Notes under the pieces: model-generated | Told to the model about the DNA's origin: nothing | Databases searched by the model: none | The model's input: the letters and a program-made list of their open reading frames with translations, nothing else | Origin: Escherichia coli | Lineage (GTDB): Bacteria > Pseudomonadota > Gammaproteobacteria > Enterobacterales > Enterobacteriaceae | Length of the DNA stretch: 64,000 nucleotides | Assembly: GCF_003018235.1 (NCBI RefSeq) | Contig: NZ_CP027437.1 | Direction: 5' to 3' (one strand) | Made by a program: the position numbers and the translations under genes | Part shown: positions 1 through 64,000 of the stretch, in pieces | How positions within the stretch are numbered: the first letter of the stretch is position 1 | Layout: each line of letters starts with the position of its first letter

Positions 1-324
<324 letters not shown>

Positions 325-1194
325 TTACCGCTTTCTCGAGTGTGCTTTCTGGTTGTCAAACCAGTGAAAATAACTGATCACGCCTTCGGCAATCGCTGTG
401 GCGATTTTCTGGCGAAATGCCGCCGTGCCTAACAGCCGCTCTTCTTCCGGATTGGTGATAAACGAGGTTTCCACCAGCACCGAAGGAACCGACGGCGATT
501 TCAACACCACAAACGCGGCTTGTTCGGTGTTGCGGCTGTGCAGTTTATGCACCGGCTTAATCTTTTTCAGAATATGCGAGCCGAGCGTCAGGCTGTTTTT
601 AATAGTATCGGTTTGCACCAGATCAAACAGCACTTGCTGCAATAGGTGATCCTTGTCAGTCGCCTTTTTACCGGCAACTTCATCGGCGCGGTTTTCGCGT
701 TCAGACAGGTATTTCGCCATTGCGCTACTTGCACCGCGGTTAGAGAGGGCAAATACCGAAGCACCGGCAGCTTTCGGGTTGGTAAAGCCGTCGGCATGAA
801 TTGACATAAACAGATCTGCGCCATGTTTATGGGCGATTTCAACGCGATCGTAAAGTGGGATAAACGTATCGCCAGAACGCGTTAAACGCGCATCAATCCC
901 ATGATTACGCAAAATGGAACGGACGTTTTTAGCAATCGCCAGCACCACATGTTTTTCTTTCGAACCGTTGCGTCCGATCGCTCCGGTATCAATCCCGCCG
1001 TGGCCTGGATCGAGAACAACGACACGTCTGCCGCCGCTTTTTTTTGCTTTCGGCTTGCTGTGTCCGTTGCTGGTTTTTAAAGGTTCGTCTTTGGCGATGG
1101 CTTGCGACATTCCTGACAACGTCAGGGCAGCCAAACCGGCTTTCAGCACCTGGCGGCGCGAAGTGAGTGTTTTTAGTGGTTTAAAAGTGCTCAT
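325..1194 (-). CDS. amiA: N-acetylmuramoyl-L-alanine amidase A (Tat signal, amidase_3 domain)
   Basis: 289-aa ORF; twin-arginine-like signal SRRQVLKAGLAAL; matches recalled AmiA; followed by hemF. Confidence 0.93.
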   Translation of the reverse strand: MSTFKPLKTLTSRRQVLKAGLAALTLSGMSQAIAKDEPLKTSNGHSKPKAKKSGGRRVVVLDPGHGGIDTGAIGRNGSKEKHVVLAIAKNVRSILRNHGIDARLTRSGDTFIPLYDRVEIAHKHGADLFMSIHADGFTNPKAAGASVFALSNRGASSAMAKYLSERENRADEVAGKKATDKDHLLQQVLFDLVQTDTIKNSLTLGSHILKKIKPVHKLHSRNTEQAAFVVLKSPSVPSVLVETSFITNPEEERLLGTAAFRQKIATAIAEGVISYFHWFDNQKAHSRKR

Positions 1195-1407
1195 ACGGCC
1201 TGAGTTGTAATAATAAAGTTCCAGATGTTATATCGTATCGCGTAATCCGTTACGACGGTTTGCTGTTGAGAATTGTTTTACTTTTCATTTCAATAGTTGA
1301 CAACTCCCCATTATGCCACTTTTTCAACCGATTTTCGTCAGATATTGGCTAATTCGACCGTTCACGCCATAATCAGCCTTTTAACCCGCAAAAAGGTAAC
1401 GAATACC

Positions 1408-1833
1408 ATGGAGATACGCGTATTTCGCCAGGAAGATTTCGAAGAGGTCATCACCCTTTGGGAGCGTTGCGACTTGCTGCGTCCGTGGAACGATCCGGAA
1501 ATGGACATCGAGCGTAAGATGAACCATGACGTCAGTTTGTTTCTGGTCGCTGAGGTAAACGGTGAAGTGGTCGGAACGGTGATGGGCGGTTATGACGGGC
1601 ATCGCGGGTCTGCTTATTATCTTGGTGTGCATCCAGAGTTTCGTGGGCGTGGGATTGCTAATGCGTTGCTTAATCGGTTGGAGAAAAAGCTGATTGCTCG
1701 CGGCTGCCCGAAAATTCACATCAACGTGCCGGAAGATAACGACATGGTGCTCGGAATGTATGAACGCCTGGGATATGAACACGCCGACGTGCTGAGTCTG
1801 GGTAAGCGTTTGATTGAAGATGAAGAGTACTGA
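1408..1833 (+). CDS. ypeA: GNAT family acetyltransferase
   Basis: ORF track 1297..1833; internal ATG at 1408 gives 141 aa starting [15 protein letters not shown]-12 length. Confidence 0.85.
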
Positions 1834-2269
1834 GTTTCATCCTGTCCATTATGATGCGCACGGTCGCCTGCGTTTACCCTTGCTCTTCTGGCTTGTGCTA
1901 TTGCTTCAGGCGCGAACCTGGGTGCTGTTTGTCATTGCCGGTGCGTCGCGCGAGCAGGGTACTGCGCTGCTAAATCTGTTTTATCCCGATCACGATAATT
2001 TCTGGCTGGGGTTGATTCCCGGCATTCCGGCGGTGCTGGCGTTTTTGCTGAGTGGTCGGCGGGCTTCATTTCCCCGTATCTGGCATGTGCTCTATTTTCT
2101 GTTGCTGTTGGCGCAGGTGGTTTTACTTTGCTGGCAACCGTGGCTGTGGCTGAACGGTGAATCCGTTAGCGGTATCGGGCTGGCGCTGGTAGTGGCGGAT
2201 ATTGTGGCGTTAATCTGGCTGCTGACCAATCGACGTTTACGCGCTTGTTTTAATGAAGAAAAAGAATAA
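1820..2269 (+). CDS. yfeZ: inner membrane protein YfeZ
   Basis: ORF track 1814..2269; hydrophobic; ATG at 1820 gives 149 aa; overlaps ypeA 3' end. Confidence 0.8.
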
Positions 2270-2270
2270 C

Positions 2271-2298
2271 GGCACTTTTTGGTGAATTTGCACTCCAA
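2271..2298 (+). promoter_or_regulatory. candidate sigma-E (RpoE) promoter for yfeY: GGCACTT - 16 bp - TCCAA
   Basis: Motif read directly; close to GGAACTT-N16-TCnAA; yfeY is a recalled RpoE regulon member. Confidence 0.45.
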
Positions 2299-2329
2299 GC
2301 AACGTTATTGAATAACCAAAGGAAGTGAC

Positions 2330-2905
2330 ATGAAATCGCTGCGTTTAATGTTATGCGCTATGCCGTTGATGCTGTCCGGCTGTTCCACGATGTCGTCAGT
2401 TAACTGGTCTGCCGCTAACCCGTGGAACTGGTTTGGGTCGTCCACCAAAGTGAGCGAGCAGGGCGTTGGTGAATTAACGGCGTCCACACCACTGCAAGAA
2501 CAAGCCATTGCCGATGCGCTTGATGGCGATTATCGCCTGCGCAGCGGAATGAAAACCGCGAACGGCAACGTGGTGCGCTTTTTTGAAGTGATGAAAGGCG
2601 ACAACGTGGCGATGGTGATTAACGGCGATCAGGGTACGATCAGCCGCATTGATGTGCTGGATAGCGATATTCCTGCTGACACCGGTGTTAAAATCGGTAC
2701 ACCGTTTAGCGACCTTTACAGCAAAGCATTTGGCAATTGCCAAAAAGCTGATGGTGATGATAATCGTGCCGTCGAATGTAAAGCCGAAGGCAGTCAACAT
2801 ATTAGCTACCAGTTCAGCGGGGAATGGAGTGGTCCTGAAGGGTTAATGCCTTCAGACGATACCCTGAAAAACTGGAAAGTCAGTAAAATTATCTGGCGGC
2901 GTTAA
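2330..2905 (+). CDS. yfeY: RpoE-regulated lipoprotein YfeY
   Basis: 191-aa ORF with lipobox LSGC after signal peptide. Confidence 0.88.
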   Translation: MKSLRLMLCAMPLMLSGCSTMSSVNWSAANPWNWFGSSTKVSEQGVGELTASTPLQEQAIADALDGDYRLRSGMKTANGNVVRFFEVMKGDNVAMVINGDQGTISRIDVLDSDIPADTGVKIGTPFSDLYSKAFGNCQKADGDDNRAVECKAEGSQHISYQFSGEWSGPEGLMPSDDTLKNWKVSKIIWRR

Positions 2906-2916
2906 TTTGCGTCTGA

Positions 2917-3900
<984 letters not shown>

Positions 3901-3956
3901 GCGTTTCTGATTCATTGATTAAAGGCCAGGCAGTAACTTACTGACTGGCCTTTTTA

Positions 3957-5260
3957 TTACTTCTGCTTCAACGCCGCATACACCTGATCAACTACCCAAC
4001 CATAAGTTGCAATCGGTAGCTGACCGCTTTCGAACATATTGGGATTTTTTTGTGGATCGGCAACTGGCGAATGTGGCTTGTTGCTTAACATCACAATCGC
4101 CATATGATTCACCGGATCGATAACGGTCACCGTCCCGGTCCAGCCAGTGTGACCGTAGGTTTGCGGGCTTGCCAGCGTGCCAAACGTCGGCGTCATGGTG
4201 GCATTACCATTCACGCGCCAGCCAAGGCCAAAAGTGGCATCTTCCTTAGAGCTGGTGGTGAACATCTTCACCGTTTCCGCACTGAACAGCTGCACATCGC
4301 CATAGCCGCCGCCGTTCAGCATCGTTTGCATTAACACCGCAATATCGCCGGTATTGGAAAACAACCCTGCATGCCCGGAAACGCCGCCCATCGAATAAAA
4401 GGCTTTTTCATCGTGCACCTGACCCCAGAGAGTGGAGGTGCGGATATTCGGGAAATGGATCACGCCATCGCGGGTATTGCCGTTGAGTTCCGTGGCGGCA
4501 ATTTGTTGCGGTTTAAAGCCTTTCAGTAGCGGATTAAACACCGTGTGCGTCAGGCCGAGCGGGCGATAAATCGACTCTTCAACATAGCGGTCAAGTGGCT
4601 GACCGGTAACCGACTCGACGATAAATCCAAGCAGCATATAATCGACATCGCTGTAGATATGCTTGCTGCCGGGCTGATACTCCAGCGGCGTGCGCTTGAT
4701 CATCTCCAGCGTCTGGCCTTTATCCTGGGAATATAACGCGCCCGTGACCGCTTTATTCGGGTATTGCGGATCTGCCGGGAAACCGCCGCTGTGATGCAGC
4801 AGATCAGAAATCCGCAGCGTGTTTTTGCCTTTGATCGCATCGTTCGGGCTGTCGGCAAACCCTGGAATATATTTCGCAATCCGATCGTCAGGATGCAGTT
4901 TGCCTTCGCTCATCAGCTTTTGCAGCGCGAAGTTAGTGGCGTACATCTTGGTGTTTGAGGCCAGATCATACAGCGTCCCGGTGGTGGCTTTTACAGGCTG
5001 CGCCATTAACGCGCTGCCATCGTACTTTTTCGCCGCGCCCCAGGCTTTGCGATAAACAATCTGATTATCTTTTATAATCAGCAGGTTTACTCCCGGATAA
5101 CCGGCATCCACCTGCTGGCTAATCCAGCGATCTATCTGGTTAAGCCGTTCGACGTTGAACCCTGCTTTCTCTGGCGAACTTTCTGTCAGAGCAGGGAATT
5201 TTGCGGCGCTGACGCTACAGCTAACAGCCAGCAGAGAAAGATAGAGCATTGTCCGTTTCA
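3957..5260 (-). CDS. yfeW: penicillin-binding protein 4B (class C beta-lactamase fold, SxxK)
   Basis: ORF track 3957..5348; start at 5260 (MKRTMLYLSLL signal peptide) gives 434 aa; 5 bp downstream of murP stop. Confidence 0.88.
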
Positions 5261-5265
5261 TGATA

Positions 5266-6690
<1,425 letters not shown>

Positions 6691-6693
6691 GGG

Positions 6694-7590
6694 TTATTCC
6701 TTTTCCAGAGCTTTGCGAATAAAGCCGCCGTGTTGATCCAGGCGTTTTTTAGCTTCTGCGGCATCGAGATTTTTCAGCACCATCACAATAGCCGTTTTAC
6801 AGTGGCGGTCGCAGGCAACCAATGCCGCTTCCGCTTGCTCAGCGCTACATCCGGTGGCGTTTTTGACGATATTGACCTGGCGTACATGCAGTTTTTCATT
6901 GGTGGCGACCACATCGACCATCAGGTTGCCGAACACTTTGCCGGATTTAATCATCAGCCCGGTGGAGAGCATATTGAGCACCAGTTTCTGCGCCGTACCT
7001 GCTTTCATTCGCGAAGAACCTGTGACCACTTCGGCCCCAACAACTGGCGTAATGGCAAACTCAGCGGTGGTTGAAACGGCGCTCCCGGGATTACAGGAAA
7101 TTCCCACTGTGCGGCAGCCGAGCTGGCGTGCGTATTCCAGTCCGGCAATTACATACGGCGTGCGACCACTGGCCGCAATGCCAACCACCACATCCTGCGC
7201 GGTTAAGCCGATGTTTTTCAGATCGTTAACACCACCTTCCCGGCTATCTTCAGCGCCTTCCACCGCGTGCTGAATGGCATATTCGCCTCCAGCAATCAAA
7301 CCAACCACCAGACCCGGTTTAACGCCGTAGGTGGGCGGACATTCGCTGGCATCCAGAATCCCCAGACGACCAGAAGTCCCCGCACCGATGTAAATCAGAC
7401 GGCCGCCGCCGCTCACCTGGGCGTGAATAACATCGATCGCCGCTGCAATATCCGGCAGTACGCGCTCAACGGCGAGTGGTACGGTTTTATCTTCATCGTT
7501 GATAATCCGGCACATTTCCAGCGTCGAAACGCGGTCAATTTCAGCCGAGGCGGCGTTCGAGCCTTCGGTAATCATCTTTTCAAGTTGCAT
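6694..7590 (-). CDS. murQ: N-acetylmuramic acid 6-phosphate etherase (SIS domain)
   Basis: 298-aa ORF; matches MurQ. Confidence 0.93.
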
Positions 7591-7761
7591 CGGTGGTGAC
7601 CTTACTATTTACGATCAAATAATTGCATATTGATGGAATCATATATCTCAATTTGCTAGTTTTAAAGGAATCATTGAGTCTGAAATCACAGAGTGTGAAG
7701 AGCGTCAAAGGGCAAAATCCGTGTGCTATGCTGCGCGCAGGATGTGGTGAGGGAGTGGAAG

Positions 7762-8619
7762 ATGTTGTACCTGACAAAATTACGCAATGCAGAAAGTGAC
7801 TTTACTGAAAATGAGCAAAAGATAGCCGACTTTCTGCAAGCCAGGGCGAGCGAACTGAAATCCGTTTCTTCACGAAATATGGCGAAACAGCTCGGTATTA
7901 GCCAGTCGAGTATTGTGAAGTTCGCTCAGAAACTCGGCGCGCAAGGGTTTACTGAATTGCGTATGGCGTTAATTGGCGAATACAGTGCCAGCCGGGAGAA
8001 AACGAATGCCACGGCGCTGCACCTGCACAGTTCGATTACCAGTGATGATTCGCTGGAAGTGATTGCCCGCAAACTGAATCGCGAAAAAGAGCTGGCGCTG
8101 GAGCAAACCTGTGCGTTGTTCGACTACGCGCGGCTGCAAAAAATCATTGAGGTCATCAGTAAAGCACCGTTTATCCAGATAACGGGCCTGGGTGGGTCGG
8201 CGCTGGTGGGGCGCGATCTTTCATTCAAACTGATGAAAATTGGTTATCGTGTTGCCTGTGAAGCTGACACGCATGTACAAGCCACCGTTTCCCAGGCGCT
8301 GAAAAAAGGCGATGTACAAATCGCTATCTCTTACAGCGGCAGTAAAAAAGAGATTGTCTTGTGCGCCGAGGCAGCGCGAAAGCAGGGGGCAACGGTGATT
8401 GCCATTACCTCATTAACCGATTCCCCGCTGCGGCGGCTGGCGCATTACACCCTCGATACCGTTTCTGGCGAAACCGAATGGCGCAGCTCGTCGATGTCCA
8501 CCCGCACGGCGCAAAATTCTGTTACCGATTTACTGTTTGTTGGCCTTGTGCAACTCAATGATGTGGAGTCATTGAAAATGATTGAGCGCAGCAGTGAGCT
8601 AACGCAACGCCTGAAATGA
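7762..8619 (+). CDS. murR: RpiR-family transcriptional repressor of murQP (HTH + SIS)
   Basis: ORF track 7723..8619; ATG at 7762 gives 285 aa starting MLYLTKLRN; divergent from murQ. Confidence 0.9.
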
Positions 8620-8747
8620 TGCATAAAGCAGCGACTGGATTGAGATTTTCCTGAATTAGTGAGCTGATCCGCAGCAATATTTTGTTTATCCTGTATTTTC
8701 AGAGGGAATGGAGTGTAACGCTCTGTATTAACAAGGAGAGCATTAAA

Positions 8748-9539
8748 ATGGGTAAACTCACGGGCAAGACAGCACTGATTACGGGCGCATTGCAGGGAAT
8801 TGGCGAAGGAATTGCCAGAACTTTTGCGCGTCATGGCGCAAACCTAATCTTGCTGGATATCTCCCCTGAGATCGAAAAGCTGGCGGACGAACTGTGTGGT
8901 CGTGGTCATCGCTGTACGGCGGTTGTCGCCGATGTGCGTGACCCGGCGTCGGTCGCCGCAGCTATCAAGCGCGCGAAGGAAAAAGAAGGGCGCATTGATA
9001 TCCTGGTGAATAACGCAGGCGTTTGTCGTCTGGGCAGTTTCCTCGATATGAGCGATGAAGATCGCGATTTCCATATTGATATCAATATTAAAGGTGTATG
9101 GAACGTCACGAAGGCGGTGCTGCCGGAGATGATTGCCCGCAAAGATGGTCGCATTGTGATGATGTCTTCAGTCACTGGCGATATGGTGGCCGATCCGGGT
9201 GAAACGGCGTATGCCTTAACGAAAGCGGCGATTGTTGGCCTGACTAAATCGCTGGCGGTGGAGTACGCGCAGTCTGGTATTCGCGTTAACGCCATCTGCC
9301 CGGGATACGTTCGCACGCCAATGGCGGAAAGCATTGCCCGCCAGTCGAACCCGGAAGATCCAGAATCGGTGCTGACTGAAATGGCAAAAGCAATCCCGAT
9401 GCGTCGCCTCGCCGATCCGCTGGAAGTCGGCGAACTGGCAGCCTTCCTCGCATCGGATGAATCAAGTTATTTAACCGGTACACAGAATGTGATTGATGGC
9501 GGCAGCACACTGCCGGAGACGGTTAGCGTCGGCATCTGA
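8748..9539 (+). CDS. ucpA: short-chain dehydrogenase/reductase (GxxxGxG NAD(P) motif TGALQGIG)
   Basis: ORF track 8682..9539; ATG at 8748 gives 263 aa starting MGKLTGKTALITG. Confidence 0.9.
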   Translation: MGKLTGKTALITGALQGIGEGIARTFARHGANLILLDISPEIEKLADELCGRGHRCTAVVADVRDPASVAAAIKRAKEKEGRIDILVNNAGVCRLGSFLDMSDEDRDFHIDINIKGVWNVTKAVLPEMIARKDGRIVMMSSVTGDMVADPGETAYALTKAAIVGLTKSLAVEYAQSGIRVNAICPGYVRTPMAESIARQSNPEDPESVLTEMAKAIPMRRLADPLEVGELAAFLASDESSYLTGTQNVIDGGSTLPETVSVGI

Positions 9540-9709
9540 TTCACCTCTGTTTCCTCCCTGCATTTGTGGGGAGGATTTCGTCTTGAACCCGGTTCTTATT
9601 CCCTTTTCAACTTCCAAATCACCAAACGGTATATAAAACCGTTACTCCTTTCACGTCCGTTATAAATATGATGGCTATTAGAAAGTCATTAAATTTATAA
9701 GGGTGCGCA

Positions 9710-10726
9710 ATGGCCGTTAACTTACTGAAAAAGAACTCACTCGCGCTGGTCGCTTCTCTGCTGCTGGCGGGCCATGTACAGGCAACGGAACTGCTGAACA
9801 GTTCTTATGACGTCTCCCGCGAGCTGTTTGCCGCCCTGAATCCGCCGTTTGAGCAACAATGGGCAAAAGATAACGGCGGCGACAAACTGACGATAAAACA
9901 ATCTCATGCCGGGTCATCAAAACAGGCGCTGGCGATTTTACAGGGCTTAAAAGCAGACGTTGTCACTTATAACCAGGTGACTGACGTACAAATCCTGCAT
10001 GACAAAGGCAAGCTGATCCCGGCCGACTGGCAGTCGCGCCTGCCGAATAACAGCTCGCCGTTCTACTCCACCATGGGCTTCCTGGTGCGTAAGGGTAACC
10101 CGAAGAATATCCACGACTGGAATGATCTGGTGCGCTCCGACGTAAAGCTGATTTTCCCGAACCCGAAAACGTCGGGTAACGCACGTTACACCTATCTGGC
10201 GGCATGGGGTGCAGCGGATAAAGCTGACGGTGGCGACAAAGCCAAAACCGAACAGTTTATGACTCAGTTCCTGAAAAACGTTGAAGTGTTCGATACTGGC
10301 GGTCGTGGCGCGACCACCACCTTTGCCGAGCGCGGGCTGGGCGATGTGCTGATTAGCTTCGAATCGGAAGTGAACAACATTCGCAAACAGTATGAAGCGC
10401 AAGGCTTTGAAGTGGTGATTCCGAAAACCAATATTCTGGCGGAATTCCCGGTGGCGTGGGTCGATAAAAACGTGCAGGCCAACGGTACGGAAAAAGCAGC
10501 AAAAGCTTACCTGAACTGGCTCTACAGCCCGCAGGCGCAAACCATCATCACCGACTATTACTACCGCGTAAATAACCCGGAAGTCATGGACAAACTGAAA
10601 GACAAATTCCCGCAGACCGAACTGTTCCGCGTGGAAGACAAATTTGGCTCCTGGCCGGAAGTGATGAAAACCCACTTCACCAGCGGCGGCGAGTTAGACA
10701 AGCTGTTAGCGGCGGGGCGTAATTAA
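9710..10726 (+). CDS. cysP: thiosulfate/sulfate-binding periplasmic protein
   Basis: 338-aa ORF with signal peptide; first gene of cysPUWAM. Confidence 0.95.
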
Positions 10727-11559
10727 TGTTTGCAGTTTCATCAAGACGCGTGCTGCCGGGCTTTACCTTAAGCCTCGGCACCAGTCTGCTGTTTGTGTGC
10801 CTGATTTTGCTGCTGCCGCTCTCCGCGCTGGTGATGCAGCTGGCTCAGATGAGCTGGGCGCAGTACTGGGAGGTGATCACCAACCCGCAGGTGGTCGCGG
10901 CCTACAAAGTGACGCTGCTGTCGGCGTTTGTGGCATCAATTTTTAACGGCGTTTTCGGCCTGCTGATGGCGTGGATCTTAACTCGCTATCGCTTTCCGGG
11001 CCGCACGCTGCTTGATGCGCTGATGGATTTACCCTTTGCGCTGCCAACGGCGGTCGCAGGTTTGACGCTGGCCTCGCTCTTTTCAGTGAACGGTTTTTAC
11101 GGTGAATGGCTGGCGAAGTTTGATATCAAAGTTACCTATACCTGGCTGGGGATTGCGGTGGCGATGGCCTTTACCAGCATTCCGTTTGTGGTGCGTACCG
11201 TGCAACCGGTGCTGGAAGAGTTAGGCCCGGAATATGAAGAAGCGGCAGAAACGCTCGGCGCAACGCGCTGGCAGAGTTTCTGCAAAGTGGTGCTGCCAGA
11301 ACTTTCTCCGGCGCTGGTGGCGGGCGTGGCGCTGTCGTTTACCCGTAGTCTTGGTGAATTTGGCGCGGTGATTTTCATCGCCGGGAACATTGCCTGGAAG
11401 ACGGAAGTGACGTCGCTGATGATTTTTGTTCGCTTACAGGAGTTTGATTACCCGGCGGCGAGCGCGATTGCTTCGGTGATCCTCGCGGCATCCCTGCTGC
11501 TGTTGTTCTCAATTAACACTCTGCAAAGTCGCTTTGGTCGGCGTGTGGTAGGTCATTAA
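10726..11559 (+). CDS. cysU: sulfate/thiosulfate ABC transporter permease
   Basis: 277-aa ORF; start overlaps cysP stop. Confidence 0.95.
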   Translation: MFAVSSRRVLPGFTLSLGTSLLFVCLILLLPLSALVMQLAQMSWAQYWEVITNPQVVAAYKVTLLSAFVASIFNGVFGLLMAWILTRYRFPGRTLLDALMDLPFALPTAVAGLTLASLFSVNGFYGEWLAKFDIKVTYTWLGIAVAMAFTSIPFVVRTVQPVLEELGPEYEEAAETLGATRWQSFCKVVLPELSPALVAGVALSFTRSLGEFGAVIFIAGNIAWKTEVTSLMIFVRLQEFDYPAASAIASVILAASLLLLFSINTLQSRFGRRVVGH

Positions 11560-12434
11560 TGACGGAAGTTACCCAATTGAAGCGTTATGGCGCGCGCCCG
11601 ATTAACTGGGGCAAGTGGTTTCTGATTGGTATCGGGATGCTGGTTTCGGCGTTCATCCTGCTGGTGCCGATGATTTACATCTTCGTGCAGGCGTTCAGCA
11701 AAGGGCTGATGCCAGTTTTACAGAATCTGGCCGATCCAGACATGCTGCACGCCATCTGGCTGACGGTAATGATTGCGTTGATTGCCGTACCGGTAAACCT
11801 GGTGTTCGGTATTCTGCTGGCGTGGCTGGTGACGCGCTTTAACTTCCCCGGACGCCAGTTACTGCTGACGCTACTGGACATTCCGTTTGCCGTATCGCCG
11901 GTGGTTGCCGGTCTGGTGTATCTGCTGTTTTACGGCTCTAACGGCCCGCTCGGTGGCTGGCTGGATGAACATAATCTGCAAATTATGTTCTCCTGGCCGG
12001 GAATGGTGCTGGTCACCATCTTCGTGACGTGTCCGTTTGTGGTGCGTGAGCTGGTGCCGGTGATGTTAAGCCAGGGCAGCCAGGAAGACGAAGCGGCAAT
12101 TTTGCTTGGCGCGTCTGGCTGGCAGATGTTTCGCCGCGTCACGCTGCCGAACATCCGCTGGGCGCTGCTTTATGGCGTGGTGCTGACCAACGCCCGCGCG
12201 ATTGGCGAGTTTGGTGCGGTGTCGGTGGTTTCCGGCTCGATTCGCGGCGAAACACTTTCGCTGCCGTTACAGATTGAATTGCTGGAGCAGGACTACAACA
12301 CCGTCGGCTCCTTTACCGCTGCCGCGTTGTTGACGCTGATGGCGATTATCACCCTGTTTTTAAAGAGTATGTTGCAGTGGCGTCTGGAGAATCAGGAAAA
12401 ACGCGCGCAGCAGGAGGAACATCATGAGCATTGA
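11559..12434 (+). CDS. cysW: sulfate/thiosulfate ABC transporter permease
   Basis: 291-aa ORF; start overlaps cysU stop. Confidence 0.95.
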
Positions 12435-13521
12435 GATTGCCAATATTAAGAAGTCTTTTGGTCGCACCCAGGTGCTGAACGATATCTCACTGGATATTCC
12501 TTCTGGTCAGATGGTCGCATTGCTGGGGCCGTCTGGTTCCGGGAAAACCACGCTGCTGCGGATTATCGCCGGGCTGGAGCATCAAACCAGCGGGCATATT
12601 CGCTTCCACGGCACCGACGTCAGCCGCCTGCATGCGCGCGATCGTAAAGTTGGTTTCGTGTTCCAGCACTATGCGCTGTTCCGCCATATGACGGTGTTCG
12701 ACAATATCGCTTTCGGCCTGACGGTGCTGCCGCGTCGCGAGCGCCCGAATGCCGCAGCCATCAAAGCGAAAGTGACAAACTTGCTGGAGATGGTGCAGCT
12801 TGCGCATCTGGCGGATCGTTATCCGGCACAGCTTTCCGGCGGGCAGAAACAGCGCGTGGCGCTGGCGCGTGCGCTGGCTGTAGAACCGCAAATTCTGCTG
12901 CTTGATGAACCGTTTGGCGCGCTGGATGCGCAGGTGCGTAAAGAGCTGCGTCGCTGGTTGCGTCAACTGCATGAAGAACTGAAATTTACCAGCGTATTCG
13001 TGACCCATGACCAGGAAGAAGCGACCGAAGTAGCCGATCGTGTAGTGGTGATGAGCCAGGGCAATATCGAGCAGGCTGATGCGCCGGATCAGGTATGGCG
13101 CGAACCAGCGACCCGCTTTGTGCTCGAATTTATGGGCGAAGTGAACCGCCTGCAGGGAACCATTCGCGGCGGGCAGTTCCATGTTGGCGCACATCGCTGG
13201 CCGCTGGGCTATACACCTGCGTATCAGGGGCCGGTGGATCTCTTCCTTCGTCCGTGGGAAGTGGATATCAGCCGCCGTACCAGCCTCGATTCGCCGCTGC
13301 CGGTACAGGTACTGGAAGCCAGCCCGAAAGGCCACTACACCCAATTAGTCGTGCAGCCGCTGGGGTGGTACAACGAAGCGCTGACGGTCGTGATGCACGG
13401 CGACGACGCCCCGCAACGTGGCGAGCGTTTATTCGTTGGTCTGCAACATGCGCGGCTGTATAACGGCGACGAGCGTATTGAAACCCGCGATGAGGAACTT
13501 GCTCTCGCACAAAGCGCCTGA
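12424..13521 (+). CDS. cysA: sulfate/thiosulfate ABC transporter ATP-binding protein (Walker [10 protein letters not shown])
   Basis: 365-aa ORF; overlaps cysW by 11 nt. Confidence 0.95.
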
Positions 13522-13595
13522 TAGGTTGAGTGAATGTTAAACGCCCGGAGGCGCTTCCCGCGATCCGGGCTTTTTAATGGCAAGGTTTGTAACCT

Positions 13596-13632
13596 GTAGG
13601 CCTGATAAGACGCGCAAGCGTCGCATCAGGCA
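13596..13632. repeat. REP (repetitive extragenic palindromic) element
   Basis: GTAGGCCTGATAAGACGCGCAAGCGTCGCATCAGGCA imperfect palindrome between cysA and cysM. Confidence 0.7.
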
Positions 13633-13654
13633 ACACCACGTATGGACAGAGATC

Positions 13655-14566
13655 GTGAGTACATTAGAACAAACAATTGGCAATACGCCTCTGGTGAAGT
13701 TGCAGCGAATGGGGCCGGATAACGGCAGTGAAGTGTGGTTAAAACTGGAAGGCAATAACCCGGCAGGTTCGGTGAAAGATCGTGCGGCGCTTTCGATGAT
13801 CGTCGAGGCGGAAAAGCGCGGGGAAATTAAACCGGGTGACGTGCTGATCGAAGCCACCAGTGGTAACACCGGCATTGCGCTGGCAATGATTGCCGCGCTT
13901 AAAGGCTATCGCATGAAATTGCTGATGCCCGACAACATGAGCCAGGAACGTCGTGCGGCGATGCTGGCATACGGTGCGGAACTGATTCTTGTCACCAAAG
14001 AGCAGGGCATGGAAGGTGCGCGCGATCTGGCGCTGGAGATGGCGAATCGTGGTGAAGGAAAGCTGCTCGATCAGTTCAATAATCCCGATAACCCTTACGC
14101 CCATTACACCACTACCGGGCCGGAAATCTGGCAGCAAACTGGCGGGCGCATTACCCATTTTGTCTCCAGCATGGGAACAACCGGCACCATCACCGGCGTG
14201 TCACGCTTTATGCGCGAACAATCCAAACCGGTGACCATTGTCGGCCTGCAACCGGAAGAGGGCAGCAGCATTCCCGGCATTCGCCGCTGGCCTGCGGAAT
14301 ATCTGCCGGGGATTTTCAACGCTTCGCTGGTGGATGAGGTGCTGGATATTCATCAGCGCGATGCAGAAAACACCATGCGCGAACTGGCAGTGCGGGAAGG
14401 AATATTCTGTGGCGTCAGCTCCGGCGGCGCGGTTGCCGGAGCACTGCGCGTGGCAAAAGCTAACCCCGGCGCGGTGGTTGTGGCGATCATCTGCGATCGC
14501 GGCGATCGCTACCTCTCCACCGGCGTGTTTGGGGAAGAACACTTTAGCCAGGGGGCGGGGATTTAA
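13655..14566 (+). CDS. cysM: cysteine synthase B (O-acetylserine sulfhydrylase B)
   Basis: ORF track 13577..14566; GTG at 13655 gives 303 aa starting (M)STLEQTIGNTPLVKL; upstream extension runs through the REP so is spurious. Confidence 0.92.
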   Translation: MSTLEQTIGNTPLVKLQRMGPDNGSEVWLKLEGNNPAGSVKDRAALSMIVEAEKRGEIKPGDVLIEATSGNTGIALAMIAALKGYRMKLLMPDNMSQERRAAMLAYGAELILVTKEQGMEGARDLALEMANRGEGKLLDQFNNPDNPYAHYTTTGPEIWQQTGGRITHFVSSMGTTGTITGVSRFMREQSKPVTIVGLQPEEGSSIPGIRRWPAEYLPGIFNASLVDEVLDIHQRDAENTMRELAVREGIFCGVSSGGAVAGALRVAKANPGAVVVAIICDRGDRYLSTGVFGEEHFSQGAGI

Positions 14567-14568
14567 GA

Positions 14569-15028
<460 letters not shown>

Positions 15029-15041
15029 GAGAAAAAATTAA

Positions 15042-15893
15042 ATGAGTAGTTTGTTGTTGTTTAACGATAAGAGCAGGGCGCTGCAGGCGGATATCGTCGC
15101 CGTGCAGTCGCAGGTGGTTTACGGCAGCGTGGGCAACAGCATTGCCGTGCCTGCTATCAAACAGAACGGCCTGAATGTCTTTGCCGTGCCGACGGTATTG
15201 CTGAGCAATACGCCGCATTATGACACTTTCTACGGTGGTGCGATTCCGGACGAATGGTTTAGCGGCTATTTGCGTGCGCTTCAGGAGCGTGATGCGCTGC
15301 GCCAACTTCGTGCTGTAACCACGGGCTATATGGGAACGGCATCGCAAATCAAAATCCTTGCCGAGTGGCTGACTGCGCTACGCAAAGACCATCCTGACCT
15401 ATTGATCATGGTCGATCCGGTGATTGGCGATATTGACAGCGGAATTTATGTCAAACCTGACCTTCCCGAGGCGTATCGACAATATTTACTGCCGCTGGCG
15501 CAGGGAATTACCCCCAATATCTTTGAGCTGGAAATCCTGACCGGTAAAAATTGCCGCGATCTCGACAGTGCCATTGCTGCCGCAAAAAGTCTGCTTTCAG
15601 ACACATTAAAATGGGTGGTGATTACCAGCGCCTCCGGTAATGAAGAAAATCAGGAGATGCAGGTGGTGGTGGTGAGTGCCGACAGCGTGAATGTCATTTC
15701 CCATTCACGGGTAAAAACCGACCTGAAAGGGACTGGCGACCTGTTTTGTGCTCAGCTTATCAGTGGTTTGCTGAAAGGGAAGGCGTTAAACGATGCGGTG
15801 CACCGTGCGGGGTTGCGCGTACTGGAAGTGATGCGCTACACCCAGCAGCATGAGAGCGATGAATTGATTTTGCCGCCGCTGGCGGAAGCATAA
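15042..15893 (+). CDS. pdxK: pyridoxal/pyridoxine/pyridoxamine kinase
   Basis: 283-aa ORF; ribokinase-like PdxK. Confidence 0.92.
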
Positions 15894-15921
15894 AAAATGG
15901 CGCCGATGGGCGCCATTTTTC
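15892..15921. terminator. bidirectional intrinsic terminator between pdxK and crr
   Basis: A-run, hairpin AATGGCGCCGATGGGCGCCATT, T-run. Confidence 0.7.
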
Positions 15922-15934
15922 ACTGCGGCAAGAA

Positions 15935-16444
15935 TTACTTCTTGATGCGGATAACCGGGGTTTCACCCACGGTTACGCTACCGGACAGTTTGATCAGTTC
16001 TTTGATTTCGTCCATGTTGGAGATAACAACCGGAGTCAGGGTAGACTTGGCTTTCTCTTCCAGCAGCGGCAGATCAAATTCAATGACAGTATCGCCAACT
16101 TTCACGCGCTGACCTTCTTCAGCAATACGCTTGAAGCCTTCGCCTTTCAGTTCAACGGTGTCGATACCGAAGTGGACGAACAGTTCAACGCCGCTATCAG
16201 ATTCGATAGAGAACGCGTGGTTGGTTTCAAAGATTTTACCAATGGTGCCGTCTACAGGCGCGACCATTTTGTTTCCAGTTGGTTTGATAGCAATGCCATC
16301 ACCAACGATTTTTTCCGCAAAAACGACATCCGGCACGTCTTCGATATTGACGATCTCGCCAGAGAGCGGAGCAATGATCTCAATAGTTCCGGTATCCTTC
16401 TTGTCGTCGGAAACCAGAGATTTCAGTTTATCGAACAAACCCAT
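15935..16444 (-). CDS. crr: PTS glucose-specific EIIA component
   Basis: 169-aa [19 protein letters not shown]...; exact recall of Crr. Confidence 0.97.
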
Positions 16445-16484
16445 GATCTTCTCCTAAGCAGTAAATTGGGCCGCATCTCGTGGA

Positions 16485-18212
16485 TTAGCAGATTGTTTTT
16501 TCTTCAATGAACTTGTTAACCAGCGTCATTAACTCGTCCGTTGTCGGTTGAGCAAGAGCCTGCTCTGCTAACACCTTCGCATCTTCGAAGTTCGTGTTAC
16601 GGATAATCTTCTTAATGCGCGGGATAGAAATGGCGCTCATAGAGAATTCGTCCAGACCCATCCCCAGCAACAGAAGTGTAGCACGTTCGTCGCCTGCAAG
16701 CTCACCACACATGCCAGTCCATTTGCCTTCAGCATGAGAAGCATCAATAACTTGCTTGATCAAGTTCAGCACGGACGGTGACATTGGCTGGTAAAGGTGT
16801 GAAATCATATCATTACCACGGTCAACTGCCAGAGTGTACTGCGTTAAATCATTGGTGCCGATACTAAAGAAATCAACTTCTTTGGCTAAATGACGTGCAA
16901 TTGTTGCGGCAGCCGGTGTTTCCACCATTACGCCGATTTCAATTGACTCGTCAAACGCTTTACCTTCGTCGCGCAGTTCCTGTTTGTAGATTTCGATCTC
17001 TTTGCGCAGTGCACGTACTTCTTCAACAGAGATGATCATCGGGAACATAATGCGCAATTTACCGAAAGCCGAGGCACGCAGGATAGCGCGGAGCTGATCG
17101 CGCAGGATCTCTTTACGATCCATTGCGATACGGATAGCGCGCCAGCCGAGGAACGGGTTCTCTTCTTTCGGGAAGTTCATGTATGGCAGCTCTTTGTCGC
17201 CGCCGATGTCCATGGTACGAACGATAACCGCCTGCGAGCCACACGCTTCAGCCACTGCTTTGTAAGCAGCAAACTGTTCTTCTTCAGTGGGCAGCGCGTC
17301 GCGGTCCATGAACAGGAACTCAGTACGATACAGACCAACGCCTTCAGCGCCGTTACGCTCTGCACCTTCAACGTCACGAACCGTACCAATGTTAGCGCAC
17401 ACTTCTACCTGGTGACCGTCCAGCGTAATAGCTGGCAGATCTTTCAGTTTAGCAAGCTCTGCTTTTTCAGAAGCCACTTGCTCCTGAACAGCGCGCATTT
17501 TATCAATAACTTCGTTGGTTGGATTGACGTAAACCTGATTATTTACGGCATCCAGAATCAGATAGTCGTCATTTTTCACCTGAGAGGTGACGCTACCGGT
17601 ACCCACGATAGCAGGCAGTTCCAGAGAACGCGCCATGATAGAGGTGTGGGAAGTACGGCCACCCGCGTCGGTGATGAAACCCAGCACCTTCTTCAGGTTC
17701 AGCTGTGCAGTTTCGGACGGTGTCAGGTCAGCGGCAACCAGAATGACTTCATCCTGAATGGCGCTCAGGTCGATAATCTTCAGGCCCAGGATGTTGCGCA
17801 GCAGGCGCTTACCGATATCACGTACGTCAGCCGCACGTTCTTTCAGGTATTCATCATCCAGCTCTTCCAGGGCAGAAGCCTGACCTTCGATAACTTCATG
17901 AGCAGCTGCGTCAGCTGTCATGTGCTTATCTTTAATCAGGGCTATGATTTCCTGCTCCAGCTCCTCATCTTCGAGCAGCATAATATGCCCTTCAAAGATG
18001 GCTTCTTTTTCTTCACCGAACGTTTCACCAGCTTTCGTTTTGATCGTTTCCAGCTGGGCTGATGCCTTGGCACGACCGCTCAGAAAACGTTCAACTTCCT
18101 GATCAACCTGGTCGGCAGAAATTTTTTTCCGGTCAATGACAATTTCGTCTTCTTTCAGAAGCAGAGCTTTACCGAAAGCGATACCCGGGGATGCTAAAAT
18201 GCCTGAAATCAT
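16485..18212 (-). CDS. ptsI: PTS enzyme I (phosphoenolpyruvate-protein phosphotransferase)
   Basis: 575-aa [22 protein letters not shown]... Confidence 0.97.
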
Positions 18213-18256
18213 AACCCTACCTTACTTGTGACTGATTTTTAAAAGAACCCGGGAAA

Positions 18257-18514
18257 TTACTCGAGTTCCGCCATCAGTTTAACCAGATGTTCAACCGCTT
18301 TCTGCTCGTCTTCGCCTTCTGCGGAGATAGTCACAACGGTACCTTGAGTCAGGCCCAGAGTCTGCAGTTTAAACAGGCTTTTCGCGCTGGCGCTTTTGCC
18401 GTTGGAAGTCACAGTAATTTCAGAAGTGAAGCCCTTAGCTTCTTTTACAAACTGGGCAGCAGGGCGGGTGTGCAGACCGTTCGGAGCGGTAATGGTAACT
18501 TCTTGCTGGAACAT
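18257..18514 (-). CDS. ptsH: PTS phosphocarrier protein HPr
   Basis: 85-aa [32 protein letters not shown]... Confidence 0.97.
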
Positions 18515-18846
18515 TGTATTTCCCCAACTTATAGGTTTAGTGTTGTGGAACTAAAGTCTAGCCTGGCGGTTCGACTTTAGCCTGTATTGTTAGCGCCAGT
18601 TTTTAACAGACGCGACGCACGAAGAGCGCAATACAGTCCATTGCTGGCGGGTGTTGACCGCTGACGTTTCGTACGTCATTAAACATTATGCCGCTAAAGG
18701 AAGAATTGAACCAAATCATAAAATCGATTCAGCTTTGGCTTTTCCTGTAACGATTAATTTCGCGCATCAAAATAATTAGTCTGGTTAAATACCAGTTCCG
18801 ACAGGCTGAATCAATGCCAGGAGGGGCGAAAGTTTGAAGCAGGCCA

Positions 18847-18875
18847 CAAAAAAGCACCTGAAAAGGTGCTTTTTT
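18847..18875 (-). terminator. intrinsic terminator downstream of cysK
   Basis: Hairpin AGCACCTGAAAAGGTGCT flanked by A and T runs. Confidence 0.65.
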
Positions 18876-18897
18876 ACGCATTTTTAACAAGCTGGCA

Positions 18898-19869
18898 TTA
18901 CTGTTGCAATTCTTTCTCAGTGAAGAGATCGGCAAACAATGCGGTGCTTAAATAACGCTCACCCGATGACGGTAGAATAACCACAATATTCTTGTTGGTA
19001 AAGCTTTCATCTTCTTGTAGTTTCAACGCCGCGGCAACAGCTGCTCCAGAAGAGATACCTGCAAGAATACCTTCTTCTTCCATCAGACGACGGGCGGTAG
19101 AAATGGCTTCTTCATTGGTGATGCCAATGACTTTATCGACCAGCTTGAGATCGAGGTTAGCCGGGATAAAACCTGCGCCAATACCCTGAATTTTATGCGG
19201 GCCAGGTTTAATCTCTTCACCAGCCAGTGCCTGGGCGATAACTGGAGAATCGGTTGGCTCAACGGCGACAGAGATAAGATCGGTCTTGCCTTTGGTGCCT
19301 TTAATGTAGCGGCTGACGCCGGTCAGCGTACCGCCAGTGCCAACGCCAGCAATAAATACATCAACCTGACCGTCGGTATCTTCCCAGATCTCCGGACCGG
19401 TGGTTTTTTCGTGGATTTCAGGGTTTGCCGGATTGCTGAATTGTTGCAGCAGCAGGTATTTCTCTGGATTGCTGGCGACAATTTCTTCTGCTTTTTGGAT
19501 TGCGCCTTTCATGCCTTTAGCACCTTCGGTCAGCACCAGGTTTGCACCTAACGCTTTCAGCAGCTTGCGGCGTTCAATACTCATGGTTTCTGGCATGGTC
19601 AGGGTAAGTTTGTAACCGCGAGCGGCAGCGACATAGGCCAGTGCAATCCCGGTATTACCGCTGGTTGGTTCAACCAGTTCAACGCCTGGTTTCAGCACGC
19701 CGCGCTTTTCGGCATCCCAAATCATGTTAGCACCGATACGGCACTTAACGCTGAAGCTGGGGTTACGAGATTCCACCTTCGCCAGAATGCGTCCGTTACC
19801 GATGCGATTCAGGCGAACCAGCGGCGTGTGACCGATAGTCAGCGAGTTATCTTCAAAAATCTTACTCAT
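18898..19869 (-). CDS. cysK: cysteine synthase A (O-acetylserine sulfhydrylase A)
   Basis: 323-aa [45 protein letters not shown]... Confidence 0.97.
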
Positions 19870-20053
19870 GGCCTGTCCTTAACTGTATGAAATTGGGATA
19901 CAACAGGTAGCATACCCGCTCAGAGAATATGCGGAAGTAAGGATTTAGCATATCTATATGCAGAAGGGAAATAATGACATGCAAGATGGAATAAGGGGCG
20001 GCATAAGCCACCCCTGTTTCACACAAGCGGTTTACAAAATAACCGGTAGATTG

Positions 20054-20815
20054 TTACCGCCACATCGCGTGTTTATCGCGATAGCAATCGACCCACATCG
20101 CCGTCGCACCACAAACGGCAACGGGCATGATGAACAGATTAAGCAGCGGGATCATCGTAAACAGGCTGGTTAAAGCACCAAACTGCATATTGGTGATTTT
20201 GCGTGTGCGCAGGGCGGTGCGCATCTCTTTAAACGGCACTTTGTGGTTATCGAAGGGGTAATCGCAATACTGGATGGCTAACATCCAGGCGCTAAACAGG
20301 AACCACAGTACCGGCGCGACGGTTTGCCCAATACCAGGGATGAAGTAAAGAATTAGTAATACAATTGCGCGCGGCAGATACCAGGCAAATTTTTGCCATT
20401 CGCGTTTCATGATTCGCGGCACATCTTTCATGATACCGAAAATCCCGGTATCTGGCGGTGTAGCGCCAGTCAATCGTGCTTCCAGTTGTTCAGCCAATAA
20501 ACCATTGAACGGAGCGGCAATCCAGTTAGCAATCGTTGAGAAGAAATAGCCAAACACTAACAGCACAGAGATGACAGCCAGAGGCCACAACAGATAGCTC
20601 AGCCATTGTAACCAGTCCGGAACATAACTCATGAGAGTCGGGATCCAGACATCGAGTTGCGTAAAGAGCCACCAGAATGCGCCCCCCATCAACAAAATAT
20701 TGACCAGCAGCGGTAAAATAACGAAACGCCGAATCCCAGGTTGCGAGACGAGCTTCCAGCCTTGCGCAAAATAGTAAAAACCGCTGCGTGGGGCAGATGT
20801 GAATGATGAAACCAT
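20054..20815 (-). CDS. cysZ: sulfate transporter CysZ
   Basis: 253-aa polytopic membrane ORF adjacent to cysK. Confidence 0.9.
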
Positions 20816-21044
20816 AATCAGGATGAGCTCCTTTTGACCAATCCCAGGAAAATTCTGCGTATTTTACCGGGTAATTGCGCAATGGACAGTTAGGATATGT
20901 TCGAAAAAACAGCAAAAAGCACGATTTCATCTATCTTTGTGCTGTGAAAGTTAATAGTGCACTTGCACTTGAGGTAATCGGCAAATACTCTTAGTGAGTA
21001 AATGTTTGCCGTGGTGGCAAGGTGTTAGAACAACAGAGAATATA

Positions 21045-22031
21045 ATGATGCAGGATTTGCGTCTGATATTAATCATTGTTGGCGCGATCGCCATAATCGC
21101 TTTACTGGTACATGGTTTCTGGACCAGCCGTAAAGAACGATCTTCTATGTTCCGCGATCGGCCATTAAAACGAATGAAGTCAAAACGTGACGACGATTCT
21201 TATGACGAGGATGTCGAAGATGATGAGGGCGTTGGTGAGGTTCGTGTTCACCGCGTGAATCATGCCCCGGCTAACGCCCAGGAGCATGAGGCTGCTCGTC
21301 CGTCGCCGCAACACCAGTACCAACCGCCTTATGCGTCTGCCCAGCCGCGTCAACCGGTCCAGCAGCCGCCTGAAGCGCAGGTACCGCCGCAACATGCTCC
21401 GCGTCCAGCGCAGCCGGTGCAGCAACCTGCCTATCAGCCGCAGCCTGAACAGCCGTTGCAGCAGCCAGTTTCGCCACAGGTCGCATCAGCGCCGCAGCCA
21501 GTGCATTCAGCACCGCAACCGGCACAACAGGCTTTCCAGCCTGCAGAGCCTGTAGCGGCACCACAGCCTGAGCCTGTAGCGGAACCGGCTCCAGTTATGG
21601 ATAAACCGAAGCGCAAAGAAGCGGTGATTATCATGAACGTCGCGGCGCATCACGGTAGCGAGCTAAACGGTGAACTGCTTCTTAACAGCATTCAACAAGC
21701 GGGCTTCATTTTTGGCGATATGAATATTTACCATCGTCATCTTAGCCCGGATGGCAGCGGCCCGGCGTTATTCAGCCTGGCGAATATGGTGAAACCGGGA
21801 ACCTTTGATCCTGAAATGAAGGATTTCACTACTCCGGGTGTCACTATCTTTATGCAGGTACTGTCTTACGGTGACGAGCTGCAGAACTTCAAGCTGATGC
21901 TGCAATCTGCGCAGCATATTGCCGATGAAGTGGGCGGTGTAGTGCTTGACGATCAGCGCCGTATGATGACTCCGCAGAAATTGCGCGAGTACCAGGACAT
22001 CATCCGCGAAGTCAAAGACGCCAACGCCTGA
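21045..22031 (+). CDS. zipA: cell division protein ZipA (N-terminal TM, P/Q-rich linker, FtsZ-binding domain)
   Basis: ORF track 20994..22031; ATG at 21045 gives 328 aa starting [21 protein letters not shown]. Confidence 0.93.
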
Positions 22032-22062
22032 TACACTTAAGGCAAATTAACTCCTCTTCGAA

Positions 22063-22084
22063 CCCCCGCTTGTCGGGGGTTTTT
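22063..22084 (+). terminator. hairpin plus T-run between zipA and ligA
   Basis: CCCCCGCTTGTCGGGGGTTTTT. Confidence 0.55.
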
Positions 22085-22092
22085 AGCATTGA

Positions 22093-24117
<2,025 letters not shown>

Positions 24118-24119
24118 AG

Positions 24120-24338
24120 ATGGAAAAAGAGCAGCTGATTGAAATAGCCAATACGATAATGCCGTTTGGCAAATACAAAGGGCGTCGCTTAATCGACCTA
24201 CCGGAGGAGTATCTGCTGTGGTTTGCCCGCAAAGATGAGTTCCCGGCAGGGAAGCTCGGTGAGCTAATGCAAATCACGCTGCTGATTAAAACCGAGGGGC
24301 TGACGCAACTGGTCCAGCCCCTGAAGCGTCCGCTTTAA
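24120..24338 (+). CDS. ypeB: DUF3820-family small protein YpeB
   Basis: 72-aa ORF 2 bp after ligA. Confidence 0.8.
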   Translation: MEKEQLIEIANTIMPFGKYKGRRLIDLPEEYLLWFARKDEFPAGKLGELMQITLLIKTEGLTQLVQPLKRPL

Positions 24339-25333
24339 GCTTTATCGGCGATGCTTTCCTGCTGCGCCTGTAACTGTTCGGTCTGGCGTTTGTATCGACG
24401 CGCCAGCACCGCACAGACCATCAATTGGATCTGATGGAAAATCATCAGAGGCAGCACCATCATACCGATCACCGATGTGGGGAACAGAATGTTTGCCATC
24501 GGGATGCCATTTGCCAGACTCTTTTTCGAACCACAAAAGACGATAGTAATTTCATCTGCTTTATTGAAGCCTAGTCGGCGTGCCATAAAGACGTTAACTA
24601 CAATCACGATAGCCAGAAGAACGCAGCTGACCACCACGATAAACAGCAATGATCCCCAGCCAACTTTATGCCAGATACCATTAACAACGGCTTCGCTGAA
24701 CGCTGTATAAACCACCAACAGAATGGACGTCTGGTCAGTTTTCGCAATCCATTTTTTATTGCGCGACACCCAGTCACCAATCCACGGCCGGGAAAGATGC
24801 CCCAACACAAACGGCAGCAGCAGTTGCAGCATAATTTTACCGACCTGCTCAAGGCTGCCCCCTGCACCGTGAACATTCATCACCAGACCAACCAGCAATG
24901 GTGAAAGGAAAATACCCAGCAGGCTCGATGCTGATGCAGAACAAACCGCCGCCGCAACGTTACCGCCCGCCATTGACGTGAAGGCGATTGCAGACTGCAC
25001 GGTAGCGGGGAGAATGCACAAGTAGAGAAAACCGGAGTAGAGCATCGGGTCGACATTTACCGGTTTCCACCAGGCAAACAGCACGCCCAGAATCGGAAAC
25101 AATACGAAGGTGCTGCACATTACCCACAAATGCAGTCGCCAGTGCCCACCGCCAGCAATAATCGCCTCACGCGACAACTTCGCGCCGTGCATAAAAAACA
25201 GCAGGGCAATCGCTGCGGTGGTCAGATTTTCAAAGAAGGGGACGAAATCGCCTCTGGCCGGAAAGAAAGAGGCCAGCAACACCACCGTGATCAGGGTTAA
25301 GGTGAAAGGATCGAGGATACGAAAAAGTTTCAT
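24335..25333 (-). CDS. yfeH: bile acid:sodium symporter-family membrane protein
   Basis: 332-aa polytopic ORF; stop overlaps ypeB stop. Confidence 0.85.
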   Translation of the reverse strand: MKLFRILDPFTLTLITVVLLASFFPARGDFVPFFENLTTAAIALLFFMHGAKLSREAIIAGGGHWRLHLWVMCSTFVLFPILGVLFAWWKPVNVDPMLYSGFLYLCILPATVQSAIAFTSMAGGNVAAAVCSASASSLLGIFLSPLLVGLVMNVHGAGGSLEQVGKIMLQLLLPFVLGHLSRPWIGDWVSRNKKWIAKTDQTSILLVVYTAFSEAVVNGIWHKVGWGSLLFIVVVSCVLLAIVIVVNVFMARRLGFNKADEITIVFCGSKKSLANGIPMANILFPTSVIGMMVLPLMIFHQIQLMVCAVLARRYKRQTEQLQAQQESIADKA

Positions 25334-25422
25334 AAAGACTCCAGATGATCGATGGTTCTATTGTGCTTCTTCCAGTTTGAGAAATAAAATTGATTTATTG
25401 CATCCATTCATGAAGAAAACAG

Positions 25423-26349
25423 ATGAATTATTCTTTAAAACAATTAAAGGTTTTCGTCACAGTAGCGCAGGAGAAAAGTTTTAGTCGTGCAGGAGAGCGT
25501 ATCGGCCTGAGCCAGTCGGCAGTGAGTCACAGTGTGAAGGAGCTGGAAAATCATACTGGTGTTCGCCTGCTGGACAGAACCACGCGTGAAGTGGTGCTTA
25601 CAGATGCAGGGCAGCAGTTGGCTTTGCGTCTTGAGCGACTGCTGGATGAACTTAACAGCACGTTGCGCGATACCGGGCGTATGGGGCAACAACTGAGCGG
25701 AAAAGTTCGGGTCGCTGCCAGCCAGACCATTTCCGCGCATCTTATTCCGCAATGCATTGCTGAAAGCCATCGCCGCTATCCAGATATTCAGTTTGTCCTG
25801 CACGATCGTCCGCAGCAGTGGGTGATGGAAAGTATTCGCCAGGGAGATGTCGATTTTGGCATCGTCATCGATCCAGGCCCAGTGAGCGATCTGCAATGTG
25901 AAGCGATTCTTTCCGAGCCTTTCTTCTTGCTTTGCCATCGCGATAGCGCTTTGGCCGCGGAAGATTATGTACCCTGGCAGGCATTACAGGGAGCGAAATT
26001 GGTGTTGCAGGATTACGCGTCAGGCAGCCGACCGCTGATTGACGCAGCGCTGGCGCGCAATGGTATTCAGGCGAATATTGTGCAGGAGATTGGTCATCCG
26101 GCGACGCTGTTCCCGATGGTAGCCGCAGGCATCGGCATCAGTATTCTTCCCGCACTGGCGCTACCATTGCCTGAAGGTAGCCCACTGATGGTAAAGCGCA
26201 TTACGCCGGTGGTGGAACGCCAGTTGATGCTGGTGCGCAGAAAGAACCGTTCACTTTCCACCGCCGCACAAGCGTTATGGGACGTGGTACGAGGCCAGGG
26301 CCGTGCGCTAATGGCTGGGCGGGAAGGGGAGCCGCTGTATCAGATATAG
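25423..26349 (+). CDS. yfeR: LysR-family transcriptional regulator
   Basis: 308-aa ORF with N-terminal HTH; divergent from yfeH. Confidence 0.85.
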
Positions 26350-26357
26350 AGCTATTC

Positions 26358-26380
26358 ATACTGCCGGGAGCCCCGGCAGT
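26358..26380. terminator. GC hairpin between convergent yfeR and yfeN (no clear U-tract)
   Basis: CTGCCGGGAGCCCCGGCAG. Confidence 0.35.
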
Positions 26381-26386
26381 AATCAA

Positions 26387-27151
26387 TCAGAAATTAAATT
26401 TGATGGAGTAGATTATTGCATCCTGGTAAAAATCTTCGCCCAGTTTGTCATCCGCATAACGATACTGAATCCCTGTGGTGATGTGTGAAGTTGCATTCCA
26501 CCAAAGTGCGACGGCACCGTTCAGACCTTCTTTGCCGCCATTACCTGCCGCGTAGGTGGCATCACGATCAAACTCGTACTCGTTCCAGTTGGTGAGGGTG
26601 AATTTCTCATTGCCCAGCATAAAGCTGTAACCTGCAACCCAACCGGCTACATAGCCGTTGTCGCCAGTGTAATAGGTTTGATCTGTATAACGCTTAGCAA
26701 AGAACGGTTTGAACCACCAACCGCTGCCGGTGAAATTGTAGCCGATCCCGTAAAGGAACATATCGTCATGGAAATTCACACGATTCGCAGAACCGTAGGT
26801 GCCATACGCATGCAAGTAGAGATTAAATCCGGTGTCACCCAGGTAAATACGGTTGGTATTTTTAAATGTATAACGCTGCTCGCTACCCGGTTTATCATGA
26901 CGATCATTATAAAAGTTTTCCCAGTCGAAGAACCCGTACATTTCTCCCCAACTAAAGTTAGCGCCGCCTTCCAGTTCCAGATATCCAAAATCATCTTTGT
27001 GTGATTTGGTCGACGATTTCTCAGTGGTTCTGCTAGTCCAGTCAAGATAATGAATACCTATATCAGCAAAACCGCCTTTAAATTCTGCATGGGATACTGC
27101 TGGTATCGCCAATACAGAAGAGAGTGTCAGAGTAAAAAGATGTTTTTTCAT
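26387..27151 (-). CDS. yfeN: outer-membrane beta-barrel protein YfeN
   Basis: 254-aa ORF with signal peptide, aromatic-rich, C-terminal F. Confidence 0.85.
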   Translation of the reverse strand: MKKHLFTLTLSSVLAIPAVSHAEFKGGFADIGIHYLDWTSRTTEKSSTKSHKDDFGYLELEGGANFSWGEMYGFFDWENFYNDRHDKPGSEQRYTFKNTNRIYLGDTGFNLYLHAYGTYGSANRVNFHDDMFLYGIGYNFTGSGWWFKPFFAKRYTDQTYYTGDNGYVAGWVAGYSFMLGNEKFTLTNWNEYEFDRDATYAAGNGGKEGLNGAVALWWNATSHITTGIQYRYADDKLGEDFYQDAIIYSIKFNF

Positions 27152-27399
27152 AGCATAATTCCCTATGCCGATCGTTATTAGTTGATTGCTTAATAAAAAG
27201 GTTGATTAAAAGCGGCATATTGTTAATGCAAGGGAAAGGAGAGTACCAATACAGTTTTTTCAGCCTATTAATAGTGAAAAAATATAAATATATCGATATC
27301 GAATAACTATCGGATACAAGAAAAAAGTGTATTGGTATGAGGTAGGGCAATCTCGTTATAAAAAGGCGTTAGATTCCACCCTACAAAAAAAGGATATAT

Positions 27400-28233
27400 A
27401 TGTCTCAGGCTCAGTTTTCTCATAACCCACTGTATTGCGTAGATATTATCAAGACTTATAAACCTGATTTCACGCCACGAGTGGCCTTTATTTTAGGTTC
27501 CGGGCTGGGCGCGCTGGCCGATCAGATTGAGAACGCGGTCGCAATTTCCTACGAAAAGCTGCCTGGGTTCCCGGTAAGTACCGTACACGGTCATGCGGGT
27601 GAGCTGGTGCTGGGTTATCTTCAGGGGGTGCCAGTGGCGTGCATGAAAGGTCGCGGACATTTCTACGAAGGTCGTGGGATGACCATCATGATGGATGCAA
27701 TCCGTACCTTTAAGTTGCTGGGCTGCGAGTTGCTGTTCTGCACCAATGCGGCTGGCTCACTGCGTCCTGAAGTGGGGGCCGGCAGTCTGGTCGCATTGAA
27801 AGATCACATCAACACCATGCCGGGAACGCCGATGGTGGGTCTTAATGATGAACGTCTTGGTGAGCGCTTCTTCTCGCTGGCGAATGCCTACGATGCGGAA
27901 TACCGCGCACTGTTACAAAAAGTGGCGAAAGAAGAGGGGTTCCCTCTGACGGAGGGCGTGTTCGTCTCGTATCCGGGTCCGAATTTCGAGACTGCGGCGG
28001 AAATTCGCATGATGCAAATTATTGGTGGGGATGTTGTTGGTATGTCTGTGGTGCCTGAGGTTATTTCTGCTCGCCATTGCGAACTTAAAGTCGTTGCGGT
28101 CTCTGCGATTACCAACATGGCGGAAGGTTTAAGCGATGTGAAATTGTCACATGCGCAAACGCTGGCGGCTGCGGAGCTCTCTAAGCAGAACTTCATCAAC
28201 CTTATTTGTGGCTTTCTGCGCAAAATTGCCTGA
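27400..28233 (+). CDS. xapA: xanthosine phosphorylase (PNP family)
   Basis: 277-aa ORF MSQAQFSHNPLYCVDIIKTYKPDF... Confidence 0.93.
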   Translation: MSQAQFSHNPLYCVDIIKTYKPDFTPRVAFILGSGLGALADQIENAVAISYEKLPGFPVSTVHGHAGELVLGYLQGVPVACMKGRGHFYEGRGMTIMMDAIRTFKLLGCELLFCTNAAGSLRPEVGAGSLVALKDHINTMPGTPMVGLNDERLGERFFSLANAYDAEYRALLQKVAKEEGFPLTEGVFVSYPGPNFETAAEIRMMQIIGGDVVGMSVVPEVISARHCELKVVAVSAITNMAEGLSDVKLSHAQTLAAAELSKQNFINLICGFLRKIA

Positions 28234-28292
28234 GAAAAACAATAAGAAACGGCCTCGCGGGTGAGGCCAAATGATGCGACAAGGAAACGATT

Positions 28293-29546
28293 ATGAGCAT
28301 CGCTTTGCGCTTAAAGGTAATGTCCTTTTTGCAATATTTTATCTGGGGGAGCTGGCTGGTTACCCTCGGTTCTTACATGATTAATACCCTTCATTTCACC
28401 GGCGCTAATGTTGGCATGGTTTACAGTTCCAAAGGGATCGCCGCGATTATTATGCCTGGTATAATGGGGATCATCGCAGACAAATGGCTGCGTGCAGAAC
28501 GTGCATACATGCTGTGTCACCTGGTGTGTGCAGGCGTACTTTTTTATGCGGCATCCGTAACTGATCCGGATATGATGTTTTGGGTGATGTTAGTCAATGC
28601 GATGGCGTTTATGCCGACTATTGCGTTATCGAACAGCGTCTCTTATTCCTGTCTTGCCCAGGCAGGGCTTGACTCGGTGACCGCTTTCCCGCCCATTCGC
28701 GTTTTTGGTACGGTGGGGTTCATTGTCGCCATGTGGGCAGTAAGCCTGCTGCATCTGGAATTGAGTAGTCTGCAGCTGTATATCGCGTCCGGTGCGTCAT
28801 TGCTGCTGTCGGCTTATGCGCTGACTTTGCCGAAGATTCCGGTTGCGGAGAAAAAAGCGACTACATCGCTTGCCAGCAAGCTGGGTCTGGATGCCTTCGT
28901 GCTGTTTAAAAATCCACGCATGGCTATCTTTTTCCTCTTCGCCATGATGCTGGGCGCGGTGCTGCAAATTACCAACGTTTTTGGCAACCCGTTCCTGCAT
29001 GATTTCGCCCGTAATCCTGAGTTTGCTGATAGCTTCGTGGTGAAATACCCGTCCATTTTACTGTCAGTTTCACAGATGGCTGAAGTCGGTTTCATTCTGA
29101 CGATACCGTTCTTTTTGAAGCGTTTCGGTATTAAAACCGTCATGCTGATGAGTATGGTGGCGTGGACGCTGCGCTTTGGCTTCTTCGCCTATGGCGATCC
29201 GTCAACAACCGGATTTATTTTGCTGCTGTCGATGATTGTTTATGGCTGTGCATTCGATTTCTTCAATATTTCTGGTTCGGTATTTGTCGAACAGGAAGTT
29301 GATTCCAGCATTCGTGCCAGCGCGCAGGGCCTTTTTATGACGATGGTAAATGGCGTCGGCGCATGGGTTGGCTCGATTCTGAGCGGTATGGCAGTGGATT
29401 ACTTCTCGGTGGATGGCGTAAAAGATTGGCATACCATTTGGCTGATGTTTGCAGGGTATGCTCTTTTCCTCGCAGTGATATTTTTCTTTGGGTTTAAATA
29501 TAACCATGACCCTGAAAAGATAACGCATCGTTCAGTTACACATTAA
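28293..29546 (+). CDS. xapB: xanthosine permease (nucleoside:H+ symporter family)
   Basis: 417-aa polytopic ORF downstream of xapA. Confidence 0.92.
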   Translation: MSIALRLKVMSFLQYFIWGSWLVTLGSYMINTLHFTGANVGMVYSSKGIAAIIMPGIMGIIADKWLRAERAYMLCHLVCAGVLFYAASVTDPDMMFWVMLVNAMAFMPTIALSNSVSYSCLAQAGLDSVTAFPPIRVFGTVGFIVAMWAVSLLHLELSSLQLYIASGASLLLSAYALTLPKIPVAEKKATTSLASKLGLDAFVLFKNPRMAIFFLFAMMLGAVLQITNVFGNPFLHDFARNPEFADSFVVKYPSILLSVSQMAEVGFILTIPFFLKRFGIKTVMLMSMVAWTLRFGFFAYGDPSTTGFILLLSMIVYGCAFDFFNISGSVFVEQEVDSSIRASAQGLFMTMVNGVGAWVGSILSGMAVDYFSVDGVKDWHTIWLMFAGYALFLAVIFFFGFKYNHDPEKITHRSVTH

Positions 29547-29598
29547 AAGGATTCGCAGCTCTGTTCCTTGGGGCTGCTTTTATGATAAAGGTTAATTA

Positions 29599-29757
29599 GT
29601 GAAAGATATTTTATTTTCTTCTGGCGTTGGTTTTGGCATTGGTGCTTTGTTTACAATCGTGCGCTTGCCTATTCCTGTACCAAATGTATTACCGGGTATA
29701 TTATCCATTGTGTTTATGTATGTCGGATATCTGGTGGTGAAATACTTTATGCCATGA
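29599..29757 (+). CDS. small hydrophobic protein (52 aa, GTG start), possibly XapX/DUF1427-like
   Basis: Manual translation: (M)KDILFSSGVGFGIGALFTIVRLPIPVPNVLPGILSIVFMYVGYLVVKYFMP-stop; AAGG 8 nt upstream; absent from ORF track (<60 aa, non-ATG). Confidence 0.45.
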   Translation: MKDILFSSGVGFGIGALFTIVRLPIPVPNVLPGILSIVFMYVGYLVVKYFMP

Positions 29758-29797
29758 TAATTTAATACGATGTATTTATTATATGGAGCACTTAATT

Positions 29798-30682
29798 ATG
29801 GAACGCGTATACAGAACAGATCTTAAGTTGCTCCGTTATTTTCTTGCCGTAGCGGAAGAGTTGCATTTTGGTCGCGCAGCAGCGCGTTTAAATATGTCTC
29901 AGCCTCCGCTCAGCATTCATATTAAAGAGCTGGAAAATCAACTCGGCACGCAGCTTTTTATTCGCCATTCGCGCAGCGTCGTACTGACACACGCGGGCAA
30001 AATCTTGATGGAAGAATCGCGTCGATTGCTGGTGAATGCAAATAATGTATTGGCTCGGGTTGAACAAATAGGTCGGGGAGAAGCAGGGCGGATTGAACTC
30101 GGGGTTGTGGGAACGGCAATGTGGGGACGGATGCGCCCGGTTATGCGGCGATTCCTCAGGGAAAATCCTAACGTTGACGTTCTTTTTCGCGAAAAGATGC
30201 CCGCGATGCAAATGGCCCTGCTGGAACGACGTGAACTCGATGCCGGAATCTGGAGAATGGCGACAGAACCACCGGCAGGTTTTACCAGCTTACGGTTGCA
30301 TGAATCGGCGTTTCTGGTGGCGATGCCTGAAGAGCATCATCTCTCATCATTTTCCACCGTTCCGCTGGAAGCGCTACGTGACGAGTATTTTGTTACAATG
30401 CCGCCCGTGTACACTGACTGGGATTTTTTGCAGCGAGTTTGCCAGCAGGTGGGATTTTCACCGATTGTTATTCGCGAAGTTAATGAACCGCAAACGGTAC
30501 TCGCCATGGTCAGTATGGGTATTGGTATCACATTGATAGCGGACAGCTACGCGCAGATGAACTGGCCCGGTGTCATATTCCGTCCGCTCAAAGAACGCAT
30601 CCCGGCAGACTTATATATTGTTTATGAAACGCAGCAGGTGACGCCCGCGCTGGTTAAACTGCTGGCGGCGTTGGCGCAGTAG
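29798..30682 (+). CDS. xapR: LysR-family activator of xapAB
   Basis: ORF track 29783..30682; ATG at 29798 gives 294 aa starting MERVYRTDLKLLRYF. Confidence 0.92.
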   Translation: MERVYRTDLKLLRYFLAVAEELHFGRAAARLNMSQPPLSIHIKELENQLGTQLFIRHSRSVVLTHAGKILMEESRRLLVNANNVLARVEQIGRGEAGRIELGVVGTAMWGRMRPVMRRFLRENPNVDVLFREKMPAMQMALLERRELDAGIWRMATEPPAGFTSLRLHESAFLVAMPEEHHLSSFSTVPLEALRDEYFVTMPPVYTDWDFLQRVCQQVGFSPIVIREVNEPQTVLAMVSMGIGITLIADSYAQMNWPGVIFRPLKERIPADLYIVYETQQVTPALVKLLAALAQ

Positions 30683-30713
30683 ATGAGAGGCACGGGAACG
30701 GCCGGACATAGTT

Positions 30714-30740
30714 GGTCTGATAAGCGAAGCGCATCAGGCA
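30714..30740. repeat. REP element
   Basis: GGTCTGATAAGCGAAGCGCATCAGGCA. Confidence 0.6.
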
Positions 30741-30761
30741 ATTTCGCAAATTGCAGATAGC

Positions 30762-30789
30762 AAAAAAGCGCCTTTAGGGCGCTTTTTTA
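30762..30789. terminator. bidirectional intrinsic terminator (tRNA operon and xapR)
   Basis: AAAAAAGCGCCTTTAGGGCGCTTTTTT. Confidence 0.75.
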
Positions 30790-30792
30790 CAT

Positions 30793-30868
30793 TGGTGGGT
30801 CGTGCAGGATTCGAACCTGCGACCAATTGATTAAAAGTCAACTGCTCTACCAACTGAGCTAACGACCC
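30793..30868 (-). tRNA. lysV: tRNA-Lys (anticodon UUU)
   Basis: Reverse complement reads GGGTCGTTAGCTCAGTTGGTAGAGCAGTTGACTTTTAATCAATTGGTCGCAGGTTCGAATCCTGCACGACCCACCA. Confidence 0.95.
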
Positions 30869-30872
30869 GAAG

Positions 30873-30948
30873 TGGTGGGTGATGACGGGATCGAACCGCC
30901 GACCCCCTCCTTGTAAGGGAGGTGCTCTCCCAGCTGAGCTAATCACCC
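30873..30948 (-). tRNA. valY: tRNA-Val (anticodon UAC)
   Basis: Reverse complement reads GGGTGATTAGCTCAGCTGGGAGAGCACCTCCCTTACAAGGAGGGGGTCGGCGGTTCGATCCCGTCATCACCCACCA. Confidence 0.95.
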
Positions 30949-30994
30949 ACTTCGGTACTTCACATTGCTACAAGAAATTTAGCTGGCGAGAAAG

Positions 30995-31070
30995 TGGTGG
31001 GTGATGACGGGATCGAACCGCCGACCCCCTCCTTGTAAGGGAGGTGCTCTCCCAGCTGAGCTAATCACCC
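30995..31070 (-). tRNA. valX: tRNA-Val (anticodon UAC)
   Basis: Identical 76-nt copy. Confidence 0.95.
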
Positions 31071-31114
31071 ACTTCTCAATTTCTTGCTACACGGCGGAGA
31101 CTACATAAAGTAGT

Positions 31115-31190
31115 TGGTGGGTGATGACGGGATCGAACCGCCGACCCCCTCCTTGTAAGGGAGGTGCTCTCCCAGCTGAGCTAATCACCC
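31115..31190 (-). tRNA. valU: tRNA-Val (anticodon UAC)
   Basis: Identical 76-nt copy; first in the operon. Confidence 0.95.
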
Positions 31191-31207
31191 CCGCTGTGTG
31201 GAGTCGC

Positions 31208-31235
31208 ATTATAGGGAGAGTTCAAAATGAGTCAA
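31208..31235 (-). promoter_or_regulatory. sigma-70 promoter of valU-valX-valY-lysV operon
   Basis: Minus strand: TTGACT - 16 bp - TATAAT followed by GC-rich discriminator GCGACTCC; AT-rich upstream. Confidence 0.6.
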
Positions 31236-31448
31236 CGCATTTTCTAAAGAAATTGTTCGTTCGTCGTAAATTTAAGCAAGATGATCGCAAAACAGACCGT
31301 GTTGCGCAATTTGTCAACGAAAACAATAATGCGTAAGGTTGCAACCCGAACTACATTGAGGAATCAGGCGGGAGTGATAGAATATCGCCCACTCAATTTT
31401 TCCAGGATTTGCCGGTTGTCGGCATCTTTCTAAACGTAAGGCCATTTC

Positions 31449-32864
31449 ATGAAAATCAAAACTCGCTTCGCGCCAAGCCCAACAGGCTATCTGCACGTTG
31501 GCGGCGCGCGTACTGCTCTTTACTCCTGGCTTTTTGCACGTAACCACGGCGGTGAGTTCGTGCTGCGTATTGAAGACACCGATCTTGAGCGTTCCACGCC
31601 GGAAGCTATCGAAGCCATTATGGATGGCATGAACTGGCTGAGCCTGGAGTGGGATGAAGGTCCGTACTACCAGACCAAACGTTTTGATCGCTACAACGCG
31701 GTGATCGATCAGATGCTGGAAGAGGGCACAGCTTATAAATGCTATTGCTCTAAAGAGCGCCTGGAAGCGCTGCGCGAAGAGCAAATGGCGAAAGGTGAGA
31801 AGCCGCGTTATGACGGTCGCTGCCGCCACAGCCATGAGCATCATGCTGATGATGAACCGTGCGTTGTACGTTTTGCTAACCCGCAGGAAGGTTCTGTTGT
31901 TTTTGACGATCAGATCCGTGGCCCGATTGAGTTCAGCAACCAGGAGCTGGATGATCTGATTATCCGTCGTACCGATGGTTCTCCAACCTATAACTTCTGT
32001 GTGGTGGTTGACGACTGGGATATGGAAATCACCCACGTTATCCGTGGCGAAGACCATATCAACAACACGCCACGCCAGATCAACATTCTTAAAGCACTGA
32101 AAGCGCCGGTACCGGTTTACGCGCACGTTTCTATGATCAACGGCGATGACGGCAAAAAACTGTCCAAACGTCACGGGGCGGTCAGCGTAATGCAGTATCG
32201 TGATGACGGTTATTTGCCAGAAGCACTGCTGAACTATCTGGTGCGTCTGGGCTGGTCCCACGGCGATCAGGAAATCTTCACTCGTGAAGAGATGATCAAA
32301 TACTTCACCCTGAATGCCGTCAGCAAATCTGCCAGTGCGTTCAACACCGACAAGCTGCTGTGGCTGAACCATCACTACATTAACGCGCTGCCGCCGGAGT
32401 ATGTTGCTACTCACTTACAGTGGCACATTGAGCAGGAAAATATCGATACCCGTAACGGCCCGCAGCTGGCTGATCTGGTGAAACTGCTGGGCGAACGCTG
32501 CAAGACGCTGAAAGAGATGGCACAGAGCTGCCGTTATTTCTACGAAGATTTTGCTGAGTTCGATGCCGACGCCGCGAAAAAACATCTGCGTCCGGTAGCG
32601 CGTCAGCCGCTGGAAGTAGTTCGTGACAAACTGGCCGCGATTACTGACTGGACCGCTGAAAACGTTCATCACGCTATTCAGGCGACGGCGGATGAGCTGG
32701 AAGTGGGTATGGGTAAAGTTGGTATGCCGCTGCGTGTCGCCGTAACCGGTGCGGGGCAGTCTCCGGCGCTGGATGTTACCGTTCACGCAATCGGTAAGAC
32801 CCGCAGTATCGAGCGTATCAACAAAGCGTTGGCTTTTATTGCTGAACGCGAAAATCAGCAGTAA
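31449..32864 (+). CDS. gltX: glutamyl-tRNA synthetase (HVGG = HIGH and KLSKR = KMSKS motifs)
   Basis: 471-aa ORF. Confidence 0.96.
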
Positions 32865-32887
32865 TTAGCGCATAAAAGATAAACGGC

Positions 32888-32921
32888 AGGAGAGATACCC
32901 CTGCCGTTTTTTATTTATTCT
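32888..32921. terminator. intrinsic terminator after gltX (overlaps yfeD stop)
   Basis: AAACGGCAGGAGAGATACCCCTGCCGTTTTTT. Confidence 0.6.
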
Positions 32922-33307
32922 GATTCATCTATGTCGAGACGAGCAAGGAAATTACGAATTCCTTCGCGTGACAAAAATTGCGCAACTTTTTCCTGCTCAC
33001 TGTGAGTCATGTTGTCTATTGCGCTGATGATTTGCCGATAAGCAGGAGTGCGAATCCCCGGTGCGTATTCGGCAAGGGGTTCTTCGGCTTCCAGAAGCAT
33101 CGGCGTGTTATGGAAGGCTGGCGTGTTCTGAATAAACTCGCAAACTTGCGTATCGACCAGAATAAGTCTGGCACGACCGCCTTTCACGCCAGGAAATTTT
33201 TCCGTTTTCCAGCCTTTTTCTCTGATCCAACGGTTAACAGTTTGTTTAGCCACACCGAGGCATTCAGCCAGTTCTTCGGTGGTCATTTTATTGCGTAATC
33301 TTTTCAT
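32915..33307 (-). CDS. yfeD: small HTH DNA-binding protein YfeD
   Basis: 130-aa ORF; paralog of the adjacent yfeC. Confidence 0.8.
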   Translation of the reverse strand: MKRLRNKMTTEELAECLGVAKQTVNRWIREKGWKTEKFPGVKGGRARLILVDTQVCEFIQNTPAFHNTPMLLEAEEPLAEYAPGIRTPAYRQIISAIDNMTHSEQEKVAQFLSREGIRNFLARLDIDESE

Positions 33308-33308
33308 A

Positions 33309-33653
33309 TTATTTGCTATCGCGAATCCCTAAGCGTTGTAATAATCCGATAATCCCTTCCCGCAGAAGCAAGGATGTAAACTGTTTTTGTTCAACTGGCG
33401 TCATCTCTTTCGCCAGTGTCACCAGCAACACTTCAAGCGGCGCATCACCAGACAGGGCAGGCGCTTCTCCCTGACCTTCTGGACGTTCAGCATTGCGAAT
33501 ATATTCACGAACCTGTTCATTGACGTGAACCAGTCGGGCTTTGCCACCCTGGACGCCTGGTTTTGGTGACGTTGTCCAGCCTTCCTTGCGTACCCATTTA
33601 TTAATGGTCTGGCGGCTATAGCCGGTCAGTCTGGCAAGTTCATCTGGCGTCAT
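33309..33653 (-). CDS. yfeC: small HTH DNA-binding protein YfeC
   Basis: ORF track 33309..33668; second ATG at 33653 gives 114 aa starting MTPDELARLTGYSRQTINKW; start at 33668 (119 aa) is possible. Confidence 0.75.
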   Translation of the reverse strand: MTPDELARLTGYSRQTINKWVRKEGWTTSPKPGVQGGKARLVHVNEQVREYIRNAERPEGQGEAPALSGDAPLEVLLVTLAKEMTPVEQKQFTSLLLREGIIGLLQRLGIRDSK

Positions 33654-33828
33654 CCTCTCCTTGAACATAACAATTCCCTGAATGTATGTGGGTCTATTAG
33701 TAGTTCATTTTATAACACCACTTTACAGGAAACCGTGACATGAATAACTACTGAATGCGAGCGGTTTTCCAAAATTGTTCATTTGCCTGATTTTTCAGCG
33801 ATTGAAACTACACGTTGCAATTTGCCGT

Positions 33829-33856
33829 TGACACATTCGGGCGGAATTCATATGAT
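33829..33856 (+). promoter_or_regulatory. sigma-70 promoter of alaX-alaW
   Basis: TTGACA - 16 bp - TATGAT then GC-rich discriminator, about 32 nt before the tRNA. Confidence 0.5.
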
Positions 33857-33888
33857 GCCGCCCGTCAACTCGACAAGCTTTACGTGAC

Positions 33889-33964
<76 letters not shown>

Positions 33965-34003
33965 AATTTTGCACCCAGCAAATTTGGTACGTAAACGCAT
34001 CGT

Positions 34004-34079
<76 letters not shown>

Positions 34080-34087
34080 AATTTCCA

Positions 34088-34113
34088 ACCCTCGCTGCAA
34101 AGCGGGGGTTTTT
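34088..34113 (+). terminator. intrinsic terminator after alaW
   Basis: CCCTCGCTGCAAAGCGGGGGTTTTTT. Confidence 0.65.
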
Positions 34114-34286
34114 TGTCTCTGCTTTTTGCCGCTTTTGTAATACAGTCTACGTCCGGGTTAGCGCCGCCTGGTGAAAGCATCATTGGATGAAAAATCGGCA
34201 ACAGGCTGGCCCCTGTTTGCTTCGCGATGCGAATAAACTTATTATTTGTGTGCCTGAAAACCCCGATCAGTGAGAGTAGTGTACTC

Positions 34287-36476
34287 ATGTTTGTGGAGCA
34301 TAACCTGATAAAAAATATCAAGATATTCACACTAGCGTTTACGCTCACCGTGGTACTTATTCAGCTATCCCGTTTTATTTCGCCACTTGCCATTATCCAT
34401 TCCAGTTATATCTTTCTGGCGTGGATGCCACTGTGCGTAATGCTGTCAATCTTGTTTATCTTTGGCTGGCGCGGTGTCGTTCCCGTTTTATGCGGGATGT
34501 TTTGCACCAATCTGTGGAACTTTCATCTCTCTTTTTTACAGACCGCGGTCATGCTCGGCAGCCAGACGTTTGTTGTGTTGTGTGCCTGCGCAATATTACG
34601 CTGGCAGCTGGGGACGCGTTGGCGTTATGGATTGACCAGCCGATATGTCTGGCAACGTCTTTTCTGGCTTGGTTTGGTGACGCCGATCGGCATCAAATGC
34701 AGCATGTATCTTGTGGGGAGCTTTTTTGATTTCCCGCTAAAGATATCCACCTTTTTCGGCGATGCGGATGCCATTTTCACAGTCGTTGATTTACTAAGCC
34801 TTTTCACCGCTGTGCTGATTTACAACATGCTTTTCTACTATCTCACTCGCATGATTGTAAGTCCCCACTTTGCGCAGATATTGTGGCGCAGGGATATCGC
34901 TCCGTCGTTGAGCAAAGAGAAACGCGCATTTACCTTAAGCTGGCTGGCAGCTCTTAGCGTGCTGCTACTTCTGATGTGCACACCGTATGAGAATGACTTT
35001 ATTGCCGGTTACCTGGTACCTGTTTTCTTCATTATCTTTACCCTCGGTGTCGGTAAGCTTCGCTATCCGTTTTTAAATCTCACCTGGGCTGTTTCAACGC
35101 TTTGCCTTCTGAATTACAACCAGAACTTTTTGCAAGGGGTACTAACCGAATATTCGCTGGCATTTATTCTCGCGGTGCTGATTTCCTTTAGCGTTTGCCT
35201 GCTCTATATGGTGCGCATTTATCATCGCAGTGAATGGCTTAATCGCCGCTGGCATTTGCAGGCGCTGACCGATCCGTTAACGCTCCTACCCAACTTTCGT
35301 GCGTTGGAGCAAGCGCCGGAGCAAGAGGCGGGCAAGAGTTTTTGCTGCCTGCGCATTGATAATCTTGAGTTTATGAGTCGTCATTACGGCTTAATGATGC
35401 GCGTTCACTGTATCCGCTCAATTTACCGTACGCTGCTGCCGTTGATGCAGGAAAACGAAAAGTTGTATCAATTGCCGGGTAGTGAACTGCTGTTAGTGCT
35501 GAGTGGACCGGAAACGGAAGGGCGACTCCAGCATATGGTTAACATCCTGAATAGTCGGCAAATTCACTGGAACAATACCGGGCTGGATATGGGCTATGGT
35601 GCTGCCTGGGGGCGTTTTGATGGAAATCAGGAAACCCTGCAACCCTTGTTGGGGCAGTTAAGCTGGCTGGCGGAGCAATCCTGCGCACATCACCATGTGC
35701 TGGCGCTGGATAGCAGAGAGGAGATGGTTTCCGGGCAGACCACTAAACAGGTGCTATTGCTGAATACCATTCGCACGGCGTTAGATCAGGGTGATTTGCT
35801 GCTCTACGCCCAGCCAATTCGCAACAAAGAGGGTGAAGGTTATGATGAGATCCTCGCGCGACTGAAATATGACGGTGGCATTATGACCCCGGATAAGTTT
35901 CTGCCCCTTATTGCTCAGTTTAACCTTAGCGCGCGTTTTGATTTGCAAGTGCTGGAATCCCTGTTGAAGTGGCTGGCAACACATCCTTGCGACAAAAAAG
36001 GCCCGCGCTTTTCAGTCAATTTAATGCCGCTCACGCTGCTGCAAAAGAATATTGCCGGGCGGATTATTCGTCTGTTTAAGCGTTATAACATCTCCCCGCA
36101 GGCGGTCATTCTTGAGATCACCGAGGAGCAGGCGTTTTCTAACGCAGAAAGCAGCATGTACAACATCGAGCAACTGCATAAGTTTGGTTTCCGGATTGCG
36201 ATTGATGACTTTGGCACCGGTTATGCCAACTACGAACGGTTAAAGCGTTTGCAGGCTGATATCATCAAAATTGATGGCGTCTTTGTGAAAGATATCGTCA
36301 CGAATACGCTGGATGCGATGATTGTGAGATCAATTACCGATCTGGCGAAAGCGAAGTCATTGAGTGTGGTCGCGGAGTTTGTCGAGACGCAACAGCAGCA
36401 GGCGCTATTGCATAAGCTCGGGGTGCAATATCTGCAAGGGTATTTGATTGGTCGCCCGCAGCCATTAGCTGATTAA
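34287..36476 (+). CDS. pdeA: c-di-GMP phosphodiesterase: N-terminal membrane sensor, degenerate GGDEF, EAL domain
   Basis: ORF track 34227..36476; ATG at 34287 gives 729 aa starting MFVEHNLIKNIKIF; DDFGTGYANYERL motif in C-terminal domain. Confidence 0.88.
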   Translation: MFVEHNLIKNIKIFTLAFTLTVVLIQLSRFISPLAIIHSSYIFLAWMPLCVMLSILFIFGWRGVVPVLCGMFCTNLWNFHLSFLQTAVMLGSQTFVVLCACAILRWQLGTRWRYGLTSRYVWQRLFWLGLVTPIGIKCSMYLVGSFFDFPLKISTFFGDADAIFTVVDLLSLFTAVLIYNMLFYYLTRMIVSPHFAQILWRRDIAPSLSKEKRAFTLSWLAALSVLLLLMCTPYENDFIAGYLVPVFFIIFTLGVGKLRYPFLNLTWAVSTLCLLNYNQNFLQGVLTEYSLAFILAVLISFSVCLLYMVRIYHRSEWLNRRWHLQALTDPLTLLPNFRALEQAPEQEAGKSFCCLRIDNLEFMSRHYGLMMRVHCIRSIYRTLLPLMQENEKLYQLPGSELLLVLSGPETEGRLQHMVNILNSRQIHWNNTGLDMGYGAAWGRFDGNQETLQPLLGQLSWLAEQSCAHHHVLALDSREEMVSGQTTKQVLLLNTIRTALDQGDLLLYAQPIRNKEGEGYDEILARLKYDGGIMTPDKFLPLIAQFNLSARFDLQVLESLLKWLATHPCDKKGPRFSVNLMPLTLLQKNIAGRIIRLFKRYNISPQAVILEITEEQAFSNAESSMYNIEQLHKFGFRIAIDDFGTGYANYERLKRLQADIIKIDGVFVKDIVTNTLDAMIVRSITDLAKAKSLSVVAEFVETQQQQALLHKLGVQYLQGYLIGRPQPLAD

Positions 36477-36483
36477 CAGGCGT

Positions 36484-36516
36484 AAAAAAGCCGGGGAATG
36501 ATCCCCGGCTTTTTTA
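36484..36516. terminator. bidirectional intrinsic terminator between convergent pdeA and nupC
   Basis: AAAAAAGCCGGGGAATGATCCCCGGCTTTTTT. Confidence 0.75.
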
Positions 36517-36525
36517 TGTATGGTT

Positions 36526-37728
36526 TTACAGCACCAGTGCTGCGATTGACGCAGACAGCACACTCACCAGGGTAGAGCCGTAAACCAGTTTCAGACCGAA
36601 GCGAGAAACCACGTTACCTTGCTCTTCATTCAGGCCTTTAACTGCACCGGCGATAATCCCGATTGAAGAGAAGTTAGCGAAGGAAACCAGGAACACAGAG
36701 ATGATGCCTTCAGCACGCGGAGAGAGTGTAGAGGCAATTTTCTGCAGATCCATCATCGCAACGAACTCGTTGGAAACCAGTTTGGTCGCCATGATACTGC
36801 CCACTTGCAGTGCTTCACTGGAAGGAACACCCATCACCCATGCAATCGGATAGAAGATGTAGCCCAGGATGCCCTGGAAGGAGATGCTGTAGCCAAACCA
36901 GCCAGTAACGGTGGCAAACAGTGCGTTCAGCGCGGCGATCAGGGCGATAAAGCCGATCAGCATCGCGGCAACGATAATGGCAACTTTGAAACCTGCCAGA
37001 ATGTATTCACCCAGCATTTCGAAGAAGCTCTGACCTTCGTGCAGGTTGGACATCTGGATGTTTTCTTCACTGGCATCAACACGGTAAGGGTTGATCAGCG
37101 ACAGCACGATAAAGGTGCTGAACATGTTCAGTACCAGTGCCGCAACGACGTATTTCGGTTCCAGCATGGTCATGTATGCACCAACGATGGACATCGACAC
37201 GGTGGACATCGCCGTGGCAGCCATGGTGTACATGCGATTGCGGGAGATTTTGCCGAGGATATCTTTATAGGCAATAAAGTTTTCAGACTGACCCAGAATC
37301 AGGGAGCTGACGGCGTTAAAGGATTCCAGTTTGCCCATGCCGTTGACTTTGGAGAGCAGGAAACCAATTGCGCGGATAATCACCGGCAACACGCGAATGT
37401 GCTGGAGAATACCGATCAGTGCAGAGATAAAGACGATTGGGCACAGCACTTTCAGGAAGAAGAATGCCAGGCCTTGATCATTCATGCTACCAAAGACGAA
37501 GTTAGTCCCTTCGTTGGCAAATCCGAGCAGTTTTTCAAACATTTCGGAGAAGCCTTTCACGAAGCCTAAACCAACGTCGGAGTTCAGGAAGAACCACGCC
37601 AGTAACACTTCGATAACAAGCAGTTGAATAACATAACGGATACGAATTTTTTTGCGGTCGCTGCTTACCAGCAGTGCGAGAATCGCAACAACGGCAAGTG
37701 CCAGTACAAAATGAAGGACGCGGTCCAT
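36526..37728 (-). CDS. nupC: nucleoside:H+ symporter (CNT family)
   Basis: ORF track 36526..37767; ATG at 37728 gives 400 aa starting [20 protein letters not shown]. Confidence 0.92.
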
Positions 37729-37995
37729 ATTTGCTCCAAATATGAGGCAGGTTAAATTTCCGTGCACATTCTATGTAACATGGTTAAGGAAAACGAGATC
37801 TGACACACACTATAATGACGTCCTGTGACAAGCTTCAAAAATAGTGAGCTGTCATACATTTCTGCTATGTTGTGTATGGAAGCTGAAAGTTATGTAAATG
37901 TGCTAACATTAAACATAACCATAACATTCAAGTCATCAATCTTTTCGTAGTCATAATCCTGGTCTATCAGAGAAATCACCACAACCCATTTAAAT

Positions 37996-38014
37996 GAATT
38001 TGATAATCATTATC
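37996..38014 (+). promoter_or_regulatory. Fur box in mntH promoter
   Basis: TTTGATAATCATTATC matches Fur consensus GATAATGATAATCATTATC. Confidence 0.6.
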
Positions 38015-38029
38015 GTTTGGCATAGCATG

Positions 38030-38051
38030 AAACATAGCAAAGGCTATGTTT
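38030..38051 (+). promoter_or_regulatory. MntR operator in mntH promoter
   Basis: Palindrome AAACATAGC-AAAG-GCTATGTTT 13 bp before mntH ATG. Confidence 0.6.
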
Positions 38052-38054
38052 TAG

Positions 38055-39302
<1,248 letters not shown>

Positions 39303-39331
39303 TTCAACTGGCGTCGTACCAGGCATCACTG

Positions 39332-39368
39332 GCGGATGCGGCGTAAAACGCCTTATCCGCCCTATGCG
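39332..39368. repeat. REP element downstream of mntH (first REP of a BIME pair)
   Basis: GCGGATGCGGCGTAAAACGCCTTATCCGCCCTATGCG. Confidence 0.6.
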
Positions 39369-39382
39369 TTAAAGAGACGGTT

Positions 39383-40700
<1,318 letters not shown>

Positions 40701-40723
40701 TTGTGCTCCATTGACGGACGCGT

Positions 40724-41050
40724 TTAATGGCGATGCCCATGTCCGCGGCCTTTTCCGCGATGATCGTCACGATCGCGCCAGCCTTCACGATAGCCACGCT
40801 CATACGCTTTACGCTTATCCCAGCCACGATGGTAGCCATTATCATGACGCCACCAGCGGTTCTTACGCCATTCATAATTGCGATGCCAGTAGTCACGGTC
40901 GCGCCAGTGACCACCGTCCCAGTAATTACCGTAATGATCGCGATCGCCAATTTGTAATTTGATTGATGGCAGTAGGGTGATTTCACCTGCGTTTGCCGCA
41001 AGCGGGGTAAATGCCATCAGGGCGGCCGCCAGAAACAGTGACCTGAACAT
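40724..41050 (-). CDS. ypeC: secreted low-complexity (H/R/D/W/Y-rich) DUF2502 protein
   Basis: 108-aa ORF with signal peptide [21 protein letters not shown]. Confidence 0.8.
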
Positions 41051-41164
41051 TGTTATTCTCCTTCACGATCGAAGCCGTCAGCGGCCTGTTAACGCAATAT
41101 TACGGGGAGGTAAAGCCCCGTATCATCGCCATAACTCTTAAATCATAAAGGAGAGCATTTTTTG

Positions 41165-42421
41165 CTAAACGTTATCGTGGGGTGGCTGTTGCTTCGGACG
41201 ATTGACCATCATCATCGGCTTACCTGCTAATAACAGCCAAGCCGGAAGCATGACGATACAGAGCAGCGGTAGCAATGTGGTATTGGGTACAACGACTGCC
41301 GCCATAAAAAGACTTAACCAGCCATCACGTGTTACCACCAGCACGATGCCGAGAATAGCGCAGGAAACGGTTATTGCCGCTGGAACGGCGGGTACGTGCT
41401 CATGCAGCATCAACCCTAATGCCACGCCGACAAACACTGCCGGGAAGATTCGCCCACCGCGAAAGCCACTGGCGGCAGCAACGACCAGGGCGGCAAGTTT
41501 AATTACCGCCAGCAAAAAGTAATCGCTGGTGCTGAAAGCCTGATTTGCCACCATCTGCTGCATCTCATCCAGCCCTTTAAACAGCGAAACTGGTCCACCA
41601 ATAACCCCCAGAATACCGAGAATAAATCCGCCAATACCCAGCACGAGCACCGGATTTTTTATTTGATGCATCATCGCGTGCAACCGTGGTAAGCACCATA
41701 CGGCGACCATCCCTGCTGCGATGGCAATCGCCGCGACAATTGCACCGCTGAGAATATCGGTCATTTCCATTTTTCCGTAATGCGCAATGGGCAGTGAAAA
41801 ATGGGGATGGAAAAATAATCCGGTAGTAAGTGCACCAGCTGCTGCCGCCATTAACGGCGCAAAAAGACGATCCCATAGCGGAACTTCACTACTACCATTT
41901 AAGGTTTGCGAAAATATCAACGCCGCCGCAACAGGTGTGCCAAACAGTGCGCCGATGGTGCCGGCAGAGGCTAAAATAGTCCACTCCATTCGGTTGACGC
42001 GCGGTAACAGACGAGCGCCAATGGCAACCGCAAGGGCGATATTGACGGTCATGATCGGATGTTCCGGCCCCAGGCTGACGCCGCCAGCAAGACCGAGAAT
42101 TAATGCTACGATAAGTCCAGGTAGCGCAGAGGGCGGAACCGGTGCGCCGATCAGCGGTTCACAGGCGGGGTCTGGTCCAGCATGCCCCTGGCTGAAACGG
42201 ATAACCAACCCCACCGCAATACCTGTTAGCGTTAATATGGCGATGATCCAGAAAGGTGAATCCTGAGCTATCCCCAGAGTTCCCGGCAGTCGTTGCCAGA
42301 GCAAATTCTGTAATACCGAGGCGATTTTCATCACCACAATCAGAATAAGACTGGACGCAATCCCAATTGCCACGGCGGGGAGCGATAATAACAACATGGT
42401 TCTGGCTCGCGGATGGAGCAT
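41165..42421 (-). CDS. yfeO: putative ion channel/transporter membrane protein
   Basis: 418-aa polytopic ORF. Confidence 0.85.
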
Positions 42422-42624
42422 GTTCTATTCCTTATGCGGGGTCAGATACTTAGTTTGCCCAGCTTGCAAAAAGGCATCGCTGCAATTGGTGCTGAAACGA
42501 TAAAGTAATTGTGTGACCCAGATCGATATTTACAGGGAGCCTGCCTTTCCGGCGTTGTTGTTATGCCCCCAGGTATTTACAGTGTGAGAAAGAATTATTT
42601 TGACTTTAGCGGAGCAGTTGAAGA

Positions 42625-43590
42625 ATGACAAAGTATGCATTAGTCGGTGATGTGGGCGGCACCAACGCACGTCTTGCTCTGTGTGATATTGCCAGTGGTG
42701 AAATCTCGCAGGCTAAGACCTATTCAGGGCTTGATTACCCCAGCCTCGAAGCGGTCATTCGCGTTTATCTTGAAGAACATAAGGTCGAGGTGAAAGACGG
42801 CTGTATTGCCATCGCTTGCCCAATTACCGGTGACTGGGTGGCAATGACCAACCATACCTGGGCGTTCTCAATTGCCGAAATGAAAAAGAATCTCGGTTTT
42901 AGCCATCTGGAAATTATTAACGATTTTACCGCTGTATCGATGGCGATCCCGATGCTGAAAAAAGAGCATCTGATTCAGTTTGGTGGCGCAGAACCGGTCG
43001 AAGGTAAGCCTATTGCGGTTTACGGTGCCGGAACGGGGCTTGGGGTTGCGCATCTGGTCCATGTCGATAAGCGTTGGGTAAGCTTGCCAGGCGAAGGCGG
43101 TCACGTTGATTTTGCGCCGAATAGTGAAGAAGAGGCCATTATCCTCGAAATACTGCGTGCAGAAATTGGTCATGTTTCGGCAGAGCGCGTGCTTTCTGGC
43201 CCTGGGCTGGTGAATTTGTATCGGGCAATTGTGAAAGCCGACAACCGCCTGCCAGAAAATCTCAAGCCAAAAGATATTACCGAACGCGCGCTGGCTGATA
43301 GCTGCACCGATTGCCGCCGCGCGTTGTCGCTGTTTTGCGTCATTATGGGACGTTTTGGCGGCAATCTGGCGCTCAATCTCGGGACATTTGGCGGCGTGTT
43401 TATTGCGGGCGGTATCGTGCCGCGCTTCCTTGAGTTCTTCAAAGCCTCCGGTTTCCGTGCCGCATTTGAAGATAAAGGGCGCTTTAAAGAATATGTCCAT
43501 GATATTCCGGTGTATCTCATCGTCCATGATAATCCGGGCCTTCTCGGTTCCGGTGCACATTTACGCCAGACCTTAGGTCACATTCTGTAA
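42625..43590 (+). CDS. glk: glucokinase
   Basis: 321-aa [24 protein letters not shown]... Confidence 0.96.
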
Positions 43591-43808
43591 ATCCTTCCTG
43601 TTATATCGGGAGATAACTCTCCCGATAATCTTTTAAATCATACAGTTAATTCAATTTTTCTTTGTGTCCCCTCACAAGGCCGACCTGCGTCACACTTCCG
43701 TACAGCGGGATTAATTCTCCAGTAAATGCATTATTTGTCTGGTAACGGCGATTTGTTTTGCACGTTCATAATTTCACTCGTCAACTATCACTGAACGAGG
43801 AATTAACG

Positions 43809-44135
43809 ATGAGTAAGAAACTGATTGCTTTATGTGCCTGCCCGATGGGTCTGGCTCACACCTTTATGGCCGCTCAGGCGCTGGAAGAAGCGGCGGTGGA
43901 AGCAGGCTATGAAGTGAAAATTGAAACTCAGGGCGCGGACGGCATCCAGAATCGCCTGACCGCGCAGGATATCGCCGAAGCGACCATCATCATCCACTCC
44001 GTGGCGGTTACCCCGGAAGATAACGAACGTTTCGAATCACGCGACGTTTATGAAATCACTTTGCAGGACGCAATTAAAAACGCTGCGGGCATCATCAAAG
44101 AAATCGAAGAGATGATTGCCTCTGAACAACAGTAA
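43809..44135 (+). CDS. fryB: PTS fructose-like EIIB component
   Basis: ORF track 43758..44135; ATG at 43809 gives 108 aa starting MSKKLIALCACPMG (EIIB Cys). Confidence 0.88.
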   Translation: MSKKLIALCACPMGLAHTFMAAQALEEAAVEAGYEVKIETQGADGIQNRLTAQDIAEATIIIHSVAVTPEDNERFESRDVYEITLQDAIKNAAGIIKEIEEMIASEQQ

Positions 44136-44156
44136 TATTCGACAGGGATAATTGTT

Positions 44157-45404
44157 ATGGCCATTAAAAAACGCAGTGCAACCGTTGTGCCTGGCGCATC
44201 CGGTGCGGCAGCGGCAGTTAAGAATCCGCAGGCCTCTAAAAGCAGCTTCTGGGGTGAACTCCCGCAGCATGTGATGTCAGGGATTTCACGCATGGTGCCG
44301 ACCTTAATTATGGGCGGTGTGATCCTCGCTTTCAGCCAGCTTATTGCTTATAGCTGGCTTAAAATTCCTGCTGATATCGGCATCATGGATGCTCTTAATA
44401 GCGGGAAATTCTCCGGTTTCGACCTTTCCTTACTGAAATTTGCCTGGCTGTCGCAGTCCTTCGGCGGCGTGTTGTTTGGTTTCGCCATTCCGATGTTTGC
44501 CGCTTTTGTGGCGAACTCTATCGGCGGCAAACTGGCGTTCCCGGCTGGTTTTATTGGCGGCTTGATGTCTACCCAGCCGACGCAACTGCTGAACTTCGAT
44601 CCCAGCACTATGCAATGGGCGACCTCTTCGCCGGTGCCGTCCACCTTCATTGGTGCGCTGATTATTTCTATCGTTGCTGGTTACCTTGTGAAATGGATGA
44701 ACCAGAAAATCCAGTTACCGGATTTCCTGTTAGCGTTCAAAACCACTTTTTTGCTACCGATTCTTTCCGCCATTTTTGTCATGCTGGCGATGTACTACGT
44801 CATTACCCCCTTTGGCGGCTGGATCAACGGCGGTATCCGTACCGTGCTGACTGCCGCAGGTGAGAAGGGCGCGCTAATGTATGCGATGGGGATCGCCGCG
44901 GCGACAGCAATCGACCTTGGTGGCCCGATCAACAAAGCCGCAGGTTTCGTTGCCTTCAGCTTTACCACGGACCACGTATTACCGGTCACCGCACGTTCTA
45001 TCGCTATCGTTATTCCGCCGATTGGTCTGGGTCTGGCGACCATTATTGACCGTCGTTTAACCGGCAAACGCCTGTTCAACGCTCAACTTTATCCGCAGGG
45101 TAAGACCGCGATGTTCCTGGCCTTTATGGGGATTAGTGAGGGTGCGATTCCGTTTGCGCTGGAAAGCCCCATCACCGCCATCCCGTCGTATATGGTCGGC
45201 GCGATTGTCGGCTCAACTGCAGCTGTCTGGCTGGGCGCAGTGCAATGGTTCCCGGAATCCGCTATCTGGGCATGGCCGCTGGTCACTAACCTGGGCGTCT
45301 ATATGGCGGGGATCGCGCTGGGGGCAGTCATTACTGCGCTGATGGTGGTGTTCCTGCGTCTGATGATGTTCCGTAAAGGCAAATTGTTAATCGATAGCCT
45401 GTAA
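44157..45404 (+). CDS. fryC: PTS fructose-like EIIC component
   Basis: 415-aa polytopic ORF. Confidence 0.9.
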
Positions 45405-45418
45405 GAAGGAAAATCCAG

Positions 45419-46504
45419 ATGACATTACTCGCTTCGCTGCGTGACTGGCTTAAGGCGCAACAACTGGATGCGGTGCTTCTCTCCTCACGGCAGAACAAAC
45501 AGCCGCATCTGGGGATCTCCAGCGGATCAGGCTATGTGGTGATTAGCCGTGAAAGTGCGCACATTCTGGTGGACTCGCGCTATTACGCGGATGTCGAAGC
45601 CCGCACGCAAGGTTACCAGCTACATTTGCTTGACGCGACGCACACGCTTGCAACCATCGTCAATAAAATCATTGCCGATGAGCAGTTGCAAACGCTCGGT
45701 TTTGAAGGCCAGCAGGTAAATTGGGAAACCGCGCACCGCTGGCAGTCTGAACTCAATGCGAAACTGGTAAGCGCCACGCCGGATGTGCTGCGGCAAATCA
45801 AAACGCCAGAGGAGGTGGAGAAAATCCGCCTCGCCTGTGGGATTGCCGATCGCGGAGCGGAGCATATTCGCCGCTTTATTCAGGCGGGGATGAGCGAATG
45901 CGAGATTGCTGCTGAACTGGAGTGGTTTATGCGCCAGCAGGGCGCAGAAAAAGCCTCTTTCGATACCATTGTCGCCAGTGGCTGGCGTGGGGCGCTGCCG
46001 CACGGCAAAGCCAGCGACAAGATTGTTGCAGCGGGCGAGTTTGTCACTCTCGATTTCGGTGCGCTGTATCAGGGTTACTGCTCTGATATGACGCGTACCT
46101 TGCTTGTGAATGGCGAAGGGGTGAGCGCCGAATTTCACCCGCTGTTTGACGTCTATCAGATTGTTTTGCAGGCACAGCTCGCAGCAATCTCCTCGATTCG
46201 CCCCGGCGTGCGCTGCCAGCAGGTTGACGACGCCGCGCGCCGGGTCATTACAGAAGCAGGTTATGGCGACTATTTCGGTCATAACACCGGTCATGCTATC
46301 GGTATTGAAGTCCATGAAGATCCGCGTTTTTCACCGCGGGACACCACGACGCTACAGCCAGGCATGTTACTGACCGTGGAGCCGGGGATTTATTTGCCAG
46401 GGCAAGGGGGCGTGCGCATCGAAGATGTTGTGCTGGTCACCCCGCAAGGCGCAGAAGTGCTCTACGCCATGCCGAAAACAGTGTTGCTCACGGGAGAGGC
46501 ATAA
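45419..46504 (+). CDS. ypdF: Xaa-Pro aminopeptidase (M24 family)
   Basis: 361-aa ORF inside the fry operon. Confidence 0.88.
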
Positions 46505-47541
46505 TGGATTTATCGTTATTAAAAGCGTTGAGCGAGGCAGATGCGATCGCCTCCTCGGAACAGGAAGTGCGGCAGATCCTGCTGGAAGAAGCGGATCGCC
46601 TGCAAAAAGAAGTGCGATTTGACGGCCTGGGATCGGTGCTGATCCGCCTCAATGAATCGACAGGTCCGAAGGTGATGATCTGTGCGCATATGGATGAAGT
46701 GGGATTTATTGTACGCAGCATCTCCCGCGAAGGGGCGATCGATGTGTTGCCGGTTGGCAATGTACGCATGGCTGCCCGCCAGCTTCAGTCGGTGCGTATC
46801 ACTACCCGTGAAGAGTGCAAAATTCCAGGCCTGCTTGACGGCGACCGGCAGGGGAATGACATCAGCGCCATGCGCGTGGACATTGGTGCGCGCTCGTATG
46901 ACGAAGTGATGCAGGCGGGAATTCGTCCAGGCGATCGCGTCACCTTTGATACAACTTTTCAGGTTCTCCCTCACCAGCGGGTGATGGGGAAAGCCTTTGA
47001 TGATCGCCTCGGTTGCTATCTGCTGGTGACGTTACTACGTGAGCTGCACGACGCCGAACTGCCTGCGGAGGTGTGGCTGGTGGCCAGCTCCAGCGAAGAG
47101 GTGGGATTACGCGGCGGGCAAACCGCTACCCGTGCGGTTTCACCGGACGTTGCGATTGTGCTGGATACCGCCTGCTGGGCGAAAAACTTTGATTATGGCG
47201 CGGCTAACCATCGCCAGATTGGTAACGGCCCGATGCTGGTATTAAGCGACAAGTCGCTGATTGCGCCGCCAAAACTTACCGCGTGGATTGAAACCGTGGC
47301 GGCAGAAATTGGCGTGCCGTTACAGGCAGATATGTTCAGCAACGGCGGCACGGACGGTGGAGCGGTGCATTTAACTGACACCGGCGTACCCACGGTGGTG
47401 ATGGGGCCAGCGACGCGCCACGGACATTGTGCGGCATCGATTGCCGATTGCCGCGACATTTTGCAGATGCAGCAACTTTTATCTGCCCTTATTCAACGTC
47501 TTACCCGTGAGACGGTTGTTCAACTGACGGATTTCAGATGA
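46504..47541 (+). CDS. ypdE: M42-family aminopeptidase
   Basis: 345-aa ORF; start overlaps ypdF stop. Confidence 0.88.
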
Positions 47542-47565
47542 TCTCCTGATTAACCCGGAGCGGTT

Positions 47566-50061
47566 ATGTTAACGATTCAATTTCTCTGTCCTTTGCCTAA
47601 CGGTATTCATGCTCGTCCGGCGTGGGAACTTAAAGAACAGTGCAGCCAGTGGCAAAGCGAAATCACTTTTATTAACCATCGCCAGAACGCAAAGGCCGAT
47701 GCGAAAAGTTCGCTGGCGCTGATTGGTACCGGCACTTTATTTAATGACAGTTGCAGCCTGAACATTAGCGGCAGCGATGAAGAGCAGGCGCGGCGCGTGC
47801 TGGAAGAGTACATCCAGGTGCGCTTTATCGACAGCGACAGCGTCCAGCCAACGCAGGCAGAACTGACGGCGCATCCGCTGCCGCGTTCATTAAGCCGTCT
47901 GAATCCTGATTTATTGTACGGCAATGTGCTGGCAAGCGGCGTCGGCGTGGGTACGCTGATCCTGTTACAGAGCGACAGCCTCGACAGTTACCGGGCGATC
48001 CCCGCCAGTGCGCAAGATTCCACCCGGCTGGAGCACAGCCTGGCAACGCTTGCCGAGCAACTGAACCAGCAGCTGCGTGAGCGTGACGGCGAAAGCAAAA
48101 CTATCCTCAGCGCCCATTTGTCGCTGATTCAGGATGATGAATTTGCAGGCAATATCCGTCGCCTTATGGCAGAACAGCATCAGGGACTGGGGGCGGCGAT
48201 CATCAGCAATATGGAGCAGGTTTGCGCCAAACTATCTGCTTCTGCCAGCGATTATCTGCGCGAGCGGGTCAGCGACATTCGCGATATCAGCGAACAGTTG
48301 CTGCATATCACCTGGCCGGAACTGAAGCCGCGCAACAATCTGGTGCTGGAAAAACCGACTATTCTGGTGGCCGAGGATTTAACCCCAAGCCAGTTTTTGA
48401 GCCTCGATTTAAAAAATCTTGCGGGCATGATTCTGGAGAAAACCGGGCGCACCTCGCATACCCTGATTCTGGCCCGCGCCTCGGCGATCCCGGTACTAAG
48501 TGGCTTGCCGCTGGATGCGATCGCGCGCTATGCCGGGCAACCGGCGGTGCTTGACGCCCAGTGCGGCGTGCTGGCGATTAATCCTGATGACGCGGTGAGC
48601 GGTTATTATCAGGTTGCGCAGACGCTGGCAGATAAACGTCAGCAGCAGCAGGCGCAGGCTGCCGCGCAGCTGGCCTATTCCCGTGATAACAAGCGCATTG
48701 ATATCGCGGCGAATATTGGCACCGCTCTGGAAGCGCCTGGCGCGTTTGCCAACGGCGCGGAAGGCGTCGGGCTGTTCCGTACCGAAATGCTCTATATGGA
48801 TCGCGACAGCGCGCCGGACGAGCAGGAGCAATTTGAAGCCTACCAGCAGGTGCTACTGGCAGCGGGCGACAAGCCGATTATCTTCCGCACAATGGACATC
48901 GGAGGCGATAAAAGCATTCCTTATCTGAATATTCCCCAGGAAGAGAACCCGTTCCTCGGCTATCGTGCGGTACGAATTTACCCGGAATTTGCTGGCCTGT
49001 TCCGCACTCAACTGCGGGCTATTTTGCGCGCCGCCAGTTTCGGCAACGCCCAGCTGATGATCCCGATGGTTCACAGCCTCGATCAGATCTTATGGGTGAA
49101 GGGTGAGATCCAAAAAGCGATCGTTGAGCTTAAACGCGATGGTCTGCGTCATGCAGAGACGATTACGCTGGGTATCATGGTGGAAGTGCCGTCGGTGTGC
49201 TACATCATCGATCACTTCTGCGATGAGGTCGATTTCTTCAGTATCGGTTCTAACGATATGACCCAGTATCTGTATGCGGTTGATCGTAATAACCCGCGCG
49301 TATCGCCGCTGTATAACCCGATTACGCCATCGTTCCTGCGCATGTTGCAGCAGATTGTTACCACTGCGCATCAGCGGGGTAAATGGGTAGGTATTTGCGG
49401 TGAACTGGGCGGTGAAAGCCGTTATCTGCCGCTACTGCTTGGGCTGGGCCTGGACGAGTTAAGTATGAGTAGCCCGCGCATTCCGGCGGTGAAAAGCCAG
49501 CTTCGTCAACTGGATAGCGAGGCGTGTCGGGAACTGGCGCGTCAGGCGTGTGAATGTCGCAGCGCGCAGGAGATTGAAGCGTTACTCACCGCCTTTACGC
49601 CGGAAGAAGACGTTCGCCCGCTGCTGGCGCTGGAGAATATCTTCGTTGATCAGGCCTTTAGCAATAAAGAGCAGGCGATCCAGTTCCTGTGCGGTAACCT
49701 CGGCGTTAACGGGCGCACTGAACATCCGTTCGAGCTGGAAGAGGATGTCTGGCAACGGGAAGAGATTGTTACCACCGGCGTTGGTTTTGGCGTAGCGATC
49801 CCGCACACCAAATCTCAGTGGATCCGTCATTCCAGTATCAGCATTGCCCGGCTGGTGAAACCGGTTGACTGGCAGTCAGAAATGGGCGAAGTCGAACTGG
49901 TGATCATGCTGACGCTGGGTGCTAACGAAGGGATGAACCATGTGAAAGTCTTCTCGCAGCTGGCGTGTAAACTGGTGAATAAAAACTTCCGCCAGTCGTT
50001 GTTTGCCGCGCAAGATGCACAAAGCATCCTGACGCTGCTGGAAACAGAATTAACCTTCTGA
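47566..50061 (+). CDS. fryA: PTS multiphosphoryl transfer protein (HPr-like, enzyme I-like and EIIA-Fru-like domains)
   Basis: 831-aa ORF; central part parallels PtsI (GGRTSHTLILARA, FRTEMLYMDR, MVEVP). Confidence 0.9.
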   Translation: MLTIQFLCPLPNGIHARPAWELKEQCSQWQSEITFINHRQNAKADAKSSLALIGTGTLFNDSCSLNISGSDEEQARRVLEEYIQVRFIDSDSVQPTQAELTAHPLPRSLSRLNPDLLYGNVLASGVGVGTLILLQSDSLDSYRAIPASAQDSTRLEHSLATLAEQLNQQLRERDGESKTILSAHLSLIQDDEFAGNIRRLMAEQHQGLGAAIISNMEQVCAKLSASASDYLRERVSDIRDISEQLLHITWPELKPRNNLVLEKPTILVAEDLTPSQFLSLDLKNLAGMILEKTGRTSHTLILARASAIPVLSGLPLDAIARYAGQPAVLDAQCGVLAINPDDAVSGYYQVAQTLADKRQQQQAQAAAQLAYSRDNKRIDIAANIGTALEAPGAFANGAEGVGLFRTEMLYMDRDSAPDEQEQFEAYQQVLLAAGDKPIIFRTMDIGGDKSIPYLNIPQEENPFLGYRAVRIYPEFAGLFRTQLRAILRAASFGNAQLMIPMVHSLDQILWVKGEIQKAIVELKRDGLRHAETITLGIMVEVPSVCYIIDHFCDEVDFFSIGSNDMTQYLYAVDRNNPRVSPLYNPITPSFLRMLQQIVTTAHQRGKWVGICGELGGESRYLPLLLGLGLDELSMSSPRIPAVKSQLRQLDSEACRELARQACECRSAQEIEALLTAFTPEEDVRPLLALENIFVDQAFSNKEQAIQFLCGNLGVNGRTEHPFELEEDVWQREEIVTTGVGFGVAIPHTKSQWIRHSSISIARLVKPVDWQSEMGEVELVIMLTLGANEGMNHVKVFSQLACKLVNKNFRQSLFAAQDAQSILTLLETELTF

Positions 50062-50063
50062 CG

Positions 50064-50921
50064 TTAGCCCTGAAAACGGGCGCTGTACTCTCCCGGCGTC
50101 AGACCAAACTGACGCCGGAAAACGCGACAAAAATAGTCGCTATCCGGAAAACCGCAACGCTGTGCCACTTCATGAATTGACAGATGATATTTCTGCAAAA
50201 TCATCCTCGCCTTCGCCATTCGCACCCAACGCACATACTCGATAAAACGCATCGTTCCATGCTGAGCAAACAGTTTTGACAGATGATTGGGCGTGATATT
50301 AAAAAACTGCGCCACGCTCTCGCGGGTGAGCGGCTGGGCATAATTATCCTGAACCCAGTTACAAATGCTGTGATAGAGAAAATCGCTGCGCGGCTGCGAA
50401 TTGCCCGGTGGCATATTCACCACGTTGCGGCAAAGATGCAGCAAACTTAACACCAGTGGCTGAATGATATTCTGCTCCAGCGGTGAACGGCTAAGATGGG
50501 TGAGGGCAGTAAGCATTGCTTCACCTTCGCCGCGTTGCAGGCTGGGAAGCTGGATCTGGCGAGCAGGATGCAACAACGACGTGGTACGGCTATCGTAAAA
50601 CGATAACCCAAGCCAGGTCGGTGCGAACACCAGGCTTAACAGCATCACCGGTTTGTTGTTGATCGGTAAATTAGCCGCGCGCGCTGGAATAAACAGCATT
50701 TCTCCTTCAACCATACGTTGCTGCTTTGCTTCCAGCAGATTGCCGTATTCGCCGCGCAGCACGATATCCAGACGGGGAAAATCAATACATAAACTGCCCA
50801 CCGGTAACGAGGCAGGCTGGCTGGCAAACCAGACGCGCCCCAGTAGTTGCGGGTTAAGCACCAGGCCGCTGAACAGATCGGCGAAAAATTGTTGATCGGC
50901 GGGCAAGCCTGGTGCTTTCAT
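50064..50921 (-). CDS. ypdC: AraC-family transcriptional regulator
   Basis: 285-aa ORF with C-terminal AraC HTH. Confidence 0.85.
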   Translation of the reverse strand: MKAPGLPADQQFFADLFSGLVLNPQLLGRVWFASQPASLPVGSLCIDFPRLDIVLRGEYGNLLEAKQQRMVEGEMLFIPARAANLPINNKPVMLLSLVFAPTWLGLSFYDSRTTSLLHPARQIQLPSLQRGEGEAMLTALTHLSRSPLEQNIIQPLVLSLLHLCRNVVNMPPGNSQPRSDFLYHSICNWVQDNYAQPLTRESVAQFFNITPNHLSKLFAQHGTMRFIEYVRWVRMAKARMILQKYHLSIHEVAQRCGFPDSDYFCRVFRRQFGLTPGEYSARFQG

Positions 50922-50933
50922 GAAAGTTCCCGA

Positions 50934-51668
50934 TTAAAGATGCATTAACTGGCGGAATTCTTTAACTTTGCTGCGGCTGACTGGCACTTCAAAATCCAGA
51001 TCTTTCAGCCGCAGAATGTAGGTGTTATTAAACCACGGTTCGATCTCGCGGATTTTGTTCAGATTGACACAAAATGAGCGATGGCAGCGGAAAAAATGCG
51101 ACGGCGGCAGCTTGCTGCAAAACTCGGTAATGTTCATCGGCATTACGTAGGATTCACGCCGCGTATAGACAAAGGTCATTTTCTCATGCGCTTCGGCGTA
51201 ATAGATATCGTTAATTGGCGTGACGATGATTCGCTCATCTTTCACCAGATTAATGGTGTCATTCTCACGCGTTACCGTCGTGGCAGGCGTACTGCTGGTC
51301 TGCTGTTGTTGCCAGGCTGCTTCCAGTTTTTGTAGCATCCCGGTAATGCGTGACTCCTGATACGGTTTGAGAATGTAGTCAAACGCCTCCAGTTCAAACG
51401 CTTCTACCGCATGTTCTTTCCATGCGGTGATAAACACAATAAACGGTTTATGGGCGAACTGGCTGATGTTTTGCGCCAGCAACACACCGTCCAGCGACGG
51501 AATATTGATATCCAGAAAAATGGCGTCGACGCGGTTATGCTGCAAAAACTTCAACACGTCCAGACCGTCGTCAAAGGTGCCGACAATCTCCATCTGGCTG
51601 TGCTCTTTAATTAGCCAGCTCAGTTCCTGTTGTGCCAGGAATTCGTCTTCAACAATGATGACTTTCAC
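50934..51668 (-). CDS. ypdB: LytTR-family response regulator
   Basis: ORF track 50934..51686; GTG at 51668 gives 244 aa (VKVIIVEDEFLAQQ); receiver domain with LytTR C-terminus. Confidence 0.85.
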   Translation of the reverse strand: MKVIIVEDEFLAQQELSWLIKEHSQMEIVGTFDDGLDVLKFLQHNRVDAIFLDINIPSLDGVLLAQNISQFAHKPFIVFITAWKEHAVEAFELEAFDYILKPYQESRITGMLQKLEAAWQQQQTSSTPATTVTRENDTINLVKDERIIVTPINDIYYAEAHEKMTFVYTRRESYVMPMNITEFCSKLPPSHFFRCHRSFCVNLNKIREIEPWFNNTYILRLKDLDFEVPVSRSKVKEFRQLMHL

Positions 51669-51682
51669 AATATCACTCCGGC

Positions 51683-53380
51683 TCAAAGCAATAACGTAGC
51701 CTGTGAGGCGACTGGGGTGCGTTGGTTAGGAATGTAAAACGCAATTTCCGTCCCCGGTTCCAGGCGGCGGATATGCAGCCCCTCGCCATACAATAACTTC
51801 ACGCGATGATGGACATTCAGCAGGCCAATTTTATTGCCCGGCATTTCGTTCGCTTCGACCCGCTCAATCACCTTTGGATCGATGCCGTGCCCGGTATCTC
51901 GCACCGCAATACGTACCCGATTACCGCACTCTGCAACGCTGATGGTGACAACGCCTTTACCTTTGCAAGGCTGGATACCGTGGACAATGGCGTTTTCCAC
52001 CAACGGCTGGATCAGCAGGCTGGGAATGCAGCAATTCACCTCTTCATCAATATCATAGATAACCGTCAGCTTGTCGCCAAAGCGGGCCTGCTCAATGGCA
52101 ATATAGTCTTTAATTTGATACAGCTCTTTTTTGATATCGATTTGCTCATCGTCTTTTAATTCAATGTTATAGCGCAGATAACGCGACAGATTAAAGATCA
52201 GCTGGCGAGCGGTATCCGGATTCAGACGGATTGACGATGAAATAGCGTTCAAAGCGTTAAACAGGAAATGGGGATTAATTTTGCTTTGCAGGGCGCGAAG
52301 CTCTGCCTTATTTGCCATTTCACGTAGCTGCTCGGCGCGTGAAACCTCCAGTTGCGTGGAGATGATTTGCGACAGACCGACCGCCATTTCCTGTAATGAT
52401 GACGTAATCTGATGCGCGTGGCAGTAGTAAATTTTCAGTGTTCCGGTCACAACGCCTTTCTCCCACAATGGGATCACCAGCATGGAATGAATCTCTGGTG
52501 TGCGGTGGGCTTCATCATTGTTTTTAATGATGATTTTTCCGTAATTCATCGCCTGTCGGGTAGTCGGGCTAATGAAGTCATCGCCATTCTGATAGTTGTG
52601 TTCACCCACGCCAACATAGGCCAGCACATGATCGGTATTGGTAATCGCCACCGCATCGGCATGAATATCATCGCGGATAATTTCACAAACTTTGCGTAAT
52701 GACTCGCTATTGACATGGCGAAACAGCGGCAGCGTTTTGTTGGCGATATCCAGCGCCAGCTTGGCCTGCCGCGCGGCGCTGGCCTCTTTTTCGCCCTCAA
52801 CGCTTTGCACCAGCAGCACAATAAAGCCGATACAGACGCTACCGAGGATCATCGGAATCCCGATTTTAGAGACGATATCGATCCCCAACGCGGTAGTTGG
52901 TGCCCAGACAATCACCAGAATCATGGTCAACGTTTCACATAACATGCCGCCGAGAATACCGACGCGCCAGCGCTGTGCTTTGGGGATTTTCAGGTTGATC
53001 CAGCCCGATATACAACCCGCCAGAATGCTGGTGATAAAGCAGGGGATCGCCGTCACGCCGCCGATATCAATTAAATACCGGTGAATACCCGCAATCACGC
53101 CGGTAATGATGCCTACCCACGGGCCAAACAGAATCCCGCCTGACATCACCGCGATAATACGAACGTTCACTAGCGAGCCTTCTACGGGAACGCCGGACCA
53201 GGTGCTGAACAGGGCGAACAGCGAGAAAATGGCGGTAACAGCGAGCAGCTCTTTTGGGGAGTGCGCCGACTTGTGCAACAGTTCGCGAAACAGGCGGATA
53301 CGGATGAGAAAGAACAGGCAGATAAGCATTAACGCTGCCCGATCGAAGACCGCCAGCAGCATGTTGAATATTTCGTGCAC
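51683..53380 (-). CDS. ypdA: LytS-type sensor histidine kinase
   Basis: 565-aa ORF, membrane N-terminus and His-kinase C-terminus. Confidence 0.88.
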
Positions 53381-53756
53381 GGGTGACTCTGAATAAGGAT
53401 TAAACCTCTATGATAGGTAACCTGAAGGCTGATGACCAGCAGGCCGTTTTTGAGGAAAAACCACAATTTTAAAAGGGGATTGAAAGATAAATGGTGTATT
53501 AGCAATGCATCTCTTGATAATGCACATCTGCTTGGTAAATTTATTGAAATTATAATGTTAATAAAATGAGTGGTAATTTTCTTGTTAGCGCAGATAAATT
53601 TCCTGTTTTTGAAGTGGAGTTCCTCATTTAAAGCCATTGATAAAAATGTTCTAAAACGCTGGACAGACAGAAATTAATCAGGCTATTTTCAAAACAGCCA
53701 CCATCGTGGCAGCGTCGCTCGGACGGTCCGGGCGCTAACGTTAATCTGAGGAAATT

Positions 53757-54995
53757 ATGGCTGACACTCGCCTTGAACGTCGCTTTACGCGCATTGATCG
53801 TCTCCCGCCCTACGTTTTTAATATTACCGCTGAACTGAAAATGGCTGCGCGTCGGCGCGGCGAAGATATTATCGATTTCAGTATGGGTAACCCGGACGGT
53901 GCGACTCCGCCGCATATCGTCGAAAAATTATGTACGGTGGCCCAGCGACTGGACACGCATGGTTACTCTACTTCACGCGGCATTCCGCGGTTACGTCGCG
54001 CCATTTCCCGCTGGTATCAGGATCGCTACGACGTCGAGATCGACCCGGAATCAGAAGCCATCGTCACCATTGGTTCGAAAGAGGGACTGGCGCATCTGAT
54101 GCTGGCGACGCTGGATCATGGTGACACTGTACTGGTGCCTAATCCAAGCTACCCGATTCATATTTACGGCGCGGTGATTGCCGGGGCGCAGGTACGCTCA
54201 GTGCCGCTGGTGGAAGGTGTCGATTTCTTCAACGAACTGGAACGCGCCATTCGCGAAAGTTATCCGAAACCGAAGATGATGATCCTCGGCTTCCCGTCGA
54301 ATCCAACCGCGCAATGCGTGGAGCTGGAGTTCTTCGAAAAGGTTGTGGCGCTGGCGAAACGCTACGATGTGCTGGTGGTCCATGACCTGGCCTATGCGGA
54401 CATCGTCTATGATGGCTGGAAAGCGCCGTCAATCATGCAGGTGCCGGGTGCACGCGATGTGGCGGTCGAGTTCTTTACGCTGTCGAAAAGCTACAACATG
54501 GCGGGCTGGCGTATCGGCTTTATGGTTGGCAACAAAACGCTGGTCAGCGCGCTGGCACGTATTAAAAGCTATCACGATTACGGCACCTTTACGCCGTTGC
54601 AGGTGGCAGCGATTGCGGCGCTGGAGGGCGATCAACAGTGCGTGCGCGACATTGCTGAACAGTACAAACTCCGCCGTGATGTACTGGTAAAAGGGCTGCA
54701 TGAAGCGGGCTGGATGGTCGAAATGCCGAAGGCTTCGATGTATGTCTGGGCGAAAATCCCGGAACCGTATGCTGCCATGGGCTCGCTGGAATTTGCCAAG
54801 AAGCTGCTGAACGAAGCGAAGGTCTGTGTCTCTCCGGGGATTGGCTTTGGCGACTACGGCGACACGCATGTTCGCTTTGCACTGATTGAAAACCGCGACC
54901 GTATTCGTCAGGCGATTCGTGGAATTAAAGCGATGTTCCGTGCCGACGGTTTATTACCCGCCAGCAGCAAACATATTCACGAAAACGCGGAATAA
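53757..54995 (+). CDS. alaC: glutamate-pyruvate aminotransferase (class I PLP aminotransferase)
   Basis: 412-aa ORF with PLP lysine in [12 protein letters not shown]. Confidence 0.9.
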
Positions 54996-55012
54996 ACACC
55001 GACCTCAAAAAT

Positions 55013-55042
55013 GCAAACAGGAGCCTGATGGCTCCTGTTTTT
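55013..55042 (+). terminator. intrinsic terminator after alaC
   Basis: AAACAGGAGCCTGATGGCTCCTGTTTTT. Confidence 0.75.
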
Positions 55043-55049
55043 CATTGCA

Positions 55050-55121
55050 CAGTTTGCTTTTAGATCATCAGGGCAAAAGTACCGGCCCAAACGATGACCA
55101 TAAAAGAAATGCCCATAAAGA
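55050..55121 (-). CDS. ypdK: 23-aa small membrane protein (GTG start)
   Basis: Manual minus-strand translation: (M)KYFFMGISFMVIVWAGTFALMI-stop; matches recalled YpdK. Confidence 0.5.
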
Positions 55122-55486
55122 AATATTTCACTTTACATCTCTCCGCGTAATTACTGTTACGCCTGAATGACTTCATTACACCTGATACAGTGAGTTGACA
55201 CCGGGCAAAACGACCTTAAAAGTCCTGTATTCTACCGTGGGCATCACCCCAGAATTCTGAGCTAAACTGCTCCAGACGGCGCTAATGTACGCCTAAAACT
55301 GAAACGAGACAAGAGGCATTTTCTTATTTACTTTTAGTAACTTACAGGTGTCTCATATCGGCGACAGTTTAATTTCTGACGGTAATAATTAGAGATTCAG
55401 CGAAGGAAAAAACCTTAAGAAAAAAGCCATAAAAACCATGAGGTTATTATGGCTGATTTGAGGAGGGAAAGAGTTAGAGCAGTTTG

Positions 55487-56407
55487 TTAAATGTATAGCG
55501 ACGATTCTCCCACCGGGCGCGTTTTAAAGCGACGGTGGATCCAGAGGTACTGCTCCGGTGCGCGCATGATCTCTTTTTCGATAATCTTGTTCATATAGGC
55601 AGCGGCTTGATTTTCATCTGCCGGGTAGCCTTCCATCTCTGGGGTGATGTACAAACGATATCCGCTGTAATCCGCTTTTCTTACCATCGTTACGGTTAAC
55701 ATGGCTGCGCCAGAGAGACGTGAAAGGACATACGTACCATTGGTTGTGGCGACATTTTCCACCGCAAAGAACGGCGCGAAGGAGCTGCCTTTACGACCAT
55801 AATCCTGATCGGGAGCAAACCATACCGCTTCACCTTTCTTCAGTGCACCGACAATGCCGCGCAGATTATTTCTGCCGATCATCGCTTTGTTAGAGCGCAT
55901 GCGCCCACGGGTCTGCACCCATTCCATCAGCTGATTATTATGTGGACGATAGGTAGCCATCATTGGTTGGCACAGTCCCATCACGCGGCCGCCCAGCTCC
56001 AGCGACATAAAATGGACGCCGACAACCATTACGCCGCGATTTTGCATTTGTGCGCGTTTAAGGTTATCCAACCCTTCAACATCAAACCATTTACGTACGC
56101 GACTGTCGGGCCAGAACCACGCCATGCCGGTTTCTACCAGCGCCATGCCGAGTGAACGAAAGTTTTCGGCAATCATCTTCTCGCGTTCTTCCGCAGAATG
56201 CTGTGGGAAACAAAGTTCCAGGTTTTTACGGGCGATAGATTCACGCCGTTTCAGGAATGGTCGCGCCATTGCGCCAATACGCGTGCCGAGAAAGCAGAGA
56301 ACAGGATAAGGAAGCTGTACCCAAAGCCAGAGTACACCAAGCCCAAACCATGTGAGCCAGTAGCGAGGATGTAGAAACTCGCGGGAAAATTTGCATTGTG
56401 GAAACAT
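55487..56407 (-). CDS. lpxP: lipid A palmitoleoyl-ACP acyltransferase (cold-induced LpxL paralog)
   Basis: ORF track 55487..56473; ATG at 56407 gives 306 aa starting MFPQCKFSREFLHPRYW. Confidence 0.9.
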   Translation of the reverse strand: MFPQCKFSREFLHPRYWLTWFGLGVLWLWVQLPYPVLCFLGTRIGAMARPFLKRRESIARKNLELCFPQHSAEEREKMIAENFRSLGMALVETGMAWFWPDSRVRKWFDVEGLDNLKRAQMQNRGVMVVGVHFMSLELGGRVMGLCQPMMATYRPHNNQLMEWVQTRGRMRSNKAMIGRNNLRGIVGALKKGEAVWFAPDQDYGRKGSSFAPFFAVENVATTNGTYVLSRLSGAAMLTVTMVRKADYSGYRLYITPEMEGYPADENQAAAYMNKIIEKEIMRAPEQYLWIHRRFKTRPVGESSLYI

Positions 56408-56759
56408 AGTTACCTTCTGTAGATACGAATTGTTGTATCGCAGAAGATTCCATGTCGACAGCGGTACACTCAATTGGTTGGGCCATCATGTACGACAATG
56501 GTTCCTGTAAAGAGTGTAAAGACTAGTCAGGACATAACCACGAGGAGCATGAATGCGGTGGCTCTACTTTATCACTGGCTGACTGCTTTCAGCTACTGAT
56601 TATTAATCGTGCAAAGTAAAAAATTTTCCGCACGCAATAGCGTTGCATTTAACGTGCTGTTTTCATTGATGCTTAGCAAAAATTGCCAGAGGTTAAGGAT
56701 TGTCTTACTATTAAAGTGACTGAAGTTACAGGTTTTTTAGCGCGGCAGGAGGTTGAGCT

Positions 56760-57002
56760 ATGATTTATTTATGGATGTTTCTCGCCCTGTGTATTGTCTG
56801 CGTAAGCGGCTACATTGGTCAGGTCCTGAACGTGGTATCGGCGGTCTCTTCTTTCTTCGGCATGGTGATCCTCGCTGCACTCATTTATTACTTCACCATG
56901 TGGTTAACTAGCGGTAATGAACTGGTGACGGGGATATTTATGTTTCTTGCCCCGGCTTGTGGCTTGATGATTCGCTTTATGGTGGGGTATGGCAGGCGGT
57001 AG
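56760..57002 (+). CDS. yfdY: small inner-membrane protein YfdY
   Basis: 80-aa hydrophobic ORF. Confidence 0.75.
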   Translation: MIYLWMFLALCIVCVSGYIGQVLNVVSAVSSFFGMVILAALIYYFTMWLTSGNELVTGIFMFLAPACGLMIRFMVGYGRR

Positions 57003-57078
57003 TGGGTCAGGATGGTTCATTTGGGCAGGTGTTCACATCAGCATCAGACATGATTGTTCACCTGCCGTGTGACAGACG

Positions 57079-57354
57079 CTATCGCACAGGATGGATAAGA
57101 TAATTCGCCTTTGTCGGAAAAGGGGGCGGAATTTCTTCTGTGAGGTTTAATGGTGGCGCATCTTCTCTCATCTTAAACAAAATCGCCTGTGATGGCTGAA
57201 GTTTTGTAGAATGAGTTGTCGTCATCATTGACGTTTTTTCTGTCTCTTTATAGCTCGTCTCACTTCCACCACCAGAAATGGAAAATGCAAAAACATTGCA
57301 TGCCATAATAGAGACCAATAAAAATAAGCTAAAAAGCATTAAGTTTACTTTCAT
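57079..57354 (-). CDS. ypdI: small lipoprotein YpdI
   Basis: 91-aa ORF with lipobox (IMAC) after signal peptide; AT-rich. Confidence 0.75.
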   Translation of the reverse strand: MKVNLMLFSLFLLVSIMACNVFAFSISGGGSETSYKETEKTSMMTTTHSTKLQPSQAILFKMREDAPPLNLTEEIPPPFPTKANYLIHPVR

Positions 57355-57496
57355 AGAAAGTTATCCTGAAAATGGTTCACTGAAAACCTACGACGTTATT
57401 GCTGTATTTACATATAATTAATCAGTATTTACATCGATATAATAAATGACATCTCTTTTTGGTATATAAGAATAGTTCTCTGTGACAGGAAGCATA

Positions 57497-57514
57497 TTCC
57501 TACAATTGTAAGGC
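57497..57514 (+). promoter_or_regulatory. EvgA-box-like 18-bp inverted repeat upstream of yfdX
   Basis: TTCCTACA-AT-TGTAAGGC resembles EvgA consensus TTCPyTACA-N2-TGTAPuGAA; 136 bp before yfdX ATG. Confidence 0.5.
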
Positions 57515-57649
57515 TAAAATACTTCTTGCGATAATAACTACAACTGTAAGATAACCCTTTCAAAATGAGCGTTGCTCTCTGATTTCTCATTTCATGCTCA
57601 CCCAATATGATGGCGGCGTTTTCTAAAACTGTTAAAGAATGAGGTAAGT

Positions 57650-58282
57650 ATGAAACGTTTAATTATGGCTACGATGGTCACAGCAATTCTGGCATCTTCA
57701 ACTGTATGGGCGGCTGATAATGCACCGGTAGCGGCACAACAGCAAACTCAGCAAGTTCAGCAAACCCAGAAAACGGCAGCAGCAGAGCGTATCTCTGAAC
57801 AAGGTTTATATGCGATGCGTGACGTGCAGGTAGCGCGCCTGGCTCTGTTTCATGGCGATCCGGAAAAGGCAAAAGAACTGACCAATGAAGCTTCAGCTTT
57901 GTTGTCAGATGACAGTACCGAATGGGCAAAGTTCGCTAAGCCAGGTAAAAAGACCAATGTCAATGATGACCAATATATTGTCATTAATGCATCTATCGGA
58001 ATTTCTGAGAGTTATGTAGCGACACCCGAAAAAGAAGCCGCGATAAAAATTGCCAACGAAAAAATGGCGAAAGGGGATAAAAAGGGCGCAATGGAAGAGC
58101 TTCGCCTGGCCGGTGTTGGCGTAATGGAAAACCAATATCTGATGCCGCTCAAACAGACTCGTAATGCACTTGCTGATGCGCAGAAACTGCTTGATAAAAA
58201 GCAATACTACGAGGCAAACCTGGCGCTTAAAGGTGCGGAAGATGGAATCATCGTCGATAGCGAAGCACTGTTTGTGAACTAA
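57650..58282 (+). CDS. yfdX: periplasmic YfdX-family protein (EvgA-regulated)
   Basis: 210-aa ORF with signal peptide. Confidence 0.88.
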
Positions 58283-58340
58283 CGCTGACAGGCAGTATAT
58301 TGAGGTAAAGGATTTAACTCCCTCCAGCCGACAATTTTTT

Positions 58341-58369
58341 ATGACCACAATACGACAGATTGTGGTCAT
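58341..58369. repeat. perfect 11-bp inverted repeat with 7-nt loop, downstream of yfdX
   Basis: ATGACCACAAT-acgacag-ATTGTGGTCAT; no U-tract directly after the stem on either strand. Confidence 0.6.
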
Positions 58370-58793
58370 AAAATTATTTGGCGCTCGCGGTTCTATAAAC
58401 TCGCATTTTATCTTCCTCAAAGTAAACCGCAATAATCCCGTGTCATCACAAATCATTTATTATGTTATGTTTTATGGTACGCTTTAAAAATCGTAATCAT
58501 ACCCTTACTTGTAAATCACCGGCGCTTCTTACAGTTGTAAGAATAACATCACAAATGTCGCGGCTCTCTCTGATTACCGCGAACCAATATTTATCATATT
58601 CTTCTTTTCGTCCTCACTACTTACCATGCAGAAAGGAATTGGAAGTAGCGATGAAATGATTTTCAGTACTTGATACAGGAATTTAAAAATATCGAGTGCA
58701 GCTACGACGATATTTTGCGGATTATTTATAGAGGCGTTATGTCTTAAATAAACGCTAAATTAACACATATTTAATTAACTAATAGGTATTGCT

Positions 58794-60044
58794 ATGTCAA
58801 CTCCACTTCAAGGAATTAAAGTTCTCGATTTCACCGGTGTGCAATCTGGCCCATCTTGTACTCAAATGCTGGCCTGGTTTGGCGCTGACGTCATTAAAAT
58901 TGAACGTCCCGGCGTTGGTGACGTAACGCGTCACCAGCTGCGAGATATTCCTGATATCGATGCGCTTTACTTCACCATGCTTAACAGTAACAAACGTTCT
59001 ATTGAATTAAATACCAAAACAGCGGAAGGCAAAGAGGTAATGGAAAAGCTGATCCGCGAAGCTGATATCTTAGTCGAGAACTTTCATCCTGGGGCCATTG
59101 ATCACATGGGCTTCACCTGGGAGCATATTCAAGAAATCAATCCACGTTTGATTTTTGGTTCGATCAAAGGGTTTGATGAGTGTTCGCCTTATGTGAATGT
59201 AAAAGCCTATGAAAACGTTGCTCAGGCAGCGGGTGGCGCGGCATCCACTACGGGTTTTTGGGACGGTCCGCCGCTGGTAAGCGCTGCAGCGTTGGGTGAC
59301 AGCAACACCGGAATGCATTTACTGATCGGTTTACTTGCTGCTTTGCTGCATCGCGAAAAAACGGGGCGTGGGCAACGAGTCACCATGTCAATGCAGGATG
59401 CCGTATTGAACCTTTGCCGCGTGAAATTACGCGACCAGCAGCGTCTCGATAAATTGGGTTATCTGGAAGAATACCCGCAGTATCCGAATGGCACATTTGG
59501 TGATGCAGTTCCCCGCGGAGGTAATGCGGGTGGTGGCGGTCAGCCTGGCTGGATCCTGAAATGTAAAGGCTGGGAAACCGATCCTAACGCCTATATTTAT
59601 TTCACTATTCAGGAGCAAAACTGGGAAAACACCTGTAAAGCCATCGGCAAACCAGATTGGATTACCGATCCGGCATACAGTACAGCCCATGCCCGACAGC
59701 CACATATTTTCGATATTTTTGCTGAAATCGAAAAATACACTGTCACTATTGATAAACATGAAGCGGTGGCCTATTTGACTCAGTTTGATATTCCTTGTGC
59801 ACCGGTTTTAAGTATGAAAGAAATTTCACTTGATCCCTCTTTGCGCCAAAGTGGCAGTGTTGTTGAAGTGGAACAACCGTTGCGTGGAAAATATCTGACA
59901 GTTGGTTGTCCAATGAAATTCTCTGCCTTTACGCCGGATATTAAAGCTGCGCCGCTATTAGGTGAACATACCGCTGTGGTATTGCAGGAGCTGGGTTATA
60001 GCGACGATGAAATTGCTGCAATGAAGCAAAACTACGCCATCTGA
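58794..60044 (+). CDS. frc: formyl-CoA:oxalate CoA-transferase (family III)
   Basis: 416-aa [46 protein letters not shown]... Confidence 0.93.
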
Positions 60045-60097
60045 TATTAACGGGGGCTTTTGGCTCCCAATTTATAAAAATTTCGAGGTTATTAATC

Positions 60098-61792
60098 ATG
60101 TCAGATCAACTTCAAATGACAGATGGTATGCATATCATCGTTGAAGCATTAAAACAGAATAATATTGACACTATTTATGGTGTTGTAGGTATTCCTGTGA
60201 CGGATATGGCACGCCATGCCCAGGCGGAAGGCATTCGTTATATTGGTTTTCGTCATGAGCAGTCGGCAGGCTATGCCGCTGCGGCAAGCGGTTTTCTTAC
60301 CCAAAAACCGGGGATCTGCCTGACAGTTTCTGCGCCAGGATTCCTCAATGGTTTGACCGCATTGGCCAACGCAACGGTAAATGGTTTTCCGATGATCATG
60401 ATTAGCGGCTCCAGCGACCGCGCGATCGTCGATCTCCAGCAAGGTGATTATGAAGAGCTGGACCAAATGAATGCGGCAAAACCGTATGCCAAAGCGGCGT
60501 TTCGCGTTAATCAGCCGCAGGATCTTGGCATTGCATTGGCACGCGCTATCCGGGTCTCAGTATCGGGTCGCCCTGGCGGAGTTTATCTTGATTTGCCAGC
60601 AAATGTCCTGGCCGCGACGATGGAAAAAGACGAAGCGTTAACCACGATTGTAAAAGTTGAAAATCCGTCGCCAGCATTATTGCCATGCCCGAAGTCAGTC
60701 GCTAGCGCAATTTCGCTTTTAGCAAAAGCTGAACGACCATTAGTTATCCTTGGCAAAGGCGCGGCGTATTCACAAGCGGATGAACAGCTTCGTGAATTTA
60801 TTGAAAGTGCCCAGATTCCATTCCTGCCAATGTCTATGGCGAAAGGGATCCTCGAAGATACACATCCACTTTCTGCGGCAACTGCGCGTTCGTTTGCCCT
60901 GGCAAATGCTGACGTTGTCATGCTTGTTGGTGCACGACTGAATTGGTTACTGGCACACGGTAAAAAAGGATGGGCGGCAGATACACAGTTTATTCAACTG
61001 GATATTGAACCGCAGGAAATTGACAGCAACCGCCCCATTGCTGTGCCAGTCGTTGGCGATATTGCATCCAGTATGCAAGGTATGCTGGCAGAACTGAAAC
61101 AAAACACATTTACGACTCCACTGGTATGGCGCGATATTTTAAATATCCACAAGCAGCAAAATGCACAAAAAATGCATGAAAAATTAAGTACAGATACTCA
61201 ACCATTAAATTACTTTAATGCATTAAGTGCTGTGCGCGATGTATTGCGCGAGAACCAGGATATTTATTTAGTTAATGAAGGTGCAAATACCCTGGATAAT
61301 GCACGAAATATTATTGATATGTATAAACCACGTCGCCGTCTGGATTGTGGTACCTGGGGTGTCATGGGCATCGGTATGGGCTATGCCATCGGTGCTAGCG
61401 TGACCTCTGGTTCTCCGGTTGTCGCCATTGAAGGTGATAGTGCTTTTGGTTTCAGTGGGATGGAGATTGAAACGATTTGTCGATATAACCTGCCGGTGAC
61501 GATCGTTATTTTTAATAATGGCGGCATCTACAGAGGAGACGGTGTTGATCTCAGTGGCGCTGGTGCACCATCACCAACAGATCTATTGCACCATGCAAGG
61601 TATGACAAATTAATGGATGCGTTTCGTGGCGTTGGCTATAACGTCACTACGACAGATGAACTTCGTCATGCTTTAACCACCGGTATTCAGTCGCGCAAAC
61701 CGACCATTATTAATGTGGTCATCGACCCTGCAGCAGGAACTGAAAGTGGCCATATTACCAAACTTAACCCAAAACAAATCGCTGGTAATTAA
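60098..61792 (+). CDS. oxc: oxalyl-CoA decarboxylase (ThDP-dependent)
   Basis: 564-aa ORF with ThDP-binding motif GDSAFGFSGMEIETICRYNLPVTIVIFNNGG. Confidence 0.93.
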   Translation: MSDQLQMTDGMHIIVEALKQNNIDTIYGVVGIPVTDMARHAQAEGIRYIGFRHEQSAGYAAAASGFLTQKPGICLTVSAPGFLNGLTALANATVNGFPMIMISGSSDRAIVDLQQGDYEELDQMNAAKPYAKAAFRVNQPQDLGIALARAIRVSVSGRPGGVYLDLPANVLAATMEKDEALTTIVKVENPSPALLPCPKSVASAISLLAKAERPLVILGKGAAYSQADEQLREFIESAQIPFLPMSMAKGILEDTHPLSAATARSFALANADVVMLVGARLNWLLAHGKKGWAADTQFIQLDIEPQEIDSNRPIAVPVVGDIASSMQGMLAELKQNTFTTPLVWRDILNIHKQQNAQKMHEKLSTDTQPLNYFNALSAVRDVLRENQDIYLVNEGANTLDNARNIIDMYKPRRRLDCGTWGVMGIGMGYAIGASVTSGSPVVAIEGDSAFGFSGMEIETICRYNLPVTIVIFNNGGIYRGDGVDLSGAGAPSPTDLLHHARYDKLMDAFRGVGYNVTTTDELRHALTTGIQSRKPTIINVVIDPAAGTESGHITKLNPKQIAGN

Positions 61793-61861
61793 ATACTGAC
61801 ATCGTCTCCTCTTGCCAACTCATTATGCGATGGTGAGGGGACCCTTATCGGAAATACTATT

Positions 61862-62806
61862 ATGCTAACATTTTTTATTGGCGATTTATTGCCTATTATC
61901 GTAATCATGCTGTTGGGTTATTTTAGCGGCAGACGAGAAACTTTTTCAGAAGATCAAGCCCGGGCATTTAATAAACTGGTATTAAACTACGCTCTTCCTG
62001 CGGCTCTATTTGTATCTATTACCCGGGCAAACAGGGAAATGATTTTTGCGGACACTCGTCTGACCCTTGTATCACTTGTGGTTATTGTCGGATGTTTCTT
62101 TTTCTCCTGGTTCGGTTGCTACAAATTTTTTAAACGTACTCATGCAGAAGCAGCAGTATGTGCATTAATTGCAGGTTCACCTACCATTGGATTCCTGGGA
62201 TTTGCAGTTCTCGATCCTATTTATGGTGATTCCGTATCAACAGGTTTAGTTGTAGCAATTATTTCTATTATTGTTAACGCAATTACTATTCCTATTGGTC
62301 TGTATTTGCTGAATCCTTCCTCAGGAGCGGATGGTAAGAAGAATAGTAACCTGAGCGCATTAATTTCTGCGGCAAAGGAGCCAGTAGTATGGGCACCTGT
62401 TCTGGCAACGATCCTGGTGTTGGTTGGGGTAAAAATTCCGGCAGCATGGGACCCAACCTTTAATCTGATTGCGAAGGCTAACTCAGGGGTAGCGGTATTC
62501 GCTGCGGGGTTGACTCTGGCTGCACATAAATTCGAGTTCAGTGCCGAAATTGCTTATAACACCTTCCTGAAGCTGATTCTGATGCCACTGGCGCTGCTTC
62601 TCGTGGGTATGGCATGTCATTTGAACAGCGAACATCTGCAGATGATGGTACTGGCAGGCGCATTACCGCCGGCATTCTCCGGAATCATTATTGCAAGTCG
62701 GTTTAATGTCTACACCCGCACTGGTACAGCGTCATTGGCTGTGAGCGTACTGGGTTTTGTCGTCACGGCTCCCTTGTGGATTTATGTCAGTCGACTGGTT
62801 TCATAA
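61862..62806 (+). CDS. yfdV: auxin-efflux-carrier-family transporter
   Basis: 314-aa polytopic ORF downstream of oxc. Confidence 0.85.
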
Positions 62807-62834
62807 TTAATCATGTTATTGATTTTACATAAAT

Positions 62835-62865
62835 GCCGAAGTGTCTTTTCACCTTCGGCTTTTTT
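62835..62865 (+). terminator. intrinsic terminator after yfdV
   Basis: GCCGAAGTGTCTTTTCACCTTCGGCTTTTTT. Confidence 0.7.
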
Positions 62866-62879
62866 CAAGGCATAAGCAA

Positions 62880-64000
62880 ATGACAAATAATGAATGCAAA
62901 GGGCCGTTTGAAGGCTTATTAGTTATCGATATGACACATGTCCTTAATGGACCTTTCGGAACTCAACTTCTTTGTAATATGGGCGCAAGGGTAATTAAAG
63001 TTGAGCCGCCGGGTCATGGTGATGATACCCGCACATTTGGTCCCTATGTGGATGGACAGTCACTCTATTACAGTTTTATTAATCATGGCAAAGAGAGTGT
63101 GGTTCTTGATTTAAAGAATGATCACGATAAAAGTATATTTATAAATATGCTTAAACAAGCTGATGTATTAGCTGAGAATTTTCGCCCAGGTACAATGGAA
63201 AAACTGGGGTTTTCATGGGAAACGCTACAAGAAATCAACCCGCGTCTCATATATGCTTCATCGTCAGGTTTTGGGCATACCGGCCCGCTAAAAGATGCTC
63301 CAGCCTACGATACCATCATTCAGGCAATGAGCGGGATAATGATGGAAACAGGGTACCCTGATGCTCCGCCAGTGCGCGTGGGTACCTCTCTTGCGGATTT
63401 ATGTGGCGGTGTCTATTTATTCAGCGGAATAGTGAGTGCACTTTATGGCCGCGAAAAGAGCCAGAGAGGGGCGCATGTCGATATAGCGATGTTTGATGCC
63501 ACGCTGAGTTTTCTGGAGCATGGTCTGATGGCATATATTGCGACAGGGAAGTCACCACAACGCCTGGGAAATCGCCATCCCTACATGGCACCTTTTGATG
63601 TTTTTGATACTCAGGATAAGCCGATTACTATTTGTTGTGGTAATGACAAGCTTTTTTCTGCGTTATGCCAGGCACTGGAGCTTACGGAACTGGTTAATGA
63701 TCCCCGATTTAGCAGCAATATTTTACGCGTACAAAACCAGGCTATTCTTAAACAATATATTGAGCGAACGTTAAAAACGCAGGCAGCTGAAGTTTGGTTA
63801 GCCAAAATACATGAAGTTGGTGTGCCCGTCGCGCCGTTATTAAGTGTGGCTGAGGCCATTAATTTGCCACAAACTCAGGCGAGAAATATGTTGATTGAAG
63901 CCGGGGGAATAATGATGCCAGGTAATCCGATAAAAATCAGCGGCTGCGCGGACCCGCATGTTATGCCGGGAGCGGCAACGCTCGACCAACATGGGGAACA
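62880..64000 (+). CDS. yfdE: acetyl-CoA:oxalate CoA-transferase (family III, Frc paralog), 5' portion; continues past window end
   Basis: Manual translation from ATG 62880: MTNNECKGPFEGLLVIDMTHVLNGPFGTQLLCNMGARVIKVEPPGHGDD...; open to 64000. Confidence 0.85.
   Translation, partial: MTNNECKGPFEGLLVIDMTHVLNGPFGTQLLCNMGARVIKVEPPGHGDDTRTFGPYVDGQSLYYSFINHGKESVVLDLKNDHDKSIFINMLKQADVLAENFRPGTMEKLGFSWETLQEINPRLIYASSSGFGHTGPLKDAPAYDTIIQAMSGIMMETGYPDAPPVRVGTSLADLCGGVYLFSGIVSALYGREKSQRGAHVDIAMFDATLSFLEHGLMAYIATGKSPQRLGNRHPYMAPFDVFDTQDKPITICCGNDKLFSALCQALELTELVNDPRFSSNILRVQNQAILKQYIERTLKTQAAEVWLAKIHEVGVPVAPLLSVAEAINLPQTQARNMLIEAGGIMMPGNPIKISGCADPHVMPGAATLDQHGE

Follow-up and report, generated by a model that had tools for sequence, protein, structure and literature searches.

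The gap between yfeZ and yfeY of Escherichia coli holds two short sequence blocks, GGCACTT and TCCAA, which raise the question of whether yfeY is transcribed from a promoter of its own that depends on the envelope-stress sigma factor RpoE (σE, or σ24). The locus was analyzed within a window of 64,000 nt, a stretch of E. coli chromosome with the local gene order amiA (minus strand), ypeA, yfeZ, yfeY, yfeX, and pbp4B (minus strand), whose positions 1800–3100 are matched in 5425 of the 5426 complete genomes of this species. Two bases, both upstream of the putative -35 element, distinguish the window from K-12 MG1655 between 2200 and 2340; promoter and leader are identical, and experiments in K-12 are directly applicable. 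Of the 5426 complete E. coli records, 5013 show an identity of 99% or more over the 106 nt that surround the site.

The original prediction had described the motif as GGCACTT and TCCAA, 16 bp apart and 32 bp upstream of the yfeY start, and this description proved exact in the window sequence (Table 1): GGCACTT, preceded by c, and TCCAA flank the 16-nt spacer tttggtgaatttgcac (2278–2293), and 31 nt separate the final A of TCCAA from the yfeY ATG. Since the yfeZ stop codon occupies 2267–2269, the entire motif falls into the 60-nt gap between the two genes, in sense orientation to yfeY. In the E. coli strains 510016 and PCP07083 (positions 331–476 of locus L092 and 1358–1503 of locus L093), a REP/BIME-type insert of about 146 bp separates the yfeZ stop from the yfeY -35. 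The insert stops 4 nt before GGCACTT; it leaves the core promoter intact and replaces the A/T-rich upstream region.

Table 1. Features of the yfeY locus in window coordinates, with conservation in the Enterobacteriaceae alignment.
Feature	Position	Strand	Conservation	Remarks
yfeZ 3' coding end			61%	
A/T-rich stretch, possible UP-element	2240–2270	+		ttttaatgaagaaaaagaataa; overlaps yfeZ 3' end and stop codon
-35 element GGCACTT (2271–2277) with conserved TTT (2278–2280)	2271–2280	+	96% (block)	consensus GGAACTTTT
Variable portion of the 16-nt spacer	2281–2291	+	39% (2281–2289)	
-10 element TCCAA (2294–2298) with conserved AC (2292–2293)	2292–2298	+	97% (core)	
Discriminator			33%	
Predicted transcription start region, conserved CGT	2303–2305	+	95%	
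Predicted 26-nt 5' UTR	2304–2329	+	41% (leader)	Shine-Dalgarno AAGGAAG at 2319–2325
yfeY coding sequence	2330–2905	+		DUF1131 outer-membrane lipoprotein, lipobox LSGC
Intrinsic terminator downstream of yfeY	2959–2990	+		9-bp hairpin AATGCCACG/CGTGGCATT, then T-run

The downstream open reading frame encodes YfeY, a protein of solved structure (PDB 2qzb) that matches Pfam DUF1131 and the NCBIfam equivalog “RpoE-regulated lipoprotein”, which is also its RefSeq annotation. Expression of yfeY increases 3.3-fold upon overexpression of rpoE (PMC2731931, Table 2), and the same paper marks the gene as earlier reported in three studies (Rezuchova, 2003; Kabir, 2005; Rhodius, 2006); yfeX showed no significant induction by rpoE overexpression (PMC2731931). 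Moreover, a block of autotransporter secretion raises yfeY together with rpoE-rseABC (PMC6850105), and an iModulon for envelope stress contains it alongside rpoE and bacA (PMC10665441). The expectation that yfeY encodes an envelope-stress-regulated lipoprotein agrees with the LSGC lipobox, the name of the protein family, and the published induction by σE. Nothing on yfeY was found in the supplements to the papers on Cappable-seq, SMRT-Cappable-seq, the sigma network, MicL, and Salmonella ChIP-seq, and a full-text literature search for the promoter sequence itself returned no match. Control of yfeY by σE is already known, to the point that the gene product is named after it, and the promoter described here has little significance beyond correct annotation.

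How far the motif itself identifies a promoter was assessed with a consensus pattern and a position weight matrix (PWM). The pattern GGAACTT-N16-TCNAA, with at most one mismatch, matches the window twice against 0.98 matches expected, and at least two matches occurred in 25 of 100 shuffled sequences. The PWM was built from ten σE promoters located in the K-12 sequence (rpoE, degP, rpoH P3, micA, rybB, fkpA, bamE, bamD, bepA, and bamC) and is independent of the yfeY site. The annotated 5' ends of the micA and rybB RNAs, which place +1 six nt behind the -10, bear out the geometry of these two controls. Compared with these controls, the yfeY -35 agrees with GGAACTT at six of seven positions, with the mismatch inside the AAC core: its third base is C, while the core is kept in all ten controls. 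TCCAA conforms to the TCNNA form that is common to all ten. A scan with an RpoE PWM, as suggested along with the original prediction, gave a divided answer: with 12.2 bits, the yfeY site ranks fourth among all 127,930 window positions when both strands are counted, but in dinucleotide-preserving shuffles (n = 200), 3.6 ± 1.9 sites per window reached or exceeded 12.2 bits. In leave-one-out scoring, the controls reached 12.4–18.5 bits, which places yfeY just under the weakest of them, at the low end of what known promoters score, because C replaces the core A of the -35 “AAC”. On sequence alone, the yfeY match is not above chance.

Three other sites in the window scored higher. The best PWM score, 21.3 bits, belongs to GAAACTT-16-TCAAA on the minus strand (14998–14971), 33 nt upstream of the yfeK GTG (14937). 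As yfeK is a published member of the σE regulon, this is almost certainly the yfeK promoter, and it served as an internal positive control of the PWM. The two further sites, one of 13.6 bits within zipA, some 190 nt before ligA (21883–21910, plus strand) and one of 12.9 bits at the start of pyrS, pointing to alaC (53365–53392, plus strand), are probably chance matches. Upstream of lpxP (ATG 56406), another published σE regulon gene, the PWM found no convincing site, and GGAACCA-16-CCCAA (56478–56505, minus strand), 71 nt upstream of the ATG, was the sole candidate found by eye; this PWM is accordingly less sensitive than the published model.

The yfeK region also differs from K-12 in gene content. 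A K-12 segment of 958 bp, which carries yfeS and the last yfeK codons, is absent at 14571/14572, so that the σE unit yfeK-yfeS is reduced to yfeK, which ends 2 nt from the cysM stop in this strain. Elsewhere in the window, the intergenic region between ypeC and mntH contains a 1.28-kb insertion (39387–40666) that is absent from K-12, is flanked by REP/naRNA4-like repeats, and encodes a 326-aa IS110-family DEDD transposase on the minus strand (39493–40473; Pfam PF01548 and PF02371). Its size and target suggest that it may be IS621, the bridge-RNA element. Conversely, this strain lacks the IS186C copy that K-12 carries between nupC and pdeA (around 36494–36505).

Given these statistics, the yfeY motif could be a chance look-alike without promoter activity, in which case yfeY would be transcribed from the ypeA promoter or from a weak start inside yfeZ, and its induction by σE would be indirect. 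This reading would fit the finding that, in 64 kb, pattern matches and PWM scores of this height are about as frequent as expected by chance, and it would fit the non-consensus C in the -35. The same holds for the lack of a terminator between yfeZ and yfeY in the window sequence, and for a map of transcription starts in unstressed, mid-exponential cells (Kim, 2012; PMC3415461), which places the only relevant starts 230 nt upstream of yfeY (a weak start of 7 reads, at about window position 2100) and upstream of ypeA (51 reads, at about 1244). Placement, however, favors a promoter: both consensus matches in the window lie 31–33 nt before the start codon, in sense orientation, of a gene published as σE-regulated (yfeY and yfeK), and the share of positions with comparable placement would, as a rough estimate, be about 2%. 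Position and conservation together raise the yfeY match above chance.

Conservation was followed through 80 orthologous loci collected from Enterobacteriaceae, with YfeY identities of 65–99%. Of 81 loci, 78 retain both boxes. Seventy-five of these have the form GG[CA]ACTT and TC[CA]A[AG], located 27–34 nt from the ATG and separated by 16 nt in 74 cases and by 15 nt in one, and three Pseudocitrobacter loci carry TGCACTT as -35. The motif is absent from the three remaining loci, namely from one Citrobacter strain with a different intergenic region of 203 nt, and from two Pseudescherichia-like genomes in which both yfeZ and the promoter are gone. In an alignment of 80 distinct sequences, built without reference to the motif, conservation rises sharply over the -35 block, the -10 core, and the CGT at the predicted start (Table 1). 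The bases G, G, A, C, T, T, T, and T of the -35 block are invariant in 68 anchored sequences, and positions -12 to -1 before the -35 are A-rich in most orthologues. Beyond this set, distant DUF1131 orthologues with 48–53% protein identity carry xAAACTT (TAAACTT or AAAACTT), 16 nt, and (AC)TCCAA or TCGAA, 38–40 nt from the ATG; in still more distant DUF1131 orthologues, nothing recognizable as the motif was found. One of the distant orthologues (L097) keeps the motif although yfeZ is absent.

This profile is the signature of a promoter that has two boxes, a spacer of fixed length, and a defined start, and such a two-block footprint contradicts the chance reading. Two blocks that are 96–97% conserved at a fixed spacing of 16 nt in dozens of genera, with changing bases between them, would not be expected of a random match, nor would a motif that survives both the loss of yfeZ in L097 and a REP insertion 4 nt upstream. 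Together with the three independent studies that, according to PMC2731931, list yfeY as σE-dependent, this makes a mere look-alike highly unlikely. Conservation in related genomes is also a criterion for true sites in Rhodius (2006; PMC1312014), which moreover reports a validation of the promoters that Rezuchova had identified. The yfeY promoter is a clean example of a site that is not callable by sequence statistics alone and is unmistakable by phylogenetic footprinting.

A conserved pair of blocks need not be read by σE, and the promoter of another sigma factor, i.e., σ70, σ54, σ28, or σ32, was considered. GGCAC is the core of the σ54 -24 element, and the -35 block resembles it accordingly; the spacer of many genera contains GCCGAT, which resembles a σ28 -10. 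A σ70 promoter was rejected, as a σ70-like hexamer pair is absent from 2200–2330. The σ54 candidate was rejected because the GC of the -12 element is absent at the required spacing, where E. coli has TG, while in Klebsiella the GC is too close by 2 nt, and the σ28 candidate because GCCGAT is conserved neither in Escherichia nor in Citrobacter and has no TAAA box at the right distance. The probability that a different sigma factor accounts for the blocks is close to negligible.

Alternatively, the blocks could be a transcription-factor site, or an RNA element at the 3' end of yfeZ or in the yfeY leader. Conservation does exceed the classical hexamers, as it includes TTT after the -35, AC before the -10, and CGT at the predicted start, and CGGCA...TGCCG could pair in many genera. 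This pairing is lost in E. coli, however, and the extra conserved positions coincide with extended σE logos (GGAACTTTT) and with the +1 motif. An RNA structure or Rfam element was rejected, since neither site nor leader matches any Rfam family and the folding energy is no better than that of shuffled sequence (z = 0.02 for 2262–2304; z = 0.40 for the predicted leader, i.e., no significant structure). A non-promoter element of either kind is thus very improbable. The interpretation that the motif is the RpoE-dependent promoter of yfeY, in agreement with the original reading of a -35/-10 pair, is supported by its geometry, by the two-block footprint, and by published regulon membership, and is held with high confidence.

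For σE promoters, whose spacers range from 15 to 19 nt, Rhodius (2006; PMC1312014) gives the motif GGAACTTTT and T/CGGTCAAAA, with a strongly preferred spacer of 16 nt, a discriminator of 5–6 nt, a distance of 26–27 nt from -35 to +1, and A/T-rich UP regions. By this geometry, the most likely transcription start of yfeY is the predicted +1 at G2304 (K-12 NC_000913.3 position 2551242), a base that is invariant in the anchored set and lies 5 nt downstream of the -10. A start at this position would imply a discriminator of 5 nt and a -35 to +1 gap of 26 nt, as σE promoters prefer, and AAGGAAG, seven nt before the yfeY ATG, is a good ribosome-binding site. The beginning of the predicted leader (2304–2316) forms a perfect palindrome, GTTATT-G-AATAAC, which is found in Escherichia only and is not conserved elsewhere. 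The start list from unstressed cells contains no start at the predicted σE position (Kim, 2012; PMC3415461), an absence that fits a stress-specific promoter and is not positive evidence for it.

At the other end of the gene, the terminator hairpin has a GC-rich stem of 9 bp, and hairpin and T-run are kept, with compensatory changes in the stem, in 65 of 79 orthologous loci. The conserved terminator and the lack of yfeX induction suggest that yfeY is largely a monocistronic unit, i.e., a stress-inducible gene that is insulated from yfeX by its terminator. As no terminator separates yfeZ from yfeY, basal expression of yfeY probably results from read-through from the ypeA promoter. For yfeX, a start 45 nt upstream of the gene has been listed (Kim, 2012; PMC3415461). 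This published start corresponds to window positions of about 2956–2957, behind a TAAAAT -10 and 2–3 nt upstream of the terminator hairpin (2959–2981), so that yfeX transcripts would open with a terminator-like hairpin; a second listed yfeX start lies after the T-run. Strain EC556 of E. coli and related isolates from pigs carry an IS200C copy between yfeY and yfeX (about 1307–2112 of locus L094).

A plausible course of events at this promoter can be outlined. In line with the established pathway, envelope stress frees σE from RseA, and the σE holoenzyme then contacts GGCACTT via sigma region 4 and TCCAA via region 2, over the 16-nt spacer. It would initiate at the predicted G2304; the resulting transcript, with its 26-nt leader, would be translated into the outer-membrane lipoprotein YfeY. 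To judge from the sequence and conservation of the terminator and from the uninduced yfeX, most transcripts would end at the hairpin at 2959–2990 before yfeX is reached.

The promoter is probably of modest strength because its core is sub-consensus, with C for A in the -35 and TCCAA for TCAAA in the -10. Conservation within the Enterobacteriaceae includes both deviating bases, the C of the -35 as well as that of the -10. The Citrobacter amalonaticus clade (L019, L020, and L023) combines a restored GGAACTT with a weaker -10, TCCAG, a paired departure from the GGCACTT/TCCAA of other genera. In three loci the -10 is improved to TCAAA and GGCACTT is retained, and the distant orthologues have regained A in the -35 and lost the leading GG. 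It is conceivable, though on these few independent events rather doubtful, that the yfeY promoter is held at a deliberately sub-maximal strength. If it were held weak, yfeY would be a threshold-type σE target that is switched on only at high σE activity. Alternatively, an additional factor might recognize the conserved -35 C. In either case, a conserved departure from the consensus is of possible interest for modeling the strength of σE promoters.

The yfeY site can be compared with the σE promoters characterized by Rhodius (2006; PMC1312014), which combine GGAACTTTT, a spacer of about 16 nt, TCAAA, a discriminator of 5–6 nt, and a purine at +1. It has the same spacing and a 26-nt gap between -35 and predicted +1, and, like them, it follows an A/T-rich region, precedes a gene for an envelope protein, and is conserved in relatives. 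Unlike them, it has C instead of a near-invariant A as third base of the -35, TCCAA as -10, and a PWM score at the low edge. The autoregulated rpoE promoter of K-12 (GGAACTT-16-TCTAA) shares the spacer length and a nearly identical extended -10 (CACTCTAA in rpoE, CACTCCAA in yfeY, the ACTCCAA form), but its -35 is perfect and its score is 18.4 bits, compared to 12.2 bits for yfeY. The yfeK promoter of the same window shares the architecture, with a start codon 33 nt away and a published regulon gene downstream, but is much closer to the consensus, scoring 21.3 bits where yfeY reaches 12.2.

Follow-up and report, generated by a model that had tools for sequence, protein, structure and literature searches.

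Overlapping stop and start codons between neighbouring genes invite the question of whether translation of the downstream gene depends on that of the upstream one. In the 64,000-nucleotide stretch of Escherichia coli DNA analysed here (the window), such junctions lie within cysPUWA and between ypdF and ypdE, and an earlier note had taken them to indicate translational coupling of ABC-transporter and peptidase subunits. We asked whether the overlaps are real, whether the products are subunits of common complexes and how far the overlaps speak for coupling. The genes and junctions are as follows.

9710..10726, plus strand: cysP CDS, thiosulfate/sulfate periplasmic binding protein, 338 aa
10726..11559, plus strand: cysU (= cysT) CDS, permease, 277 aa
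11559..12434, plus strand: cysW CDS, permease, 291 aa
12424..13521, plus strand: cysA CDS, ABC ATPase, 365 aa
45419..46504, plus strand: ypdF CDS, M24 aminopeptidase, 361 aa
46504..47541, plus strand: ypdE CDS, M42 aminopeptidase, 345 aa
10724..10728, plus strand: TAATG, cysP stop and cysU start, A10726 common to both (-1 overlap)
11557..11561, plus strand: TAATG, cysU stop and cysW start, A11559 common to both (-1 overlap)
12424..12434, plus strand: 11-nt overlap of cysW and cysA, with the cysA ATG at 12424 and the cysW TGA at 12432-12434
46502..46506, plus strand: TAATG, ypdF stop and ypdE start, A46504 common to both (-1 overlap)

The open reading frame listing and direct reading of the sequence placed the cysP TAA at 10724-10726 and the cysU ATG at 10726-10728, the cysU TAA at 11557-11559 and the cysW ATG at 11559-11561, and the ypdF TAA at 46502-46504 and the ypdE ATG at 46504-46506. 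The single shared bases described in the earlier note, including that at 46504, are therefore present as TAATG, and its 11-nt cysW/cysA overlap is exact. The cysA frame is +1 relative to cysW, and the cysW stop codon begins 8 nt downstream of the cysA start. The gene names given in the note were also right, in agreement with Pfam and NCBIfam.

That the overlaps are annotation artefacts, with the true starts lying downstream, is hardly credible. In-frame alternatives do exist (GTG at codon 9 of cysU, TTG at codon 7 of cysW and TTG at codon 9 of ypdE), and although all six proteins span curated NCBIfam models (CysT 1-277/277, CysW 1-291/291, YpdE 1-345/345), the PRK-type models among these were built from the same annotated enterobacterial proteins and are not independent evidence. 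However, the differences between E. coli and Klebsiella in codons 3-6 of cysU are all synonymous and in the third position, and cysW codon 5 also carries a synonymous difference. Enterobacter keeps the start position of ypdE as GTG, shows synonymous changes in frame from codon 2 onward and has CTG in place of the alternative TTG. CysA offers no other start codon, and the subfamily model TIGR00968 covers it from residue 3; YpdE is aligned from residue 2 by broader M42 models, and in the PDB the chains of both YpdE and YpdF start at the same residues as annotated. None of the reading frames has a start codon further upstream than the one proposed. NCBI PGAP spacings are identical (-1, -1, -11; -1) in E. 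coli O158:H23, AST215, TUM2826 and IAI1, and the PGAP annotation of Klebsiella pneumoniae has the same junctions. The start codons are thus supported by full-length family-model matches together with in-frame synonymous substitutions. Start-codon re-annotation, which the earlier note had named as what would undo the overlaps, was considered and rejected on the substitution patterns between E. coli, Klebsiella and Enterobacter and on family-model coverage; the overlaps stand.

Whether the products are subunits of one complex has a different answer at the two loci. Pfam assigned SBP_bac_11, BPD_transp_1 (twice) and ABC_tran to the cys proteins, with CysA_C_terminal under its cut-off, and the NCBIfam subfamily model of CysP and the equivalog models of CysT, CysW and CysA were matched end to end and well over their cut-offs. 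A binding protein, two permeases and an ATPase are encoded together, as expected of the sulfate/thiosulfate ABC importer CysPTWA. Judged by these assignments, the products of cysU, cysW and cysA are subunits of one ABC importer, and to them the description as transporter subunits applies; CysP is a periplasmic binding protein and not a stoichiometric membrane subunit. The term "peptidase subunits", in turn, is unsupported. YpdF contains Peptidase_M24 and Creatinase_N and YpdE contains Peptidase_M42 (Pfam), which are unrelated families; PDB 5cnx (YpdF, 3 chains) was matched by YpdF alone and PDB 1ylo (a YpdE orthologue, 6 chains) by YpdE alone, and Huber et al. (2023; PMC10666635) label the pair "CMPLX not". 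Each of the two was crystallised without its neighbour, and a heteromeric YpdF/YpdE complex finds no support in these observations. YpdF and YpdE are unrelated stand-alone aminopeptidases.

Both sets of genes are co-directional, all cys and ypd pairs lying on the same strand. Within 9400-13800, no sigma-70-like promoter was found (0 against 2.5 expected from shuffles), and the sole strong terminator-like hairpin sits before cysP, which together are consistent with one polycistronic mRNA; a cysP cysU cysW cysA cysM operon is described in the literature. Co-transcription of ypdF and ypdE is inferred from the spacings of 14-24 nt in fryB-fryC-ypdF-ypdE-fryA.

As the earlier note had proposed, we inspected the junctions for internal Shine-Dalgarno (SD) motifs and found an SD-like motif inside the upstream reading frame before all four downstream starts.

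10714..10717, plus strand: weak SD-like GGGG before cysU, in the cysP 3' end, 8 nt 5' of the ATG
11550..11553, plus strand: SD-like AGGT (in GGTAGGT) before cysW, 5 nt 5' of the ATG
12412..12417, plus strand: strong SD AGGAGG before cysA, 6 nt 5' of the ATG, in an unstructured context
46492..46499, plus strand: SD-like GGGAGAGG before ypdE, in the ypdF 3' end, 4 nt 5' of the ATG

The motifs differ in strength. For annotated starts in the window, the median aSD duplex energy is -5.6 kcal/mol, against -2.9 kcal/mol for the coding background. The cysU GGGG reaches -6.2 kcal/mol and the cysW AGGT -6.7 kcal/mol, values matched or exceeded by 11.5% of random coding windows and 7.9% of the coding background, respectively; both exceed the background only marginally and are weak against it. 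The motifs of cysA and ypdE clearly exceed it: AGGAGG reaches -10.3 kcal/mol (0.5% of the coding background at least as strong), the third strongest value among annotated starts scored in the window, and GGGAGAGG reaches -7.4 kcal/mol (4.8%). The AGGAGG is kept in Klebsiella despite non-synonymous changes in the flanking CysW codons, and the GGGAGA core of the ypdE motif is also kept in Enterobacter.

Overlaps of this kind are non-random yet very common in bacterial gene packing. The window holds 37 same-strand neighbouring CDS pairs, six of which overlap, three by exactly -1; two of the overlapping pairs, ypeA/yfeZ (-14) and ypeD/mntH (-20), were absent from the earlier note. Genome-wide, -1 is the second commonest spacing, behind -4. 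The junctions themselves are already known, being tabulated for each gene pair in published supplementary data: Table S2 of Huber et al. (2023; PMC10666635, Front Microbiol 14:1291523) gives -1, -1, -11 and -1 for the K-12 pairs and labels all three overlapping cys pairs "CMPLX yes", and Table S4 gives a median CysU-CysW spacing of -1 nt (q1 -4, q3 +9; n=516 gene pairs). Across all 5,425 E. coli genomes that carry cysU-cysW, identity to the window over this DNA is 95-99%, and one plasmid-collection record contains a CysW 100% identical to the window's. As a discovery, this textbook operon packing carries little weight; the check is useful in confirming the annotated start codons and in correcting the idea of YpdF and YpdE as subunits of one enzyme.

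For coupling itself, the published evidence comes from other junctions. Four of five native overlapping E. coli pairs tested were coupled, three of them -1 pairs (hyfHI, ydbH/ynbE and menDH; Huber et al. 2019 and 2023), in which coupling acts through a short -99..+30 region. Reinitiation fell on removal of the SD in four of the five pairs, and coupling collapsed once the stop/start spacing was raised to about 20 nt. By published accounts, coupling peaks at -4..+3 nt and weakens as the overlap lengthens, and spacings of -8..+10 are regarded as predictive of reinitiation. The three -1 junctions lie within both ranges, whereas cysW/cysA at -11 falls outside the predictive one. In addition, subunits of heteromeric complexes are 4.5-fold enriched among short overlaps in E. 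coli. The remaining tested pair, bioBF, overlaps and was not coupled (Huber et al. 2019), so an overlap alone is insufficient. The claim that the overlaps indicate coupling therefore has to be softened: an overlap suggests rather than proves coupled translation, and from their sequence features coupling at these junctions is plausible. The case is weakened further at cysW/cysA by the spacing beyond the predictive range and by the strong SD that belongs to cysA itself.

Our literature search, which did not extend to Li et al. (2014) or the cys papers of 1990 in J Bacteriol, returned no experiment on these cys or ypd junctions and no paper connecting cysPUWAM to ribosome profiling or translational coupling. 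Of these genes, the Burkhardt 2017 supplement lists cysP only and the PMC9624429 supplements none. In the proteome tables of Mori 2021, the mass of CysA and that of CysP exceed that of CysU several-fold and most CysW entries are zero, levels that argue against simple 1:1 coupling; membrane proteins are, however, poorly quantified by mass spectrometry, and these tables are not usable for membrane-protein stoichiometry.

We consider it probable that these are ordinary compact junctions within the cysPUWA(M) and fryBC-ypdFE-fryA operons, combining reinitiation at TAATG, mostly independent initiation of cysA, and overlaps that arose by stop-codon drift. At the TAATG junctions, a ribosome ending the upstream reading frame would sit directly on the downstream AUG, and a fraction of terminating ribosomes would reinitiate there, aided by the SD-like motif that the upstream gene carries in its last codons; the output of cysU and cysW would thereby be tied to upstream translation. 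cysA is probably largely self-initiated, because of its strong AGGAGG, the unstructured context and a start lying 8 nt before the cysW stop, and coupling would be at most secondary; such de novo initiation would fit a stoichiometry of 2 CysA : 1 CysU : 1 CysW. Any coupling of ypdF and ypdE would serve the co-expression of two separate enzymes and not complex assembly. As to origin, the upstream stop codon most plausibly drifted until it abutted or entered a downstream start that stayed in place, and such drift is seen directly in Enterobacter ypdF, where TAA has become GAG with a 27-nt extension.

The main competitor holds that the overlaps are neutral by-products of compaction and stop-codon drift, with each downstream gene initiating independently at its own SD-like site. 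We regard it as unlikely, yet deserving of weight. The SD-like motifs of all four downstream starts are at or above the window median, that of cysA being strong and in an unstructured region; bioBF overlaps and yet initiates de novo; and overlapping E. coli pairs are about as variable in relative translation efficiency as non-overlapping ones. The type of junction also varies freely between taxa, Enterobacter ypdF being merely 27 nt longer, and no extra conservation was detected at the junctions, which fell at the 32nd, 68th and 81st percentiles of 45-nt windows compared between E. coli and Klebsiella over the rest of the operon. Against this, initiation at cysU and cysW would be weak if independent, since their motifs barely beat random coding windows, and coupling was found in most of the native pairs tested, as described above. 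Tight CysU-CysW spacing holds over the 516 gene pairs, and a ribosome terminating at TAA covers the overlapping AUG, which makes some interaction hard to avoid. A very improbable alternative is that cysU/cysW is coupled by RNA unfolding, ribosomes finishing cysU melting a hairpin at the cysW start so that a fresh 30S binds.

11530..11584, plus strand: predicted local hairpin at the cysW start, -16.6 kcal/mol, z = -1.67

The predicted hairpin pairs most of the cysW AUG, with A11559 in the loop and the SD-like AGGU unpaired in an internal loop. No other annotated start scored in the window folds as stably over -30..+30 as that of cysW, and with a frequency of 0.45 this structure, in which most of the AUG is paired, is the dominant one of its ensemble. 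However, its z is only -1.67, with 16 of 200 shuffles folding at least as well, the predicted fold differs in E. coli TUM2826 and in Klebsiella with no compensatory substitutions, and no Rfam family matches the hairpin; across 9400-13800, Rfam returned only a sub-threshold REP/naRNA4-like match after cysA and a chance-level match (E = 0.9) upstream of cysP. At the remaining three junctions, folding is average or weaker than in shuffles (z = +1.99, +1.44 and -0.37). A conserved regulatory RNA structure at the junctions was considered and not adopted: only cysU/cysW folds stably, with marginal significance and a fold that is not conserved.

Within one ABC-transporter operon, the junctions thus differ in SD strength and local structure. 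We think it improbable that they represent three deliberately distinct designs tuning subunit ratios, in which a weak-SD -1 junction would lower translation from the abundant CysP to CysU, a hairpin-gated -1 junction (11530-11584) would impose a strict 1:1 ratio of CysU to CysW and a strong-SD -11 junction would provide two CysA per complex by de novo initiation in addition to reinitiation; if this were true, the junctions would be stoichiometry devices and not incidental packing. The differences in SD strength and local structure make cysPUWA a convenient, not a special, test case for the contribution of overlap-mediated coupling versus independent initiation to subunit ratios.

The closest known system is cysPUWAM of K-12 (b2425-b2421; PMC10666635 Table S2), which has the same genes in the same order and with the same spacings as the window (cysP/cysU -1, cysU/cysW -1, cysW/cysA -11, cysA/cysM +133) and differs only in alleles. 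Beyond it, we compared 11 annotated loci from other taxa and the published CysU-CysW spacings (n=516). In cysPTWA-type operons of alphaproteobacterial, cyanobacterial and actinobacterial replicons, the genes for the binding protein, CysT, CysW and the ATPase are likewise tightly packed, and SD-like motifs often lie in the end of the upstream gene, as in the window. Unlike in the window, their spacings range from -11 to +67: +1/+3/+11 in Cereibacter, +3/+1/+13 in Ponticoccus, -4/-11/+15 in S. meliloti, +8/-11/+10 in Rhizobium and +67/-8 in Pseudanabaena, with alphaproteobacterial cys operons spanning -11 to +15. The Paracoccus operon has cysA first, and Pseudanabaena has no adjacent cysA. By this comparison, the precise type of junction is not maintained beyond Enterobacteriaceae. 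In Enterobacter hormaechei (CP103578.1), ypdF and ypdE share the E. coli arrangement of PTS IIB, IIC, ypdF, ypdE, a ptsP-like gene and an AraC regulator; ypdE starts at the same aligned position but with GTG instead of ATG, and the longer ypdF overlaps it by 28 nt instead of 1.

Among pairs studied by experiment, hyfH/hyfI, ydbH/ynbE and menD/menH resemble the -1 junctions of the window in being co-directional, with a 1-nt overlap and an SD-like motif in the upstream gene; their coupling was measured with premature-stop variants and mRNA normalisation, whereas no comparable measurement turned up for the cys or ypd junctions. The bioB/bioF pair is also overlapping, co-directional and in an operon, and bioF was initiated de novo in the tested construct. 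Given the strong SD of cysA, bioB/bioF is the likely model for that gene.

The overlapping stop/start junctions that the earlier note described in cysPUWA and ypdF/ypdE are present in this E. coli chromosomal segment, which runs from hemF to yfdE. The genes were placed from six-frame ORF lists and the sequence itself.

Genes flanking the four junctions
9710-10726, + strand, cysP, sulfate/thiosulfate binding protein
10726-11559, + strand, cysU (cysT), permease
11559-12434, + strand, cysW, second permease
12424-13521, + strand, cysA, ABC ATPase
45419-46504, + strand, ypdF, aminopeptidase
46504-47541, + strand, ypdE, aminopeptidase

Direct reading confirmed that stop and start share the A of a TAATG at cysP/cysU (10724-10728), cysU/cysW (11557-11561) and ypdF/ypdE (46502-46506, shared base 46504), and that cysA overlaps cysW by 11 nt, from its ATG at 12424 to where the cysW TGA (12432-12434) ends. 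Overlaps occur in 6 of the 37 same-strand neighbouring CDS pairs in the window, with spacings (negative for overlap) of -1 three times, -11, -14 (ypeA/yfeZ) and -20 (ypeD/mntH). The last two, at 1820-1833 and at 38064-38083, where the small ORF ypeD covers the mntH start, were absent from the earlier note's list. The 3' ends of yfeH (-) and ypeB (+) overlap convergently by 4 nt (24335-24338).

In published surveys of bacteria and archaea, a spacing of -4 is much the most frequent, with -1 and -8 ranking next, and 707 of 2,987 co-directional E. coli pairs are spaced between -8 and +6. Together with the overlap counts in the window, these surveys indicate that the pattern is non-random, yet extremely common. 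Table S2 of Huber et al. 2023 (PMC10666635) lists the K-12 pairs cysP/cysU, cysU/cysW and cysW/cysA at -1, -1 and -11 (all 'CMPLX yes') and ypdF/ypdE at -1 ('CMPLX not'); the four junctions are therefore an already documented, ordinary feature. Median spacings in Table S4 of that paper are -1 for CysU-CysW (q1 -4, q3 +9, n=516) and +5.7 for CysW-CysA (q1 -4, q3 +26, n=305).

Re-annotation of start codons, named beforehand as what would refute the overlaps, is now very unlikely, based on annotation, family models and substitution patterns. NCBI annotation gives identical relative coordinates in Klebsiella pneumoniae and in four strains of E. coli, among them carriers of the most divergent sampled alleles; every proposed start is the furthest-upstream start codon of its ORF in the six-frame lists, and each of the six proteins has a full-length match to a curated NCBIfam model. 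For cysA no other start is left, as TIGR00968, a subfamily model, already aligns from CysA residue 3. Substitution patterns provide the more independent evidence: between E. coli and Klebsiella, all differences in cysU codons 3-6 are synonymous third-position changes and that in cysW codon 5 is synonymous, and Enterobacter hormaechei ypdE has a GTG start at the same aligned position as in E. coli, with in-frame synonymous changes from codon 2. A TTG considered as an alternative ypdE start was rejected; it is CTG in E. hormaechei. Downstream, the cysM start is the GTG at 13655, and not ATG 13577, from which the mechanical ORF runs. Antisense ORFs (-) within cysP (9947-10675, 242 aa, GTG start) and cysA (12487-13344, 285 aa, TTG start) are probably shadow ORFs from codon bias.

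The proposed inspection for Shine-Dalgarno (SD) motifs was carried out by scoring pairing with the 16S rRNA 3' tail (aSD duplex) over -22 to -3 relative to each start annotated in the window, with 6,731 windows from within coding sequences as background for the four junctions. SD-like motifs precede all four downstream starts and differ in strength; median duplex values were -5.6 kcal/mol for annotated starts and -2.9 kcal/mol for the coding background.

SD-like motifs: motif, aSD duplex, share of background coding windows with an equal or stronger duplex
cysA: AGGAGG at 6-nt spacing, -10.3 kcal/mol, 0.005
ypdE: GGGAGAGG, -7.4 kcal/mol, 0.048
cysW: AGGT, -6.7 kcal/mol, 0.079
cysU: GGGG, -6.2 kcal/mol, 0.115

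Local folding (-30 to +30 around starts, against shuffled controls) was weaker than in shuffles at cysP/cysU (z = +1.99) and cysW/cysA (z = +1.44) and average at ypdF/ypdE (z = -0.37). At cysU/cysW, a -16.6 kcal/mol hairpin with a mostly paired AUG is predicted, the most stable among annotated starts scored in the window, with a z of only -1.67; a different fold is predicted for E. coli TUM2826 and for Klebsiella, and compensatory substitutions are absent. The junctions gave no Rfam family matches. The cys operon contained no promoter-like sites, and upstream of cysP lies a terminator-like hairpin. Within the 133-nt cysA-cysM spacer, a GC-rich hairpin leads into a run of T (GCCCGGA...TCCGGGCTTTTT, about 13543-13577); the terminator scan left it unflagged because its loop is too long. 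Downstream lies a REP element (13595-13632), where naRNA4 matches in part and short of the gathering score.

Translational coupling, as the earlier note proposed for all four junctions, is plausible for three of them. Coupling has been demonstrated for the native E. coli -1 overlaps hyfHI, ydbH/ynbE and menDH, where it needs very short spacing and usually an SD, and reviews describe it as most efficient at -4 to +3 nt and weaker with longer overlaps. By analogy, the three TAATG junctions can reasonably be expected to show some termination-reinitiation, which would apply above all to cysU and cysW because their own SD-like motifs are weak. The proposal fares less well at cysW/cysA, whose -11 spacing falls outside the range considered predictive (-8 to +10); its strong SD, open context and long overlap suggest that cysA is probably mainly self-initiated, and this would suit the [CysA]2[CysU][CysW] stoichiometry quoted in the literature. 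Overlap alone does not prove coupling, and the mechanism at each junction is one that we infer: bioBF overlaps without coupling, and relative translation efficiencies of overlapping E. coli ORF pairs spread about as widely as those of non-overlapping pairs. In proteome tables, CysA and CysP stand well above CysU, and CysW is mostly undetected, membrane proteins being measured poorly. A reading in which each of the three cys junctions is a device tuned to set stoichiometry, with a hairpin gating cysU/cysW, appears improbable and, if true, would be of modest interest.

The term 'peptidase subunits' is unsupported for YpdF and YpdE. Their families are unrelated (Creatinase_N plus Peptidase_M24, and Peptidase_M42), PDB 5cnx (YpdF, three chains) is matched by YpdF only and 1ylo (Shigella YpdE orthologue, six chains) by YpdE only, and PMC10666635 scores the pair as no complex. 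Their coupling, if it occurs at all, would serve co-expression in the fryBC-ypdFE-fryA operon, not complex assembly. CysP, too, is not a stoichiometric membrane subunit; it is the binding protein of the periplasm.

Gene order in the window follows that of E. coli O158:H23 CFIAFB20140388, the strain best matching its cys region. An IS110-family element, IS621 (about 1.28 kb, 39388-40665), is inserted within a REP sequence in the mntH-ypeC interval, and O158:H23 lacks it at the corresponding site. Its transposase ORF (39493-40473, -, 326 aa; DEDD_Tnp_IS110 and Transposase_20 domains) is listed in RefSeq as 'IS110-like element IS621 family transposase'. A locus spanning 80% or more of the query occurs in 1,591 E. 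coli genomes, and the non-coding ends of the element match no Rfam family. An IS200/IS605 TnpB/TnpA remnant between yfeD and gltX in O158:H23 (29967-31608 of comparison locus L003) is missing from the window (32864-32920), and the yfeD 3' ends differ. The murR gene (7762-8619; 93% identity) is intact here, but in O158:H23 an internal stop makes it a pseudogene. Alignment of pbp4b (3963-5261) with that strain is incomplete at the 3' end. Two tRNA clusters encode Lys(UUU) and three Val(UAC) (30793-31190, -) and two Ala(GGC) (33889-34079, +).

Among 5,426 complete E. coli genomes, 5,425 contain matches to the cys query and 5,423 to the ypd query. Cys operons of other taxa were annotated loci from tblastn of a plasmid/chromid collection, in which CP125156.1, NZ_CP134663.1 and NZ_CP064203.1 are not plasmids but mislabelled chromosomes of 4-5 Mb; CysW of NZ_CP134663.1 (E. 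coli, gull) is 100% identical to that of the window.

Spacing in cys operons (binding protein-CysT / CysT-CysW / CysW-CysA, nt)
Klebsiella: -1 / -1 / -11
Paracoccus (cysA first; A to binding protein -4): -1 / -4
Ponticoccus: +3 / +1 / +13
Pseudanabaena (without adjacent cysA): +67 / -8
Cereibacter: +1 / +3 / +11
S. meliloti: -4 / -11 / +15
Rhizobium: +8 / -11 / +10
Tsukamurella: -1 / +58 / -11

Tight packing is thus general among cys operons and the exact overlap is not. The cys junctions show no extra conservation between E. coli and Klebsiella, their 45-nt windows ranking at the 32nd, 68th and 81st percentiles (operon identity 84.6%). Enterobacter hormaechei keeps the ypdFE operon, but with a 28-nt overlap (3501-3528 of its CP103578.1 locus, L014) compared to 1 nt in E. 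coli: GAG replaces the TAA of ypdF, which consequently reads on, and ypdE still starts at the equivalent position and keeps the GGGAGA core in its SD. As judged from this alignment, the pair would illustrate how overlaps originate, with an upstream stop drifting against a fixed downstream start, and offers a natural case of overlap lengthening via stop-codon loss.

Follow-up and report, generated by a model that had tools for sequence, protein, structure and literature searches.

The open reading frames (ORFs) that lie on top of one another over the linker of zipA are very probably compositional by-products without a coding function. In the window, by which we mean the entire 64,000-nucleotide stretch of Escherichia coli DNA that was analyzed, this segment encodes the P/Q domain of the cell-division protein ZipA, its DNA is biased in composition, and this bias is sufficient to account for the ORFs. 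The alternative frames do not carry the signature of coding sequences, and the segment is polymorphic for insertions and deletions among E. coli strains. These length changes would have arisen through in-frame repeats and would be tolerated by the flexible tether that the linker forms, and we hold this explanation, taken as a whole, with high confidence.

Identity of the gene and composition of the linker DNA

Regarding the identity of the gene, its product matched the Pfam family ZipA_C (PF04354) over aa 193-316 (E = 1.1e-44; score 151.9 bits, cutoff 23), the complete ZipA chain in PDB 9iue (3.9e-214), and the structures of the isolated FtsZ-binding domain (PDB 1f47/1f7w) over aa 185-328 at 1e-90. 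In the closest complete genome, that of strain KE55 (99.9% identity), the RefSeq zipA is the same 987-bp CDS. The divergent cysZ (20054-20815, minus strand) is located upstream and ligA (22102-24117, plus strand) downstream, and the RefSeq annotation of this order was identical in six E. coli genomes; the 24 kb surrounding the linker showed 95-99% identity to thousands of E. coli genomes. A single N-terminal anchor was read from the sequence as a hydrophobic stretch at aa 5-26, and, judging from composition, a charged region and then a P/Q-rich linker lie between this anchor and the globular domain. The features considered in the present study are listed in Table 1.

Table 1. Positions in the window of zipA, the domains of its product, repeats within the linker, and ORFs in alternative frames
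Feature	Position	Strand	Basis or remarks
zipA CDS, cell-division protein ZipA, 328 aa plus stop	21045..22031	+	ORF, Pfam, PDB, RefSeq
N-terminal membrane anchor, aa 1-28	21045..21128	+	hydrophobic run in sequence; limits from PMC6904479
Charged region, aa 29-85	21129..21299	+	limits from PMC6904479; 56-61 aa across 86 sequences
P/Q domain, aa 86-185, flexible tether, compositionally biased core	21300..21599	+	composition; PMC6904479
C-terminal FtsZ-binding globular domain, aa 186-328	21600..22028	+	Pfam PF04354; PDB 1f47/1f7w
CAGCAGCC, upstream 8-nt direct repeat	21360..21367	+	bounds a natural 99-nt (33-aa) deletion; repeat family D5
CAGCAGCC, downstream 8-nt direct repeat	21459..21466	+	bounds the 99-nt deletion; 99-nt spacing
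12-nt unit CCGGTGCAGCAA, part of QPVQQ	21414..21425	+	once in the window; alignments
+1-frame ORF, 97 aa, Arg/Ser-rich, judged spurious	21262..21555	+	null P = 0.67; pN/pS 1.4-2.9; stops in relatives
Antisense ORF, 97 aa, Ala-rich, GTG start, judged spurious	21271..21564	-	null P = 0.72; pN/pS 1.1-4.9
Antisense ORF, 81 aa, TTG start, Arg/Leu-rich, judged spurious	21180..21425	-	frame r0; pN/pS 0.65-1.5
Antisense ORF, 66 aa, Gly/Cys/Ala-rich, judged spurious	21434..21634	-	third codon positions coincide with those of zipA; pN/pS 0.11-0.25
Antisense ORF, 48 aa, GTG start, judged spurious	21507..21653	-	frame of the 81-aa ORF; pN/pS about 1; no Pfam match

The domain map given in PMC6904479 places the transmembrane helix at aa 7-28, the charged region at aa 29-85, the PQ domain at aa 86-185, and the globular FtsZ-binding domain at aa 186-328, and its account of the PQ domain, citing Ohashi et al. 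2002, is that of an intrinsically unstructured, P/Q-rich flexible tether. Both the gene and the domain in the window are those of this description, with boundaries and P/Q richness that agree with it, and the protein is 99-100% identical to ZipA of other E. coli strains. The window ZipA differs in that it is the 328-aa form with one copy of QPVQ on a haplotype nearest the two-copy alleles, carries S148 in the linker, and shows the rare change P273L outside the linker. Published abstracts call zipA an essential gene of E. coli.

The first-pass annotation had placed a P/Q-rich linker of biased composition at 21250-21640, and the domain map, GC content, C and T frequencies, and entropy all agree with this assignment. 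This segment corresponds to aa 69-199 and reaches a little beyond the P/Q domain at either end, starting in the last part of the charged region and running approximately 14 codons into the FtsZ-binding domain; the peptide that had been quoted from it is aa 131-152 (nt 21435-21500). P, Q, A, V, and E together make up 76% of aa 69-199, and the DNA contains 36% C and 14.6% T, whereas each accounts for approximately 25% of the window. Within aa 86-185, the proportions of P, Q, and A are 30, 24, and 16%, respectively, and 48 of the 100 codons are CAG, CCG, CCT, or CAA. The amino-acid entropy of the linker is 2.5-2.8 bits versus 3.5-4.0 in the rest of ZipA, and its GC content is 0.64-0.69 with flanks of approximately 0.5. 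Compared with the window as a whole, the DNA of the P/Q domain has essentially the top GC content (0.65, rank 0.0016) and the lowest trinucleotide entropy among 300-nt stretches of the 64 kb (5.17 versus 5.72 ± 0.07, rank 0.0004).

The term low-complexity, which had also been applied to this DNA, was borne out in the compositional sense, as this entropy minimum indicates, but not in the sense of tandem repeats, because Tandem Repeats Finder reported no array in 21000-22100 at a minimum score of 30. The direct repeats of the linker are degenerate (65-94% identity) and their spacings are all multiples of 3, in keeping with QPxQQP-like peptide units; the linker may thus be described as biased DNA with degenerate in-frame repeats. 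An Rfam scan of 20000-23000 gave sub-threshold matches only, none of which was within the linker.

One of these sub-threshold matches, to RF02745 (Rev42_5p_UTR, soft-rot Enterobacteriaceae), extended over 20558-20991 on the plus strand with 46.8 bits against a gathering threshold of 229 (E = 1.6e-11); this interval includes most of the spacer between cysZ and zipA along with the 5' portion of cysZ, which is encoded on the opposite strand, and the match may reflect conserved sequence upstream of zipA. In the gap that separates the zipA stop from the ligA start codon, a strong terminator-like hairpin (CCCCCG-CUUGU-CGGGGG, then UUUUU) was noted at 22063-22084 on the plus strand, with a minimum free energy of -15.5 kcal/mol and a z-score of -2.0; it is absent from the list produced by a consensus terminator scan. 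This hairpin ends 17 nt before the ligA ATG (22102), which raises a question concerning the transcription of ligA. A sigma-54 site inside cysK, listed at 2126 bp from zipA (PMC4591121), was considered and set aside as irrelevant to the linker. Farther along the window, two tRNA clusters look ordinary, one for Lys(UUU) and three Val(UAC) at 30793-31190 on the minus strand and one for two Ala(GGC) at 33889-34079 on the plus strand.

In the FtsZ-binding domain, codon 273 of the window allele (21861-21863, CTG) encodes leucine, and the other 85 sequences of the comparison all have proline there. No identical zipA was found among 5,426 complete E. coli genomes (best match 99.9%); the P273L allele is nevertheless real, if rare, because the exact protein has been recorded from 21 public contigs. 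ZipA F269 contacts the C-terminal peptide of FtsZ (PMC8669495), and P273L is located four residues away. The thermosensitive allele zipA1 consists of four changes including Y229C (PMC8669495), and an identity of P273L with zipA1(Ts) was rejected because the window retains Y229.

Open reading frames overlapping the linker

Five ORFs of 48-97 aa were found in alternative frames over the linker, one on the plus strand and four on the minus strand, in accordance with the earlier observation that overlapping ORFs occur here on both strands. The mean ORF depth over the linker was 3.81 versus 1.98 ± 0.69, which places it in the top 0.24% of the window, while the count of ORFs overlapping it, namely six, is not unusual and is reached by 16% of windows.

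In order to obtain a null distribution for these ORFs, the ZipA protein was held fixed and synonymous codons were permuted within the gene 2000 times, with the longest stop-free run being recorded in each frame. The runs observed in the five other frames were 58-107 codons, against null means of 78-123, and the probability that the null equaled or exceeded the observed run was 0.67-0.79; therefore, the alternative ORFs are no longer than the amino-acid sequence of ZipA alone predicts. The frequency of stop trinucleotides per position is 0.020 in the linker versus 0.038 in the window, which is approximately half the background. According to the mechanism that we propose, selection on the linker would act mainly on composition and approximate length and not on the exact sequence, as a disordered tether would require a P/Q/A-rich composition but no particular sequence. 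A linker built almost entirely from CCN, CAG/CAA, and GCN codons would be encoded by C-rich, T-poor DNA, in which TAA, TAG, TGA, and their reverse complements would be rare in all six frames, such that the five non-coding frames would passively stay open.

A different explanation for the open frames is that one of them is a genuine overlapping gene for a small protein, the candidates being the Ala-rich 97-aa antisense ORF and the 66-aa antisense ORF. We compared pN/pS between the window linker and other E. coli alleles as well as four sister Escherichia lineages. The substitutions in the linker follow the reading frame of zipA, with 34 of the 52 that separate it from E. albertii falling on position 3 of zipA codons, and pN/pS in the zipA frame was 0.05-0.20. 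The +1 frame gave 1.4-2.9, the frame in which the antisense 97-aa ORF lies gave 1.1-4.9, and that shared by the 81- and 48-aa ORFs gave 0.65-1.5. The range of 0.11-0.25 obtained for the 66-aa ORF in the linker may appear to favor a coding function; however, this frame gave similar values (0.11-0.49) in the C-terminal domain, in which many stops interrupt it and no ORF exists, and for this reason the low ratio appears to be explained by the wobble position that this frame shares with zipA. Purifying selection was thus not detected by pN/pS in any alternative frame in the Escherichia comparisons, a low ratio being confined to the wobble-sharing frame. Taken together with the permutation test and the halved frequency of stops, the ratios above 1 in the two 97-aa frames uphold the statement in the first-pass annotation that the compositional bias explains the overlapping ORFs.

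The conservation of starts and stops is relevant to the same alternative. All five ORFs are intact in each of the seven E. coli alleles compared, which is in line with a genuine gene, but carries little weight at a divergence of 1-2%. This integrity fails across sister Escherichia lineages, Citrobacter, Salmonella, Klebsiella, and Kluyvera. In the K-12-like, O157, WP5, and EC67 alleles, the 81-aa ORF has CTG in place of its TTG start, and this ORF is interrupted by stops in two sister Escherichia lineages, Escherichia sp. E1V33 among them. The antisense 97-aa ORF lacks its GTG start in E. albertii as well as in two further Escherichia lineages, and is interrupted by a stop in Escherichia sp. 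E1V33. The +1-frame ORF contains an internal stop in Escherichia sp. MOD1-EC7003 and S. enterica arizonae, and the 66-aa ORF has lost its start and gained two stops in E. albertii, with two to six stops in Citrobacter, Klebsiella, and Kluyvera.

Signals that may accompany an expressed gene were also sought. A scan of the Pfam library (E <= 0.1) returned no family for any alternative product, and a consensus scan of both strands of 20700-22200 returned no sigma-70-like promoter. Shine-Dalgarno pairing at the alternative starts was at the background level, although zipA and ligA themselves score weakly by this measure, near background. Literature searches brought up no report of overlapping-frame expression.

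Public databases hold some records of these frames. None of the five exact alternative products was present among approximately 15 billion predicted proteins, a collection in which the exact ZipA sequence is present. A homology search with the antisense 97-aa ORF recovered approximately 30 clusters of relatives, mostly from contigs shorter than 2 kb, and in a few NCBI records, namely from E. coli, Shigella flexneri VA-6, E. albertii TW07627, and Klebsiella pneumoniae IS22, such relatives have been called as genes and named 'Uncharacterised protein' or 'regulatory protein AlgP'. These calls may be taken in favor of an overlapping gene; however, they are rare, and of the two that were examined, that of S. 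flexneri VA-6 lies inside an intact and separately annotated zipA, whereas that of GCA_900449145.1 lies where zipA and ligA are themselves fragmented, presumably by indel errors. The antisense calls were located at positions 1501-1695 of locus L087 and 1501-1785 of locus L088, which are the counterparts of 21271-21564 on the minus strand of the window. The database relatives of the +1-frame ORF are frameshifted ZipA fusions, such as P0046, in which aa 1-74 of ZipA are followed by the +1 frame, and they provide direct evidence for the earlier wording that this DNA "spawns spurious ORFs".

AlgP is an Ala/Pro/Lys-rich regulatory protein of Pseudomonas, and its sole resemblance to the antisense ORF is an alanine-rich low-complexity composition. 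The antisense ORF differs from it in having no Pfam match, in lying antisense within zipA, and in showing no purifying selection, and no recognizable membership in a sequence family was found for it in the Pfam library, to which this search was confined, at E <= 0.1. The label probably goes back to a mis-annotation of low-complexity sequence that some records took over from others. 'Shadow' ORFs in the non-coding frames of GC-rich or otherwise biased genes are a familiar annotation artefact. The ORFs over the zipA linker share with them a composition-driven depletion of stops that opens both strands over a real gene, and the occasional annotation of such frames by gene callers. They differ from the usual case in that only a 300-nt segment of a genome with approximately 50% GC is affected, and in that the driver is the amino-acid composition and not the genome-wide GC content.

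Considering these results together, it is very improbable that any of the overlapping ORFs is a genuine gene, and the chance that an antisense ORF in the linker, whether that of 97 aa (21271-21564) or that of 66 aa (21434-21634), is actually translated appears to be smaller still. If it were translated, a young overlapping gene, restricted to Escherichia and derived from sequence that its composition had left open, would reside within a division gene that is essential.

Length variation of the linker

The linker had also been proposed as a likely site of indel variation between strains, and the alignment of zipA across strains bore this out. A zipA gene was found in 5,425 of the 5,426 complete E. 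coli genomes, and three length classes were recovered and aligned, of 987 bp (328 aa), 999 bp (332 aa), and 888 bp (295 aa); the indels that distinguish them are all in frame and all inside the linker. The one complete genome without a zipA match and two matches on plasmid-typed records are unexpected, given that zipA is essential and chromosomal, and assembly or labelling problems may lie behind them.

The 999-bp form carries a second, imperfect tandem copy of the 12-nt unit CCGGTGCAGCAA (QPVQ). A 56-nt probe across the duplication was fully covered in 2338 of the 5426 complete genomes (43%), and this frequency agrees with the 25 of 60 found in a systematic genome sample. Although the window allele has one copy, it is four substitutions away from the two-copy allele of WP5 and 12 away from the one-copy K-12-like allele, and it keeps CAA at the 12-nt junction, where K-12 has CAG. 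These relationships suggest that the unit may have been lost or gained more than once, or moved by recombination.

In the 295-aa form, the segment between the two CAGCAGCC repeats, which are 99 nt apart in the window, is missing. This form was found in E. coli EM10-18-28, on a haplotype two substitutions from WP5, and in S. flexneri VA-6, on a haplotype three substitutions from the K-12-like allele. Since the two deletion alleles are 10 substitutions apart, the deletion most likely arose independently on two haplotypes, and such recurrence is what slippage between direct repeats would predict. In addition, in 31 of 5427 records a single place accounts for less than 80% of the linker query; these records, one of which was examined, may reflect larger linker indels, and their number is an approximate count of deletion-type alleles.

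Across a wider set of 86 enterobacterial sequences, consisting of 79 loci from a genome collection, the alleles of six E. coli genomes, and the window, the P/Q domain ranged between 67 and 127 aa with 30 distinct lengths and a mean identity to the window of 62%, while its contents of P and Q stayed at approximately 0.2-0.36 and 0.18-0.34, respectively. The first 28 aa of these orthologues are invariant in length with 99% identity, and the C-terminal domain is 143-144 aa. This comparison points to a linker in which composition and rough length are conserved and the exact sequence is not.

The proposed mechanism also covers these length changes. QPxQQP-like degenerate peptide repeats, being in frame, would supply short direct repeats in the DNA, and replication slippage or unequal recombination between them would add or remove linker units without disturbing the frame, changes that a flexible tether would tolerate. 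The linker may instead be regarded as a contingency locus, namely a hypermutable simple-sequence repeat that switches the expression or function of ZipA on and off. A polymorphism as common as 43% versus approximately 56% of genomes, and the occurrence of the same deletion on different haplotypes, are compatible with such a switch. However, a switch of this kind is at odds with the failure of Tandem Repeats Finder to detect an array, with repeats that are short and degenerate, and with indels that are without exception multiples of 3 and leave zipA in frame. Moreover, the two 12-nt copies differ at two positions, which implies an old duplication and not rapid cycling, and an off state is expected to be lethal in a gene described as essential. 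We accordingly give a contingency locus hardly any credence, and retain the explanation that in-frame gains and losses of linker units, arising between degenerate repeats, would be accommodated by the tether.

Implications for annotation and for ZipA

The linker described here is the textbook P/Q domain of ZipA and its shadow ORFs are of a familiar type; the finding is already known in kind, has mainly housekeeping value, and opens no new question. That ORFs accumulate over zipA is to be expected from a disordered linker rich in P, Q, and A, and these ORFs should stay unannotated, which is of practical relevance because the antisense ORF does appear as a gene in a few public records, in some of them under the misleading name 'regulatory protein AlgP'. 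With respect to the biology of the protein, the natural series of 295, 328, and 332 aa in E. coli and Shigella, together with linkers of 67-127 aa across Enterobacteriaceae, indicates that an essential protein would tolerate the loss of a third of its linker, and this series may serve as a modest resource for relating the length of the tether to the anchoring of FtsZ.

Follow-up and report, generated by a model that had tools for sequence, protein, structure and literature searches.

Hairpins comparable to the one considered here occupy the intercistronic spacers of engineered tunable intergenic regions, and in the iscRSUA operon a structure between iscR and iscS takes part in a differential decay of the message that is controlled by RyhB and Hfq. 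The 3' protective structure of malE-malF has been described together with conserved protective structures found genome-wide in E. coli (Dar and Sorek, PMC5927463), and the same source describes the papBA model, in which a hairpin lies at the 5' end left after RNase E cleavage, and lists the iscRSUA operon (PMC5927463). The xapAB genes are established as one operon (Seeger et al. 1995, cited in PMC7205307) and have served as a minimal model for an inducible switch consisting of a transporter plus an enzyme, for which the models set [XapA] = [XapB] (PMC7205307).

The stem-loop between xapA and xapB is an uncharacterised case of the well-known intercistronic stem-loops that tune operons and, the device being so familiar, its presence will not surprise a specialist. 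A literature search found no paper on it among the searchable papers. Its structure is kept across enterobacterial genera while its sequence changes, and the T-tails that flank it vary from one lineage to another.

The xapA-xapB spacer and its hairpin

The window analysed here is a stretch of 64,000 nucleotides of E. coli DNA (contig NZ_CP027437.1 of assembly GCF_003018235.1), in which xapA and xapB are assigned, from annotation and spacing, to one transcription unit; the identities of the genes are backed by the RefSeq annotation of a 99.8%-identical record (NZ_CP122768.1) and of K-12. Read 5' to 3', the gap between the two genes (Table 1) is GAAAAACAATAAGAAAC-GGCCTC-GCGGGT-GAGGCC-AAATGATGCGACAAGGAAACGATT. 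The earlier note had placed a GGCCTC-gcgggt-GAGGCC hairpin in this 59-bp gap, and it lies exactly there, 17 nt past the xapA stop and 24 nt 5' of the xapB start; the spacer of K-12 MG1655 has the same sequence, with the hairpin at NC_000913.3 2,524,010-2,524,027. The stem is made of six Watson-Crick pairs, five of which are G-C, and closes a 6-nt loop, and one more pair (G28257.U28262) is possible, which would give a 7 bp stem with a CGGG tetraloop.

Table 1. Positions of the features discussed, numbered from the first letter of the window
Feature	Position	Strand	Remarks
Hairpin TACTGCCGGG-AGC-CCCGGCAGTA	26359-26381		10 bp, -17.5 kcal/mol; between convergent yfeR and yfeN; no T-tail on either strand
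xapA CDS	27400..28233	+	xanthosine phosphorylase; ORF list, RefSeq annotation
xapA stop TGA	28231-28233	+	sequence
xapA-xapB gap	28234-28292	+	59 nt
A-rich tract GAAAAACAATAAGAAAC	28234..28250	+	12 A of 17
Perfect (AAN)5	28235-28249		AAA AAC AAU AAG AAA
Hairpin with T-rich tail, terminator-like	28234..28269	-	consensus scan (28269..28250, tail TTTCTTATTG)
Intercistronic stem-loop	28251-28268	+	sequence, fold, comparison
5' arm GGCCTC	28251-28256		
Loop GCGGGT	28257-28262		
3' arm GAGGCC	28263-28268		
Out-of-frame ATG-ATG	28271-28276	+	4 nt past the SD-like GAGG of the hairpin 3' arm
37-codon ORF	28271-28384	+	from the ATG-ATG; overlaps the xapB start; probably spurious
xapB Shine-Dalgarno AAGGA	28281-28285	+	12 nt past the hairpin, 7 nt 5' of the ATG
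xapB CDS	28293..29546	+	xanthosine/H+ symporter; ATG at 28293
Hairpin GCAGCTCTGTTCCTTGGGGCTGC then TTTTATGATA	29555..29587	+	right after the xapB stop; terminator-like scan, d = -2.9, borderline
DUF1427 ORF	29599-29757	+	52 codons, GTG start; small hydrophobic protein; between xapB and xapR
Hairpin A6-GCGCC-TTTAG-GGCGC-T6	30762-30788		symmetric; between xapR and the minus-strand tRNA genes

The hairpin taken alone has a predicted stability of -10.6 kcal/mol and is included in both the minimum free energy fold and the centroid of its 76-nt context on either strand. In 8/1000 and 6/300 (dinucleotide-preserving) shuffles of the gap, one hairpin of this stability or greater was formed. Perfect hairpins with a stem of 6 bp or more and no fewer than five G-C pairs number 23 in the 64-kb window, or about 0.02 expected per 59 nt. 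The z-scores of the whole-context fold are unimpressive, at -0.67 (plus strand) and -1.32 (minus strand). On its own, the hairpin is only modestly improbable, suggestive rather than remarkable, and what lifts it above the level of chance is that its structure, and not its sequence, is kept in other genera. The xapB Shine-Dalgarno sequence is unpaired in the fold, so the hairpin does not sequester it, and the CAAGGAA block to which it belongs is kept across genera.

An Rfam scan of 26000-31000 at E <= 10 gave no match overlapping 28200-28300, and the only features to pass the gathering threshold in that interval were tRNAs at 30796-30948. A REP/BIME or other mobile repeat could be set aside, as the element is single-copy: the window contains one exact copy of the hairpin, with another match carrying two mismatches that is at chance level, each E. 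coli genome carries one copy of the spacer, and the stem sequence changes between genera at a fixed locus, unlike the consensus copies of REP/BIME.

Upstream of the hairpin lies a strongly A-biased tract that contains a perfect (AAN)5 run, a feature that the earlier reader overlooked, and the segment from stop codon to hairpin averages 61% A and 21% T over 37 spacers from different lineages. The run resembles the ARN motif recognized by the distal face of Hfq, and at least three consecutive A-R-N triplets in single-stranded RNA near a start codon, the (ARN)n pattern looked for in Hfq-regulated messages, are present here as a match in sequence. In the window alone an AAN run of this kind was equalled in 133/2000 composition-matched shuffles, which is not significant, whereas ARN-triplet runs summed over 25 lineages, which are not independent of one another, came to 62 as against 45.5 +/- 3.2 in composition-matched shuffles. 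The run also places an in-frame TAA four codons past the TGA stop of xapA, and similar CAATAA or AATAAT periodicity is seen in other genera; the triplet periodicity may simply be that of TAA back-up stop codons. The RNase E motif RN|WUU (as defined in PMC5927463) does not occur in the tract, there being no WUU in 28234-28250.

Several neighbouring elements were noted in passing. The hairpin that follows xapB, with arms GCAGCTC...GGGCTGC, is probably the terminator of the xapAB transcript; in K-12 the stem is longer (GCGGCTCTG/CAGAGCTGC) and its wobble pair sits at another position, so the structure of this stem is kept between the alleles. Beyond it, 3' of xapB, come the small DUF1427 ORF, then xapR, then minus-strand tRNA genes. 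The DUF1427 ORF is annotated by RefSeq in other E. coli, and K-12 has an intact and nearly identical copy at about 2,522,510-2,522,670 (complement) of NC_000913.3, where no such CDS is among the features listed. The symmetric hairpin between xapR and the tRNA genes is terminator-like on both strands (d = +19.8 and +15.7 on the scale introduced below). XapB has 417 residues in the window, with one Leu fewer in a Leu run at about residue 310, as compared to 418 in K-12 and in the 99.8%-identical strain ETEC1738.

The spacer across enterobacterial genera

One genome per species with XapA was scanned, giving 80 loci, about 60 of which have xapB directly downstream. The comparison covers at least 37 distinct xapA-xapB spacers that bear a hairpin. 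They come from about 12 genera, including Escherichia, Pseudocitrobacter, Klebsiella, Citrobacter, Enterobacter, Silvania, Huaxiibacter, Lelliottia, Atlantibacter, Phytobacter and Chimaeribacter, and hold 28 different hairpin sequences. The arrangement is the same throughout: the spacers are 50-74 nt long and in all of them a GC-rich hairpin comes after an A-rich stretch, while in most genera the hairpin ends 20-27 nt 5' of the xapB ATG. The stem arms encountered are GGCCTC/GAGGCC, ATGGCCTCG/CGGGGCCAT, GACCCCG/CGGGGTC, GTGGCCC/GGGCCAC, CTGTGGCCC/GGGCCACAG, AAGGCTCC/GGAGCCTT, ACCGCTCCG/CGGGGCGGT, GGCCCCTG/CGGGGGCC and GCCTCGC/GCGGGGC. In 16 of 17 lineage representatives, the observed stability was matched by no more than 6/300 shuffles; the lineages, being related by descent, are not independent of one another phylogenetically, and choosing the best hairpin of each spacer biases the comparison toward structure. 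The Escherichia stems align without gaps and in the same register with those of Klebsiella and Citrobacter, and between E. coli and these two genera there are two double-sided compensatory changes, one from G-C to A-U and the other from U-A to C-G. The idea, put forward in the earlier note, that the hairpin is functional gains support from this conservation with changed stems.

These counts come from shuffle tests carried out lineage by lineage and from direct tabulation, which were used in place of pair counts from an alignment or a covariance model. A MAFFT alignment of the spacers was unusable for counting pairs, as it left the Enterobacter stems one column out of register. A covariance model built from seven in-register hairpins found those of Escherichia, Klebsiella and Citrobacter, missed most of those of Enterobacter, and matched both strands of palindromic hairpins as well as unrelated terminators.

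Of 4075 E. coli records, 2443 have the identical spacer. In the diverged B2-type alleles sampled, the only changes to the hairpin are compatible with its structure (a G.U pair that becomes A-U, a 1-nt insertion that gives an 8 bp stem, and a C to U change that gives U.G), while these same alleles differ in the loop, in the A-tract and at the base that follows the stem. A rare allele of the CP52E type, found in 16 records, has its 5' arm replaced and the hairpin lost. The hairpin is also absent from Buttiauxella, where the gap is 43 nt, and from Cedecea, where it is 28 nt, and has decayed in K. indica; it must therefore be dispensable in some backgrounds.

The scan also turned up spacers of quite different construction. 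In Yersinia and Budvicia (L062-L074) the gaps are 135-153 nt long, with a longer hairpin right after xapA followed 3' by a kept block, GAGGGAA ... TTCCCTCGACGC, which is an inverted repeat about 35 nt apart and lies ahead of the xapB homologue. Limnobaculum (L022, L028) and Pragia (L038) have gaps of 98-116 nt, at locus positions of about 3335-3450, in which a mini-ORF preceded by a Shine-Dalgarno sequence lies 5' of a short hairpin; the start of this ORF is kept (MSVLMKLSV... or MSALMGLSV...), and it may encode a leader peptide or small protein. The xap locus of E. coli as a whole (window positions 27350-29800) is itself variable, as 2358 records are just 90-95% identical to it over 2.4 kb and 11 are at 60-80%. 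The most diverged of the alleles examined (NZ_CP075731.1), 75.5% identical over a 260-nt query, has a gene for an extra nucleoside permease and one for a nucleoside 2-deoxyribosyltransferase upstream of xapA, and is without both the DUF1427 ORF and the hairpin. A seeming copy of the locus on a plasmid was left out of account, the record being of poor quality and full of frameshifts.

Terminator-like tails and the role of the hairpin

Both strands were scored with a d'Aubenton-Carafa-type discriminant, d, with approximate constants; as an internal calibration, the six T-tailed hairpins in the window gave d = +8 to +47, and the remaining hairpins were negative. On the plus strand the 10 nt past the stem are AAATGATGCG, with two T and no T-run (nT = 0.39, d = -53), and the consensus terminator scan of this strand did not list the xap hairpin. 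As there is no U-tract on the sense strand, the hairpin is not a full sense terminator, which is what the earlier note had expected from the missing T-run; its suggestion of a partial terminator is unlikely to hold in E. coli itself, where sense termination by the hairpin is most likely absent. On the minus strand, the (AAN)5 tract becomes a T-rich tail (GTTTCTTATTGTTTTTC), and the tail that follows the hairpin, GTTTCTTATTGTTTT, has nT = 3.48 and a borderline d of +3.3. The minus strand presents a borderline intrinsic terminator-like site for antisense transcription, which the earlier reader, who considered one strand, overlooked; the corresponding site is stronger in E. albertii, Enterobacter and several Citrobacter.

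When the 37 spacers are compared, the hairpin is the constant and the tails are the variable. Fifteen spacers are terminator-like on the minus strand only (the main Escherichia alleles, E. albertii, all Enterobacter and some Citrobacter), five on the plus strand only (two Citrobacter, Silvania, Klebsiella grimontii and Enterobacter ENT03), three on both strands (C. youngae and C. werkmanii) and 14 on neither (other Klebsiella, C. amalonaticus, Huaxiibacter, Lelliottia, Chimaeribacter, Atlantibacter, Phytobacter and others), so that d exceeds zero on the minus strand in 18/37. This points to the hairpin itself, and not to termination on either strand, as the part that matters. The G.U wobbles make the sense hairpin the more stable in seven distinct variants and the antisense hairpin in two, an asymmetry of G.U over C.A that leans to the sense strand and is not significant (p = 0.18).

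It is this pattern of a constant hairpin with tails that vary by lineage that leads us to favour, tentatively, a role for the hairpin in the decay or processing of the sense mRNA, of the malE-malF type. Acting in cis in the bicistronic xapAB message, after transcription, the hairpin would mark a boundary of decay or processing: once the xapB part of the message had been cut, 3'-to-5' exonucleases such as PNPase and RNase II would stall at the hairpin, and the segment encoding XapA, the soluble enzyme, would outlive that encoding XapB, the membrane transporter. We infer, then, that the sense strand is the one on which the hairpin acts, that it does so by blocking exonucleases, and that the XapA:XapB ratio is affected as a consequence. 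Of the suggestions in the earlier note, an RNA stabiliser that sets the xapA:xapB ratio is still the likeliest hypothesis.

Two features looked for in 3' protective structures are found here, namely a stable stem-loop directly 3' of xapA within a polycistronic mRNA and its conservation in related species, and the order of the genes, soluble enzyme and then membrane transporter, fits the logic of malE-malF decay and is for this reason counted in favour of a decay element. The tract upstream of the hairpin is unstructured. As a barrier to exonucleases the K-12-type stem is at the weak end, and the strong A bias of the upstream tract is better explained by antisense termination or Hfq binding, both considered below, than by a pure 3' barrier. 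Neither xapA nor xapB has entries in the searchable Term-seq, differential-decay, Hfq-CLASH and EPEC RIL-seq supplements, some of which may be incomplete and which come from cultures in standard media without added xanthosine; this is expected, since the operon needs xanthosine for its induction.

It is possible, if unlikely, that the hairpin is instead a one-way intrinsic terminator for antisense transcription, in which the minus-strand hairpin followed by GUUUCUUAUUGUUUUUC would stop transcripts coming through xapB before they reached xapA and the xapA promoter, while sense polymerases would pass. The consensus scan does list the minus strand, where d is positive as against a strongly negative value on the plus strand, E. 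albertii (ATTTTTTTATTGTTT, d = +30) has a textbook-like site, as do all Enterobacter (d about +25), and the A:T ratio of the upstream tract is kept at 3:1. Against such a terminator, no antisense sigma-70-like promoter with at least nine of 12 matches lies between the hairpin and xapR, the best reaching 8/12, and a published Term-seq supplement has a Rho-dependent 3' end antisense to, and just inside, the 3' end of xapR, which shows that read-through from the tRNA operon is already halted 2.4 kb before the xap hairpin. The searchable Term-seq supplements, for which the operon was uninduced, have no 3' end at the hairpin itself. Moreover, 14/37 spacers carry the hairpin with a T-tail on neither strand, the tails in Klebsiella are poor, the sense G.U pairs of several variants are C.A mismatches on the antisense strand, and the E. 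coli score is borderline on a discriminant with approximate constants.

A bolder reading, somewhat less probable again, would be a direction-selective valve within the operon: a conserved terminator that works on antisense transcripts only and is transparent to sense transcription, possibly leaving a hairpin and U-tail on the antisense RNA to which Hfq could bind, and which different lineages would tune by moving the side on which the T-tail lies.

Three other explanations appear improbable. The first is a partial terminator or pause site on the sense strand, an attenuator from which a fraction of the polymerases would continue into xapB. Sense T-runs with d > 0 do follow the corresponding hairpins of Citrobacter (GGGGTCTTACTTTTTTGG), Silvania (GGGGTCATTTTTTGCGG), Klebsiella grimontii and Enterobacter ENT03, which suggests that the element can work as, or derives from, an intercistronic terminator, and for Citrobacter and Silvania a sense attenuator is likelier than for E. 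coli. A canonical terminator requires a U-tract, though, and the Escherichia alleles sampled have 3' flanks of AAATGATGCG, ATATGATGCG or similar, with nT of 0.4-1.5 and d of -20 to -53; Enterobacter is without a U-tract as well.

A second, and equally doubtful, explanation is that the hairpin belongs to the initiation of xapB translation, whether as a 5' protective hairpin of the papBA type after RNase E cleavage or as part of a docking site for Hfq, together with (AAN)5, that would bring xapB alone under the control of an sRNA. The distance of 20-27 nt from the end of the hairpin to the xapB start in most genera would suit such a role, as would the match of (AAN)5 to the Hfq ARN motif and a periodicity that exceeds that of the shuffles when lineages are summed. 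Yet the nearest RN|WUU is in the last codons of xapA, and after cleavage there the new 5' end would lie 26 nt from the hairpin; the A-tract itself has none; the Hfq-CLASH and RIL-seq supplements, again with the operon uninduced, have no xapA or xapB rows; and the run in the window is within what composition alone can produce and has the back-up stops as a possible explanation.

The last is that the hairpin is a neutral remnant, for instance of a bidirectional terminator that decayed after serving a once-separate xapA and xapB and that spread by descent and horizontal transfer. The loss of the hairpin without replacement in several lineages and in the CP52E-type allele would be in keeping with this, and the xap locus does move horizontally (PMC2395238), so that shared ancestry inflates the apparent conservation; nonetheless, a neutral helix of 6-10 bp should have decayed among sequences as diverged as these, in which XapA identity falls to 77%, and what is observed is 28 hairpin sequences whose stems are kept through compensatory or wobble changes while loops and flanks drift. 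A gSELEX peak for RNA polymerase with RpoN and NtrC has been assigned to the xapA-xapB spacer (K-12 old coordinate 2,522,072; PMC8743547), and a sigma-54 promoter at the spacer was considered and rejected, the best -24/-12 matches within 27900-28600 being 6-7/11.

Likeness to known systems

With its GC-rich stem of 6-7 bp, its short loop and a T-rich tail on the minus strand, the xap hairpin resembles an intrinsic terminator, and the homologues in Citrobacter youngae and C. werkmanii, which have T-tails on both strands, resemble a bidirectional one. It differs in its location, between co-directional genes within an operon, and in having no U-tract on the sense strand in E. coli, and we know of no transcript that ends at the xap hairpin on the antisense strand. 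With the papBA message and the engineered tunable regions it shares a hairpin in the spacer, next to a single-stranded stretch rich in A/U and 5' of the ribosome binding site of the distal gene; unlike papBA, it has no RN|WUU directly 5', and the benefit to the distal gene that would be expected from such an arrangement fits an order of enzyme and then transporter less naturally. In iscR-iscS the structure between the genes shields the first cistron while the cistrons beyond it decay, as may putatively be the case for xap, and an A-rich, ARN-like tract near the start of the distal gene is common to both, whereas to our knowledge no sRNA targets xapB.

Were the decay element that we favour to be real, a conserved element that uncouples XapA from XapB would change the assumption that [XapA] = [XapB], and the operon would offer a compact natural example, 18 nt long, of the tuning of operon stoichiometry. 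A constant hairpin with a T-tail that is sense, antisense, on both sides or on neither according to genus also amounts to a small natural experiment, and the pattern of the tails bears on how a terminator, a decay barrier and an antisense insulator may change into one another.

The system that comes closest to the reading we prefer is malE-malF. There two REP repeats make up the element, which is far larger and present in many copies, in contrast to the unique 18-nt element of modest stability in xap. The likeness lies in the arrangement: in both, a stem-loop follows a promoter-proximal gene for a soluble protein and a gene for a membrane protein comes next in the same transcript, no U-tract is needed, and the structure is kept in related enterobacteria.

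Follow-up and report, generated by a model that had tools for sequence, protein, structure and literature searches.

The 251-nt interval between the xanthosine symporter gene xapB and the activator gene xapR of Escherichia coli almost certainly holds a real protein-coding gene of the XapX family, xapX, whose 52 codons specify a short hydrophobic protein. Our proposal as a whole, namely a real xapX gene, a product that forms a membrane hairpin, expression by read-through from the xapA-xapB transcript and an accessory role beside XapB, appears somewhat better than an even bet, a grading that is itself a compromise. The gene was analyzed in a window of 64,000 nt of E. coli DNA from contig NZ_CP027437.1, where the locus has the following layout:

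27400..28233, + strand: xapA, xanthosine phosphorylase, first gene of the operon (ORF list; RefSeq annotation of strain 104)
28290..29546, + strand: xapB, xanthosine/H+ symporter, NHS family MFS (open reading frame; RefSeq annotation of the identical strain-104 region; Pfam Nuc_H_symport on orthologues)
29588..29591, + strand: putative Shine-Dalgarno-like AAGG, 7 nt 5' of the xapX GTG (from the sequence)
29599..29757, + strand: xapX coding sequence, GTG start, 52 codons, TGA stop, product MKDILFSSGVGFGIGALFTIVRLPIPVPNVLPGILSIVFMYVGYLVVKYFMP
29798..30682, + strand: xapR, LysR-type activator (ORF list; RefSeq annotation of strain 104)

An open frame in this interval had been pointed out in a preliminary description of the DNA, and its position between xapB and xapR at 29599-29757, its orientation, which is that of xapAB, and the quoted peptide were all reproduced. 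The same applies to the 251-bp gap and to the 40 bp given between the end of the frame and the xapR ATG: the stop codon of xapB, the gene directly upstream of xapX, ends at 29546, the RefSeq-style xapR ATG lies at 29798, and 40 nt separate the xapX stop from this ATG. The purine-rich AAGG reported upstream of the GTG was found as well, at a measured distance of 7 nt rather than 8 nt. The translation reads (M)KDILFSSGVGFGIGALFTIVRLPIPVPNVLPGILSIVFMYVGYLVVKYFMP, with the initiator M/V at position 1, and has a GRAVY of +1.31. RefSeq and K-12 both start xapR with the ATG at 29798; its longest frame extends five codons further upstream, to an ATG at 29783.

The open frame by itself is weak proof of a gene, and it is conservation that decides: when the 251-nt gap was shuffled 5000 times with dinucleotides preserved, a + strand ORF of 52 codons or more turned up in 633 cases (12.7%). 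Orthologues were searched for in one genome per species, which yielded ten other Enterobacterales, and a Salmonella locus was added later. The resulting 11 orthologues represent eight genera besides Escherichia (Escherichia sp. MOD1, Pseudocitrobacter, Entomohabitans, Phytobacter, two Chimaeribacter, Citrobacter On2M, two Limnobaculum, Pragia and Salmonella), and all 11 have exactly 52 codons and an ATG or GTG start at the homologous position, preceded in most of them, at equal distance, by a purine-rich motif (AAGG, AAAGG, AAGGAGG or GGAG). Pairwise Nei-Gojobori dN/dS values of the orthologues against the window xapX were 0.03-0.14, and the variable alignment columns were distributed over the first, second and third codon positions as 19, 9 and 45, the third thus varying about five times as often as the second. 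Nucleotide identity within xapX (69-95%) is at the level of the 3'-terminal 150 nt of xapB and the 5'-terminal 150 nt of xapR; by contrast, outside the genus Escherichia the spacers flanking xapX drop to 27-77% identity, as compared to 92% in Escherichia sp. MOD1, and range in length from 34 to 119 nt. Likewise, K-12 differs from the window at two positions within xapX, both third-position and synonymous, and at six positions in the 52-nt spacer just upstream. The conserved length and start, the dN/dS values and the codon-position bias therefore mark the ORF as a gene and not a chance frame, and the pattern of substitutions points to strong purifying selection on xapX wherever it is present. 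The synonymous bias that the preliminary description had named as a sign of a coding frame was thus clearly present across the Enterobacterales, and the stops or frameshifts in close relatives that it had named as a sign to the contrary were seen only in a minority of strains, where they are due to IS1 insertions or truncations.

The product belongs to a curated protein family. XapX matched the NCBIfam model TIGR03510, "XapX domain", with 64.2 bits and an E value of 5.8e-18 (curated cutoff 27.8 bits), residues 4-50 aligning with positions 2-48 of the 49 profile positions, and comparison with the TIGR03510 protein WP_000651752.1 showed the same protein, with no difference. This supports the mention, in the preliminary description, of a small XapX family associated with xanthosine permease loci. 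The position between xapB and xapR is presumably the source of the family name, and the window xapX fits it. Of the two types of model mentioned there, only the XapX model was matched: a Pfam scan of the window XapX was negative at both E ≤ 1 and E ≤ 10, also for DUF1427 (PF07235), although PGAP uses the name of this domain for E. coli XapX. A profile search of 1.8 billion representative proteins recovered 77 clusters at E ≤ 1e-3, mostly of about 50-90 aa where complete, and relatives with 35-50% identity occur in Firmicutes and many metagenomes. All 37 relatives that were aligned match TIGR03510, and 29 of them touch Pfam DUF1427 at E ≤ 10; the ten considered in detail scored 18.7-26.7 bits on DUF1427, below its gathering score of 27.1 bits, and distant single-domain relatives cover positions 1-50 of the 84-position model. 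Among the 37 members P28 and G43 are invariant and P24, P26, G11 and G15 nearly so. The family signature comprises recurrent glycines of helix 1 (G9, G11, G13 and G15 in the window XapX) and a turn in which a basic residue is followed by L-P-I-P-A-P-x-x-L-x-G. The conserved proline-rich turn joining the predicted helices of XapX reads R-L-P-I-P-V/A-P-N-V-L-P-G, and in the xap clade helix 2 reads LSIVFMYVGY as compared to GIVGxYxGY in most family members.

With respect to public annotation, xapX is already known: the gene, its name and its family model are all present there. A 501-nt region of the window is 100% identical to E. coli strain 104, where the RefSeq coding sequence between xapB and xapR is WP_000651752.1, "DUF1427 family protein", identical to XapX. 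The exact XapX sequence occurs on at least 1000 public contigs under the names "DUF1427 family protein" or "XapX domain-containing protein", and a coding sequence is annotated at 39 of 40 evenly spaced xapX matches in complete E. coli genomes. The curated K-12 MG1655 record NC_000913.3, on the other hand, has no feature between xapR and xapB, although the xapX ORF is intact in this strain at complement(2522518..2522676). The earlier statement that the ORF is unlisted thus holds for the curated K-12 MG1655 annotation, but not elsewhere, since RefSeq/PGAP lists the gene in almost every E. coli genome with the locus. The gap in the K-12 reference annotation, in which an intact xapX goes unannotated, is of practical relevance, and deletions labelled xapAB or xapABR may or may not take out xapX. 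The xap locus was reportedly first described by Seeger in 1995 and by Jorgensen and Dandanell in 1999. Literature searches for XapX, DUF1427, TIGR03510, PF07235 and WP_000651752.1 found no functional study; the sole biological mentions found were a gene-table entry for a 92-aa XapX-domain protein of Citrobacter koseri and a domain census of 2005. In two E. coli ribosome-profiling papers xap was absent from the text and also from one supplement; since standard media do not induce the xap operon, this is weak negative evidence. In a quantitative model of the xap switch, the locus consists of xapAB and xapR only (PMC7205307).

Within E. coli, xapX was found in 4077 and xapR in 4088 of 5426 complete genomes, and 1338 genomes, about a quarter, gave no megablast match to xapR or xapX. 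The similar counts indicate that the whole xap locus (27400-30682) is accessory in E. coli and that xapX travels along with it. The order xapA-xapB-xapX-xapR is found in Escherichia, Pseudocitrobacter, Entomohabitans, Phytobacter, Chimaeribacter, Citrobacter On2M and Salmonella. In Pragia, xapA-xapB-xapX is followed by an ORF of 268 aa (locus 6144-6950), deoC-like (deoxyribose-phosphate aldolase) as judged by eye, whose start overlaps the xapX stop, and then by xapR; Limnobaculum shares this gene order, with an xapX-xapR gap of similar size (about 880 nt). Every xapX of the xap clade has xapB upstream, and its position right after xapB is fixed in the Enterobacteriaceae, Yersiniaceae and Budviciaceae. 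The converse does not hold: Klebsiella huaxiensis, a C. freundii-like genome, Enterobacter, E. albertii and Lelliottia have syntenic xapA-xapB-xapR loci in which the xapB-xapR gap is only 67-100 nt and no trace of xapX was detected. Co-occurrence of xapX and XapB is therefore not strict, as XapB orthologues of 77-89% identity from five genera lack an accompanying xapX. In a neighbour-joining tree of XapB the xapX-less loci fall into three distinct groups, each placed among loci that bear xapX, which implies at least three independent losses of xapX if the gene is ancestral; judging from these loci, XapB clearly works without xapX in the lineages that lack it. Moreover, the functional-looking xapR retained in xapX-less loci shows that the 159 nt of xapX are dispensable for xapR. 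The repeated loss of xapX from otherwise intact xap loci provides natural controls.

Insertion of IS1 was a recurrent observation at xapX among E. coli strains. IS1 was found inserted at no fewer than four different positions of xapX, and this AT-rich stretch looks like a hot spot for IS1. The IS1-xapX fusion proteins run into GNDSNLLIVFYVQIMPDDFVMQLHRF, which is the translated end of IS1, as confirmed at 4233-4945 of one such locus (L003). In strain RM14721 the whole of xapA, xapB and xapX has given way to an IS1A, together with part of yfeN and the 5' end of xapR.

The earlier expectation of a hydrophobic peptide with probably two helices agrees with structure prediction. AlphaFold2, run with the family alignment, predicted a helical hairpin with a helix at residues 2-20, a loop at 21-30 and a second helix at 31-50, at a mean pLDDT of 92.5. 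By alignment and by this prediction XapX also shows the traits of TIGR03510, i.e., about 50 residues, two hydrophobic helices and a proline-rich turn (LPIPAP). It is thus likely, as far as the model goes, that XapX forms a membrane hairpin of two hydrophobic helices, and the predicted hydrophobic two-helix hairpin would place the protein most likely in the inner membrane. The counts of K+R, 1.9 for the termini and 0.9 for the loop, are ambiguous with regard to topology. A Foldseek search with the XapX model found nothing in the PDB at E ≤ 10, and a profile search of PDB sequences returned no XapX relative.

With respect to function, we propose that XapX would be a small, non-essential inner-membrane accessory of the xanthosine uptake module, which most plausibly packs against XapB and tunes its stability or activity; this accessory mechanism is put forward tentatively, with odds clearly below even. 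A link to nucleosides is supported by the fixed place of xapX after xapB across three families of Enterobacterales. In addition, an ORF of 56 aa with 47% identity to XapX was found in an uncultured Enterobacterales genome within a second nucleoside cluster (L016 3702-9332), which comprises a NupC-type transporter, a PhnA/YjdM protein, the XapX-like ORF itself, an uncharacterized ORF of 133 aa, a metalloenzyme-superfamily protein, which by inference is deoB-like, and a PNP-family phosphorylase. Small inner-membrane proteins that bind and modulate transporters are known from several pairs, namely AcrZ-AcrB, KdpF-KdpABC, MgtS-MgtA and SgrT-PtsG. By analogy, XapX may be compared to AcrZ, KdpF, MgtS and SgrT in that it has about 50 residues, is hydrophobic, is encoded next to a transporter gene or within its operon and is dispensable in evolution yet conserved. 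However, it has no sequence relationship to any of them, the comparison being one of mechanism and not of membership, and two helices are predicted for XapX whereas several of these proteins have one.

The main rival to the accessory reading is an unrelated membrane function: XapX would be a generic small membrane protein that has no connection with xanthosine, be it membrane-perturbing, holin-like, toxin-like or an adaptor for another membrane protein, and that happens to be parked after xapB. We consider this possible but on the unlikely side. The contexts of distant family members are heterogeneous: they lie after an FMN reductase gene, between genes for a CsoR-like repressor and RlmH, after a UPF0261/PEP-hydrolase pair and on phage-like contigs, and XapX-domain ORFs are present in Haloarcula tailed viruses, beside the clamp loader, and, as an unannotated frame, in Geobacillus virus E3. 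These unrelated contexts indicate that the XapX family has no general tie to nucleoside transport and, together with the viral copies, they favor an unrelated function, as does the repeated loss of xapX while xapAB stays. A few relatives also resemble other small membrane proteins: weak matches at E ≤ 10 were obtained for the LydA-type holin family of Pfam in 4 of the 37 relatives and for Pfam SpoVAB in 10, the one considered in detail being sub-threshold, and one of the 37 matched a holin PHROG (E 4e-4). Against this, the position after xapB is fixed across the three families, the divergent relative of the uncultured genome is likewise found in a cluster for nucleoside transport and catabolism, and the phage copies adjoin replication genes and not annotated lysis genes. 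Moreover, no holin or toxin model matched the window XapX and a PHROG scan of it gave no match; given also that its context is a catabolic operon, assignment to the phage holins or small membrane toxins was not supported.

A more specific form of the accessory reading, which we hold to be rather doubtful, would make XapX a dedicated partner of XapB that changes its abundance, gating or specificity, and the XapX domain a widespread two-helix module acting on various membrane proteins. If true, XapX would be a hidden fourth component of a xanthosine switch that has been modelled with xapA, xapB and xapR only, and the domain would attach to different membrane proteins in different operons. For the role of small membrane proteins encoded beside transporters, XapX offers a clean and inducible candidate.

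The surroundings of xapX hold two further elements that bear on its expression:

29555..29583, + strand: terminator-like hairpin, 9-pair stem at 29555-29577 with a 5-nt loop, then TTTTAT at 29578-29583 (terminator scan)
29754..29782, + strand: weak sigma-70-like match, candidate xapR promoter (ATGATA, 17 nt, TATTAT), overlapping the xapX stop codon

The hairpin is placed between the xapB stop and the putative ribosome-binding site of xapX. It has the form of an intrinsic terminator, with 5 G-C among its 9 pairs and a U-run directly after the stem, short and interrupted, and its folding energy of -13.1 kcal/mol (z -1.56) is only mildly unusual and weak evidence by itself. In K-12 the stem is retained despite changes in both arms, and a stem of different sequence occurs at the equivalent site in K-12, Pseudocitrobacter, Phytobacter, Citrobacter On2M, Salmonella and Pragia, the stems of the last five being G+C-rich with z values down to -3.7; Entomohabitans has no stem at the site after xapB, so that most, but not all, loci bearing xapX have such a hairpin. 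A promoter consensus scan of 29300-29900 detected no match upstream of xapX, the sole + strand match being the one at 29754-29782, which agrees with the consensus at 9 of 12 positions; such sites are not above shuffle expectation. An Rfam scan of 29300-31500 revealed no RNA family in xapX or the spacers and only four tRNAs downstream. As the sole promoter match is weak and lies at the xapX stop, and as the 40-nt xapX-xapR spacer leaves no room for a promoter of xapR's own to include xapX, we infer that xapX would be translated from the part of the xanthosine-induced xapA-xapB mRNA that continues past the hairpin downstream of xapB, while xapR may have its own promoter at or after the 3' end of xapX. 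If termination at the hairpin were efficient, little xapX mRNA would arise from the xapA promoter. The overlap with the 268-aa ORF in Pragia likewise places xapX inside the catabolic operon and not in a group with xapR.

The same surroundings could suggest that xapX is an upstream regulatory ORF, the translation of which would itself control the transcription or translation of xapR, or the read-through from xapAB into xapR: a terminator-like hairpin directly precedes it and xapR follows, its stop codon is 40 nt from the xapR start, and the candidate xapR promoter overlaps its 3' end. Leader-type ORFs usually conserve their position and not their whole amino-acid sequence. The strong purifying selection apparent on the XapX peptide speaks against such a role, as do the occurrence of the family far from any xapR, the separation of xapX from xapR by the 268-aa ORF in Pragia and by the gap of about 880 nt in Limnobaculum, and the several lineages that regulate xapR without xapX, so that we regard a regulatory ORF as improbable. 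That xapX is instead a chance frame in an AT-rich spacer, conserved on account of DNA elements (the xapR promoter or XapR sites, for example), has the least claim to belief and is effectively refuted by the substitution pattern, the length and start held invariant over eight other genera and the match well above the cutoff of a curated family model, in addition to the relatives in Firmicutes and metagenomes and the xapX-less loci whose xapR lies only 67-100 nt past xapB, despite the open frame expected in roughly 13% of gap shuffles, the weak promoter-like match across its 3' end and the curated K-12 record that omits it.

Beyond xapR, minor differences and features were observed in the window. 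Between xapR and tRNA-Lys, at 30752-30753, the window is without a 156-bp segment that is present in K-12 and strain 104 and in which PGAP annotates an "RtT sRNA". Flanking the segment is a direct repeat, made up of the terminator and the tRNA-Lys 3' end (GCAGATAGCAAAAAAGCGCC...GTGCAGGAT), of which the window has one copy as compared to two in K-12 and strain 104. The window thus differs from strain 104, in spite of their 100% identity around xapX. Farther downstream, three near-identical short + strand ORFs start at 30879, 31001 and 31121 (30876-31190), with translations beginning MMTGSNRRPPPCKGGALPAELI...; they were rejected as genes, since they are read from the strand opposite three tRNA genes that lie in tandem on the minus strand and are annotated as tRNA-Val in strain 104. 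A fourth tRNA, which is tRNA-Lys in strain 104, is located at 30796-30868.

Follow-up and report, generated by a model that had tools for sequence, protein, structure and literature searches.

The locus described here, in which three copies of a tRNA-Val gene are followed closely by a tRNA-Lys gene, raises the question of which operon it is, how its transcription begins and ends, and whether an array built from such repeats keeps the same number of genes from strain to strain. A preliminary description, prepared from the sequence alone, had proposed three identical tRNA-Val copies and a tRNA-Lys in one operon. Within the 64-kb window (the whole 64,000-nt stretch of Escherichia coli DNA that was analyzed), ARAGORN calls one tRNA-Lys(ttt) and three tRNA-Val(tac) on the minus strand. 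The same four genes, for which no strand had been given before, are found by the Rfam model RF00005 with scores of 79.2 bits for tRNA-Lys and 65.9 bits for each tRNA-Val, relative to a gathering score of 29. Direct sequence comparison confirms that the three tRNA-Val(UAC) genes are byte-identical 76-mers. The spacer sizes proposed originally, 46 and 44 nt, are also right, but they follow the plus strand; in the order of transcription the spacers are 44 nt (31114..31071), 46 nt (30994..30949), and finally the tetranucleotide CTTC (30872..30869), such that tRNA-Lys indeed begins 4 nt beyond the last tRNA-Val. The range 30793-31235 begins precisely at the 3′ end of lysV and closes with the -35 hexamer of the promoter, and the terminator at 30762-30788 lies outside it.

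A 1.3-kb query encompassing the locus has matches in 5,425 of 5,426 complete E. coli genomes, wherein the annotated features beneath the match are xapR, tRNA-Lys, three tRNA-Val, and gltX. The open reading frames that flank the array in the window are gltX (31449-32864) and xapR (29783-30682), whose homologues of at least 99% identity carry those annotations. The operon is divergent from gltX, which is approximately 258 nt away, and convergent with xapR. The locus is the chromosomal valU-valX-valY-lysV operon of E. coli, an assignment to which we give a probability of about 0.97. The literature already describes this operon, including its promoter region, the processing of its transcript, and the fact that it is dispensable. 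Its features, and the repeat element next to it, are as follows.

31230..31235, minus strand: -35 hexamer TTGACT of the valU promoter (promoter scan; 87 of the 87 cross-species matches listed)
31214..31229, minus strand: 16-nt promoter spacer, fixed in length and variable in sequence between species
31208..31213, minus strand: -10 hexamer TATAAT (promoter scan and cross-species matches)
31200..31207, minus strand: discriminator GCGACTCC, 75% G+C, the same in 85 of the 87 promoters listed
31191..31199, minus strand: 9-nt 5′ leader ACACAGCGG, with a predicted start A at 31199 by reference to K-12
31115..31190, minus strand: valU, tRNA-Val(UAC) copy 1 (ARAGORN, Rfam, K-12 annotation)
31071..31114, minus strand: spacer 1, 44 nt, orthologous to the first spacer in other genera
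30995..31070, minus strand: valX, tRNA-Val(UAC) copy 2 (ARAGORN, Rfam, K-12 annotation)
30949..30994, minus strand: spacer 2, 46 nt, departing from K-12 at 30967-30968
30873..30948, minus strand: valY, tRNA-Val(UAC) copy 3 (ARAGORN, Rfam, K-12 annotation)
30869..30872, minus strand: CTTC junction between valY and lysV, CUUC in K-12 (PMC4176162)
30793..30868, minus strand: lysV, tRNA-Lys(UUU) (ARAGORN, Rfam, K-12 annotation)
30762..30788, both strands: symmetric terminator hairpin composed of A6, GCGCC, a loop, GGCGC, and T6 (folding)
30714..30739, minus strand: REP element GCCTGATGCGCTTCGCTTATCAGACC, past the xapR stop codon and before the terminator, outside the operon and given for context

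The equivalent genes of K-12 MG1655 are valU (b2401), valX (b2402), valY (b2403), and lysV (b2404), which occur in the same order, again with 44/46/4 spacing. No differences separate the two strains in the tRNAs, the leader, the promoter, or spacer 1, and the first terminator is likewise the same. Spacer 2 has two substitutions (30967-30968), and a further three fall between gltX and valU. The neighborhood is also shared, with gltX located 258 nt upstream in divergent orientation and xapR convergent, whereas a 156-nt RtT-like element and a second terminator copy between lysV and xapR are present in K-12 only. When positions 27000-37000 of the window were compared with the 5,426 complete E. coli RefSeq genomes, the top identity was 99.2%. 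This value over 10 kb indicates that the source lineage is without a close representative among those genomes; it may be an uncommon E. coli lineage or a Shigella.

Transcription of valU in K-12 starts 9 nt upstream of the mature 5′ end, and the full-length transcript is approximately 438 nt (Agrawal, Mohanty and Kushner, PMC4176162). Because the window matches K-12 throughout the promoter and leader, this start site maps to the A at 31199, and the distance from this nucleotide to the end of the T-run at 30762 is exactly 438 nt. Processing in K-12 begins when RNase P removes the Rho-independent terminator by cutting 2-3 nt past the lysV CCA, after which the pre-tRNAs are freed singly by RNase P in the 3′-to-5′ direction (PMC4176162). 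If both the start site and this pathway carry over from K-12 to the present strain, as the sequence suggests, then a single sigma-70 promoter would direct minus-strand transcription from 31199 to yield a 438-nt primary transcript that includes three tRNA-Val(UAC) and one tRNA-Lys(UUU) and ends at the hairpin at 30788..30762. RNase P would then cut off the terminator and remove the 5′ leader, and exonucleases would trim the 3′ ends, as published for K-12. The K-12 operon can be deleted; valUXY-lysV is dispensable and is no substitute for the lysT operon (PMC11480407).

The preliminary description had also suggested that the number of tRNA-Val copies may vary between strains. Identical 76-nt repeats located 120-122 nt apart could misalign during replication or recombination and thereby give rise to alleles with one, two, or four copies. 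Since the repeats are identical, the tRNA genes themselves retain no trace of a gained or lost copy, but new spacer-gene-spacer junctions are created. The census consisted of five queries, each representing a noncanonical junction, that were compared with the 5,426 complete E. coli genomes. A match was counted when it covered at least 80% of the query, a threshold that the canonical array, which reaches only 73-77%, does not attain. The junctions and the genomes that carry them are listed here.

spacer1-Val-CTTC-Lys: two copies, spacer 2 lost; 214 genomes
leader-Val-spacer2: two copies with loss of spacer 1, together with arrays whose spacers are all spacer 2; 133 genomes
spacer2-Val-spacer2: four copies; 79 genomes
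spacer1-Val-spacer1: four copies; 70 genomes
leader-Val-CTTC-Lys: one Val before the first Lys; 26 genomes

Copy number indeed varies, and complete E. coli genomes include arrays with one, two, and four tRNA-Val genes. The genomes that depart from three copies total approximately 400-520, or 7-10% of the 5,426, and this total is given as a range because a genome may fall into more than one junction class and because there is noise in a few assemblies (for example, XL1-Blue and Stbl4 give two-piece matches to the spacer2-Val-spacer2 query); it counts genomes rather than independent events. The canonical three copies are present in at least 90%. Gain and loss of copies in tandem tRNA arrays are not surprising, and yet those who estimate tRNA supply from the number of tRNA genes should be aware that about 7-10% of complete E. 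coli genomes depart from three Val copies here.

Several variant arrays were read at the sequence level. Two copies are present in records L001 and L006, where spacer 1 is kept, and in L005, where spacer 2 is kept. Four copies are present in L002 and in L008, the latter with three identical spacer-2 units. L132 carries a single copy, and L007 has the order Val-Lys-(51 nt)-Val-Lys. Among K-12 derivatives, MG1655 has three Val copies, JW5437-1 has two, and TG1 has one. This distribution suggests that copy changes occur on laboratory time scales, unless some of these differences are assembly errors, and K-12 laboratory derivatives are not interchangeable in Val copy number.

Inspection of the records clarified several individual matches. 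The two-piece matches of odd span to the leader-Val-spacer2 query are real two-copy arrays that keep spacer 2, as the sequence of L005 demonstrates. The leader-Val-CTTC-Lys junction does not always denote a single-copy array, since L007 is a Val-Lys-Val-Lys chimera that includes a spacer of the lysT operon. A four-copy record labeled DH5alpha could not be taken as a K-12 derivative given its FlxA-like neighbor, which is not K-12-like, and the record was left out. As a separate observation, the promoter-proximal Val gene of the four-copy strain 99-3311 (L002 3365-3440) departs from its sister copies in having G instead of T at position 4 and A instead of C at position 61, and this divergent gene could be a decaying extra copy or a sequencing error.

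For comparison between species, species-representative genomes were scanned with the Val-NNNN-Lys junction, which yielded at least 120 loci from Enterobacteriaceae and Erwiniaceae. Linkage of the Val/Lys array to gltX is conserved in 79 species among the matches listed. When these 79 listed arrays are counted once per species, 62 have three Val copies, eight have one, seven have two, and one each has four and five, in a sample where draft genomes could have collapsed repeats. Among the arrays listed, first spacers share a median of 75% identity with spacer 1 of E. coli and second spacers a median of 74% with its spacer 2, whereas cross-comparisons give 52-54%. The two spacers of any one genome are about 53% alike among the arrays listed, and 59% in the window. 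The fact that the spacers are orthologous by position across genera indicates that the layout of three copies and two spacers is ancestral, rather than repeatedly rebuilt. This comparison suggests that the array would have been present in the ancestor of Enterobacteriaceae and Erwiniaceae and would have been kept by selection since.

The tRNA-Val genes of a single array are identical to each other in 50 of the 71 arrays listed. In Pantoea and Erwinia, the 4-6 positions at which Val genes depart from the E. coli sequence are common to all copies. This homogeneity within arrays is consistent with concerted evolution acting on top of purifying selection, wherein gene conversion together with purifying selection would keep the copies alike. 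The homogeneity has its exceptions, in that the first Val copy is off by one nucleotide in several Citrobacter and Klebsiella species.

Two larger arrays were also encountered. Intestinirhabdus alba (L083 7542-8171) has five Val copies separated by spacers of 44, 41, 44, and 41 nt, an arrangement corresponding to a two-unit duplication, and Rosenbergiella nectarea (L086 2685-3178) has four Val copies whose first two spacers are identical. In both arrays, the signature of recent unequal exchange is visible.

Could the variant arrays in E. coli be mostly artefacts of assembly, in which repeats of 122 nt have been collapsed or expanded, while real strains essentially always have three copies? Certain assemblies are indeed noisy with indels, and two-piece matches of odd span were obtained for XL1-Blue, Stbl4, BL21(RP), and Origami2; the non-K-12 neighborhood of the four-copy record labeled DH5alpha further demonstrates that labels can err. 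Nevertheless, the variant junctions are clean and comprise exact spacer sequences, and variant types are shared within clones, as with the cattle strains 117-141, all of which have the spacer-1 duplication, and the O145:H28 strains, which share the spacer-2 duplication. Like variation exists between species. Moreover, the identical stretch is only 76-81 nt, which is below ordinary read length and, with flanking spacers that are unlike each other, is easily assembled. We therefore find it very doubtful that artefacts account for most of the variants. A related concern is whether the copies in the window are identical simply through recent duplication in this lineage, and not through homogenization of an old array. 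Such duplications do exist, as illustrated by L008, by the two identical first spacers in L086, and by the 44/41 repeat in L083. However, the spacers of the window are only 59% identical to each other, whereas spacers compared by position are 83-100% identical in the Citrobacter, Klebsiella, and Salmonella examples; in Pantoea and Erwinia the positional identity is weaker, about 61-67%, against about 52-54% for cross-comparisons. Positional orthology of this kind implies that the three-copy layout predates the split of Citrobacter, Klebsiella, Salmonella, Pantoea, and Erwinia, and we give recent duplication almost no credence relative to an old array whose copies are kept alike.

It is conceivable that the polymorphism from one to four copies serves as a rapidly reversible control of tRNA-Val(UAC) dosage that is selected by niche or laboratory regime. 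On this proposal, repeated losses might be favored in slow-growth or laboratory lineages (e.g., TG1, J53, and JW5437-1) and gains in some pathogenic clones (e.g., O145:H28 and an O157 cattle clade). We consider this proposal quite unlikely.

A close counterpart of the valU operon within E. coli is the lysT operon, which encodes the same two tRNA species with very short Val-Lys junctions, has a terminator of identical sequence, and undergoes RNase P-dependent processing in the 3′-to-5′ direction (PMC4176162). Unlike the valU operon, lysT is Lys-rich and adjoins cpoB, and in K-12 it is essential and not replaceable by valUXY-lysV (PMC11480407). In the stretch that was read from the lysT operon of O157:H7 strain PV15-279 (L129 625-1237), the order is Lys-Val-Lys-Lys-Lys, and the stretch itself ends soon after the fifth gene. 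Thus the gene number of the lysT operon, which is seven in K-12, may vary between strains too. The two operons also meet in strain 118UI, whose valU locus (L007 447-809) reads Val-CTTC-Lys-(51 nt)-Val-CTTC-Lys. Its 51-nt spacer is the one that separates Lys from Val in the lysT operon beside cpoB (L129 625-906). This spacer occurs at 5,342 places in 5,331 records, and hence about 11 genomes carry two. From its sequence, the 118UI array looks like a product of gene conversion between the two Val/Lys operons.

The promoter had been proposed to consist of near-consensus hexamers, TTGACT-16-TATAAT, with a GC-rich discriminator, and the promoter scan agrees. The hexamers TTGACT (31235..31230) and TATAAT (31213..31208), separated by 16 nt, match the consensus at 11 of 12 positions, and the discriminator is 75% G+C. 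Sites this good are expected by chance approximately 0.85 times per 64-kb window, but only about 3e-4 times within the 50 nt that precede the first tRNA. The matches listed comprise 87 promoters from about 80 species of Enterobacterales; every one has TTGACT-N16-TATAAT, 85 have the discriminator GCGACTCC, and 83 have the leader ACACAGCGG. The middle of the 16-nt promoter spacer varies freely across these species, and its length is 16 in every one of the 87 listed. Further upstream, GAAAA at about -45..-41 is conserved across species as part of the A-tract AGAAAAT at -46..-40, and a block at -76..-52 is partly conserved (among the matches listed). The comparison thereby provides a footprint of the promoter as a by-product, in which the hexamers, the 16-bp spacing, the discriminator, and the 9-nt leader show hardly any variation across Enterobacteriaceae and Erwiniaceae. 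Given that the discriminator is upstream of the start site measured in K-12, its conservation must act on DNA and not on RNA, which points to promoter kinetics as the property that would be maintained.

The model for promoters sensitive to ppGpp and DksA is rrnB P1, which has a 16-bp spacer, the sequence TATAAT-GCG, a C at discriminator position 2, and transcription beginning 9 nt beyond the -10 hexamer. A 16-bp separation between hexamers is sub-optimal. The valU promoter resembles rrnB P1 in its 16-bp spacer, its TATAAT hexamer, its G+C-rich 8-nt discriminator beginning with GCG, and its start 9 nt past the -10 hexamer, and immediately ahead of its -35 hexamer it carries a stretch rich in A. 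Its -35 hexamer TTGACT is nearer to consensus than that of rrnB P1. On the basis of the 16-bp spacer, the G+C-rich 8-nt discriminator, the start 9 nt from the -10 hexamer, and the A-tract, all of them features of stable-RNA promoters under growth-rate and stringent control, the valU promoter most likely responds to ppGpp/DksA and to FIS. The label "stringent-type" that had been attached to this promoter is therefore apt as a prediction, one that is well supported by sequence and cross-species conservation. The title of Champagne and Lapointe (1998), as cited in PMC1183518, places FIS at the divergent gltX/valU promoters.

At the other end of the operon, the terminator has the sequence AAAAAAGCGCC-CTAAA-GGCGCTTTTTT (30788..30762). 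The predicted folding energy of its hairpin is -19.1 kcal/mol for the minus strand (z = -6.6) and -15.6 kcal/mol for the plus strand (z = -4.0). The A6 and T6 flanks provide a U-run after the hairpin in both directions, and the plus-strand version comprises a 12-pair stem followed by six U residues. A scan of the window for consensus terminators did not report the hairpin past lysV, probably because pairing between the A6 and T6 arms leaves no free T-run to be recognized. Termination in the valU direction has been demonstrated in K-12, where the hairpin ends the 438-nt transcript (PMC4176162). The hairpin begins 80 nt past the stop codon of xapR (30682), and between them resides a REP element, the only match to the REP-type pattern in the window (30714-30739, minus strand; none in 100 shuffles). 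No further terminator-like site was found from the xapR stop codon to lysV. By its sequence, the hairpin thus fits the bidirectional terminator of the preliminary description. The accompanying notion that it is shared with xapR does not hold in general, because only some strains have that arrangement. In approximately 2,184 of the 5,425 E. coli genomes (about 40%), homology ends just past the hairpin and xapR is not adjacent.

The functions assigned to these two control elements each have a competitor. For the promoter, it is the proposal of a strong, constitutive sigma-70 promoter whose conserved G+C-rich discriminator serves another purpose. The conservation of the discriminator in 85 of 87 promoters runs counter to this proposal, since a sequence upstream of the start cannot be maintained by RNA processing, as does the invariance of the 16-bp spacing even though the spacer sequence is free to vary. 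The match of TATAAT-GCG, the C at discriminator position 2, and the start 9 nt downstream to rrnB P1 also speaks against it. What speaks for it is that near-consensus hexamers alone predict a stable open complex and that a literature search found no direct evidence of control of valU by ppGpp/DksA. On these grounds we judge constitutive expression to be fairly unlikely and retain a response to ppGpp/DksA and FIS as the probable mode of control. The competing view of the terminator, in which the hairpin ends the transcripts of the tRNA operon only and those of xapR end at the REP element, by Rho, or through read-through, deserves more weight. The xapR stop codon is separated from the hairpin by 80 nt and the REP element, the fold on the plus strand is weaker (-15.6 versus -19.1 kcal/mol), and some 40% of genomes keep the hairpin without xapR, which signifies that its conservation is independent of this gene. 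The plus-strand structure nevertheless presents a 12-pair stem and six U residues, and the interval from the xapR stop codon to lysV contains no alternative terminator-like site. We regard a terminator for the tRNA operon only as possible, if somewhat doubtful, and bidirectional termination as the preferred reading for strains arranged like the window.

The region beyond the hairpin differs among strains in other ways. In genomes without an adjacent xapR (window 29783-30753 compared with L004, L002, and L007), a flxA-like gene and yfeR replace xapR and xapB. A mobile element at tRNA-Lys was considered as the cause of these alternatives. In about half of the E. coli genomes sampled, among them K-12, the lysV terminator is followed by a 156-nt unit annotated as RtT sRNA (L003 1894-2019; L130, K-12, between lysV and xapR), for which the insertion point corresponds to approximately 30738-30752 of the window. 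The end of this RtT-like unit repeats the final ~19 nt of lysV along with the terminator. Strains that carry the unit have two terminator copies, one facing the tRNA operon and the other facing xapR. The unit is similar to the tyrT-rtT repeats (Rfam RtT RNA), in that a tRNA end and a terminator are repeated after lysV in these other E. coli strains. An Rfam search and the alignment to K-12 found no RtT element in the window.

Other features were observed on the far side of gltX. Two byte-identical tandem tRNA-Ala(GGC) genes separated by a 39-nt spacer are present on the plus strand of the window (33889-33964 and 34004-34079), at the position of K-12 alaX/alaW beyond gltX, yfeD, and yfeC. Genomes of the O157:H7 type (L004 5236-6877; L002 5226-6872) carry a decayed IS200/IS605 tnpA and an intact TnpB between gltX and yfeD. 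The window is without this IS200/IS605 insertion; there, gltX ends at 32864 and a yfeD-like open reading frame occupies 32915-33307.

Follow-up and report, generated by a model that had tools for sequence, protein, structure and literature searches.

PdeA (YfeA) of Escherichia coli has been described as a protein of 'MASE1-GGDEFdeg-EAL' architecture with a proteolytic pattern (PMC6510439; PMC5635695). Its GGDEF domain was reported to be catalytically inactive and its EAL domain active (PMC3718329). In a published motif table, the full EAL consensus was given for yfeA (EILR/QRDD/TE/ENEEDKEQ) and its GGDEF-site motif was listed as PGSEL, with 'RS' and 'ESRLVQ' (PMC3484386 Table 1, Spurbeck et al. 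2012). The Salmonella protein YfeA/STM2410 is genetically required for the drop in c-di-GMP and the aggregation response that depend on external 5-oxoproline, its MASE1 domain being proposed as a direct or indirect sensor (PMC9509341). Deletion of yfeA in E. coli CFT073 leads to less biofilm, an outcome that one would not naively predict for a strain lacking a phosphodiesterase. This defect is complemented by heterologous enzymes of both kinds, a phosphodiesterase as well as a cyclase, so that the active function of the protein is not assignable from the phenotype. A second E. coli protein, PdeF, is regarded as 'structurally highly related' to PdeA and is induced anaerobically (PMC5635695). 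It carries SGNDL at the GGDEF position (PMC3484386 Table 1), and the MASE1 domain of PdeF/YfgF modulates the aspartate response, which expression of YfeA does not (PMC3718329).

The window, a stretch of 64,000 nucleotides of E. coli DNA, carries an uninterrupted ORF of 2190 nt at 34287..36476 on the plus strand, coding for 729 amino acids plus the stop. Judged by sequence identity, this ORF is the ordinary core-genome pdeA (yfeA), the same gene as b2395 of strain K-12. The name pdeA, already proposed in a sequence-only reading of the locus, is secured by the comparison with K-12 PdeA (YfeA, b2395), which has the same length and is identical at 724 of 729 positions without gaps (99%). The five substitutions between the window protein and that of K-12 (G209S, L230M, E286L, C380Y, H601N) all fall at positions that also vary among orthologues. 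DNA of the E. coli isolate SC418 is 100% identical to the window across the pdeA region, the RefSeq boundaries of pdeA in the SC418 genome are the same as those of the ORF, and pdeA has the same neighbouring genes there. Of 5426 complete E. coli genomes, 5420 contain a match that spans at least 80% of the query, the matched gene being annotated pdeA. An alternative in-frame ATG at 34227, 60 nt upstream, would extend the product to 749 amino acids; the start at 34287 is preferred because RefSeq, K-12 and the orthologues of 727-732 amino acids agree on it. PdeA passes no equivalog model of NCBIfam, its 15 matches there being to models of other GGDEF/EAL proteins and far under the cut-offs.

The order of genes around pdeA is gltX, yfeD and yfeC (both on the minus strand), two genes for tRNA-Ala(GGC), pdeA, nupC and mntH, with nupC convergent with pdeA. 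K-12 likewise has alaW/alaX upstream and nupC downstream; it differs by an IS186C element inside the pdeA-nupC spacer, which the window is without, the gene order being otherwise the same. The two tRNA genes of the alaW-alaX pair occupy 33889-33964 and 34004-34079. A terminator-like hairpin followed by a T-run at 34087..34116 on the plus strand, recognised by consensus scan only, lies 3' of the second tRNA gene and divides the tRNAs from pdeA. Between pdeA and nupC, an 18-bp stem-loop with T-runs on both strands (36480..36519), also found by consensus scan only and matching both strands, is probably a bidirectional terminator for the two convergent genes. A promoter scan of the 170 nt from the 34087..34116 hairpin to the start codon gave no convincing sigma-70-like site. 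Rfam over 33600-38400 recovered the two tRNAs alone, with no riboswitch or sRNA at pdeA. The other-frame ORFs 34421-34729 (plus strand) and 33953-34348 (minus strand) overlap pdeA or the tRNA genes and were rejected as spurious, the latter being merely the tRNA genes read on the opposite strand.

PdeA is very probably an inner-membrane phosphodiesterase specific for c-di-GMP, built from a MASE1 domain, a degenerate GGDEF domain and an EAL domain to which a signal would be relayed. The scores of the MASE1 and EAL matches (222 and 200.9 bits) are far beyond chance when set against cut-offs of about 30. Conservation was followed in an alignment of 30 full-length orthologues with overall identities of 54-71%, those with a named source coming from Citrobacter, Salmonella, Enterobacter, Lelliottia, Leclercia, Kosakonia and Pseudescherichia. 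Mean identity to the window protein is 54% in MASE1, 62% in the middle domain (29 orthologues) and 69% in the EAL domain.

The MASE1 integral-membrane domain spans residues 16-315 (34332..35231, plus strand; Pfam PF05231, E 1.2e-65, cut-off 29.8 bits), the match covering profile positions 2-298 of 299. Hydropathy gives at least eight hydrophobic 19-residue peaks within residues 7-309 and no membrane-spanning peak beyond residue 325, and in the full-length AlphaFold model the residues up to 327 form a bundle of long helices. These data agree with the description of the N-terminal ~330 residues as polytopic in the sequence-only reading. The last helix of the model, residues 289-327, extends from the membrane bundle into the cytoplasmic part. 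Many loop and helix residues of MASE1 are invariant across genera.

The preservation of these residues bears on what the membrane domain does. MASE1 could serve mainly to anchor the protein in the membrane and to determine its turnover by proteolysis, in which case expression and degradation rather than a ligand would set PdeA activity. This role agrees with immunoblots in which PdeA appears as a ladder of proteolytic fragments, with its high transcript-to-protein ratio (PMC5635695) and with the proposal that MASE1 domains confer turnover generally (PMC6510439). Against it stand the invariant loop and helix residues and the rapid and specific response to external 5-oxoproline that is mediated by the Salmonella orthologue. 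We consider it doubtful that turnover is the main function of the domain, while retaining it as the most serious of the alternatives. Roles of MASE1 in turnover and in sensing are plausibly compatible and not mutually exclusive.

The middle of the protein (residues ~326-473; 35262..35705, plus strand) is a degenerate GGDEF-like domain, assigned from a sub-threshold Pfam match and from the GGDEF fold found in the model. The match to Pfam GGDEF (PF00990) extends over residues 326-423 and reaches 20.4 bits, below the cut-off of 23.8, with partial coverage of the profile (positions 1-109 of 161). A phmmer search with residues 319-490 alone against PDB sequences returned nothing meaningful, the sequence signal being too weak. 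Residues 316-492 were modelled with AlphaFold from 19 orthologues (mean pLDDT 82), and the best 50 PDB matches that Foldseek finds for this model are all GGDEF domains (TM 0.6-0.77, 12-18% identity), led by DgcZ 3tvk (E 1.4e-10, TM 0.74, 16% identity). The middle domain is thus predicted, on its model, to keep the GGDEF fold.

The segment LPGSELL (residues 396-402, nt 35472-35492) had been read as occupying the expected place of the GGDEF motif, and three alignments concur. Its core PGSEL (residues 397-401; 35475..35489, plus strand), at the position of the GG[D/E]EF active-site hairpin, lies opposite GGDEF of Pseudomonas aeruginosa RbdA in a HMMER alignment and opposite GGEEF of E. coli DgcZ when the orthologue profile is aligned with hhalign, as it does in the published motif table (PMC3484386 Table 1). 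In the full-length AlphaFold model, PGSEL sits at the turn between strands 392-395 and 400-405. The GGDEF motif of active cyclases is found in the same place, at the turn that joins two neighbouring strands. In the RbdA and DgcZ alignments, the metal-binding aspartate is replaced by R356 and the inhibitory (I) site RxxD, five residues ahead of the motif, reads QENE at 388-391. Further changes affect the substrate site, where Lys is replaced by E361, Asn by S364, Asp by R365, His by L369, Asp by V373 and Arg by Q395. With GG[D/E]EF, the metal aspartate, the GTP-contacting residues and RxxD all lost, the middle domain, to judge from these positions, is incapable of c-di-GMP synthesis and probably does not bind GTP.

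The degenerate site is itself conserved. All 30 orthologues have P397, G398, E400 and L401, with S, N or C at residue 399, and conservation extends to the replacement residues S364, R365 and Q395; QENE at 388-391 varies, E391 excepted. The identity of 62%, together with the maintenance of PG[S/N/C]EL and of the replacement residues across genera, argues that this pseudo-GGDEF domain is, in the alignment, a conserved pseudo-cyclase under purifying selection rather than decaying sequence. It had been suggested from the sequence that a cyclase fold is retained here only as a regulatory module. The domain is indeed no cyclase, is conserved and is predicted to have the fold; 'retained only as regulatory' exceeds the data, since the regulatory role is one that we infer.

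A precedent for such a role is the EAL protein PdeA (CC3396) of Caulobacter crescentus. Work attributed to Christen et al. 2005 reportedly found that its GGDEF domain senses GTP and allosterically activates the EAL domain. By analogy, the degenerate domain of E. coli PdeA could be a GTP sensor and allosteric activator of its own EAL domain: both proteins have the same tandem arrangement, and the domain in E. coli PdeA is conserved and predicted to retain a GGDEF fold. However, the positions that would contact guanine and phosphate are replaced (S364, V373, E361, Q395), as is the metal aspartate (R356), and the replacements are conserved, so that a GTP pocket of the usual type is apparently absent. 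GTP sensing by E. coli PdeA is on these grounds very unlikely.

The EAL domain occupies residues 493-724 (35763..36458, plus strand) with a complete catalytic set. The match to Pfam PF00563 (E 2.5e-59, cut-off 31.3 bits) covers the full profile length, and 44 solved EAL sequences are matched, the best being MucR 5m1t (E 8e-38). LEITEE (residues 609-614, nt 36111-36128), which holds the ExTE motif of the catalytic glutamate, and DDFGTGYANYERL (residues 640-652, nt 36204-36242), in which DDFGTGYAN is the DD/loop-6 motif, had both been cited as signatures of a C-terminal EAL domain; the two strings are present and the Pfam score leaves the assignment firm. The domain search found no intact GGDEF site beside this EAL domain. 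The name-giving motif of the domain, which the sequence-only reading did not list, is EIL at 521-523 within YDEILARL, where ExLxR reads E521-I-L-A-R525.

Alignment to E. coli PdeL/YahA, which has been characterised structurally, places every catalytic residue. E521 and R525 of PdeA correspond to E141 and R145 of PdeL/YahA, N578 to N200, E610 and E613 to E232 and E235, D640 and D641 to D262 and D263, K661 to K283, E697 and E700 to E319 and E322, and Q717 to Q339. All 11 of these catalytic and metal-binding residues, from E521 to Q717, are invariant in the 30 orthologues. Loop 6 reads DDFGTGYANY in PdeA versus DDFGTGYATY in the active PdeL, and is conserved in the orthologues. As far as the alignment can tell, no residue required for two-metal hydrolysis of c-di-GMP to pGpG is missing from the EAL domain. 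The searchable literature yielded no report in which the enzymatic activity of E. coli PdeA was assayed directly, and the K-12 RefSeq label for the protein is 'putative'.

Some EAL domains are enzymatically silent and act as c-di-GMP receptors or triggers through protein contacts, like LapD, FimX, CsrD and YdiV. PdeA has weaker sequence matches to models or structures of LapD, FimX and CsrD, and the CFT073 deletion phenotype is not attributable to phosphodiesterase activity, two points that would suit a protein of this kind. Yet silent EAL domains are without the catalytic residues (ydiV, ycgF and yhdA in PMC3484386 Table 1), whereas PdeA has the whole set in invariant form, and its Salmonella orthologue is needed for c-di-GMP to fall. 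It is therefore highly improbable that the PdeA domain belongs with them. That PdeA is a bifunctional enzyme, whose middle domain makes c-di-GMP and whose EAL domain degrades it, is hardly credible: the product name 'bifunctional diguanylate cyclase/phosphodiesterase' of the identical protein WP_001308827.1 in many genomes, the weak Pfam GGDEF match and the predicted fold speak for it, but PGSEL stands for GG[D/E]EF, the metal aspartate and all the listed GTP contacts are replaced, the Pfam score is sub-threshold, the degenerate state is fixed in 30/30 orthologues examined, and other genomes name the protein 'sensor domain-containing phosphodiesterase' or 'putative c-di-GMP phosphodiesterase'. 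The RefSeq name is unfit for PdeA.

We privilege the reading of PdeA as a membrane-bound phosphodiesterase whose EAL domain is under the control of the other two domains. A signal would be perceived by, or through, MASE1 and could travel along the long helix 289-327, a continuation of the last membrane helix. The dead GGDEF domain would serve as a structural or dimerisation relay through which the EAL domain, the part that would hydrolyse c-di-GMP to pGpG, is turned on or off. The protein level may further be set by proteolysis, which PdeA is reported to undergo and which has been linked to MASE1 domains. The full-length model is unreliable in its inter-domain geometry (pTM 0.43) and so lends the relay mechanism no structural support. 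As to the middle domain, we tentatively put forward, as a possible though rather unlikely scheme, that the pseudo-GGDEF works without any nucleotide binding and has acquired a new role, that of a partner docking surface or dimerisation switch around the PG[S/N/C]EL hairpin, coupling a periplasmic MASE1 signal (possibly 5-oxoproline, as in Salmonella) to the EAL domain. If true, this regulatory mode would be distinct from GTP sensing by a GGDEF domain, as in Caulobacter PdeA or RbdA.

The significance of the locus is small: the gene is known, and almost no complete E. coli genome is without it. Earlier papers on E. coli already cover the gene, its architecture of three domains, the PGSEL site and the intact EAL residues (PMC3484386, PMC6510439, PMC3718329), and nothing in the present analysis departs from the published description (Spurbeck 2012, Pfiffer 2019). 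Purifying selection on the degenerate domain and the apparent lack of a GTP pocket narrow the hypotheses on its role, and the 5-oxoproline link in Salmonella is a testable lead for the input signal of E. coli PdeA.

The closest relative compared is YfeA (STM2410) of Salmonella enterica, an orthologue of 729-732 amino acids that is 68-69% identical over its full length, with the same three domains and PGSEL kept. The 5-oxoproline link was established for this Salmonella protein, in another species than E. coli. Within E. coli, PdeF (YfgF, b2503) is a paralogue that shares the MASE1 / degenerate GGDEF / EAL architecture; the two proteins can be aligned over 711 residues but are only 29% identical. 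More distant are Caulobacter crescentus PdeA (CC3396), P. aeruginosa RbdA/PA0861 and Shewanella PdeB, EAL phosphodiesterases that are preceded, like PdeA, by a regulatory, non-synthetic GGDEF domain. RbdA aligns with residues 325-727 of PdeA, and the GGDEF domain of Shewanella PdeB is described as an interaction switch (PMC9061725). Two differences set E. coli PdeA apart from these three proteins. Their sensors are PAS or periplasmic domains, whereas that of E. coli PdeA is MASE1, and they keep a GTP-binding or intact GGDEF site (GGDEF in RbdA), whereas E. coli PdeA has lost the nucleotide contacts.

The product of pdeA at 34287-36476 (4399-6588 in the coordinates of locus L001) has been given several names. 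The identical protein, WP_001308827.1, is annotated in many RefSeq genomes as a 'bifunctional diguanylate cyclase/phosphodiesterase', and in other genomes PdeA is labelled 'sensor domain-containing phosphodiesterase' or 'putative c-di-GMP phosphodiesterase PdeA'. The degenerate PGSEL site of PdeA, found where a GG[D/E]EF active-site motif is expected, does not support the bifunctional name. The homologue search also returned a 440-aa 'MASE1 family protein' (entry P0028) with 99% identity to the N-terminal 60% of PdeA. This entry represents 314 member sequences, with Shigella flexneri as the source name given, and suggests that the S. flexneri lineage carries a truncated (pseudogenised) pdeA without the EAL domain. 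Further truncated forms of PdeA are found in E. coli (entries P0024, P0027, and P0029).

The adjacent small genes yfeD (32915-33307) and yfeC (33309-33668) both lie on the minus strand, and their transcription is divergent from the tRNA-Ala/pdeA side. YfeC and YfeD visibly share the pattern MxxxxMTxxELAxxxGxxxQTxNxWxRKEGW..., and the two genes look like paralogues because of this sequence similarity of their products. YfeC is annotated in K-12 as a dual transcriptional regulator.

Comparison with E. coli SC418, whose DNA is identical across the pdeA region, revealed differences in the surrounding sequence. The BLAST alignment breaks at ~30650-30810 with a shift of ~160 bp, adjoining the RtT sRNA/tRNA-Lys-Val cluster of the SC418 annotation; this is probably a copy-number difference in repeated rtT-like units. 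The mntH-ypeC interval carries a ~1280-bp insertion relative to SC418 (39387-40666), with a minus-strand ORF at 39493-40473 coding for a 326-aa IS110-family transposase that matches the Pfam families DEDD_Tnp_IS110 and Transposase_20. REP-like sequences flank the insertion on both sides (39310-39362 and 40667-40746), each a sub-threshold naRNA4/REP match. The insertion is a candidate IS621 element, which it would fit by its size, its 326-aa protein, and its placement in REP sequences. IS621 encodes a bridge-RNA-guided recombinase.

The segment between pdeA and nupC differs from that of K-12 MG1655, where IS186C (1345 bp, insL3) sits between the two genes, whereas in the window and in SC418 the spacer is just 49 bp long (36477-36525) and contains a long hairpin.

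Follow-up and report, generated by a model that had tools for sequence, protein, structure and literature searches.

The 64,000-nucleotide stretch of Escherichia coli DNA analysed here (contig NZ_CP027437.1; hereafter the window) carries two convergent genes that are separated by a short intergenic gap. On the plus strand, pdeA (yfeA, 34287..36476) encodes a GGDEF/EAL cyclic-di-GMP phosphodiesterase; on the minus strand, nupC (36526..37728) encodes a nucleoside:H+ symporter. The corresponding open reading frames are 749 codons for pdeA (34227..36476, the frame reaching upstream to 34227) and 413 codons for nupC (36526..37767). The gene limits are those of strain SC418, whose 99.8% identical DNA is annotated with both genes and maps to 34287..36476 and 36526..37728. 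Family scans agree with these names, the pdeA product matching EAL-type cyclic-di-GMP phosphodiesterases and the nupC product matching TIGR00804 (nupC) with 486.7 bits. The stop codon of pdeA ends at 36476 and that of nupC occupies 36526-36528, leaving 49 bp between them (36477..36525, caggcgtAAAAAAGCCGGGGAatgaTCCCCGGCTTTTTTatgtatggtt); the gap has the same length in six other genomes. The initial annotation had described the two genes as converging on a clean 49-bp gap, and its coordinates match both the open reading frames and the SC418 annotation.

The gap holds one strong hairpin, which the fold energies and a terminator scan of both strands predict to be a bidirectional intrinsic terminator (36484..36515), as had been proposed. 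An 8-bp GC-rich stem (36490-36497 paired with 36502-36509) closes a 4-nt loop (36498-36501). The hairpin is flanked by an A-tract (36484-36489), the complement of which forms the U-tract of the minus-strand transcript, and by a T-tract (TTTTTT, 36510-36515), which forms that of the plus-strand transcript; six U residues come immediately after the stem in the transcript of either strand. The plus strand folds with an energy of -31.1 kcal/mol (z-score -6.9) and the minus strand with -25.6 kcal/mol (z-score -6.1), and none of 200 shuffles was as good in either case. The consensus terminator scan returned a terminator-like site in the gap on both strands. A stem-loop on each strand, a U-tract on both and a position just after convergent stop codons are the features of a bidirectional intrinsic terminator. 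The hairpin resembles those of other convergent bacterial genes in being a single GC-rich hairpin set between an A-tract and a T-tract; each strand's transcript is predicted to end in a stem and then a U-run, as in the known examples, and we found no oddity in it. We suggest from the sequence that the hairpin is the Rho-independent terminator shared by pdeA and nupC and that it would act as such in vivo.

We considered whether the hairpin is mainly a palindrome of another kind (a REP-like repeat or a protein-binding site, for example) that lies between the genes by chance. REP-like palindromes do occur in other gaps of the window, for example at the IS621 insertion site near 39388. However, the full anatomy of a terminator is present on both strands, with the stem, loop and six U residues described above, and the hairpin starts only 13 nt past the pdeA stop codon and 16 nt past that of nupC. 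The window contains no second copy (the motif is matched once), and Rfam gave no family match in the gap, the only matches within 33500-41000 being two tRNA-Ala genes. A palindrome of another kind is therefore very unlikely.

In K-12 MG1655, the same gap is interrupted. The initial annotation placed an IS186 copy between nupC and pdeA in this strain, and the RefSeq record (NC_000913.3) indeed annotates IS186C exactly there, at 2514273-2515617 with insL3 (b2394), flanked by nupC (2513042-2514244) and pdeA (2515643-2517832). Using the 23-bp terminal repeats of IS186 to locate the junctions, we find that MG1655 reads, in the orientation of the window, AAAAAAACCGG followed by GGAATTATCC, the 1339-bp IS186, a second GGAATTATCC and then CCGGCTTTTTT. 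Removing the element and one copy of the repeat restores a 49-bp gap of the form seen in the window, with two hairpin bases different: relative to the rebuilt K-12 hairpin, the window has G for A at the base of the stem and G for T in the loop. The two loci thus share their chromosomal position, their flanking genes in the same order and, once the element is taken out, the hairpin and the length of the gap; they differ in that the window has no IS186 and in that identity in the surrounding DNA is no more than about 97-98%. The alignment of the window to MG1655 breaks at 36494-36505, where a 12-bp overlap corresponds to the duplicated target. At the MG1655 junctions, the 77-78 nt past each stop codon fold no better than shuffles (z-scores -0.65 and -1.14), and the terminator scan of both junctions gave no terminator-like site. 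K-12 has probably lost the shared terminator that the window keeps.

The stem of the hairpin also contains the sequence at which IS186 inserts. From 68 new IS186 insertions that arose in mutation-accumulation lines, Lee et al. (2016; PMC5009759) derived the target 5'-GGGG(N6/N7)CCCC-3', which is highly specific and which the element enters in either orientation; some sites were hit many times, and only 54 such sites were counted in the MG1655 genome. In the window, GGGGAATGATCCCC at 36493-36506 fits this rule in its GGGG-N6-CCCC form (GGGG-AATGAT-CCCC), is unoccupied and is the only such motif in the 64 kb. One match is not beyond chance, 0.8 being expected in 64 kb and at least one occurring in 54 of 100 shuffles; we link the motif to IS186 because homologous sites are occupied at exactly these bases, and not on the statistics of the motif. 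The central 10 bp, GGAATGATCC (36495..36504), are the bases found duplicated around IS186 when the junctions of the natural isolates B25FEP, SFE8, TW10722 and ws5-3 are extracted, and their K-12 counterpart, GGAATTATCC, is duplicated in MG1655 and in ETEC4085. The 23-bp terminal inverted repeat of IS186, CATAAGCGCTAACTTAAGGGTTG, has no match anywhere in the 64 kb when up to three mismatches are allowed.

The site is similar to the IS186 hot spots of Lee et al. (2016; PMC5009759), having GGGG-N6-CCCC in its stem and receiving IS186, in other genomes, between the G and C runs and in both orientations. The differences are that the site in the window is unoccupied and that it lies in a terminator rather than in a promoter or coding sequence. 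The promoter of lon is reportedly one such hot spot. Since the present site is in a terminator between convergent genes, no loss-of-function phenotype of the lon kind is expected from its occupation. A search of the full-text literature returned nothing on IS186 together with nupC or yfeA, and IS186 combined with insL3 gave only unrelated papers.

A 401-bp query centred on the gap was compared with complete E. coli genomes, a site being counted as uninterrupted where the query matched in one place with at least 80% coverage. By this measure, 4440 of 5424 genomes (82%) have an uninterrupted site. A junction query places IS186 in the K-12 orientation in 472 genomes (473 with the full element as query), and 467 have it in the opposite orientation, among them HS, ATCC 8739, E. 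coli C, ETEC H10407, UMNK88 and ML35. Occupancy by IS186 is therefore about 17%, or roughly one complete genome in six; of the 984 genomes with no uninterrupted match, about 45 (984 minus 939) fall outside both IS186 groups. The genomes listed with the K-12 orientation include many laboratory derivatives of K-12 and also clinical and animal isolates. Direct inspection found the empty 49-bp gap in REL606 (E. coli B, phylogroup A), O103:H2 12009 (B1), UTI89 (B2), O157:H7 (E), SC418 and TUM14771. For E. coli B, the scores around a BL21 match did not separate an empty site from one occupied in the opposite orientation, and the state given is that read directly from REL606.

Among the roughly 45 genomes outside both IS186 groups is ST2747 (NZ_CP007394.1), in which a 1.3-kb deletion between the 3' end of pdeA and the 5' end of nupC (window 36407 to 37733; junction at 4105-4108 of the ST2747 stretch) has taken out nupC together with the terminator. 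There is no IS end at the junction, and the change is a plain deletion unrelated to IS186.

Three hairpin alleles were seen in the genomes that we inspected. They differ at one position at the base of the stem and one in the loop, and all keep the GGGG-N6-CCCC core. In B25FEP, SFE8, TW10722 and ws5-3, which belong to a group of about 15 genomes with IS186 on the window-type allele, the 40 flanking bases compared to the left and to the right of the element agree fully with the window, and GGAATGATCC stands on both sides of the element. As both copies of the repeat have the window-type G, the duplication was made on the window-type allele; IS186 has therefore used the very allele of the window as a target. 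Judged from these junctions, the insertion on the window-type allele would most simply be separate from that in K-12. There are at least three occupied states, namely the K-12-type allele with the element in both orientations and the window-type allele, and we infer that they arose by separate insertions. The IS186 copies are identical or one base apart across the occupied states and give no further resolution. On the K-12-type allele, both orientations have one and the same duplication and identical IS copies (0 differences); an in-place flip of IS186 may be the source of one of them.

We suggest that, very probably, the gap in the window is the intact original terminator and a vacant IS186 target, in a genome that was never hit here or that comes from a lineage that was not hit. 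According to this model, an intact terminator of the ancestral type would end both convergent transcripts, pdeA and nupC, and its GC-rich stem would double as a canonical IS186 target, GGGG-N6-CCCC. In K-12 and about one-sixth of complete genomes, IS186 has inserted in the middle of the hairpin and duplicated the central 10 bp, parting the arms of the stem by about 1.34 kb, which would abolish the terminator for both genes. The genome of the window shows the unoccupied allele and would never have been hit at the site, or would descend from an unhit lineage.

The empty site could instead be secondary, an ancestral IS186 having been removed precisely by excision or by recombination with the empty allele of another strain. 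Occupancy of the site is common, and the window, compared with its closest relative, SC418, is a mosaic of recombined blocks (some of 99.5-100% identity, others of 97-98%), so allele replacement does happen in this region. Against such a loss, GGAATGATCC occurs only once in the window and no scar is left, and the empty gap is spread over phylogroups A (REL606), B1, B2 and E. Excision is also rare, with one event against 758 insertions in the data of Lee et al. (2016; PMC5009759), and the flanking 8.6 kb (30750-39387) form one continuous 99.8% match to SC418, which is empty too. We regard secondary removal as highly improbable. That a real IS186 copy was collapsed out of the assembly can also be proposed, repeated IS elements being a common source of assembly error. 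Such a collapse would normally show as a broken contig, or as IS ends and a target duplication left behind, whereas the gap of the window is seamless and agrees base for base with SC418 and TUM14771, and no IS186 end sequence lies anywhere in the window; we consider an artefact extremely unlikely.

A more far-reaching proposal would be that the nupC-pdeA terminator is a natural IS186 hot spot whose occupancy is selected, rather than just tolerated, in some lineages, the window representing the 'off' state of a recurrent regulatory polymorphism. If this were true, the split terminator would let the pdeA and nupC transcripts run into the IS and towards each other, and expression of the cyclic-di-GMP phosphodiesterase or of nucleoside uptake would be altered. 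We think this very improbable. The polymorphism is an IS polymorphism of a known kind; the K-12 insertion is in the standard annotation, the target rule is published, and nothing here is new in kind. The observation is correct but ordinary, and its biological significance is small. It does show that the IS186 copy in the K-12 reference is a derived insertion, missing from most E. coli, and some caution is warranted where K-12 is taken as the template for this locus, such as for the nupC and pdeA 3' ends. Whether IS186 is present at the terminator, and in which orientation, gives a simple strain marker, and the site adds another natural case of repeated use of a GGGG-N6-CCCC hairpin by IS186.

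The initial annotation took the empty gap, an IS621-like element and the lack of yfeS as signs of a non-K-12 background, and all of this is borne out, most firmly by the sequence as a whole. We aligned the entire window to three joined MG1655 stretches (2470000-2565000). It is colinear with MG1655 in the reverse direction (about 2553545 to 2488048), with about 97.3% identity over some 62 kb and alignment blocks of 94.5-97.8%. Three larger structural differences were found: IS186C is absent, the yfeS region is absent, and an insertion of 1279 bp is present. The divergence of nearly 3% shows that the background is not K-12 far more firmly than these three markers do. The empty site excludes K-12 and identifies no lineage, because it is the majority state (82%) and is found in E. 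coli B as well; nor is an occupied site specific to K-12, given the 467 genomes with the opposite orientation and the natural isolates with the K-12 orientation. The absence of yfeS and the presence of IS621 are likewise common to other strains (O157:H7 and TUM14771 for the former, O103:H2 12009 for the latter).

The 1279-bp insertion lies at 39388-40665, between mntH and ypeC. It encodes a 326-codon open reading frame on the minus strand (39493..40473) that matches the model of IS110-family RNA-guided transposases with 255.8 bits, and its product agrees at 322 of 327 positions with a protein of O103:H2 12009 that is annotated as 'IS110-like element IS621 family transposase'. IS621 occupies the same mntH-ypeC site in that strain, and further complete genomes align to the window without a break through the element; it is absent from this site in MG1655, SC418, UTI89, O157:H7 and REL606. 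The copy is inserted in a REP-like palindrome.

Some 960 bp of MG1655 (2537704-2538666), including yfeS, have no counterpart in the window at about 14571-14575. The stop codons of cysM and yfeK are here about 3 bp apart (at about 14565-14575), leaving no room for a terminator. The gene is absent in the same way from O157:H7 RIMD 0509939 and TUM14771 and is present in K-12 and REL606. O157:H7 and TUM14771 also carry a FlxA-like gene in place of the yfeN-xapABR segment of the window and K-12, and an IS609-type tnpA/TnpB element between gltX and yfeD; these differences, at 12285-12626 and 14935-16576 of their stretches, mark the region as hot for variation in gene content.

Across positions 17000-56000 of the window, identity is highest to SC418 (98.7%), followed by TUM14771 (98.2%), O157:H7 (97.7%), UTI89 (97.3%) and MG1655 (97.2%). 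By block, identity to SC418 is 99.5-100% at 30-44 kb and 56-59 kb and 97-98% at 44-54 kb. None of 5,426 complete E. coli genomes reaches 99% identity over the 25 kb from 38500 to 63499. We considered whether this points to an origin outside E. coli proper and rejected the idea on the block-wise identities, 98.7% to SC418 and 97.2-98.2% to K-12, UTI89, O157:H7 and TUM14771. These comparisons indicate an ordinary mosaic of recombined E. coli blocks and a lineage that is sparsely sampled among complete genomes.

Identity to MG1655, about 97-99% elsewhere, drops to about 92% in two 2-kb blocks of the window, 6001-8000 and 26001-28000. On the MG1655 map, these blocks fall at murQ/murP and at yfeR/yfeN/xapA, respectively, and the second is 98.4% identical to SC418; they are probably divergent recombined alleles. 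Short intergenic indels of about 130-160 bp relative to MG1655 occur near 3926-3951 (yfeW/yfeX) and 9583-9588 (cysP/ucpA), and these probably reflect differences in REP-element content.
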